DNA of 30,762 nucleotides, taken from a virus. Lineage: Duplodnaviria > Caudoviricetes. The position numbers were made by a program, and so were the translations under genes. Position 1 is the stretch's first letter. Every line of letters starts with the position of its first letter. The notes beneath the pieces were generated by a model. The model worked only from the letters and a program-made list of their open reading frames with translations. It was not told the origin of the DNA and searched no databases. The DNA is taken from the IMG/VR virus record IMGVR_UViG_3300039918_000017, positions 1 to 30,762 of that record. The stretch is one strand, 5' to 3'. Shown one piece after another: positions 1-30,762 of this stretch.

Positions 1-423
1 CCTGAACCGCGCGAACATCACCATGTCTCCCCCGTCCGGGCTCCACGCCCGCAAAATCGCTTCGCGCGCGAAGCCCAGCCGCCGGGCCCAGCGATGCCCG
101 GCGGCGAACTCCGCGCGCACAAGCATGTCGATCCGGCGATAGGTCTGATCGTCCAGATACTGGCGCACGATCCGCGTCAGCTCGCCCATATGGCCCCAGC
201 AACCCTGCGCCATCACCGCCCAGCCCGTCGCCGCTCCGCTGTGAACCTCAAGCAGGCCGACGATCGCCAGCACGCGGCCGTCCGCCCGGATCGTGAAGGC
301 GCGGCCCTTCGCACTCATGGCCGCCAAATGGGGGCGCAGGTCGATGGGCCAGTCGCGCAGCTGCGCGTCCTGCGGCGTCACCCCGGCTTCGTCGCCGGCG
401 GCGTAAGGGTGAATTCGGATCAT
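1..423 (-). CDS. GNAT-fold virion-module protein (T7 gp13-like position); 3' end runs off the window
   Basis: Not in the ORF track; translated by hand. ATG at 423 overlaps the nozzle stop (ATGA). The frame MIRIHPY...YRRIDMLVRAEFAAGHRWARRLGFAREAILRAWSPDGGDMVMFARFR is open to base 1 and has a GNAT-like 'RW..RLGF..E' motif. Confidence 0.8.
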   Translation of the reverse strand, partial: MIRIHPYAAGDEAGVTPQDAQLRDWPIDLRPHLAAMSAKGRAFTIRADGRVLAIVGLLEVHSGAATGWAVMAQGCWGHMGELTRIVRQYLDDQTYRRIDMLVRAEFAAGHRWARRLGFAREAILRAWSPDGGDMVMFARFR

Positions 424-2717
424 CGCTGCGCCACGTCCGTCGTAATGCCGATCGCCAGCACCGTGCATTGCTTTGGCGCGATCCGCTCCAGCCGCACTTG
501 CCCCACGCGGTCCCACGTCCCCACCATGTCGTTGATGATGTCGCCGGTGAACAGCGGCAGCGCGCTGTCCATCGGGCTATTGCCCATCTGGTTTTCCAGA
601 TTGCGAATTGCCTTATCCTGCACGGTGAGGCGCAGCCCCAAACTGTCATGGACGCGGACGAGAATGCGTCCGTTGCGCTTCATCTTGCCCTGCGCCGGAC
701 CATTGTCGCCACCAGCCTCGATCGGCAGAAGGTCCACATGGGCCGGGAATGACAACCCGACCGTCACGTCCTGCGCCTCACGGCCCAGCGCAATCCAGCC
801 CTCGGCGTCAGCGTCGAGCCGGCCCAGCCACGCACCGTCTGCCACCACATCCACCGCCATGCCCGCCAGATGGGGGGCTTGCACCTCTGCGACGGGAGCG
901 CCACTGTAACGCAGCGCCGCGTCCGCCATGATCGCGGTCGGGTCGCTCTGGCCCGGCAAGCGGAATGGAGCGAGCGCCATCACCCACCATTCACCGCCCT
1001 TTTGCGCTACGCACCAAAGCTGCTCATAACGCCCGCCAGGATCGGTGATGGAGCAGATCGACCGTGCTGCCAGCCCGTCAGCCAGCGGGCGGCGCATCCA
1101 TCCCAGAACCTGCTCGCTCGGCATCGAATCCGCGCAGACCAGGCTGCCGTCCTCGCGCACCGCCCAGATCAGCTGCAAGGGCTCGCGCTGCCAGCAAAAT
1201 TCGATGAAAGCGGAATTGGCGATATGGTCGGCATAGCGCGTCAGATCCTCGGTCGTATATTTCTCGACGCGCTCCTCGAACATCATCAACAGCTTGCGGC
1301 CATTCCGCTGGAGGAAGATCGGGCGGCCGTCCTTCTCGATCGGGCGCACGCTTGCGGATCCCGCGTTGGTCTGGCCCGCCAGCTTCACATTGTCATAGCC
1401 GATGCCCTTGGCCTGGCTTGCGGCGCGCAGCACATGCTCGCCGATCGCCGTGCCGACGAACAACTCGCTTCCCGCCAGCATCCAGCGGATAGGATTGGGA
1501 TTGTCGATCGTGCCGGTGAACGCGGAATCCGTCGTCGCGTCACCATTCTCATCCAGCCGGTCGAAATCGTGCAACGCGCCGGCAACGGACGCGTAGATGG
1601 TGTCGCCCTTCCAGAGATAGAGGCGCTGGTCGTAGATCGCACCGCCCTCCGGCCAGCCCCGGCGGGGCGAGAAGGCGCCGAAGCGCCAGCGCCACGTTCC
1701 ATCGGTGTAGGTGCCGCCGCCGCCCGGCTCATAATTATAATCGCCGGGATCGAATCCGTCGCCGGGAACATAGCCTCCATAATCATAGTCGCCATAATTG
1801 ACGCTGCTGGCGACAGTCAGGGGCAGCCGGCGGGTGACGACGGCATTGACTTGAGTTGCGCTGATATAGCCCGTGATTTTCAGACGGCCGAACATATCGT
1901 GGAGATAGGCCAGCTGGACGCCGCCGGCGTTCTTGTCGTTGATGTCCTTGCCCTTGCCGATGCCGTCCCATTCCACGCCCCGTGAATGGAACGGCTGCAC
2001 AGTGCCGGTTTTGGCGGAAACGCCATAACCGACAACCTGGTAAACGCGGCCGTTCCACTGAAGCAGGTCGCCATAGGTGACGGTAATCCCCGGCTCCCAG
2101 CTGGGCACACGGCCAAGGTCGCTCGCCTCCACCTCGAACAGGCCGCCAACATCGCCTGCCTCGAAAATCGGATGGGTGCAGGTAATGACGACATTGCCCG
2201 TCACCCCGGAAAAGCTCACCAGTTTGGCTTCGTCATTGTTGCGATCGCCGAACGGGCCGTTTTCCAGCTCCAGTGTCTCCAGCGCGAAGTCGGTAGCGCC
2301 GTTGCGGATCAGCCGACGCTGCTGAAACCCGCCATGAAACAGATAGACGACATCGTTGCTTTGCGTCGTGTTGAGTTCCAGGACCGAAGCATAATCATAG
2401 GGTGTCGCGACCTGCACCGGATCGTCGCCGTCCATCAGCAGCACGTCGTTGGTGTAGAAGCGAAAGAGGTTGGCTGACGCCTCGATCACATGCCCCTGCG
2501 TCACATAAGGTTCGAACGGCATCAACCGGCACGGCCCTACCGCCTTGCCGATGAACTCGAAGCCGGGGCACGCTTCCATGCCGCCCTGTGGGCGCGGCAC
2601 GAAGCCCACCATCGCCGCGGTCGAGATCGGATAGACCTCGTGATCGATCCGCCCGAGCATATAGGGCGACAGCTCGCCGCCATTGAAATTGGTCTGGATC
2701 GGGGACACGCGCGACAT
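420..2717 (-). CDS. Tail tubular protein B / nozzle (T7 gp12, P22 gp10-like)
   Basis: 765 aa; N-terminal 'QTNFNGGELSP' typical of podovirus nozzle proteins; follows the tail adaptor. Confidence 0.88.
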   Translation of the reverse strand: MSRVSPIQTNFNGGELSPYMLGRIDHEVYPISTAAMVGFVPRPQGGMEACPGFEFIGKAVGPCRLMPFEPYVTQGHVIEASANLFRFYTNDVLLMDGDDPVQVATPYDYASVLELNTTQSNDVVYLFHGGFQQRRLIRNGATDFALETLELENGPFGDRNNDEAKLVSFSGVTGNVVITCTHPIFEAGDVGGLFEVEASDLGRVPSWEPGITVTYGDLLQWNGRVYQVVGYGVSAKTGTVQPFHSRGVEWDGIGKGKDINDKNAGGVQLAYLHDMFGRLKITGYISATQVNAVVTRRLPLTVASSVNYGDYDYGGYVPGDGFDPGDYNYEPGGGGTYTDGTWRWRFGAFSPRRGWPEGGAIYDQRLYLWKGDTIYASVAGALHDFDRLDENGDATTDSAFTGTIDNPNPIRWMLAGSELFVGTAIGEHVLRAASQAKGIGYDNVKLAGQTNAGSASVRPIEKDGRPIFLQRNGRKLLMMFEERVEKYTTEDLTRYADHIANSAFIEFCWQREPLQLIWAVREDGSLVCADSMPSEQVLGWMRRPLADGLAARSICSITDPGGRYEQLWCVAQKGGEWWVMALAPFRLPGQSDPTAIMADAALRYSGAPVAEVQAPHLAGMAVDVVADGAWLGRLDADAEGWIALGREAQDVTVGLSFPAHVDLLPIEAGGDNGPAQGKMKRNGRILVRVHDSLGLRLTVQDKAIRNLENQMGNSPMDSALPLFTGDIINDMVGTWDRVGQVRLERIAPKQCTVLAIGITTDVAQR

Positions 2718-2723
2718 GGGCGC

Positions 2724-3356
2724 TTACATGCCCGGCGCGCGGCGAAAACCGGCATAGCCGGCCAGCCATTTGGACCCGGCGCGGGCGCTATCGTTGCTGC
2801 GCTTGCCGCTGGCGAGGCCGTCGAGCCTGCGCGCCTCCGCCAGATAGCCGCCGTCGCCGCCGACGCCTTCGAACTTCACACGCGCTTCCTGCACGTTGCC
2901 GGCAATCTGGGTCGCGCTCTCGCACAGGTCGACGGCCAGCTTGTAAGCCATCAGCGTTTGAAGGTGGACCGACCACTTGGTCACATCCTCCACATCGGCG
3001 ATGTAGCGGATTGCTGGCGCGATCGCGTCGGTCAGCAGGAACCCGCCTTCCTCTTCGCCTTCGAAATGCTCGCAATCGTCCAGCGACCACGGCAACCAGC
3101 GCAGGCAATCCGCCGGCAGTTGGAACATGCCGCTGTAACCGAAGGCTGGCGTGCCCGACTTGTTCAGCCGCGCGCGCCGGATCAGGCAATTCCATGGATG
3201 AAGGCTGAAAATCTCGCGCCGGCTTTCATGCCACAGATCCTTGACCTGATCGGCCAACGGCGATCCGTCATCGACATGGGTGATGCGCTCGACCGATCCG
3301 AGCAGCACGAAGGCACGGTTGGCGATGCGCGTCTGCGAAGTCACGATATTGGCCAA
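2724..3356 (-). CDS. Tail tubular protein A / adaptor (T7 gp11-like)
   Basis: 210 aa; 'IANRAFVLLG', 'HPWN', 'FQLPADCLR' motifs; position upstream of the nozzle. Confidence 0.85.
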   Translation of the reverse strand: MANIVTSQTRIANRAFVLLGSVERITHVDDGSPLADQVKDLWHESRREIFSLHPWNCLIRRARLNKSGTPAFGYSGMFQLPADCLRWLPWSLDDCEHFEGEEEGGFLLTDAIAPAIRYIADVEDVTKWSVHLQTLMAYKLAVDLCESATQIAGNVQEARVKFEGVGGDGGYLAEARRLDGLASGKRSNDSARAGSKWLAGYAGFRRAPGM

Positions 3357-3471
3357 GGCGCGCCCTCCCTAAGATGAAGGACGCGCCGTCGCTGCTTTCC
3401 AGTGCCCGACCTGCCCGCCCAGGAGGGAGCGGGCAAATCGCTGCGACGGCGCGTCCACCCCGCCGCTGGGA

Positions 3472-3900
3472 TCAGCGGTGGGAAACCAGTGTCTGAACCA
3501 CGAGGATGCCGGCGCCGGGCACGACGCCGCCCAGGCGGCCGAGAACTTCGACGCTATCGGGCAGCGGATCGTCGTCGATCGCCGACGCAAGCCCGACTTC
3601 CTTCGGCACGCCTGGCGTTGCCGGCCCGGCGGTCGCGGTCATGTAGACTACGGCCGAGGTTGCATTGCCGATCGACATCGTCATCCCGGACAGATCGACC
3701 GAACCCGTGATCTTCCAGCCCAGCAGCACGTCCCCGCCGCGCGGCTTGGACAGCACCAGATCGTCGCCGGCTACGACCAGCGACAGGTCGAACACTTCGC
3801 GCATGATGCGCTGCGCCGCATTGTAGCTGCTGCCCGGCGCGCGGCTCTGACCGTCGCCGTTCAGCACATTGGTCAGCGCCTTCCCATACTTCTTTGCCAT
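3472..3900 (-). CDS. Probable capsid cement/decoration protein (Bbp16-like position and size)
   Basis: 142 aa, beta-rich, immediately downstream of the major capsid gene. Confidence 0.6.
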   Translation of the reverse strand: MAKKYGKALTNVLNGDGQSRAPGSSYNAAQRIMREVFDLSLVVAGDDLVLSKPRGGDVLLGWKITGSVDLSGMTMSIGNATSAVVYMTATAGPATPGVPKEVGLASAIDDDPLPDSVEVLGRLGGVVPGAGILVVQTLVSHR

Positions 3901-3936
3901 GTTCCGTTCCCTTCGAACGAGTGAGCATTAGGTGCG

Positions 3937-3958
3937 AAGGGCGGCTTGCCGCCGCCCT
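3937..3958 (-). terminator. GC hairpin after the capsid gene (attenuator or mRNA stabiliser)
   Basis: AGGGCGGC/GCCGCCCT stem; lacks a good U-tract. Confidence 0.35.
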
Positions 3959-3970
3959 CCGGGTGGCGCG

Positions 3971-4882
3971 TCAGGCGTGCTTGACGACGACCTGGTAGCA
4001 TTTGTCCTCATTGACGCGGACGACGGCTGAGCAGGCTTCGGCATAGACCTGCTCCGACATCTTCTTGTCACGGCGGGTGCCGATATCGCCGAAGAACTCG
4101 GTCCACACGCCGCGATGCAGGCCGCTGGGCACGAAGACCGGCAGCGCGACTGCGTTCGCTTCCGGCACCACCAGTGGCGCGCCATTCTTGTAGGCACGCG
4201 TGCTGGTCAGGTTCGTGCGGACGAAGCGGAAGCCCAGCCACGGCTTGATCTCGCCGCGCGACAGGGTGTGACCCGGATTATAGTCCGTGTTCACATATTC
4301 CTGAATGCCCAGCAGCTCGGTTTCCGACTGCGGATCGAGCAGCATGACGGGCATTTCCGCTTCGATATCGACGTCGTTCAGGTTCATCTTTTCCCGAACC
4401 GCGAGCAGCTTGGCCTTGGTGAAGCCGGTGTTCCCGTGCGCCACGGTATTGGCGGCCTTGAACGGGACTGCCGTGTCGCCGGTCTCGCCGGTCCAGGCAT
4501 TGCCGAAATAGCCGGCCAGCCACTGATCGTCATGGTAACGACGGGTGGCGACGCCGGCCTGCACCGCGATCGGCGATTTGATATCGACACGCGTCGATTT
4601 CACGTCGTCACGGTCCAGCAGCACCGCGATGTCGGCCGACTTCGGCTTCTTGATCCAGCGCCGCGTGCTCGAAATATCGGCTTCGTTGGTGTCTTCGTTG
4701 CGGCCGTTCTTGGTTTCCAGGAACAGATCGCCGAAGCGATCGACGATCTCGACCGACTTGTCGCTGTAACCGGCGCTGCTGCCGACCAGCACCGACAGCT
4801 TGCCGGGCGTCTGGTTGAGTTCATATTCCACCGCCAGCTGGAAGCTGGTTGTCCGCGTGCCTTCCGGCCAATTCTCTGGCAT
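3971..4882 (-). CDS. Major capsid protein
   Basis: 303 aa after the scaffold; 'GEIKPWLGFRFV' and C-terminal 'VVRVNEDKCYQV' resemble podovirus HK97-fold capsids. Confidence 0.85.
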   Translation of the reverse strand: MPENWPEGTRTTSFQLAVEYELNQTPGKLSVLVGSSAGYSDKSVEIVDRFGDLFLETKNGRNEDTNEADISSTRRWIKKPKSADIAVLLDRDDVKSTRVDIKSPIAVQAGVATRRYHDDQWLAGYFGNAWTGETGDTAVPFKAANTVAHGNTGFTKAKLLAVREKMNLNDVDIEAEMPVMLLDPQSETELLGIQEYVNTDYNPGHTLSRGEIKPWLGFRFVRTNLTSTRAYKNGAPLVVPEANAVALPVFVPSGLHRGVWTEFFGDIGTRRDKKMSEQVYAEACSAVVRVNEDKCYQVVVKHA

Positions 4883-5100
4883 GATGCCTGTCCTTCCGGG
4901 TCAAAAATGACGGTTTCGCGTGATTTTCGACAGGGATGGCAGCGGATCGCTGGGCCTATCTGGCGCTTGTCGCTGCGCTTGTCGCGCCCGCCGCTTTGGC
5001 GGGAAAGCACCGGGGCCGCTGCGCCGGGGCGCTGGGCGGGATGGCCGGAAATGGTGGGGAGCTGATTGTCAGGCCGCCCCCCGTTGGCCTGCGCCGTGCA

Positions 5101-5128
5101 AAATCTAACACACAGTTATGTTTGTCAA
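5101..5128 (-). promoter_or_regulatory. Putative capsid promoter with operator ATAACTGTGTGTTA
   Basis: Minus strand reads TTGACA-AAC-ATAACTGTGTGTTA-GATTT, an AT-rich island about 220 bp upstream of the capsid ATG. Confidence 0.7.
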
Positions 5129-5967
5129 GATCGCCGTTCGGCGATCGCAAGCAGTCGGTCATATTGCTTGCGTTCGGGGCTGTTCGCATCTTCCAGCTTC
5201 GCGCCAGCTGTTTTCATCAATGCGCGCGCCTGCTCCTTCGCCTCATCCGGCGTCAGCTGGCCCGTGCTGATTTGAATGTCGGTCGGATCGACCCGGCCCA
5301 GCTCGCCCATGCGTTCGGCCATGTTGAACAACAGACGCAGCGTATTGCCGCCGCCGACGAACCGGGCCAGATCATCCTCGAAACTGGCCGGGATGCCCAG
5401 CCGGTCGAGCATGTTGACTGCCGCCTGCTTGCCGCGCGCGAACCCGTCCTTGCCCATTTCGCCTTCCAGCGCGGCCAGTTCATCCTTGCCCTTCTGCGCC
5501 GCCGCTTGGCCGACCTGCGCCATATGCGCGTTCCATCCATCGACCAGCACCTTCGCGCTTTCGGGATGGAGGCCCGCCTGGTGGAAGATCGGCTTCATGG
5601 CGTCGGCGAAACTGCTGTCCTGCCCTTCGGGCACATTGATCTGGTAGGCCTCGGGCGTCTCGGGTCGGATCGACGCAAAGAAGCGGCTCACCGAATCCGC
5701 GTCGCCATCCTTGGGCAGCACGACCTTGGACTTGGCGATCTTGTGCGCCTCTATATGGCCTTTCGCCAAATCCTCGACCGACCCAAACCGCCGCAATGTG
5801 GCGTCGGCCTTCAGATCGTCGGGCAGGCCGCCCATCCATTCAGGCAGCTGCTCCTGTTGGCCCTGCTGTCCCTGCTGACCGCGATCCAGCAGACCGCCGT
5901 CCTGCCCCTGCTGCTGGCCCTCCTGGCCCTCCTGCCCCTGCTGTTCCTGTCCTTCTTCACCCGGCAT
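5125..5967 (-). CDS. Capsid scaffolding/assembly protein
   Basis: 280 aa with a Q/G/E low-complexity N-terminus, 'W...LPDDL' and 'RPETPEAY'; lies between portal and capsid. Confidence 0.8.
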   Translation of the reverse strand: MPGEEGQEQQGQEGQEGQQQGQDGGLLDRGQQGQQGQQEQLPEWMGGLPDDLKADATLRRFGSVEDLAKGHIEAHKIAKSKVVLPKDGDADSVSRFFASIRPETPEAYQINVPEGQDSSFADAMKPIFHQAGLHPESAKVLVDGWNAHMAQVGQAAAQKGKDELAALEGEMGKDGFARGKQAAVNMLDRLGIPASFEDDLARFVGGGNTLRLLFNMAERMGELGRVDPTDIQISTGQLTPDEAKEQARALMKTAGAKLEDANSPERKQYDRLLAIAERRS

Positions 5968-6322
5968 TGTCTTCCTCCTGGCTCATTTGGCTTTCAAGTT
6001 CGTGCACCCGCTCCGGCGACACATTCAGGCGGGCGATGATGTGCAGCAGCATCCGGCGCTTGCCTTCCGCCAGAGCGAGGTCCGCATGGTCGATGCTGCC
6101 ATTCACGATGCCGAACCCGGCTTCGGCCGCGATATCGTCCAGCACGATCTGCGCCGCTTCTCGCAGCGCGCCGTCATCACCATGGAACAGCTGGTGATAG
6201 GCGCGCAGGACCGTCATCTGGCTGCGCGCCGTGTTGCGTGCCTTGCCCGACCGCGCTTCCGCCGCCTGACGGATCGCGAGCAGGTCGGCGGTTATGGACG
6301 GCAATGGACCGTTAGGCGGCAT
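5957..6322 (-). CDS. Bbp19-like phage protein
   Basis: 121 aa; 'Y..LF...G...A..VL.D' and 'AEGKR' motifs; conserved position after the portal. Confidence 0.7.
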   Translation of the reverse strand: MPPNGPLPSITADLLAIRQAAEARSGKARNTARSQMTVLRAYHQLFHGDDGALREAAQIVLDDIAAEAGFGIVNGSIDHADLALAEGKRRMLLHIIARLNVSPERVHELESQMSQEEDNAG

Positions 6323-7976
6323 TGGCGGGCACCATTGCGCTCAAATTCTTCGCCGTTCCGCTGGCCGATTCCGCCAGCGCCAGCGTGTCGGCGATGCTCT
6401 GCCGCTGCGCCCGCGCGTCCTCGGCCGCCTTCCGTTCTTCGTCGGTCGCTTCCCAGCTCGCCGGGACGCCATTGATCCGGCCCAGCTTGTCGAGCACCTT
6501 GGCGGGCGGATATTTTTCGTTGAACGCAGCCCATGCTTCCGGATCGTTGGCGGCGACGCCGGCATATTGCTCGCGCATCCGGAAATAGCCTGCGGCTGCG
6601 CCCGCCTCCTGCGCCCGCGACAGGCCATTGTCATAGACGGTCTTGAGGCCAACGCCTTCCGCCATCGCCTCCGCGATCTCCTCCGGCATATCGTCCAGCA
6701 GGCCGAGTTCGTCCATCAGGTCGATCTCGCGTTCCTGCATCGGGGAAAGCCACTCGGTTTCCTGATTGGCGAAGGGGCCGAGCAGGATGCCCTTTTCCTC
6801 GTCGCGCTGGTAAAGCTGACTGTCCGTTACATGGCTTTTCAGCTCGTTGCGGATTTGCAGCATGTCGACGAAGAACGCACGGTCGATATGACCGTGCAGC
6901 TTGTCCAGCATCGCCATGGCCGGTTGCAGGTCCGCGCCTTCGACCATCGGCGCGATCATGCGCTGCCCCCGGCTATCGATGCCGCCATAGGTGAACTCGC
7001 CGGCGGCGTAGCGCGCCATCTGATCCTGCAAATCACTGTGCGCCAGCATCGGCGGCCGCGCCGACAGTTCCGACGCCACCATGATATCGACCATCATCTG
7101 CTGCGTCGCGCGCACCGTGGGCAGGATCGTGAAGGCCGGGCAGCGGCCATAGCTTTCGTTCGGCGCGTTGATGAACCGCGACACGATGCGCGGCATGACG
7201 CGATAGCCGCCCTGCGCGAACAGCTCCTGCCCGTTCGTCCTGCACACATAGGCACCGGCCCAAGGCATCCCCGCTGCATCCAGCCTGCCCAGCTCGAATT
7301 GCCGGTTCGGCGCGATGACGTGGATAAACTGGATGTCGGCTTCCAGCTGGTTGTCGCGGATGGCTTTCTGCACAGCTTCCGGCGCGGCCGTGCCCCATTT
7401 GCCCGCCGCCTGTCGCGCCTTCATCGTAAAGGCGTGATGCACCGTGTCGATCAGGCCGTTGGCATCCTCGCGGACATAGATTTGGCCGATGAACTCGCTC
7501 TTGTAGGACAGGCCGATCGCCCGCCCCGTCAGGTCGCGGCGAATGTCCGGCCACATCGACTGCATCCCGAACGCGAACAGCGATGCGATGCTTTCATGCA
7601 CCTGGCCGGCGAAGCCGCTGCGCGGATCGTTGCGCAGCGCGAACAGCTGACTGTTTTTCAGGTCAACCCACGCGCGGTTGCGCTGGTTCTTCATCAGATC
7701 GTCGTCATCCAGTTCGAACCGCTGCCATATCTGGCCCCGCGGCATTACATAGCCCTCGAAGAGCGACACGCCCTGTTCCAGCGCCTGCTGCGCATATTCG
7801 TCGAAGATCGGCGTGGTCAGGTTGCGACCCTGCCACAGGCTGCCAAGGTTCTGGAAATTGGACTGGCGGGGCAGCAGCAGCTCGGCGCACTCCTGCATCA
7901 TCGTCTCGAAGGGACGGCGCTCCTGCGCCATCTCCTCCTGATCGCGAATGATCTTCTGTGCGTCGAACATGCTCAC
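6312..7976 (-). CDS. Portal (head-to-tail connector) protein
   Basis: 554 aa; 'ESYGRCPA', 'HVTDSQ', 'LGP' motifs of T7-gp8-like portals. Confidence 0.9.
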   Translation of the reverse strand: MSMFDAQKIIRDQEEMAQERRPFETMMQECAELLLPRQSNFQNLGSLWQGRNLTTPIFDEYAQQALEQGVSLFEGYVMPRGQIWQRFELDDDDLMKNQRNRAWVDLKNSQLFALRNDPRSGFAGQVHESIASLFAFGMQSMWPDIRRDLTGRAIGLSYKSEFIGQIYVREDANGLIDTVHHAFTMKARQAAGKWGTAAPEAVQKAIRDNQLEADIQFIHVIAPNRQFELGRLDAAGMPWAGAYVCRTNGQELFAQGGYRVMPRIVSRFINAPNESYGRCPAFTILPTVRATQQMMVDIMVASELSARPPMLAHSDLQDQMARYAAGEFTYGGIDSRGQRMIAPMVEGADLQPAMAMLDKLHGHIDRAFFVDMLQIRNELKSHVTDSQLYQRDEEKGILLGPFANQETEWLSPMQEREIDLMDELGLLDDMPEEIAEAMAEGVGLKTVYDNGLSRAQEAGAAAGYFRMREQYAGVAANDPEAWAAFNEKYPPAKVLDKLGRINGVPASWEATDEERKAAEDARAQRQSIADTLALAESASGTAKNLSAMVPANAA

Positions 7977-8044
7977 CCCCGTGACGCGCCCCGCCAGTCG
8001 TCATCGGTCGCCCAGGCGCATGGGCGACCGAATCCGCGCGCCGT

Positions 8045-8746
8045 TCACTCCAGGGGGAACAGCAGGTTTCCGTCCGGAATTTCCGCACGCCGTCCGCCGC
8101 CGGCGTTCAGGTCAACCGACAGCCGGCATACGGCGGCCGCCGCAGGACCGTCGTCGTCCATGCGCGGCTCGACCAGCAGGAACGCCTGCCGCACCGCGAC
8201 GGCGGGAAGCTCCGGCGCCAGCTCGATGCGCGGCTTGTAGATCAGCGACGGACTGGAGCCGCCGAAGCGCTGAACGTCGCCCGGCCGAACCTCGGTCGGC
8301 GGAATCGGCAGCGCCTCGCCGTCCTCGTCCGCCAGCACGATTACCAGGCTGTCGCCATCGTCCAGCGCCGCCAGCACCCGCGCGACCAGGTCGCGGCGGT
8401 CGGTCGGCACGGTCAGCACGATGCGGCGATCCGCTGCAGCCATGGACCCGCCAAAGGGACCGCCGTGAAAGGCCCCTTCATCGGGCCCCTCTGCCGGCGC
8501 AGGCGGTGTCGGCGGCTCCGGCTGCTCCGGCGTCGCGGGCGGCGGCGTCTCGGGATGCACTGGCGGCGTGACCGGCTCCGCAAGCGCTTTGAGAGCGTCA
8601 TCAATCAGCTCCTTCGCGCCGGCCCTGTCCTTCCCCGCAACCTCCTTCGCGCGCAGCTCCATTAGCTGCTCCTTCGTCAGGTCGCCGATCGCCTTCCGCA
8701 TGTCGTCGATGTTCATAGCGGCGATTGCCGCGATCACGTCTTCCAT
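8045..8746 (-). CDS. Hypothetical two-domain protein (helical N-domain, Pro-rich linker)
   Basis: 233 aa, RBS AAGGA, lies in the late operon. Confidence 0.75.
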   Translation of the reverse strand: MEDVIAAIAAMNIDDMRKAIGDLTKEQLMELRAKEVAGKDRAGAKELIDDALKALAEPVTPPVHPETPPPATPEQPEPPTPPAPAEGPDEGAFHGGPFGGSMAAADRRIVLTVPTDRRDLVARVLAALDDGDSLVIVLADEDGEALPIPPTEVRPGDVQRFGGSSPSLIYKPRIELAPELPAVAVRQAFLLVEPRMDDDGPAAAAVCRLSVDLNAGGGRRAEIPDGNLLFPLE

Positions 8747-8764
8747 CGTCCGTTCCTTTCTCGC

Positions 8765-9019
8765 TTACCGCCCCAACAGGCTGGTTCTCGCCCCCGTCGC
8801 CGCTTCCGCGCCGCCGTAACCCGTGCGGCGGTTCGCCCGCGTGCCTTCCCGGCGCGCGAGATTGTCGTTCACCGCCGCGCGTTCGGCGGCCATGTTGCGG
8901 GTCGGCGTGGGCAGCGCTGCCTGGGTTACTGCCTTGGGCGCTTTTGGCCGGGAGAGCAGGCCAGCGCCCGCGCTGATGACGCCGCCGATGATCGGCGCAA
9001 ATGGTGCAATGGCCGCCAT
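8765..9019 (-). CDS. Small virion-associated protein (T7 gp7.3-like position)
   Basis: 84 aa, Ala/Gly-rich, ending 'TSLLGR', typical of small pre-portal proteins. Confidence 0.7.
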   Translation of the reverse strand: MAAIAPFAPIIGGVISAGAGLLSRPKAPKAVTQAALPTPTRNMAAERAAVNDNLARREGTRANRRTGYGGAEAATGARTSLLGR

Positions 9020-9020
9020 G

Positions 9021-10574
9021 TCAGTTCCTCCGCCCCGTGAAATAGCCGCTGCCGTAGGACACGCGCGGCCCCTGCGCGTGACGCGCCGCCGTCTGCCGGT
9101 CCATGTCGTCGATGATGCGCCCGCGCGTCTCCAGCCCCAGCGTCAGATACTGGAGAGCGTCTTGCACATGGCTGAAATCGTTCTTGCTGGGCTGGTCGCG
9201 GAATCGGCCGCCCGCACTCGTCTTGATCCGGTCGATGATATAGCCGGCGGTGAACCCGCGTCGCAGCATCGAACAGCGATCGGGGCTTAGCACCAGCGCA
9301 GGCTGTCCGCCCGGCGATCGGTTCAGCCGCTTGCGCACTGCCTCCAGACGCGGTTCAAGCCGGTTGCCATCGCGGCCACCCGGCTTCCACGTCCCGCCGA
9401 ACGCCCGCTTGAACCGGTCGACCCATGTCCCCGCGTCGTCGATTTCGCCGAAGTCGGCGGCGGGATCATAGAACCCGTAGCCGAAGCGGCACCGGGGCCA
9501 ATGCTTTTCCACGAACTCGCGCGCGATCTCGGCGAAGGCGGTCGGCCCCATCCGCGCCAACTCGTTTTTCACCTTAGGATCGAACAGCACCAGCTCGCCC
9601 AGGATGCGCAGCTGATCCATGTCGGACTTCTGCGCGAACACCATCGCCGGCGTCGCGCCGCCGTCCAGGCCGGCGATGATCGGAAGGCCGGGATCGGCAA
9701 CGATGGTTTCGCGCGCGACGTGCAGCTGCTCGTTGAACTCGGGGAAGACCGGCTGTCCGTTCCTGACCGCGCCGAACTTGTTGTGCACGAACCGGCGCAG
9801 ATAGTTGGGCTGGTTGGCATAGGCCAGCAGCAGGCCCTCATAATAACCCTCGGGAAGGTTTTCGATATTCTCCGGCGGCGGGTCTTTGGACAGGCCGCCG
9901 GGCTGCTCCCAGAAACCGATGCCGAAGCGCGGACCCAGCGCCTCTTTCAGCTGCACTTCCTGCTCATCGTTCAGACCCAGCTTCTTCTCGACGAAAAAGT
10001 CATAGGTCCAATTGTCGATGTCCGGCGCGTTGAAGTCGGCTATCACGCCGCGCCACTGGCACCCGCCCAGCTTCGCCGGCGGGTAGCGGCCCGTGCGCGG
10101 CCATCCGAACAGGAACACGCTCTGATCCAGCGTATCGGTTTCGTTCAGCCACAGGCCGGTCAGCTCCAGCCCCTTGAGCACGTCTTCCGCCTTCTGGTCG
10201 CCCATCGCGCGGAACAGCATCTCGATCTCGATCGCGCTGGACTGGCCCGTGCCGTCCACCACGTCGAAACGCAGCGTGTGCTGCATCATCCCGCCATGCC
10301 AGTTGGACTTGGTTTTCGGAAACCAGGCGAACCATGATTTCATCACGTTCGCTTCCAGCTGGCCGTAAGTGTCACGGATGCAGCACCACCGCACGCGCCG
10401 AACGCCATCGGGGCCGGGATTTTGCCAGAAGGCGCTGTTGACGATTTTGCGGATGCACGTCGTCGTCTTCGCCGACCCGAACGGACCCATGATCGCGGTC
10501 AGAAACCGCTGGTCGTTGACGAAGCCCTCCGCCTTCGGACCCACCGGAGCCATGAGGGACGCGAAACCGCTCAT
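9021..10574 (-). CDS. terL: Terminase large subunit
   Basis: 517 aa; Walker A GPFGSAKTT, Walker B 'LWLNE', RNase H-like 'GLDGG', C-terminal 'SHVQDALQY'. Confidence 0.92.
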   Translation of the reverse strand: MSGFASLMAPVGPKAEGFVNDQRFLTAIMGPFGSAKTTTCIRKIVNSAFWQNPGPDGVRRVRWCCIRDTYGQLEANVMKSWFAWFPKTKSNWHGGMMQHTLRFDVVDGTGQSSAIEIEMLFRAMGDQKAEDVLKGLELTGLWLNETDTLDQSVFLFGWPRTGRYPPAKLGGCQWRGVIADFNAPDIDNWTYDFFVEKKLGLNDEQEVQLKEALGPRFGIGFWEQPGGLSKDPPPENIENLPEGYYEGLLLAYANQPNYLRRFVHNKFGAVRNGQPVFPEFNEQLHVARETIVADPGLPIIAGLDGGATPAMVFAQKSDMDQLRILGELVLFDPKVKNELARMGPTAFAEIAREFVEKHWPRCRFGYGFYDPAADFGEIDDAGTWVDRFKRAFGGTWKPGGRDGNRLEPRLEAVRKRLNRSPGGQPALVLSPDRCSMLRRGFTAGYIIDRIKTSAGGRFRDQPSKNDFSHVQDALQYLTLGLETRGRIIDDMDRQTAARHAQGPRVSYGSGYFTGRRN

Positions 10575-10657
10575 TTCGACACCCGCCGCGCCACATCGTC
10601 ATAGCGCTTTTCCATTTCGCCATAGCGAGGCAGGGGCAGCTTTTCCGCGCGGCTCAA
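10571..10657 (-). CDS. Putative 28-aa ORF between terS and terL
   Basis: GAAGGA RBS, TTG start, MSRAEKLPLPRYGEMEKRYDDVARRVSK; its stop overlaps the terL ATG (ATGA). Confidence 0.4.
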   Translation of the reverse strand: MSRAEKLPLPRYGEMEKRYDDVARRVSK

Positions 10658-10691
10658 CGGCCGATCCTTCGCGACGAGGGGAGCCGGCGGC

Positions 10692-11480
10692 TTAGTCATC
10701 GTTATCCTCGTCAACGGCGTCGATGTCGGAGAACTCGCCATCGACGATGCGCATGTCGCGCAGCTGTGCAGGGTCGATCGCGCCGCTATTCAGCGCCTCC
10801 GCCACGCGGCCCAGCACCTGATCGACGGGACTTGCACCCAGCACGTTCGCGCCGGGCATGACGATCACGCCATCGACCCCGACCTTGACCTCGGCCTGCA
10901 CCGGCTTCTTGCTGTGGACATACTCGGCGACCGACTTCGCGGCTTGCAGCTGGAGGGACAGCGCTTTCACCGCGATTTCGCCAGCCTTCGTGCGCAGCGT
11001 CCGCGCCACATCCTCTACCCGCTCCGCCAGCTCGATGATCTTGTCGAGCCGCTTGAACGCCTCGCTTGTGCCCTGATCGGGCATCTTGCGGATCGCATGG
11101 CGCGCGTCCCGCAGGGTCGCGGTCATTTCGTCCGCCAGCGCCATCAGCCGCTCTTCGCGCGCGCCAACGGTTGGGTCCGCTTTCAGCAGCAATTCGGTGA
11201 TCTGGTCAGTCGGCATGGCGTAAATGCTCGCCTGAAACCGCACGGGACAGCCGAAATCCTGTGTAATGATGCGAGCGAGATCGTCACTCCGCTTGTTGCG
11301 CGATCCGGGTTTACGGCCCGGTCCTGCGCGCCGCGCCATCTGATAGACATTCGCCGGCAGTTGTCCGCGATCGTCGCGCAGCAGGTCGAGTTGCTCCGGG
11401 GACATTGCCGCGCCCAGCACGCCACTCTCGCCCTGCGCGGCTTCGAACGCCTTTTCGAGGCTGGAGCGGTCAGTTGACAC
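10692..11480 (-). CDS. Probable terminase small subunit
   Basis: 262 aa directly upstream of terL; 'GRKPGSRNK' and 'AAK....YVHSK' motifs typical of TerS-like proteins. Confidence 0.7.
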   Translation of the reverse strand: MSTDRSSLEKAFEAAQGESGVLGAAMSPEQLDLLRDDRGQLPANVYQMARRAGPGRKPGSRNKRSDDLARIITQDFGCPVRFQASIYAMPTDQITELLLKADPTVGAREERLMALADEMTATLRDARHAIRKMPDQGTSEAFKRLDKIIELAERVEDVARTLRTKAGEIAVKALSLQLQAAKSVAEYVHSKKPVQAEVKVGVDGVIVMPGANVLGASPVDQVLGRVAEALNSGAIDPAQLRDMRIVDGEFSDIDAVDEDNDD

Positions 11481-12085
11481 TGGCGCAGCCCCCGCTTAGC
11501 GTCGCCGCTTCCAGTCCCGGCCTAGAAAGCCCCGAAATTGACATCAACCGCGCGTTTCCCGCGAAGATCAGGCGAACCCCGACCCGCTTGATCTGAAATT
11601 GTTGCGCTTGCCGCCCGCACCCCGACTCGTTTGCGGGCGACTTTGCGTAGGGGGCTTGGGCAGAGGCCAGAAACCTGTTGAAGGCGGCCGACTGGCCGAA
11701 GATTTTCCAGATTTCAGATCCGACGCGCGCGACGGGATGTCCGGACACGCGCGCGATCGCGAGGGGGGCACCGGGTCGGCCGCTCGGGAGGGCCGAAATC
11801 GGCCCCGCCCAACGCCCCATTAGGCGATCCAGCGCCGAAATCGACGGAAATGCGTGGGTGCGCTGGCTATCGACCGACAATTCCCGACCGACATTCACCC
11901 CAAGCGCCGACAGCCTGGCCGATCCGATCGCCACCGCGATCGACGCGCGAGGCCGAAAAATCCCCCAGCCCGCGCCTCGCCCTCCCCGGGACACGCGTCC
12001 AGCAGCTGGGCGCGAATAAACGCCCCGTATTTTATTCGGGCAGGCGATCGACAGAGAGGATGGCCCCGCGCGCATGGCCGAGCTT

Positions 12086-12113
12086 GATAACTGTCAGTTA
12101 GTTTCGCCGTCAA
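12086..12113 (-). promoter_or_regulatory. Putative late (terminase) promoter with operator ATAACTGTCAGTTA
   Basis: Minus strand TTGACG-N17-TTATCA; operator at 12087-12100 overlaps the spacer and -10. Confidence 0.6.
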
Positions 12114-12126
12114 GCGCCGCGCAGGC

Positions 12127-12400
12127 TGGTTGCCATGGTTGCCGTCGATTGATCCAGCGGCAACCATGATGGCAACCAATATCTGACCTATTATCATGAT
12201 CTTAGGTCAGGTTCAGGCATATGGTTGCCATGTTGCCACGCATCGCGTCGCGCGCACGTGATCGCGCGCAACCGCGCATGATCGCGCGCAGGCGAGACAG
12301 CGCCAAATCGCGGCAACATGGCAACATTGTACGTAAGCCGTTGATATAGAGTACGTTTTATGTGGCAACATGCGTCATCATAGCGGCAACCATGGCAACC
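12127..12400. repeat. Iteron array, putative replication origin
   Basis: 11 GGCAAC/GTTGCC copies in both orientations, a palindrome at 12183-12210 and an AT-rich patch at 12326-12362. Confidence 0.7.
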
Positions 12401-12630
12401 CCCTGACCCATTGGCCCAAGGACAAATTCGGCTCAATTTTTTCTTTGGGCAAGACGGGTCGGGGCGAGGGACATGGCGGCAAGGGCGGCGCACAGAGCGC
12501 GGAAATCTGCGCCTTAGGCCCGGTCGAGTGAGAAGGAATGCGGACGCACCGGTGCATCATGGCAATGCCTCCGGCATAGCCATGATGCACCTGTCCGCAT
12601 GCGTTTGGCACCCAGCGCGACCGGCAAAAG

Positions 12631-12690
12631 ATAACTACCAGTTATTTTCTTGTTGACAGGCCAACCCCTCCTGTTGCAGCCATAGGGAGC
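12631..12690 (+). promoter_or_regulatory. Operator plus putative promoter of the plus-strand accessory operon
   Basis: ATAACTACCAGTTAT at 12631-12645, followed by TTGACA at 12653-12658; the -10 is weak. Confidence 0.6.
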
Positions 12691-12735
12691 CACGCCGGTA
12701 ATTGGTCCGGGTGGCGCGGCAAGGAGGCCGACCCA

Positions 12736-12909
12736 ATGACCAGAGCAATCATCGAATATGGATGCGAGACGCTGGACGTCCTGATCCCCACCGGCACCGA
12801 TCTGGACGACGCCTTTGACGCGATCGACGCGGACAGCGGCGAGAGCCTGCGCATCAACGGATGGATGATCGAACATATCCAGTTCGACCGGGCGGGGAGC
12901 GTTTACTGA
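12736..12909 (+). CDS. Small acidic hypothetical protein (57 aa)
   Basis: Not in the ORF track. RBS AAGGAGG at 12721; MTRAIIEYGCETLDVLIPTGTDLDDAFDAIDADSGESLRINGWMIEHIQFDRAGSVY; the stop overlaps the next ATG (TGATG). Confidence 0.75.
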   Translation: MTRAIIEYGCETLDVLIPTGTDLDDAFDAIDADSGESLRINGWMIEHIQFDRAGSVY

Positions 12910-13224
12910 TGAACCGCTACGCACCCGCCGGAGCGATCCGCGTCGCCGACAAGCGCAGCAGCGCCGTTGTCTATCTCTACACCACATCGCGCGGCGCGCC
13001 TGCCGCCATCGCCTATCACGGCCGCGCCGAAAAGCAGGACTGGTGGCACAGCTTCAAGGACGAGGCGCGCCGTGAAGCCTATGTGCGCAGCTTCTTCGCT
13101 GGCCGTCAGGCGATCGAGCAGCGCGCCCGCGATCGCCGCGCCGAGCGCAGCGCCTTTCGTCATGGCTACAAGGTCGGCGACCTGTTCCGCGCCATGTGGG
13201 GCTACGACCAGACGAATATCGACT

Positions 13225-13530
13225 TGTATGATCCGGGCCTTGTCAAGATCCCATTGAACGGTTCCTTCTGTTGACGGGCTGGGGGCCCCCACACGCAATG
13301 CTCAAGGATTGGCTTCATTCGTTCCGAGGTCAGCTGATGCACTATCCGTGCATAGACTTGTATCCGGTCGCGGCCGTAGCCGCGTACCATAATCCGTATT
13401 CACATCCCCGGATCGAGCAAAGGCGGATGCGGACCAAACTACTACTGGGCGTTTTCAGGCGCCATCAACTTTCCCGGTCACACATCACACCAATCCGCGT
13501 CGCCTTATCGAGCCTGTTGCAACATAAGCA
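13225..13530 (-). ncRNA. Candidate bridge/seekRNA in the long non-coding end of IS110
   Basis: About 305 nt non-coding, downstream of the recombinase, with hairpins and short matches to the target and the donor junction. Boundaries are unknown. Confidence 0.6.
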
Positions 13531-14682
13531 TCAGGCGGCGCGGAGCTCGGCACCTTGAGGGACCAGACCGGTCTCCACAAAGCGCCAAAGCGCGATTAAC
13601 AATTTTCGGGCGAGCGCAACGATCCCGACCTTTGCCGCGCGAGCGCCGTTGCCTTTGAACCGGTTGCGATACCAAACGGTCAGTTCGCTACTTGGCTGAT
13701 ATTTCAACCAACACCAGGCAAGTTCCACCATCTGCACACGTGTGCTTCGGTTACCGGCTTTGCTGATGCCCTGATCACGCGACACGTCGCCGCTGGCGAA
13801 GGGCGCCGGAGCTAACCCAAGGAAGGCCGCGACGTGTCGTCGGCTTTCGAACTTTCGGCAAAAAACCTCTGCAACCAACATTGCCGCGCTGTTCGGACCA
13901 ATGCCCTTTAGCTGCTCAAGGCGAACCGCTTTCTCTCGGCATGGGAAGGTAGACTCCTCATGGAGCACAACTTCAGCGCGGTCCCGCTCGATGTCCTTGA
14001 TTTGATCGTTGAGCAACGCGAGCCGTTCGAAACAGCGCTCAATTTGTCGATGAAGGTTTGGTGGCAAAGGCCGCCCGTCGCCGGTGCGCATCTCGTCGAG
14101 CTGTTTTGACCAGTCACCGCCCTTGATGGCTTTGACAGTTCGTATGCCCTGTAATGCAAGTAGCCCCCTGATCCGAGAGATAATTCGGGTGCGCTCGTGC
14201 ACGAGATCGCCGCGCTCCCGCATTACTCTGCGCGCGTCCTCCTCCTCGGGGGAGGGCACGTCCACGACACGGCACACGCTTTTGTCGCCAGCGAGATAGG
14301 CTTTTAGGATCCCGATCATTGCTTCGGCATCGATCCGGTCGGTTTTTGCGCGCCTGCCTCGCCGCGACACGAGGAAGCTGGCGGGATCCAGCACATAGGT
14401 ATCGATGTCGTTCGACCGCAGTAGCCTTGCGAGCCAGAAGCCATCATATCCAATCTCGAAGCACAGGCGAATGGCGGCAGGTTCACCGATACGATCAGCG
14501 GCCTTGCACTCAAGATTGTGAAGGTGACTGATCAGTGCCGCGCTGTTCCCGGCAGGAATTGTCCGCAGGGAAGGCTTCGCCGCTCCTGGTGAGAGCGAGG
14601 CAACAAGCCAGTTGCGCTTGCTGAGCTCAACGCTGACAATCACAGAAGTCTTGGGGCAGTAATCTGACGACGAGTTCTCCAT
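13531..14682 (-). CDS. IS110-family transposase/recombinase
   Basis: 383 aa; RuvC-like residues in 'SVELSK', 'CFEIG', 'AKTDRIDA'; C-terminal 'GIG', 'GLAP...ASG', 'ISKAGN', 'VALARKL'. Confidence 0.95.
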   Translation of the reverse strand: MENSSSDYCPKTSVIVSVELSKRNWLVASLSPGAAKPSLRTIPAGNSAALISHLHNLECKAADRIGEPAAIRLCFEIGYDGFWLARLLRSNDIDTYVLDPASFLVSRRGRRAKTDRIDAEAMIGILKAYLAGDKSVCRVVDVPSPEEEDARRVMRERGDLVHERTRIISRIRGLLALQGIRTVKAIKGGDWSKQLDEMRTGDGRPLPPNLHRQIERCFERLALLNDQIKDIERDRAEVVLHEESTFPCREKAVRLEQLKGIGPNSAAMLVAEVFCRKFESRRHVAAFLGLAPAPFASGDVSRDQGISKAGNRSTRVQMVELAWCWLKYQPSSELTVWYRNRFKGNGARAAKVGIVALARKLLIALWRFVETGLVPQGAELRAA

Positions 14683-15061
14683 TGTAGCGTTCTCCGTGAG
14701 GTTTGACGGAACAACGGCATAGCCGATCCGGCCTGCATAGGATCTATTACGAGGTCACCGCCCTGCGCGGCCAGACCATGCTGATCGTCCGCAAGATCGC
14801 CCAGGCGCGCAAGGCGACGGCATGGGAGCAGGGCGAATGCGTGCCCCTGCCCGGCCAATATGTCGGCGAGGAAATCCGGGTGCGGGCGCAGGAACGCTAT
14901 ATCCGCGTCGGCCACCAGCACGCCTTCCACGAAGCGCCCAAGATGGTCGCCGGCGTGCCGACCTACGCCGCCAGCCACTGGACCAGCTACGCCTGACCCC
15001 ATCGCACGAGGCGCGGACATGATCCGCGCCTCCACGATGCGGCCAAGCAAGGAGCGATGCT

Positions 15062-15487
15062 ATGACCTACCCACCGCCACACAGCGCCTATCAGCACGAA
15101 CTTTCAGCCAATCGCCACACGTCGCCCCATGGCGACCAGCTGCGCGCCGAGGACAACACCCGTCCGCTCGTCGGCGAGTTGCTGCGCCCTGGAATGATCG
15201 TGCGCACCAACTACGGCACCGGCCCTTTCATGATCGAGGCGGTCAACCATTACCGCGTGTACGACGGCTTTTGGGCATGGACGCTGGTCCTCAACTACCA
15301 GCGCGACGGCCGATGGCCCGCGCGACCCAACGATCACGATCGGGGCTGGATCAACGAAGTCGTCGTCGAATGGGAGGGCGATAAACCGCGCTTTCGGATG
15401 CTGTTCGCCATCAACGACGACGAAGTGTTCATCGTCGCCGACGCTGCCGCTCGCGAAGAGCGCTCCGGCCAGCTGAGCATGTTTTGA
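15062..15487 (+). CDS. Hypothetical protein (141 aa)
   Basis: RBS AAGGAG, GC3-biased codons, ends 'QLSMF'. Confidence 0.8.
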   Translation: MTYPPPHSAYQHELSANRHTSPHGDQLRAEDNTRPLVGELLRPGMIVRTNYGTGPFMIEAVNHYRVYDGFWAWTLVLNYQRDGRWPARPNDHDRGWINEVVVEWEGDKPRFRMLFAINDDEVFIVADAAAREERSGQLSMF

Positions 15488-16185
15488 TGATCCAGCTCGA
15501 TCTCCTCGACGCCTCGCCGCGCGTCCTGATCGCCTGCGAATGCTCCGGCACCGTCCGTGACGCGTTCCTGGCGCGCGGCTTCGACGCCTGGTCATGCGAC
15601 CTCAAGCCCGACGAGAGGCGCAGCAACCGCCATATCACCGGCGACGCGCGCGATATCATCCATTGGGGCTGGGACATGCTGATCGTGGCGCACCCGCCCT
15701 GCACCCGGCTTTGCAACAGCGGCGTGCGCTGGCTGACCGATCCGCCGCCTGGACGCACGCGCGCCGACATGTGGGCCGAGCTGGACGAGGCGGCCGCCCT
15801 GTTCTCGGACTTCCTGCACGCGCCGATCGCGCGCATCGCCGTCGAAAATCCGATCATCCACCGCCACGCTAAGGCGCGCATCCGCGACTATCGCGAACCG
15901 GCGCAGACCATCCAGCCATGGCAGTTCGGCCACCGCGCGTTCAAGCGCACCTGCTTCTGGCTCAAGAACCTCGATCCCCTGACCGAGACAAAGCGGCTCG
16001 ATCCGCCTGCCCCCGGCACCATCGCGCACAAGCGCTGGTCGAGCATCCATCGCCACACGGGCTGGGGCCAGGCCGGCGAGGCCCGCGCCGCCAACCGCTC
16101 CCGCTTCTATCCAGGCGTCGCGGCCGCGATGGCCGACCAATGGGGCGCGGCGGCGATGGCGGACATTCGGAGGGCGGCGGCATGA
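15484..16185 (+). CDS. Short phage DNA cytosine-5 methyltransferase-like protein
   Basis: 'VLIACECSG' (motif I-like), 'HPPCT' (catalytic PC), 'AVENP' (motif VI), 'QPWQFGH...KRTC'. Confidence 0.8.
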   Translation: MMIQLDLLDASPRVLIACECSGTVRDAFLARGFDAWSCDLKPDERRSNRHITGDARDIIHWGWDMLIVAHPPCTRLCNSGVRWLTDPPPGRTRADMWAELDEAAALFSDFLHAPIARIAVENPIIHRHAKARIRDYREPAQTIQPWQFGHRAFKRTCFWLKNLDPLTETKRLDPPAPGTIAHKRWSSIHRHTGWGQAGEARAANRSRFYPGVAAAMADQWGAAAMADIRRAAA

Positions 16186-16712
16186 AATTTACCAAGAAAG
16201 GCCGCCACCCCTTCACGGACACGGCCCGCAAGCGCTCCTACATCCTCATTCGCCAGCGCAAGGAGCGGGAGAAATTCCCGCTCTTCGCCGACGAGATAGC
16301 GGAGGGCCAGCGCAGCCAGGACGAGGAAATGGCTGATCGCGCCGTGCGCTGGGCGCGCGCCGAGGCCGAGACGCGCAGCGGTTATGCGCGCCAATGGATC
16401 ATCGTCCGCCGGATGCTCAAGCTGCTGCCCGATCATGAGCGGCACGCCTTCCTGCGCTACTACTACCGGGTCCAATTCCCTCTTGACGGCGGTTATATGC
16501 GCAGCGTCCTGCGGACCTTTCTCGACGGCCGACTGGTGATGGTCGACGGCGAGGTTGTAGCCCAGTCGCACCTCGATTTTCTGGCCGCGCGCGCCCGCCG
16601 CGTCCTCGAAATGGATGACGCCGAACTGCTGCGCCGCATCCAGTCGCCCTACGCCACCGGCGACTATCTCGACCAACTCCGCGCCGAGCGCGCCCGGAGG
16701 GCGACAGCATGA
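16182..16712 (+). CDS. Conserved alphaproteobacterial mobile-element hypothetical protein (176 aa)
   Basis: The true start is ATG 16182 (ATGA overlap); 'RHPFTDT.RKR...REKFPLFADEI' motif. Confidence 0.75.
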   Translation: MKFTKKGRHPFTDTARKRSYILIRQRKEREKFPLFADEIAEGQRSQDEEMADRAVRWARAEAETRSGYARQWIIVRRMLKLLPDHERHAFLRYYYRVQFPLDGGYMRSVLRTFLDGRLVMVDGEVVAQSHLDFLAARARRVLEMDDAELLRRIQSPYATGDYLDQLRAERARRATA

Positions 16713-17101
16713 CCCGCTGCCAAGTCTGCGGCCGCCGTCGCGGCATCAACAAGCACGGCCTGATCCTGCATCATCATGTGCGCGGCCAGCTATGCCCCGG
16801 CGTCGGCTTTGTGCCGATCGAGCAGGACGACGCGCGGCTTGAGGCCGTCGCCCGCGAAGCGCAAGCGCGCGATCGCGCCCTCACGCGCGAACTGGCGGCG
16901 CTGTATGAGCGGCGCGCCAACTATATCGATCCGGCCCTGCTGGACGCCTGCGGCCGCGCCGTCGCCCTGTCCGCGCGCCTCGATCGCCGCTTGGCGCGCC
17001 ACCGCGCATGGCCCGCCCGCTTCGCCCGCCAGATGGAGCGCGATGGATGGGGCGATCCTCCGCCCGACTATCTGCGCCAGCGCTACGAGGCCACCCTATG
17101 A
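16709..17101 (+). CDS. Zn-finger-like hypothetical protein
   Basis: 130 aa; CQVC...H....C motif; ATGA coupling. Confidence 0.7.
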   Translation: MTRCQVCGRRRGINKHGLILHHHVRGQLCPGVGFVPIEQDDARLEAVAREAQARDRALTRELAALYERRANYIDPALLDACGRAVALSARLDRRLARHRAWPARFARQMERDGWGDPPPDYLRQRYEATL

Positions 17102-17469
17102 AGTCCTTGTTACAAGGACCGCTTGCGAAGCCGCAGGAGGCACGGGACGGGGTGGCCGGGCCACTATGCCCCGAATGCCTCCAGCCCTTCCCGCACGCGC
17201 ATCCGGGGCAGCTCTTCTGCTCGCCCGCCCATCGCGACGCATGGAACAACCGCGCCACCGTGCACGGCCGCGTCCTGACGCCGCTGGCGATGGTGGAGCG
17301 CGTCACCCGTGGCGGCTCGCGCGGCGACACCGCCACCGGCATCCGCGCCCGCCAGCAGAAGGACCAGCTGATCCAGCGCTGGGTGGAGGAGGACCGCGCC
17401 GCCGGGCGCATGGACTGGCCCACCTATCTGCGCCTGCGCTATGGCGTCGGCTTCGATCCCTTGGGCTGA
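17098..17469 (+). CDS. Zn-finger hypothetical protein (123 aa)
   Basis: Start at ATG 17098 (ATGA overlap); 'CPEC...FCS..H' motif. Confidence 0.7.
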   Translation: MKSLLQGPLAKPQEARDGVAGPLCPECLQPFPHAHPGQLFCSPAHRDAWNNRATVHGRVLTPLAMVERVTRGGSRGDTATGIRARQQKDQLIQRWVEEDRAAGRMDWPTYLRLRYGVGFDPLG

Positions 17470-17729
17470 CGGCCGCGCCACCAGGCGGCGATCGGCTCGC
17501 CGGCGATCCGCGCCACCTTGTACGCGCCGATCGGCATGAACAGCATGTAGAGGAACCCGCGCCAGCTGTCGGAATAGGCCCATGCGATCAGCAGCAGCTG
17601 CGCCAGCATCACCCAGCGGAAAGCCCGCCGCTGGTCCTCGCGATAATCGAAGCGCTCGAACGCCAGACACAGGCCCAGCACGGCCGCGAGGATCAGCACC
17701 ATGTCGCTGTTGAAGGCGTCATCATCCAT
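17439..17729 (-). CDS. Possible small membrane protein
   Basis: 96 aa with 2-3 hydrophobic segments; fills the gap after the Zn-finger gene and overlaps a convergent ORF by 31 bp. Confidence 0.5.
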   Translation of the reverse strand: MDDDAFNSDMVLILAAVLGLCLAFERFDYREDQRRAFRWVMLAQLLLIAWAYSDSWRGFLYMLFMPIGAYKVARIAGEPIAAWWRGRQPKGSKPTP

Positions 17730-17775
17730 GGCGTCGCAGGCTGCACCGAATCCGCCGCCCCGTCCAGCCCGCCCA

Positions 17776-18006
17776 TCAAACAGGCATCCTTAGATCGACC
17801 TTGGGCATCTTCGCCCCGCACCGGCCACATTTCAGATGCCGCGCGACCGCGTGCGGCGACATATTCTCGCGGATGCGCTGGTCCTGAAAGATCGGATCGC
17901 CGAACGGGCTGACATAGCGGCTTCGGCCGCATCGCCGGCACGTCAGCCACACACGCACCCCATGGCGCTGGCAATCATTGAAGGTATCGAGTCGCTTCGT
18001 TCCCAT
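17776..18006 (-). CDS. Small Zn-ribbon protein (76 aa) under a LexA box; candidate antirepressor
   Basis: MGTKRLD...CRRC...CGRC; ATG 18006 lies 6 nt downstream of the SOS box. Confidence 0.7.
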   Translation of the reverse strand: MGTKRLDTFNDCQRHGVRVWLTCRRCGRSRYVSPFGDPIFQDQRIRENMSPHAVARHLKCGRCGAKMPKVDLRMPV

Positions 18007-18012
18007 GGCTGG

Positions 18013-18027
18013 GAACATAAGCGGAAC
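18013..18027 (-). promoter_or_regulatory. Alphaproteobacterial LexA (SOS) box
   Basis: GAAC-ATAAGCG-GAAC, which is GTTC-N7-GTTC on the minus strand, in the short intergenic gap. Confidence 0.75.
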
Positions 18028-18036
18028 AGTTGCGGA

Positions 18037-20001
18037 TTAGTCCAGCCCCGGCGGCTTCTGCTTCTGTTCCCATTCGATCACGAGGTTCAGCGGAACGAGG
18101 GTCGCCGATTCCGCCTTGCCGTCGAAGGCCAGCATCACGCGGCTGATCGCCTCCCCCTCGGTGGCGATCGCTTTGCCCTTCACGCGATTGAGCGACTGCG
18201 ACCACACGCCGCCTTTCCAGTCCGTCTTGTCGAATATCTCGCCCAGCCCCTTATGCTCCTTGGCGCTGGCGACCGCGAGATAGACGAACTGATAGGGGCT
18301 GAACTCGCGCTCGATGCCCCACCGCGCATCCTTGGCCGTCGCGCTGGGTGCACGCGCATTGACCAGGCGCAGGCCATAGGTACGCAGCTTCGCCATCGCC
18401 TTGGCGTTGAACGGCCCGCCTTCCTCCATGTTCGATGCGGCAACCGGCGTCAGCGCCTTCGCGATCCAGCGGCCGACGCTCTCCTGCTCCATGCCCGACG
18501 CCGCCGGCAGCTTGTGGGTGATGAGCGTGCGCAGGCAGCGCACATGATCGCTCTCGCCGTCCGTCTCGGCCTGCATGATGATGGGCAGCAGCTTGCCGAC
18601 AAATTCCTTCACGCGGCCGTCATCATCATTGATGTCGGCCAGCTCGCCGCTGTGCGGCGCGTCGTCGAACAGCAGCATGTCGGCGCAGGCCAGCAACGTG
18701 CCATATTGGTCGCCGTGCCGCGCGGAAAATCCCTCGCGCTGGATCTCCAGCTTGTACCGTTCATAGGTGCGGATGTAGCGCGGCCATTGCTCGACCATCC
18801 GCCGCCGCATCGCCGCGCCCCGCTCGCGCAGCGCGGCGGGCACGATCGACGGTTCCTTTGCATTGTCGGGCAGAGGCAGCGCGTCCAGCACCGTGATGCG
18901 GTTGCGGTCCTGCGCGATCAGCGGCTGATGCAGGATCGACGAGAAGAGGAAGCAGCTGCGCGCCGTGAACTGCTGGCCCTTATGCTCGGCCGATCCTTTC
19001 AGCGCCTTGTCGCCCGATGAGGAAATGCGCGCGAGGCCAAGAACCTTGAGCTTGCTGTCGTCGCCCGCCTCGGCCTCGAACTCGTCGACCAGCACCGCCA
19101 GCGCGTCGTTGCCCAATATCTGGCGAATGCCCGCTTCCGTCGCCGACGCCGCGCGCAGACGCCAGTCGTCGATATGATAGTCGATATAATCCATCAGCGT
19201 CGTCTTGCCGCTGCCGGATCCCGCGTTGATCCACAGATGCGCCCGCCATGGCAGCGCGCCGGGTATCTGCGCCTGGCCGATGAAGCCCAGGATCAGCAGC
19301 GGCATGATGTCGGGCGCGCGCCAGCGCCAGCTTTTCAGTGTCGTCAGCGTTTCGTTGGCCATGTCGGCCGTGCTGGGCTGGTCGGCGGGTCGGGGCAGCG
19401 GCGCCGCCGCCGAATAGACCGCCTTGTCCACGATGCCGGTATCGACATAGCGCGGCGCGGTCACGCGGCCGCCCACGCCCTTCGTCGATCCGATCAGCAG
19501 CTGGTCGCCGCAATGCAGGATGATCTGCCCGTCGCGGCCGACATGCGCGCCGCGCCCATGCTCGCCCGTATTGCGGTCGAATATCCCCTGCCACGCGCAC
19601 GCCTGCATCAACCGCTTCTGCGCCTTGGTCTGGTCCAGCCCCTTGATCGCATATTGCTGGCGGCCGAACTCGTCGGTCATCGGCTGACCCTGCGCGTCTT
19701 TCAGCGGCGGCCCATATTGCGGGAACAGCTGCTCGGCCCGGCCCGGATCGCGCGCGAACAGCGAATAGACGTCGCCCTTCGTGAACTGGCTGTTGACCTC
19801 GATCAGCTGGCCGCTGTCGTCGAGGAAATAATAGAGCTTGCCATTCTTCCCCAGCGCCTTGACCGGGCAGTCGGGCGGCAATCCCTGCTGCGGCGGCTCG
19901 CGCCGTTGCTCTGGCGCGTCGCCCAGCAGATTGGGCGCGTCCTGCGGAGACGCGGCGGATTCGGCGAGCGAGGCCAAGCCGGGTGCGGGTTTGCGGGGCA
20001 T
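18037..20001 (-). CDS. Phage replication P-loop NTPase/helicase (P4 alpha C-terminus-like)
   Basis: 654 aa; Walker A GSGSGKTT, Walker B 'VLVDEFE', arginine-finger-like 'QDRNR'; downstream of the primase. Confidence 0.82.
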   Translation of the reverse strand: MPRKPAPGLASLAESAASPQDAPNLLGDAPEQRREPPQQGLPPDCPVKALGKNGKLYYFLDDSGQLIEVNSQFTKGDVYSLFARDPGRAEQLFPQYGPPLKDAQGQPMTDEFGRQQYAIKGLDQTKAQKRLMQACAWQGIFDRNTGEHGRGAHVGRDGQIILHCGDQLLIGSTKGVGGRVTAPRYVDTGIVDKAVYSAAAPLPRPADQPSTADMANETLTTLKSWRWRAPDIMPLLILGFIGQAQIPGALPWRAHLWINAGSGSGKTTLMDYIDYHIDDWRLRAASATEAGIRQILGNDALAVLVDEFEAEAGDDSKLKVLGLARISSSGDKALKGSAEHKGQQFTARSCFLFSSILHQPLIAQDRNRITVLDALPLPDNAKEPSIVPAALRERGAAMRRRMVEQWPRYIRTYERYKLEIQREGFSARHGDQYGTLLACADMLLFDDAPHSGELADINDDDGRVKEFVGKLLPIIMQAETDGESDHVRCLRTLITHKLPAASGMEQESVGRWIAKALTPVAASNMEEGGPFNAKAMAKLRTYGLRLVNARAPSATAKDARWGIEREFSPYQFVYLAVASAKEHKGLGEIFDKTDWKGGVWSQSLNRVKGKAIATEGEAISRVMLAFDGKAESATLVPLNLVIEWEQKQKPPGLD

Positions 20002-20156
20002 TCAGTCAACCGACAAGGATGGAGGCGACGACAGGATCGCTGCCGCCGCCTCCGCTGCTAAACGGGGCGCGCACTACGTGCCGCGAGACGGTGCCCGATG
20101 ACACCGCGCTGGGGGCCTTGCGAGCCGTACCAGACGCCCCTCTCGGGTATTCCATA

Positions 20157-20411
20157 TTAACCTGCCGCGCCAAGCGCGTAGATCATCACCGGCGGATGCC
20201 CCTGCCCGACAATGCGGAGGTAAACTTTGCCTCCATTGTTCAGCACCGCCAATTCGGCGGGCGTTGGTTCCCAGCAGGACACCATCGCAGGCATGTCGCC
20301 GCTCAATTCGTCCCTGATCGGCAAGCCGCAGCAGGGCCCGCTTGTTTCCGGTGTCCACCCCTCCGGTGCGCCAAGCACACGGGTGCAGCCTGAAATCCGC
20401 GCAGGTATCAT
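20157..20411 (-). CDS. Conserved small phage protein (84 aa)
   Basis: ATGA overlap with the primase; 'LGAPEGW...C..LPIRD...SCWEPT..E'. Confidence 0.75.
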   Translation of the reverse strand: MIPARISGCTRVLGAPEGWTPETSGPCCGLPIRDELSGDMPAMVSCWEPTPAELAVLNNGGKVYLRIVGQGHPPVMIYALGAAG

Positions 20412-21502
20412 TGCCCCATCCTCTTTCCCAGCAACTGGTCGTTGACATCCTTGAAGCCCTCGTCGGGCCAGATGAATTGCACGCGCTTGCCCAGCGCCTG
20501 CTGCGCCGCGACGTTGTTTTCCAGCAGCCGCACGGCCTTTTCATTGTCGGCGTCGCGATCGGCGATCCAGATGATGTGCGCGAAGGGCAGCTTGCCCATG
20601 TTCGCCAGCGCCACGGCGGCCGCCGCGGGGCGATCGCGGCGCACCTGCGCGATCGTCAGCGTGTCTTCGATCCCCTCGGCGCAATGCACGCCCTGCCCCA
20701 TCGCGATCGGCTCGAACGCGGCCGATGGTATCTCGCCCTTGGCGTTCAGCCCCTTCCACAACGGGATATAGCCGCCCTGCTCATAATAGCGGCCCAGCGT
20801 CATCTTGGTCAGCTTGCCCAGTTCGCGCTTCATCGTGCGCCAGTCGCCGCCCTCGCGCACGCTGTTGCGCGTGATCCATGTCCTGTGCGTGGCGATATGC
20901 TTGCCGCCGCGCATGATCGCCGCCATCAGGCACGGCGCTTCCCGTTTCAGCGACGAATGATAGACGCGGCCGAAGCGCAGCGCGCCGGGGATATGCCCCA
21001 GCAACCCGAAGTCTATGCCCCGCGCCTCCAGATAATATTGGCCGGGCGTATGTTCGATCGGCTCGCCCGCCAGCCACATGGCCCGCGCCGCCTTGCGCTT
21101 CTTGGCGTCCTCTTCCCCCTGTTCGCGCTGCTGCCGCTCGGCCGCGTCGATCGCCTTGCGCCGCGCCGCCTTGAACGCCGCCGGCGACAGGTCGCCGATG
21201 CCCAGGAAGCTCTTGCACCATTTCAGCGCCTCGGCCTTGTCGCCGCCATAGGCAGCGCGCGTCACCAGCTCGACCAGGTCGCCGCGATCGTCGCCGGCAT
21301 AGTCGCGCCAGCTGCCCTGCCGCGCGCCTTTCAGATAGATTTTCAGCGACGATCCCGGCTCGCCGTCGATCGATCCGACGCAGTAGAATCCGCCCTCTTC
21401 CCGCCCGGCGGGCAGGATTTGACGGCACACCGCGCTGGCGTGCGGCGCGAGCATCTGCGCGATCTCCGCGACGCTGACCTCTGCTGTTCCTCCCCCGCGC
21501 AT
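20408..21502 (-). CDS. Toprim-domain DNA primase
   Basis: 364 aa; 'WRDYAGDDRGD', 'YLEARGI', 'HRTW', Toprim 'AEGIED' and 'ADRD', 'KDVND'. Confidence 0.85.
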   Translation of the reverse strand: MRGGGTAEVSVAEIAQMLAPHASAVCRQILPAGREEGGFYCVGSIDGEPGSSLKIYLKGARQGSWRDYAGDDRGDLVELVTRAAYGGDKAEALKWCKSFLGIGDLSPAAFKAARRKAIDAAERQQREQGEEDAKKRKAARAMWLAGEPIEHTPGQYYLEARGIDFGLLGHIPGALRFGRVYHSSLKREAPCLMAAIMRGGKHIATHRTWITRNSVREGGDWRTMKRELGKLTKMTLGRYYEQGGYIPLWKGLNAKGEIPSAAFEPIAMGQGVHCAEGIEDTLTIAQVRRDRPAAAAVALANMGKLPFAHIIWIADRDADNEKAVRLLENNVAAQQALGKRVQFIWPDEGFKDVNDQLLGKRMGQ

Positions 21503-21505
21503 CGC

Positions 21506-21814
21506 CTACCCCGCCTTGCGCAAAGGGCCGGGGGAAGAGCGATCAGCCTCTTCCCCCGGCAGTGTCGCACCGGCAGGGCGTGCATGGGGTCTGTCGCCGG
21601 CGCGGTTCAGTATCTGTTCGTAGGAAAGGCCGGTCAGGCTTGACAGGCGGGCAAGATGCGCGGGTCGCGGCGGCTTGCGGCCCATTTCCCAATTGCCCCA
21701 GCTGACCTTGGACACGCCGATCAGGTCGCCCGCTTCTTCCTGAAGCAAACCCCTGGCCTTCCGCCATTCCAGCAATGACTGCGGCGCGTCCGCGCCCTCG
21801 CTTTCACTGTCCAT
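21506..21814 (-). CDS. Cro-like XRE HTH protein (102 aa)
   Basis: Likely start ATG 21814; 'WRKARGLLQEEAGDLIGVSKVSWGNWEMG' HTH; divergent from the repressor. Confidence 0.82.
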   Translation of the reverse strand: MDSESEGADAPQSLLEWRKARGLLQEEAGDLIGVSKVSWGNWEMGRKPPRPAHLARLSSLTGLSYEQILNRAGDRPHARPAGATLPGEEADRSSPGPLRKAG

Positions 21815-21844
21815 GCTGTCCTGATGTGACACACCGTTCCTGCG

Positions 21845-21875
21845 TTGACTTAACCAGCAGTTATTTTCTACGCAA
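21845..21875 (-). promoter_or_regulatory. cro-side promoter with operator ATAACTGCTGGTTA
   Basis: Minus strand TTGCGT-N17-TAAGTC; operator at 21851-21864 in the spacer. Confidence 0.7.
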
Positions 21876-21916
21876 GGGGTCGGGGGCAGGAAACTTAACA
21901 AACAGGGACTTAGGGC

Positions 21917-22348
21917 ATGAGTGCAGTCGTCATACAATTTACCCCTATGGATAAGTTGCCTCACAGGGTCCGCCACATGCGCAAGCAGGCTGGCAAGACG
22001 ATCGAAGAACTCGCGGACGCCATTCAGATGAAGGCGCCGCATCTGTCGATGCTCGAACGCGGCCTGCGCCCGCTGTCCCTTGATCGCATGCACGAAATCG
22101 CACAGGCGCTTGGCTGCTCGACGGCGGATTTGCTGGCCGATCAGGACAATCCCGACCGGCTAGCGCCCCCGATCGCCGAAATCGTCGATCGCCTGGAACG
22201 CATGGACGAAAGCAGCCTGGCCAAGGTGCGCGAGATAACGGCGATCTTCGCGCCGGAACCCGACCTGCCGCCGCTCACGCCCGCGCCGAAGGCCGCAAAC
22301 GGGGAGGATGATCTAACGACCCGTGAACCACGGCGGAAGGCAACATAA
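21917..22348 (+). CDS. CI-like XRE HTH repressor without an S24 peptidase domain
   Basis: 143 aa; 'TIEELADAI...HLSMLERG' HTH and a short C-terminus. Confidence 0.85.
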   Translation: MSAVVIQFTPMDKLPHRVRHMRKQAGKTIEELADAIQMKAPHLSMLERGLRPLSLDRMHEIAQALGCSTADLLADQDNPDRLAPPIAEIVDRLERMDESSLAKVREITAIFAPEPDLPPLTPAPKAANGEDDLTTREPRRKAT

Positions 22349-22396
22349 CTGTCCGTTATTTTCTGGCTTGATCGGAAAATAACTGTGAGTTAACTC
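22345..22396 (+). promoter_or_regulatory. Early promoter with two operators
   Basis: ATAACTGTCCGTTA at 22345 and ATAACTGTGAGTTA at 22379; TTGATC(22368)-N17-TAACTC. Confidence 0.75.
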
Positions 22397-22421
22397 GGGG
22401 TCTCTCAACAGGAGACCCCCG

Positions 22422-22877
22422 ATGCACATACATACGAATGTGGTCAGCCTTTTCCCGCCGGGCACGGTCGCCGCACCGGCTGTGGAAACCGACCTTTCCC
22501 GCCTTTCCAGACCGGTCAGCGCCGCGCCGTCGGCCGACGTGCCCGTCGCTGAAATCGCCCGCCGCCTCGGCCTCGCGTCGGAAACATGGCGCACCATCAT
22601 CGCCAAGATCAGGCTGCTGAACCGGCGCTACGGCTTTCCCGCCCCGCGCAATCCGCGCTTCGTGAAGGGCGAACTGGTGACGGGCCCGGACGCCATCGTG
22701 CGCCGCTCGCTCTTCCCCCGCGCGCGGGTGGAGGAATGGTTCGACAATCACCGGGGGCCGGCGCAGGCCCTCGCCGACGACGCTGCGGAGGCGAAGGCGG
22801 CGACCGCCACCCTCGCCAGCAACACCCGCAACCTCGTGGCCCAGCTGGGCCACGGGAAAGCGGCCGCGTCATGCTGA
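22422..22877 (+). CDS. Hypothetical protein, possible AlpA/excisionase-like wHTH
   Basis: RBS AGGAG; 'EIARRLGL', 'GFPAP', 'RVEEWFD'. Confidence 0.7.
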   Translation: MHIHTNVVSLFPPGTVAAPAVETDLSRLSRPVSAAPSADVPVAEIARRLGLASETWRTIIAKIRLLNRRYGFPAPRNPRFVKGELVTGPDAIVRRSLFPRARVEEWFDNHRGPAQALADDAAEAKAATATLASNTRNLVAQLGHGKAAASC

Positions 22878-22960
22878 ACCGTATGGCACAGGCTGTGCGC
22901 CAGGACTTCGCCGCCTATGCGGCCTTCTGCGTCATCTTCATGCTGGCGTGCTTCCTATGA
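22871..22960 (+). CDS. Small hydrophobic peptide (29 aa)
   Basis: MLNRMAQAVRQDFAAYAAFCVIFMLACFL; overlapping start/stop chain. Confidence 0.5.
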   Translation: MLNRMAQAVRQDFAAYAAFCVIFMLACFL

Positions 22961-23061
22961 GCGAGCCGCTGAAAGCGCAGCTCGCCGGCGCGGCGGCGGG
23001 CCTCGTCATGATGGCGGCGGCGCAGGGAATGTTCCTGCTGCTGCGCTGGATCGCGTCATGA
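22957..23061 (+). CDS. Small hydrophobic peptide (34 aa)
   Basis: MSEPLKAQLAGAAAGLVMMAAAQGMFLLLRWIAS; ATGA overlaps at both ends. Confidence 0.55.
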   Translation: MSEPLKAQLAGAAAGLVMMAAAQGMFLLLRWIAS

Positions 23062-23249
23062 TCGCCGGCAAGCGCTTCTCCGCCAAGTCGGTCGCGACCC
23101 TGCGCCGGATCGCCGCCATGCCCCGCGATGTGCGCGATCTGACGGGCGGTACGCTCTACGTCCTCGCCGCCCATCGCGCGATCAACATTAAGGATGGCTT
23201 CGCCGTCATCACGCGCACCGGCGTTCGCCAGCTGCGGAATCTGTCATGA
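23058..23249 (+). CDS. Small basic protein (63 aa)
   Basis: MIAGKRFS...ITRTGVRQLRNLS; ATGA overlaps; wHTH-like 'IT..G' ending. Confidence 0.6.
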   Translation: MIAGKRFSAKSVATLRRIAAMPRDVRDLTGGTLYVLAAHRAINIKDGFAVITRTGVRQLRNLS

Positions 23250-23410
23250 GCGGCGAAGGCATCCTCCCCAACGATCGCCGCGCCGATCGTGCGGACCCGT
23301 TCGACGGCGATCGCCGCGACTATCGCCCCGGCGATCATGTCAGCTGGTCCGCCCCCGACGTCGATCGCGCCCCTTTAATCAACCCTTCGGAGGTTCGTTC
23401 CGATGACTGA
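23246..23410 (+). CDS. Small Asp/Arg-rich protein (54 aa)
   Basis: ATGA overlap; hand-translated MSGEGILPNDRRADRADPFDGDRRDYRPGDH... Confidence 0.4.
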   Translation: MSGEGILPNDRRADRADPFDGDRRDYRPGDHVSWSAPDVDRAPLINPSEVRSDD

Positions 23411-23738
23411 CACCAATACCGCCGCGCCGGAAATGCGCCGGCTTGAGCAGGGCGATCCCACCTTCCAGCACATGATCGAGTTTGTCGAAGCCTATCGCGC
23501 GGCATCTGCGGACTTGCTCAACCCTGACGATCCCAACGACCTGAACGTCGCGATGGTCGCTGCGATGAACTTTGCTGGCACTTTGGCCGGGTCGCTGATC
23601 GCGATCGGACTATTCCGCGATCAGGATAAGCGCCGCCTGGTGAAGGCCATGGAGCATAATTTTCGGCAAGGCATCGGCATCGGCCAACGCCGCGCGCATC
23701 GGATTGCCGCCGAACAATTCGGGGAGGGCCGGGCATGA
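23403..23738 (+). CDS. Hypothetical protein (111 aa)
   Basis: RBS GGAGG; coupled to the next gene. Confidence 0.7.
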   Translation: MTDTNTAAPEMRRLEQGDPTFQHMIEFVEAYRAASADLLNPDDPNDLNVAMVAAMNFAGTLAGSLIAIGLFRDQDKRRLVKAMEHNFRQGIGIGQRRAHRIAAEQFGEGRA

Positions 23739-24286
23739 CTGACGCCTTCCTTTCCCCCGCGATCATGTTGGTTGATCGGCGCGCGCAGTTGGCAACGGCC
23801 AGCAGCAGCAATGGCGCTGACGCTCTCGCCTCCCCCAATCTGGCGGCGATCATCCGCGAACGGCTCGACCAGATCGAACGTCATGGCTTCGATCATCATC
23901 ACGACGATCTTCATGATGGATGCGAGCTGGCGCGTGGCGCGGTCGCCTATGTCACAGCCGGGATGATCGACGAACTGGAAGACGATGCCACCTACGCGCT
24001 GGATCAGGCGCTGGCCGTCTGGCCTTGGGGCGATCTGTTCAAACCCGGCGATTATCGCGACTGCCTTATAAAGGCTGCGGCGATGCTGTGGGCAGAAGCG
24101 GACCGCGTGACCCGTGCGCAGGCGCTGATCGATGCTGTTTCGCAGCTGTCCGATGACGGCCGCAAATGCCGACGCTGCGACTGCACTTCGCACAACGCGT
24201 GCCTCACTGAACATGGGGCCTGCTTCTGGATCGGTGAAGACCTGTGCAGTGCCTGCGCAGGTAAGCCAGACCCGCAACCCGCTTAG
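23735..24286 (+). CDS. Phage accessory protein with C-terminal Cys-rich Zn finger
   Basis: 'ER..Q...G...HDD' and 'WPW' domain plus 'CRRCDCT...AC......C.W...DLCSAC'. Confidence 0.8.
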   Translation: MTDAFLSPAIMLVDRRAQLATASSSNGADALASPNLAAIIRERLDQIERHGFDHHHDDLHDGCELARGAVAYVTAGMIDELEDDATYALDQALAVWPWGDLFKPGDYRDCLIKAAAMLWAEADRVTRAQALIDAVSQLSDDGRKCRRCDCTSHNACLTEHGACFWIGEDLCSACAGKPDPQPA

Positions 24287-24448
24287 TCGAAACCGCCTGC
24301 CTGGAGGCTCCTGGAGCGGACATACCGGCAACCGCTCGCGAACAAGACCATGCTCGGGCCGGGCAGGCGATCGCTCCTCATGCGGTGGGAGCGATGGTCA
24401 GAACACCCGTGAAGCATGGTCGCCGGCACCTTTCAAAGGAGTTGAGCG

Positions 24449-24907
24449 ATGTCGATCGAGCAACAAGACGCCGCGCGAACCCGCGAGCAGATACAGGCGG
24501 AGGGAAAAGCGCGTCGCGAAGCAATGCGTGAACTTCTGCGCCCCTATATCGGTGAAGGCACGTTGGTAACGCATGAGCGGTGCGGCGGAACCATTCAGGA
24601 GCATTATGTCACCGATCTGGAGGGTGACTTCGGGTTCTCCGGCATCCCTACGGAAGCTACCATGCGCACGTCGGGAAATTATTATCCCGCCGACGATATT
24701 GCAGTAGCCAACATCACACATGTTGAACATGTCCGGGTCGATGCTCTGGAATGGGCGGGTAGCAAGGTCAAGCACCCCCTCCTGCGCGAACCGAAAACCG
24801 AAGAGGAAATCGCGCAGGACGAGGCCCGCGAGGCTCATCTTGACGCGATGGTTGATCGATATTTAGCGGACGAAAGTGACGTTTTGGGCGGCGAGGTGCC
24901 GTTCTAA
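24449..24907 (+). CDS. Hypothetical protein (152 aa)
   Basis: RBS AAGGAG; acidic tail ending 'EVPF'. Confidence 0.7.
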   Translation: MSIEQQDAARTREQIQAEGKARREAMRELLRPYIGEGTLVTHERCGGTIQEHYVTDLEGDFGFSGIPTEATMRTSGNYYPADDIAVANITHVEHVRVDALEWAGSKVKHPLLREPKTEEEIAQDEAREAHLDAMVDRYLADESDVLGGEVPF

Positions 24908-25155
24908 TGAACCGCCCCGCCCGCCGCGCCAGCGATCCGCCCCAGCTCGATCCCGGCCACCCGGACGCGCCATGGACGCCCTCGGACTGCTATCCTGACG
25001 GCCCGCTCATGTGCCCCTGCGGCCATCATGAAGGGTTCCATGGGCACAACGGCAGTTGCCGCTGGACGAAGGACTGCGGCTGCACCGGCCTCCCGGTCGA
25101 ATGCTACACCCCCATTCCCGGCCATCCCCTGCCACGCCGCTACACCCGGACATGA
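24907..25155 (+). CDS. Cys/His-rich small protein
   Basis: 82 aa; 'CPCGHH...H...C....C.C'; TAATG coupling. Confidence 0.65.
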   Translation: MNRPARRASDPPQLDPGHPDAPWTPSDCYPDGPLMCPCGHHEGFHGHNGSCRWTKDCGCTGLPVECYTPIPGHPLPRRYTRT

Positions 25156-25349
25156 CGCAGGAGCGCGCCGACACGGGGACGCGGCCCCATCTGGATCGGG
25201 GCCAGCTCTACCGCCGGGCGCGCCGGATCGCGGAACGCGCGCAGATCATCATGGACATAACCGGCGCCGGCGTCGCCCCCGATCTCCACCGCGCCGAAAC
25301 CATCCTCAACGAAATCGCCGCCATCTGCGGCACGGGAGAAGAAGAATGA
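25152..25349 (+). CDS. Hypothetical protein (65 aa)
   Basis: Start at ATG 25152 (ATGA overlap). Confidence 0.55.
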   Translation: MTQERADTGTRPHLDRGQLYRRARRIAERAQIIMDITGAGVAPDLHRAETILNEIAAICGTGEEE

Positions 25350-25612
25350 TCATCGTGAGCGTCCAGCTCGTTTCAGCGATCGACGGCCGCGTCGAGGAAC
25401 TGGCCCGCATGGAAATCTGCAACATGGGAACCGGGACCTCGCAGCTGGGCAATTACTCGGCCGAAACGCTTCGTGGGCGGTCTACCGAGCAGCTTAATCG
25501 CAGGACGCGCCAGCGGATCGCCTATGTGAATGGCCACCCCCGACAGCGCGAACATATCTGGAACCTCGTAGCTAAGGCCCTGAAAGCCCTTCGCTATGGA
25601 GGCGAAGAGTGA
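25346..25612 (+). CDS. Hypothetical phage protein (88 aa)
   Basis: Start at ATG 25346; MIIVSVQLVSAIDG...GNY...HPR...WNLV.KAL. Confidence 0.7.
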   Translation: MIIVSVQLVSAIDGRVEELARMEICNMGTGTSQLGNYSAETLRGRSTEQLNRRTRQRIAYVNGHPRQREHIWNLVAKALKALRYGGEE

Positions 25613-26073
25613 AGGGTGCGGATCAATGCCCCCGCTGCGCCTCACGCCGCTGGGCGGACGTGCAGCAGCCGGTGATCGACTTCTACGCCGGCGTCCTGCG
25701 CGTGTGCGGCAACTGCGGCACAGCATGGGAACCCTTCGAGGTCGCAGACCTCATGGACCAATCGGATCGCTTCTCTAGCTTCCTGCATCCCTGCGGCAAC
25801 TGCGCGTTCCGAAAAGGATCGCCGGAACAGCGCGACGCGGAGGAATGGGAAAGCAAGATGATTTCCATGTCGTTCGGCGCGGGCTTCTATTGCCACAAGG
25901 GCGTGCCCGTTACGCCCTCGACTGACCATGGGTTCGATTATCCCGCCGATCGCCGCAAGCTGCGCCTGTGTCGCGGCTATCTCAACTCCGTCGTCGGGCC
26001 ACGGCTTAACGAACTGGCGCGCCAAAGGGAGCCTGTGCAGGCGGACGGCGAAGCCTGGGTTGACGAGCTATGA
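25609..26073 (+). CDS. Multi-Cys Zn-binding protein
   Basis: 154 aa; CPRC, CGNC, 'PCGNCAF', 'FYCHKG', 'LCRG'; GTGA overlap. Confidence 0.7.
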   Translation: MKGADQCPRCASRRWADVQQPVIDFYAGVLRVCGNCGTAWEPFEVADLMDQSDRFSSFLHPCGNCAFRKGSPEQRDAEEWESKMISMSFGAGFYCHKGVPVTPSTDHGFDYPADRRKLRLCRGYLNSVVGPRLNELARQREPVQADGEAWVDEL

Positions 26074-26732
26074 AACTCGCCCCCGACAGCCCTCTCGGCC
26101 TCGGCGCGGCGATGGCGGGCGGACGCTCGGCGCTGGCGACCAGCGAACGCCACGAATGGGACTATTATCAGACCCCCGCCAGCTGTGCCCGCGCCATCCT
26201 GATCGCGGAGGCGCACCACATGCGGATGCACGGCCAGGCCATGTGGGAACCCAATGCCCATGGCGGCCGCCTGGTCGCAGCCGGGCGCAACAGCGGCTTC
26301 GACGTGCTGGCGACGGACATCCGCGCGGATCCCGCGCATGGCGTCGTCCAGCGCGATCTGCTGCAAACCCGCCGGCTCTTCGCGCCGATCGTCTTCGCCA
26401 ACTTCCCGTGGAGCAATGGCGCGCAGATGGTCGACCATGTGCTGGGCACGCTGCGTGCGCCCTATCTCTGCGCCCTCTTCAAGTCCCAATATTGGCAGAC
26501 CGCCAGCGAGGACGGGCGCGGCCGCCTCGCCCTGTTCCGCCGCCACCCGCCCGTCATGCGCTGGGACTGCACCTGGCGCGTCAATTTCAAGGAAGGCGAA
26601 CGCAACGCCCGCGGCCGCCTGATGCACAGCACCATGAACGTCAGCTGGTTCGTGTGGGACCGCAACCGGCAGGGACAAATGCAATGGGGCCTGCTCGGCC
26701 GCGACGGTCCCGTCCAAGTGGAGGATTTATGA
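26070..26732 (+). CDS. SAM-dependent DNA amino (N6A/N4C) methyltransferase-like protein
   Basis: 'DYYQTP', 'WEPNAHGG', 'ATDI', and 'NFPW' at the NPPY position. Confidence 0.7.
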   Translation: MKLAPDSPLGLGAAMAGGRSALATSERHEWDYYQTPASCARAILIAEAHHMRMHGQAMWEPNAHGGRLVAAGRNSGFDVLATDIRADPAHGVVQRDLLQTRRLFAPIVFANFPWSNGAQMVDHVLGTLRAPYLCALFKSQYWQTASEDGRGRLALFRRHPPVMRWDCTWRVNFKEGERNARGRLMHSTMNVSWFVWDRNRQGQMQWGLLGRDGPVQVEDL

Positions 26733-27880
26733 GCAAGGATAGCTTGAAGGCGGCGCTGGACCTTGAAGCCCTTCGTCGCCGCGAAGTGCAGATGATGGGC
26801 GCGGCGATCAGCACCCGAAGCTGGCACGATATGGAGAACGCCTATAATCAGCTTCGCGATAAAATCGACACTGAGTTGACGCGGAGGAAGTTAGAGGCTC
26901 GCGCATCAACCGATGCTGCCCCTGTTGCTGGTGAGGATGTAGAGCGCGAAATCAGCGGAGAGACCGTTTGCGGCTTCCGAGTGGTGGCATACCGCGAAAC
27001 TCATCCCGAACACGGCAGCAAATATGGACATCACTATTCAGAGCATTGGTCAACGCCGAATAGCCGTGACAGCCGTGTAAAGGTCGAGCGCCTTTTTACG
27101 GAGGATCAGCTTCGCGCTGCCCTGTCCAACCCGCCCGCCGCCGATGCTGTCCCTGCTGCTTGGATATATGAGCGCCCGAATGACGGAAAGCGCTACACAC
27201 AGGATCGGCTTATCGACTTTCAAAGGCACCCGTTGGCTGTAGAGGTAGGCTGGACTGAAACACCCCTCTACGCACACCCGCCTGTTCCCGATGCTGCTGG
27301 GGAGGTCAGCCAGCTTGTTCTTGCCGCAAGGCAGGCGTGGGCGTCTACCATAGATCGCGGCTTGATGCCTGGCGATCCCTTATTCGGGGCAATGCGGGAT
27401 TTGGATATTGCGGTCGCGCCGTTCGCCGACAGGGTTCCGTATGCAGTCCACAACGAGGATTGCGATTGTGCACTATGCAACGCCGCTGGGCAAAAGCTTC
27501 CGAAGCTCGCACAACCGCCCGCTGCCGAGCCTGACACCATCGGTTCCCACTACGGCAATGGTGGGCAATTCGATCCGTTGAGCGCCGAGCCTGTGGGGAT
27601 GAGGGAGGCGCTGACAGAGGACGTGCGTGCCGTCCGCCAGTCGTTCAGTAATGCAGTGGCGCAGGTAGCGGCCGATGCAATCCGATCCTCTTTCTTTGTG
27701 AGCGTATCAGGCGAAGGAGAGCCTTACCGCTATCATTTGCGGCTAGCCTATCCAAGCATGGAGGCCATGCACAAGGCAGAGGATGCCTTGAAGGCGCTGG
27801 CGAAAGAGCCGCAATTCCTTCCGTTAGAACAACGGCTTGCAGCACTCGCAACCGGCAACGGTGGGGAGGGGCGGTCGTGA
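26729..27880 (+). CDS. Mosaic phage accessory protein (383 aa)
   Basis: Start at ATG 26729 with RBS GGAGG; 'ETPLYAHPP' motif; atypical codon usage. Confidence 0.7.
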   Translation: MSKDSLKAALDLEALRRREVQMMGAAISTRSWHDMENAYNQLRDKIDTELTRRKLEARASTDAAPVAGEDVEREISGETVCGFRVVAYRETHPEHGSKYGHHYSEHWSTPNSRDSRVKVERLFTEDQLRAALSNPPAADAVPAAWIYERPNDGKRYTQDRLIDFQRHPLAVEVGWTETPLYAHPPVPDAAGEVSQLVLAARQAWASTIDRGLMPGDPLFGAMRDLDIAVAPFADRVPYAVHNEDCDCALCNAAGQKLPKLAQPPAAEPDTIGSHYGNGGQFDPLSAEPVGMREALTEDVRAVRQSFSNAVAQVAADAIRSSFFVSVSGEGEPYRYHLRLAYPSMEAMHKAEDALKALAKEPQFLPLEQRLAALATGNGGEGRS

Positions 27881-28188
27881 GCGATCTAATCTTGCCGCTC
27901 AAAGGCATATACTTCGACCAGGTACGCGATGGCACAAAGCCGCTCGAATACCGCCTCCACAACGCCTATTGGGCGCAGAGGCTTGAGCGTCGGTCCTACG
28001 ACCGCGTGATCCTGACGCGCGGCTATCCAAAGGGCGGAGGAATTGAAGGCGAGACGCGCCTGACGCGGCAATGGCGCGGCTTCACTGTCCAGCCCTTAGA
28101 GCATGAGCATTTCGGGTCCGATCCGGTGATCGTCTACGCAATCGACGTGTCAACGCCCCTCGCGTCGAAGCCGGGCGGGGAGGTCTAA
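27877..28188 (+). CDS. ASCH-domain protein
   Basis: 'L.LKG.YFDQVRDGTKPLEYR' matches the ASCH GxKxxExR motif. Confidence 0.82.
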   Translation: MSDLILPLKGIYFDQVRDGTKPLEYRLHNAYWAQRLERRSYDRVILTRGYPKGGGIEGETRLTRQWRGFTVQPLEHEHFGSDPVIVYAIDVSTPLASKPGGEV

Positions 28189-28190
28189 AC

Positions 28191-28811
28191 ATGGACCGCG
28201 CCTACACCACCCTGCAGGGCCGCAAGTTCGAGATCATCCCCAACGGCCGCTGCACGACGATCGACAGGAACAAGGTCGCTATCCGGACTAGGCCTGGCGA
28301 TTGCCGCAACCCTGACGACGCCTATGCGAGAGGCACGATCCGGCGCGCTGGGCTGGATGGCTGGCCGCAGCCGACGACAGCCGACAAGGGGCATGATGAG
28401 TTCTGGTTCACGCCGCACGCCAACGCGATGGGGCAGAAGGCCGGCGACTGGCTGAACTTCTATGAGCGGCACGGCGCAGGACCGATGTCGAACCGCGCTG
28501 GCCCGCTGATCCTGACGAACGAGCGCAGCGGAGACGGCAAGAGCTATTATCGCGCCTGGCTGACGGACATGGCGGGCGTGAGGTCGCTGCTGGGTCAGAT
28601 ACTGGCTTTGGCGGACATGAGAACCCGCTTCACCGTGGATTACCGCACGGGTCCGCAGGGCTGGGTATCCGTCTCGATGGGCGGCGAGACTTTCGCCACG
28701 CCCAAGTTCACCTTCGGCTACGGCGTCCCGCTTTACCCCTGCTTTCGCGCCTATGGGAACGAGCGGCCCGGCCCGATCGACGTTGATTTTGAGATCGGAC
28801 CCAGCAGATGA
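28191..28811 (+). CDS. Hypothetical beta-rich protein (206 aa)
   Basis: RBS GGAGG; GC3-biased codons. Confidence 0.7.
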   Translation: MDRAYTTLQGRKFEIIPNGRCTTIDRNKVAIRTRPGDCRNPDDAYARGTIRRAGLDGWPQPTTADKGHDEFWFTPHANAMGQKAGDWLNFYERHGAGPMSNRAGPLILTNERSGDGKSYYRAWLTDMAGVRSLLGQILALADMRTRFTVDYRTGPQGWVSVSMGGETFATPKFTFGYGVPLYPCFRAYGNERPGPIDVDFEIGPSR

Positions 28812-28898
28812 GCCAAGCGATCGCCGCCCCAAGTTGACAGCGCGCCTCTTCTGACCGCACCATCTTTCCCCACTCCGTTTCCAGTCCCGGAGGCTTGC

Positions 28899-29108
28899 AT
28901 GACACAGGACCAATTCTGCAACGGCGTCCGCCTGATCGGCGGCAAGAAGGCCGCCGCGCAGCTGCTCGACATCAACGAACGCGCGATCGAGCGCATCATG
29001 GCGGGCCGGGAGACGCTGGGCGAAGGGCTTGCAATGCGCCTGTTTCTGGCCGTCACCGCTCATCACCGCCAATGCCGCGACTGGCTGGATGCGAACAATG
29101 CCGCGTAA
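28899..29108 (+). CDS. Small HTH protein upstream of the integrase
   Basis: 69 aa; RBS GGAGG; 'AAAQLLDINERAIERIMAG'. Confidence 0.75.
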   Translation: MTQDQFCNGVRLIGGKKAAAQLLDINERAIERIMAGRETLGEGLAMRLFLAVTAHHRQCRDWLDANNAA

Positions 29109-30405
29109 CTACAAGGCAAAGCCGCGCAAGACGCCGCGCTACTTCAAGCCCTTCCCGCTCGCCGGCGGCCGCACCGGCTACAAATGGGAACCGGCCAACC
29201 GGCTGCGCGCCCATGGCTGGGCCACCGTCATGCTGGGCGAGGACTTCGCGGCCGCCGTGGCGAAGGCGGAGGCGGAGAATGCCCGGCTCGACGCGTGGCG
29301 CGCCGGCGCGGCCGTGAACGTGCCGCAGAAGGTCGAGAACAACGACTATCGCTATGCGACCTGGGCAGACCTCGATCGGCGCTTCAATGGGCCGGAAGGG
29401 CTGGAGGGCGTCAGCTACCGGACGAACAAGCCCTACAGCGCCAAGACGAAGATGGAATATCGCGGCCGCATGAAGTTCCTGCGCGCCTGGGCGGACAATG
29501 GCCGCATGAAGCTGCGCCACATCACCGCCGAATCCGTCATCACCCTGCGCAACGAGCTGGTACAGGGGACGACGCCCCACACCGCCGCCGCGATCCTGCG
29601 CGTGCTGTCCGTCATGACGGGCTGGGCGGAATTTCATGGACTGATCGAACGCGGCAAGGATCCCGCCAAGCGCCTCAACATCCCCGAACCGCAGAGCCGC
29701 CGCAAGCGCGTGCAACCCGAAGTCGTCGAGACGATCGCCGCCTACGCGCTCAAGAAGGAATGGCAAAGCATCAGCTTGGCCCTTTGCCTCGGCTTCTACA
29801 CGGTGCAGCGTCCGGGCGATCTCCGCACCCTGACGGTTTTCAACTGGCGTCGCGCCATGGATATTTCATCGCACGATCGCGCCGTACTGGCCGGGCCGGA
29901 CGGGGAAGTCTGGTCGTTTCGCCTCAAGCAGCACAAGACCGGAGAATGGGTCGATCTCGCTTTGCCCCACCATGTGCGCGTCAGGGTGGAGGCAGCGATA
30001 ACGGCCGAGCGGAGCAAATCCGCCGCGGCGGCCGCCAACGCCAATCTTCCGATCTTGGTTCACCACAGCACGGGTCGCTCGTGGGACCAGCGCAATTTCC
30101 AGAAATATATTCGTCTGGCGATTGACGGTGCGCTGGCAGAGGCACGCGCCGCCGGCGACGATTTCATGGTCGATCAGTTGACCGGCCTCCAGTTCCGCGA
30201 CCTGCGACGCAGCGGCATGTGCTGGCTCCGCGATATGGGGGCCACGGTCGCACAGATCGCCGCGCGCAGCGGCCACGCGATCGAAATGGCGCAAACCATC
30301 CTCGACACCTACATGCCGGCGGATAGCCGGGGCAGCGCCGCCGCCATCGCGACCGCAACCGCCCGCGCAGCCGAGCTGGCGGACCAGAAGGAGCAGGAAG
30401 CATGA
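29098..30405 (+). CDS. int: Tyrosine recombinase / phage integrase (435 aa)
   Basis: Likely start ATG 29098; catalytic motifs 'QRPGD', 'QHKT', 'FRDLRRS', 'SGH', 'LDTY'. Confidence 0.92.
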   Translation: MPRNYKAKPRKTPRYFKPFPLAGGRTGYKWEPANRLRAHGWATVMLGEDFAAAVAKAEAENARLDAWRAGAAVNVPQKVENNDYRYATWADLDRRFNGPEGLEGVSYRTNKPYSAKTKMEYRGRMKFLRAWADNGRMKLRHITAESVITLRNELVQGTTPHTAAAILRVLSVMTGWAEFHGLIERGKDPAKRLNIPEPQSRRKRVQPEVVETIAAYALKKEWQSISLALCLGFYTVQRPGDLRTLTVFNWRRAMDISSHDRAVLAGPDGEVWSFRLKQHKTGEWVDLALPHHVRVRVEAAITAERSKSAAAAANANLPILVHHSTGRSWDQRNFQKYIRLAIDGALAEARAAGDDFMVDQLTGLQFRDLRRSGMCWLRDMGATVAQIAARSGHAIEMAQTILDTYMPADSRGSAAAIATATARAAELADQKEQEA

Positions 30406-30608
30406 GTTGGGGACCGTTCAGCGCCGAGGCTGTCACGCTGGATGGCGCACTGCGCCGCCTTCATCGAGAAGGGCGAACATCGGACGCGATTGCCGCGATC
30501 AAGAATGCGCTCGATATTGCTCATCGCACCGGGCCATCGAACATGACCTACGCAGAGTTTGAGGCAGCTTGCTCCACCGATTCGGCCGATCCGGCGGGGA
30601 AAAAGTAG
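30402..30608 (+). CDS. Small hypothetical protein (68 aa)
   Basis: ATGA overlap with the integrase stop. Confidence 0.45.
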   Translation: MSWGPFSAEAVTLDGALRRLHREGRTSDAIAAIKNALDIAHRTGPSNMTYAEFEAACSTDSADPAGKK

Positions 30609-30639
30609 GTCCGACCTACTTTTAAAAAGTAGGTCGGAC
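30601..30639. repeat. Triple 11-bp repeat / 15-bp perfect inverted repeat; probable integrase arm sites or terminator
   Basis: AAAAGTAGGTC at 30601 (direct), 30613 (inverted) and 30625 (direct). Confidence 0.65.
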
Positions 30640-30762
30640 GATTTTCACAACCCTCTTGACCGTCGCGAAAACCACGCCTATCTGCGGCCTCCCAGGCGCG
30701 ACGCGCGCAGGATTGATGCCCGATCCTCTAATGGTAAGGTGTCAATGCTTCCAATAAAATCA

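What the first reader, a model, noticed from the sequence alone, without database searches (positions are those of the whole stretch)
13225..13530. Candidate bridge/seekRNA with readable target and donor guides
Seen (plus-strand text): ACTACTAC at 13438-13445 matches the target ACTATTAC at 7/8, and the mismatch would be a G-T wobble for a minus-strand RNA. CTTGTAT at 13357-13363 equals core plus one donor flank, and its context GCATAGACTTGTAT resembles the junction GCATAGGATCTTGTAT. CAAGATCC at 13244-13251 is the exact reverse complement of the junction GGATCTTG. The order on the RNA is target guide, then donor-left, then donor-right. Stems are present, e.g. TCCG..CATCC/GGATGCGGA at 13393-13433. 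Known: IS110 bridge RNAs carry such guide loops, located downstream of the gene in IS1111-type elements. Caveats: the matches are short, I found no clear second target guide, and the 13244 match overlaps a -35 box. Inference: a programmable RNA-guided recombinase of a little-studied subgroup.
Basis: partly seen in the sequence, partly recalled or inferred. Interest (0 to 1): 0.75.

Follow-up and report, generated by a model that had tools for sequence, protein, structure and literature searches.

The report
Four-guide bridge RNA, ISRel9-type element
This stretch is the tail of an intact jumping gene lodged in a phage gene, and it carries four short segments that match the element's insertion site and its own ends and change in step with them across distant relatives, so it very likely encodes the guide ("bridge") RNA of a known kind of programmable DNA-inserting enzyme, here in an untested branch.

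Summary
They lie in the 3' non-coding end of an intact 1,521-bp IS110-family element (13225-14745, CT core) that splits a phage gene. Comparison of 58 related elements with both ends (25 clusters) shows a minus-strand two-loop RNA at about 13303-13496 with four guides: target 13465-73 and 13439-45, donor 13392-95 and 13357-63. All four covary with target or donor (z 4.3-8.4; controls 1.2 and -1.2; 22 of 25 clusters parsed), and base 13356 follows the target as an IS621-type handshake (21 of 22). The layout is IS1111-like, but the inverted repeats are only 3-8 bp and the first catalytic Asp is Glu. The nearest named relative I compared is an ISRel9-family transposase (44.5%). Close relatives mostly sit in DUF3768 genes (18 of 23 flanks). 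Expression and activity are not shown. The scan has noted such RNAs in other genomes. Known mechanism, little-studied variant.

The parts
13225..14745 (-). IS110-family insertion sequence, 1,521 bp, counting one copy of the 2-bp core (CT on +, at 13223-24 and 14744-45)
   Evidence: Relatives at 95-100% share exactly these ends with other flanks; public contigs leave the window at 13214-21 and 14749-52; removing it leaves a stop-free host frame
13531..14682 (-). Recombinase, 383 aa; catalytic set E19/E76/D115/D118 and S297-G298
   Evidence: PF01548 + PF02371; NF033542 196 bits, cut-off 140; weak hits to ISCro4 and IS621 chains; residues kept in 118-121 of 121 proteins
13303..13496 (-). Predicted bridge RNA: target loop, then multi-branch donor loop; true 5' and 3' ends unknown, may reach about 13296-13520
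   Evidence: Model R1 hits 66 places in 100 sources (the window was a seed); folding of 13296-13520 gives this layout; no Rfam match
13465..13473 (-).
   Evidence: z 6.6, n=22; z 6.2, n=25; 8 matches + 1 wobble for the L005/L007 targets
13448..13463 (-). Hairpin between the two target guides
   Evidence: 95.3% of cells paired, 2 of 4 pairs with two-sided changes
13439..13445 (-).
   Evidence: (z 8.4)
13426..13486 (-). Closing stem of the target loop, 13476-86 with 13426-35
   Evidence: Inner 3 pairs 100% paired in 16 sequences; full stem in the folded model
13319..13416 (-). Donor loop; closing stem 13406-16 with 13319-29, hairpin 13366-88, extra hairpin 13338-52
   Evidence: compensatory changes of the closing stem visible in L016 and L028/L029
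13392..13395 (-). 5' donor guide GGAU; reads as 14740-43 of the left end; short, and the weakest of the four
   Evidence: z 4.3-4.4, n=22; not picked out by the column scan
13357..13363 (-).
   Evidence: exact in 20 of 22; 8 of 9 independent changes followed on both sides
13356..13356 (-). Predicted handshake base of the donor loop; complementary to target base 13222
   Evidence: 16/17; 21 of 22 clusters and 52 of 55 elements
13241..13246 (-).
   Evidence: 24 nt from the end of the core in 21 of 25 clusters; the consensus scan of the linear element finds no promoter
14739..14744 (-). GATCCT, candidate -10 box 17 nt after the -35 box in the circle
   Evidence: function inferred
13214..13224 (+). 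Target half-site plus core
14744..14750 (+). Core plus other target half-site
12909..14996 (+). Interrupted phage gene of unknown function (188 codons without the element); its 5' part matches phrog_37844
   Evidence: portal, capsid, tail and primase genes elsewhere in the window

Best explanation
The region 13303-13496 carries four segments that match the element's target and its own joined ends and covary with them across distant relatives, and it most likely encodes the two-loop bridge RNA that would guide the adjacent IS110-family recombinase. Shown: element ends, CT core, intact gene, four covarying guides, a covarying handshake base, conserved stems. [quoted passage not shown] The guides of this subgroup fit best the conserved Ile-Asp-Tyr-Tyr codons of DUF3768 genes; the phage gene here offers a look-alike site.
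For: Position-free test, 25 clusters: own target and donor score above permuted ones (z 8.5, 6.2, 8.3; 0 of 20,000), wrong-strand controls z -0.3 and 0.9. Target-blind model alignment: diagonal of matches at 13444-41 and 13361-59. Anchored parse, 22 of 25 clusters: z 6.6, 8.4, 4.3, 6.8; handshake 21 of 22; controls z 1.2 and -1.2. Tree-independent pairs: donor follows the guide on both sides at 8 of 9 changed positions, target at 16 of 32 (11 one side, 5 neither), handshake 3 of 4. Stems 94.9% paired with 24 two-sided changes, 31-41% when slid. One contig of run X12 runs from 14743 into 13223 on the same strand, the predicted junction. Mechanism: Durrant 2024, Hiraizumi 2024, Siddiquee 2024.
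Against: No direct evidence of the RNA: the RNA runs are contigs, which show neither strand nor level. The raw 306-nt region folds no better than shuffles (z -0.68). The junction contig has 28 aligned letters on its short side, under the tool's standard of 31, and could come from a tandem copy. Ends of distant elements rest on a motif (left 106 of 117, right 58 of 84 loci), not on empty sites. The parser missed 3 of 25 clusters and by eye chose the wrong hairpin in several more. The 5' target guide shifts register by 1-3 nt and gave only one clear column; the 5' donor guide is 4 nt and gave none there. Permutation values ignore relatedness. In this copy base 13438 pairs with the target rather than the donor, a state that in IS621 hinders exchange. 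Activity of the Glu-for-Asp site is inferred from recent spread only.
Confidence: 0.9

Rival explanations
1. Only the first loop acts as a guide, as a short seekRNA of about 80 nt; the donor-like segments are kept for another reason and the ends are read by protein.
For: For ISEc11 the short RNA with only target matches was abundant and sufficient (PMC11187229 discussion). The 5' donor match is only 4 nt.
Against: The 3' donor guide follows the right end in 19/19, 18/19 and 19/19 clusters and at 8 of 9 independent changes; the base after it follows the target in 21 of 22, which is what handshake pairing predicts. The inverted repeats available to a protein are only 3-8 bp.
Confidence: 0.07
2. 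One reading: one target guide, with donor guides at 13357-63 and 13244-51 and a stem at 13393-13433.
For: Exact 8/8 match at 13244-51, 0.5% in shuffles; the stem pairs above shuffled columns (64.5% vs 55.4%) and appears in the free fold of the whole region.
Against: 7/8 or better in 5 of 58 elements; outside the conserved RNA; 3 of its 8 bases are the -35 TTG; the stem breaks in about a third of cells.
Confidence: 0.02
3. No functional RNA; the matches are chance or shared descent.
For: Single matches are short (7.5% by chance for the target octamer); no Rfam family; whole-region fold z -0.68.
Against: Covariation survives clustering, strand controls and independent pairs; targets are foreign DNA that differs at each insertion.
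Confidence: 0.01

Closest known systems
IS1111-group seekRNA elements ISEc11, ISPa11, ISKpn4, ISPst6 (Siddiquee 2024, PMC11187229; sections 6, 13, 14, passages and source data read)
   Same: Long non-coding end after the gene; top-strand match 5' of the bottom-strand match; 7 and 3 nt beyond an ATG/CAT inverted repeat; junction promoter predicted; GL-P----SG motif. The paper's source data list ISRel9, ISSph11, ISGdi7 and ISMno20 as IS1111 family.
   Different: Perfect inverted repeat of 3 bp here and 3-8 bp (median 4) in 25 clusters, against the usual 11-13 (IS5708 control: 11); 383 aa against 330-350; first catalytic residue Glu; donor guides and a handshake base are readable.
IS621 / ISCro4 bridge RNA (Durrant 2024 PMC11208160; Hiraizumi 2024 PMC11208158; passages and named sections read)
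   Same: Two loops, four guides, CT core. Read on the CT strand the loop order is the same, donor positions 6-10 are the same (A, T, C, T, T), ATA and TAT flank the donor, and the handshake covaries at target position 7.
   Different: RNA lies downstream of the gene, and gene and RNA are on the strand opposite to the CT core; the donor loop is multi-branched; the 5' target guide carries at most the second core base; the protein is a distant relative (E 7e-07).
ISRel9 / ISAzs35 / ISMno20 / ISMno25 / ISGdi7 cluster of ISfinder elements
   Same: Same recombinase motifs in Durrant's Supplementary Table 1; an ISRel9-family transposase is 44.5% identical, and its locus L146 shows the same end motifs and loop layout by eye.
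   Different: Far below the identity of one element; plasmid copies at 96-99% are annotated only as 'IS110 family transposase'. I could not compare with ISSph11, whose sequence I did not see. I found no paper text on the RNA of this cluster.
ISEc21 (IS110 group; PMC11187229 section 12 passages)
   Same: Aims at conserved codons of another mobile element's gene.
   Different: Its RNA is upstream of the gene with the opposite guide order; its target is an IS3 transposase motif, here DUF3768.

Membership tests
IS110 family (broad), bridge-RNA-guided recombinase | RuvC-like domain plus Tnp domain with Ser-Gly | tested here: met
   PF01548, PF02371; NF033542 above cut-off; S297-G298
IS110 family (broad), bridge-RNA-guided recombinase | DEDD catalytic tetrad | tested here: inconclusive
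   E76, D115, D118 present; first position is Glu in 118 of 121 proteins, gap in 3. That E19 fills the place of IS621 D11 is inferred from its position; the structure job did not finish
IS110 family (broad), bridge-RNA-guided recombinase | Insertion around a short shared core without a longer duplication | tested here: met
   CT at both junctions, host frame intact without the element; right core AG in 49 and AA in 9 of 58
IS110 family (broad), bridge-RNA-guided recombinase | Non-coding RNA with target loop and donor loop, two guides each, covarying with DNA | tested here: met
IS110 family (broad), bridge-RNA-guided recombinase | RNA expressed, bound by the recombinase, needed for movement and reprogrammable | not testable with these tools
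   Only contigs of RNA runs were available
IS110 family (broad), bridge-RNA-guided recombinase | Circular intermediate with junction promoter | tested here: inconclusive
   One junction contig with 28 letters on the short side in 1 of 8 runs laid; -35 spacing kept in 21 of 25
IS1111 group | Long non-coding region downstream of the gene | tested here: met
   About 306 nt downstream against about 63 upstream
IS1111 group | Top-strand target match 5' of bottom-strand match | tested here: met
   13465-73 precedes 13439-45 on the RNA; rule
IS1111 group | Terminal extensions of 7 and 3 nt beyond the inverted repeat | tested here: met
   Holds in the 25 clusters, but the end motifs used to find the ends impose this spacing; independent for the close group
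IS1111 group | Sub-terminal inverted repeats of 11-13 bp (7-17 in Durrant) | tested here: not met
   3 bp here; median 4, maximum 8, 7 or more in 6 of 25
IS1111 group | Transposase of 330-350 aa in the tight IS1111 clade | tested here: not met
   383 aa; 25-30% identity to ISEc45, ISEc66, IS5708, ISSso6. No tree against reference elements was built
IS110 group (IS621-like) | RNA in the left end, upstream of the gene, bottom-strand match first | tested here: not met
IS110 group (IS621-like) | CT core, short ATA/TAT repeat, handshake at position 7 | tested here: met
   Met when read on the strand opposite to the gene (definitions)

The most novel reading that the evidence does not exclude
The ISRel9/ISGdi7 branch is a third layout of bridge recombinases. 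It has the IS1111 arrangement (RNA after the gene, reversed guide order) with IS621-type short ends, CT core, full donor loop and handshake, and a Glu-Glu-Asp-Asp active site. It would show that the reversed order of seekRNAs is a matter of which strand is called top and not a different mechanism, and it offers thousands of natural RNAs, many aimed at conserved codons of other mobile elements (DUF3768; IS3-, IS5/IS4- and IS630-type transposases).
Probability: 0.55. Interest if true: 0.55.

Novelty: new variant of a known kind. Interest (0 to 1): 0.42.

Why it matters
The mechanism is known since 2024, so a specialist would expect an RNA here. The added value is narrower. Siddiquee et al. left open whether IS1111-type elements move as IS110-type ones do and how their ends are recognised; this branch gives comparative evidence for donor guides and a handshake in a downstream RNA, with exact bases to mutate. 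The human-cell screen of 72 orthologues drew on the IS621-like clade, so this large branch (7,956 of the 8,000 scored protein clusters at E 1e-20 or better; clade limits not drawn) with a 9+7-nt target and a changed catalytic residue is an untested source of programmable recombinases. The preferred target, a gene of unknown function, is a small ecological lead.

Tried and rejected
Rfam: no match in the window. Promoter and terminator scan of 13150-14800: no promoter; two terminator-like sites at chance level, inside the gene. Free folding of the whole 306 nt: not better than shuffles. First right-end pattern was one base too long and missed nearly all ends; corrected. First anchored parse often took outer stems for inner hairpins; refined, where 3 of 25 clusters (L053, L095, L123) stayed unparsed and were left out. 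A second, wider RNA model was not built, so distant elements are aligned by a model of 16 close seeds. RNAalifold paired the loop of the extra hairpin with the 5' closing strand; I prefer the outer stem because L028/L029 change both of its sides, but did not test this formally. No phage in the annotated collection matches 12700-15500, and no run laid covers the empty site, so the uninterrupted phage gene was not seen. RNA-run contigs cover the element but say nothing on expression. Pfam on 81 flank pieces of 23 distant clusters gave hits for 6 clusters only. The structure prediction did not finish: no model, no fold search. Literature searches found no text on this cluster's RNA, on EEDD in IS110, or on DUF3768 as a target among the papers listed; figures, bioRxiv supplements (86 bridge RNA models of the Evo-PIN preprint) and the cut part of Durrant's tables were not seen and may hold a prediction for it.

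Full report
Setting. The window is a 30.8-kb phage contig (portal and capsid; tail, primase, methylase) and is the whole of its assembly. ORF 13531-14682 on the minus strand is an intact 383-aa IS110-family recombinase. A scan of species genomes gave 56 loci, about half at 84-100% identity and mostly from sphingomonads. Aligned to them, the element runs from 13225 to 14745 with CT at both junctions; without it the host frame 12909-14996 has 188 codons and no stop. Contigs from eight public runs cover the element and leave the window within a few bases of these ends. The element is thus recently mobile and its ends are secure.

The observation. All quoted strings are present. Singly they are weak: 7.5%, 1.15% and 0.5% in 2,000 shuffles. 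I therefore gathered relatives: 56 loci from genomes, the best 80 of 584 from metagenomes, 9 from viral contigs. A left-end motif was found in 106 of 117 loci with enough upstream DNA and a right-end motif in 58 of 84 with enough downstream DNA. Fifty-eight elements, the window included, had both ends and 9 bases of flank on each side; they fall into 25 clusters with recombinases 42-100% identical to this one.

Covariation. First, without any alignment, each non-coding end was searched for its own target and donor words and for those of the other 24 clusters. Own words scored higher: z 8.5 for the left target plus core, 6.2 for the reverse complement of the right target, 8.3 for the right donor end, none of 20,000 permutations as high; wrong-strand controls gave -0.3 and 0.9. 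Second, a covariance model built from 16 non-coding ends with no target information found 66 matches in 100 sources, all on the recombinase strand. Among 56 full-length matches (25 clusters at 70%), a scan of every RNA column against every DNA position gave two diagonals: 13444-13441 with the four target bases before the core (16/21, 20/22, 17/22, 21/21) and 13361-13359 with the three variable right-end bases (19/19, 18/19, 19/19). It also tied 13356 to the first target base after the core (16/17). Unrelated columns reached z of about 3-3.8, with one 4.4 on only 3 of 25, so only these signals stand clear. Third, a parse anchored on hairpins (22 of 25 clusters) recovered the two 5' guides, whose register varies: target z 6.6, donor z 4.3, with controls at 1.2 and -1.2. 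Fourth, on a tree of 49 recombinases, independent pairs with differing guides showed the DNA following on both sides at 8 of 9 donor positions, 16 of 32 target positions (11 on one side, 5 on neither; some pairs include mis-parsed elements) and 3 of 4 handshake positions; where the guide base was the same the target differed at 6 of 36.

Anatomy. On the minus strand the RNA reads: closing stem 13476-86; 5' target guide 13465-73; hairpin 13448-63; 3' target guide 13439-45; closing stem 13426-35; donor-loop stem 13406-16; 5' donor guide 13392-95; hairpin 13366-88; 3' donor guide 13357-63; handshake base 13356; extra hairpin 13338-52; stem 13319-29; and a terminal helix 13489-96 with 13306-13. 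The 17 core pairs are formed in 94.9% of cells with 24 two-sided changes and fall to 31-41% when slid; I drew them from these sequences, which favours them. In this copy the guides pair at 6+2 wobble of 9, 6+1 wobble of 7, 4 of 4 and 7 of 7.

Mechanism. By IS621 (PMC11208160, passages and section 12; PMC11208158, passages and section 11; PMC13626964, passages) and ISEc11 (PMC11187229), I infer excision to a circle, a junction promoter, one transcript through gene and RNA, processing, and four-guide synapsis with serine-mediated exchange at the core. TTGAC sits 24 nt from the end of the core in 21 of 25 clusters, which puts a GATNCY hexamer 17 nt downstream in the circle. One contig of transcriptome run X12 crosses from 14743 to 13223, as a circle would, but with only 28 aligned letters on the short side. 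The donor-loop handshake base matches the target in 52 of 55 elements. The target-loop base after the core equals the donor partner in 12 of 22 clusters and the target partner in 9 of 22; this copy is of the second sort, which in IS621 disfavours exchange. The right core reads AA in 9 of 58 elements, which fits a tolerated first core base. Expression and activity are untested.

Targets. Of 23 flanks of the close subgroup scanned, 18 are DUF3768 genes cut at the Ile-Asp-Tyr-Tyr codons (several are the same site in related hosts; one flank was too short to scan). A plasmid copy is annotated beside such a fragment. The window's copy hit a phage gene with Asn-Ile-Asp-Tyr-Tyr. Of 23 distant clusters, 6 had a flank piece with a Pfam hit: five transposase domains and one homeodomain-like domain. 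Targeting of conserved codons in mobile genes is known for ISEc21.

Comparison. The recombinase falls with ISRel9, ISAzs35, ISMno20, ISMno25 and ISGdi7 in Durrant's Supplementary Table 1, and an ISRel9-family protein is 44.5% identical. Siddiquee's source data label four members of this cluster IS1111. The element meets the IS1111 rules on RNA position, guide order and 7+3 extensions and has the multi-branch donor loop noted by Durrant. It fails the inverted-repeat rule (3 bp; 3-8 in 25 clusters; IS5708 control 11) and the length range, and the first catalytic position is Glu in 118 of 121 proteins. Read on the CT strand, donor, core, loop order and handshake are those of IS621. It works like a bridge recombinase, belongs to the broad IS110 family, and is typical of neither group.

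Novelty. No Rfam family. My eight searches showed no text on this cluster's RNA. Against novelty: Durrant's models predict a bridge RNA in 93% of IS1111 elements, and a 2026 preprint built 86 models for 32,190 RNAs (section 8 read; its supplements are closed, and Durrant's tables are cut), so a prediction for this branch may already exist. I saw the abstract and section 4 of review PMC13604230 and passages of the Perry preprint and of 10.64898/2026.08.14.744561. The scan holds no note on this protein or place but several on bridge RNAs in other genomes; I did not check them and they did not shape this reading. Verdict: a real, well-supported bridge RNA, two guides reassigned, a new variant of a known kind; interest 0.42.

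Noticed in passing
L002:2958-4149: The 3' 632 bp of the element (end of the gene, RNA, right end) is repeated head to tail at least twice more; the right core is joined to an internal AG at window-equivalent 13852-53 whose downstream bases resemble the target flank. Possibly self-targeting that amplifies the RNA; an assembly artefact is not excluded.
   Followed up: partly
flanks of L001-L029, L063, L071, L150: The close subgroup inserts mostly into one codon position of DUF3768 (PF12599) genes, 18 of 23 flanks scanned; the function of that gene is unknown.
   Followed up: partly
flanks of L030, L057, L046, L095, L099, L053: Distant members sit in or beside other transposase genes (rve_3, DDE_Tnp_1, HTH_Tnp_1, DDE_3) or a homeodomain-like gene. 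By eye, the L066-L135 group inserts at a Trp-Phe-Gln-Asp-Glu motif that I recall as typical of IS630 transposases (no call names it).
   Followed up: partly
Could be an alternative fold; unexplained.
   Followed up: partly
window 14626-14628 (codon 19 of the recombinase): Glu replaces the first Asp of DEDD in 118 of 121 proteins; a search for IS110 with EEDD found no paper.
   Followed up: partly
L017, L018, L021, L048, L063 right ends: The RNA region is intact but the sequence diverges before the expected right end, in L018 right after TTGAC: truncated or further-interrupted copies.
   Followed up: no
window 12130-12400: Non-coding stretch with many short direct and inverted copies of GGCAAC/GTTGCC words; possibly a phage origin or packaging region.
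   Followed up: no
window 15484-16185: Phage DNA methyltransferase gene (phrog_757) close to the insertion.
   Followed up: no
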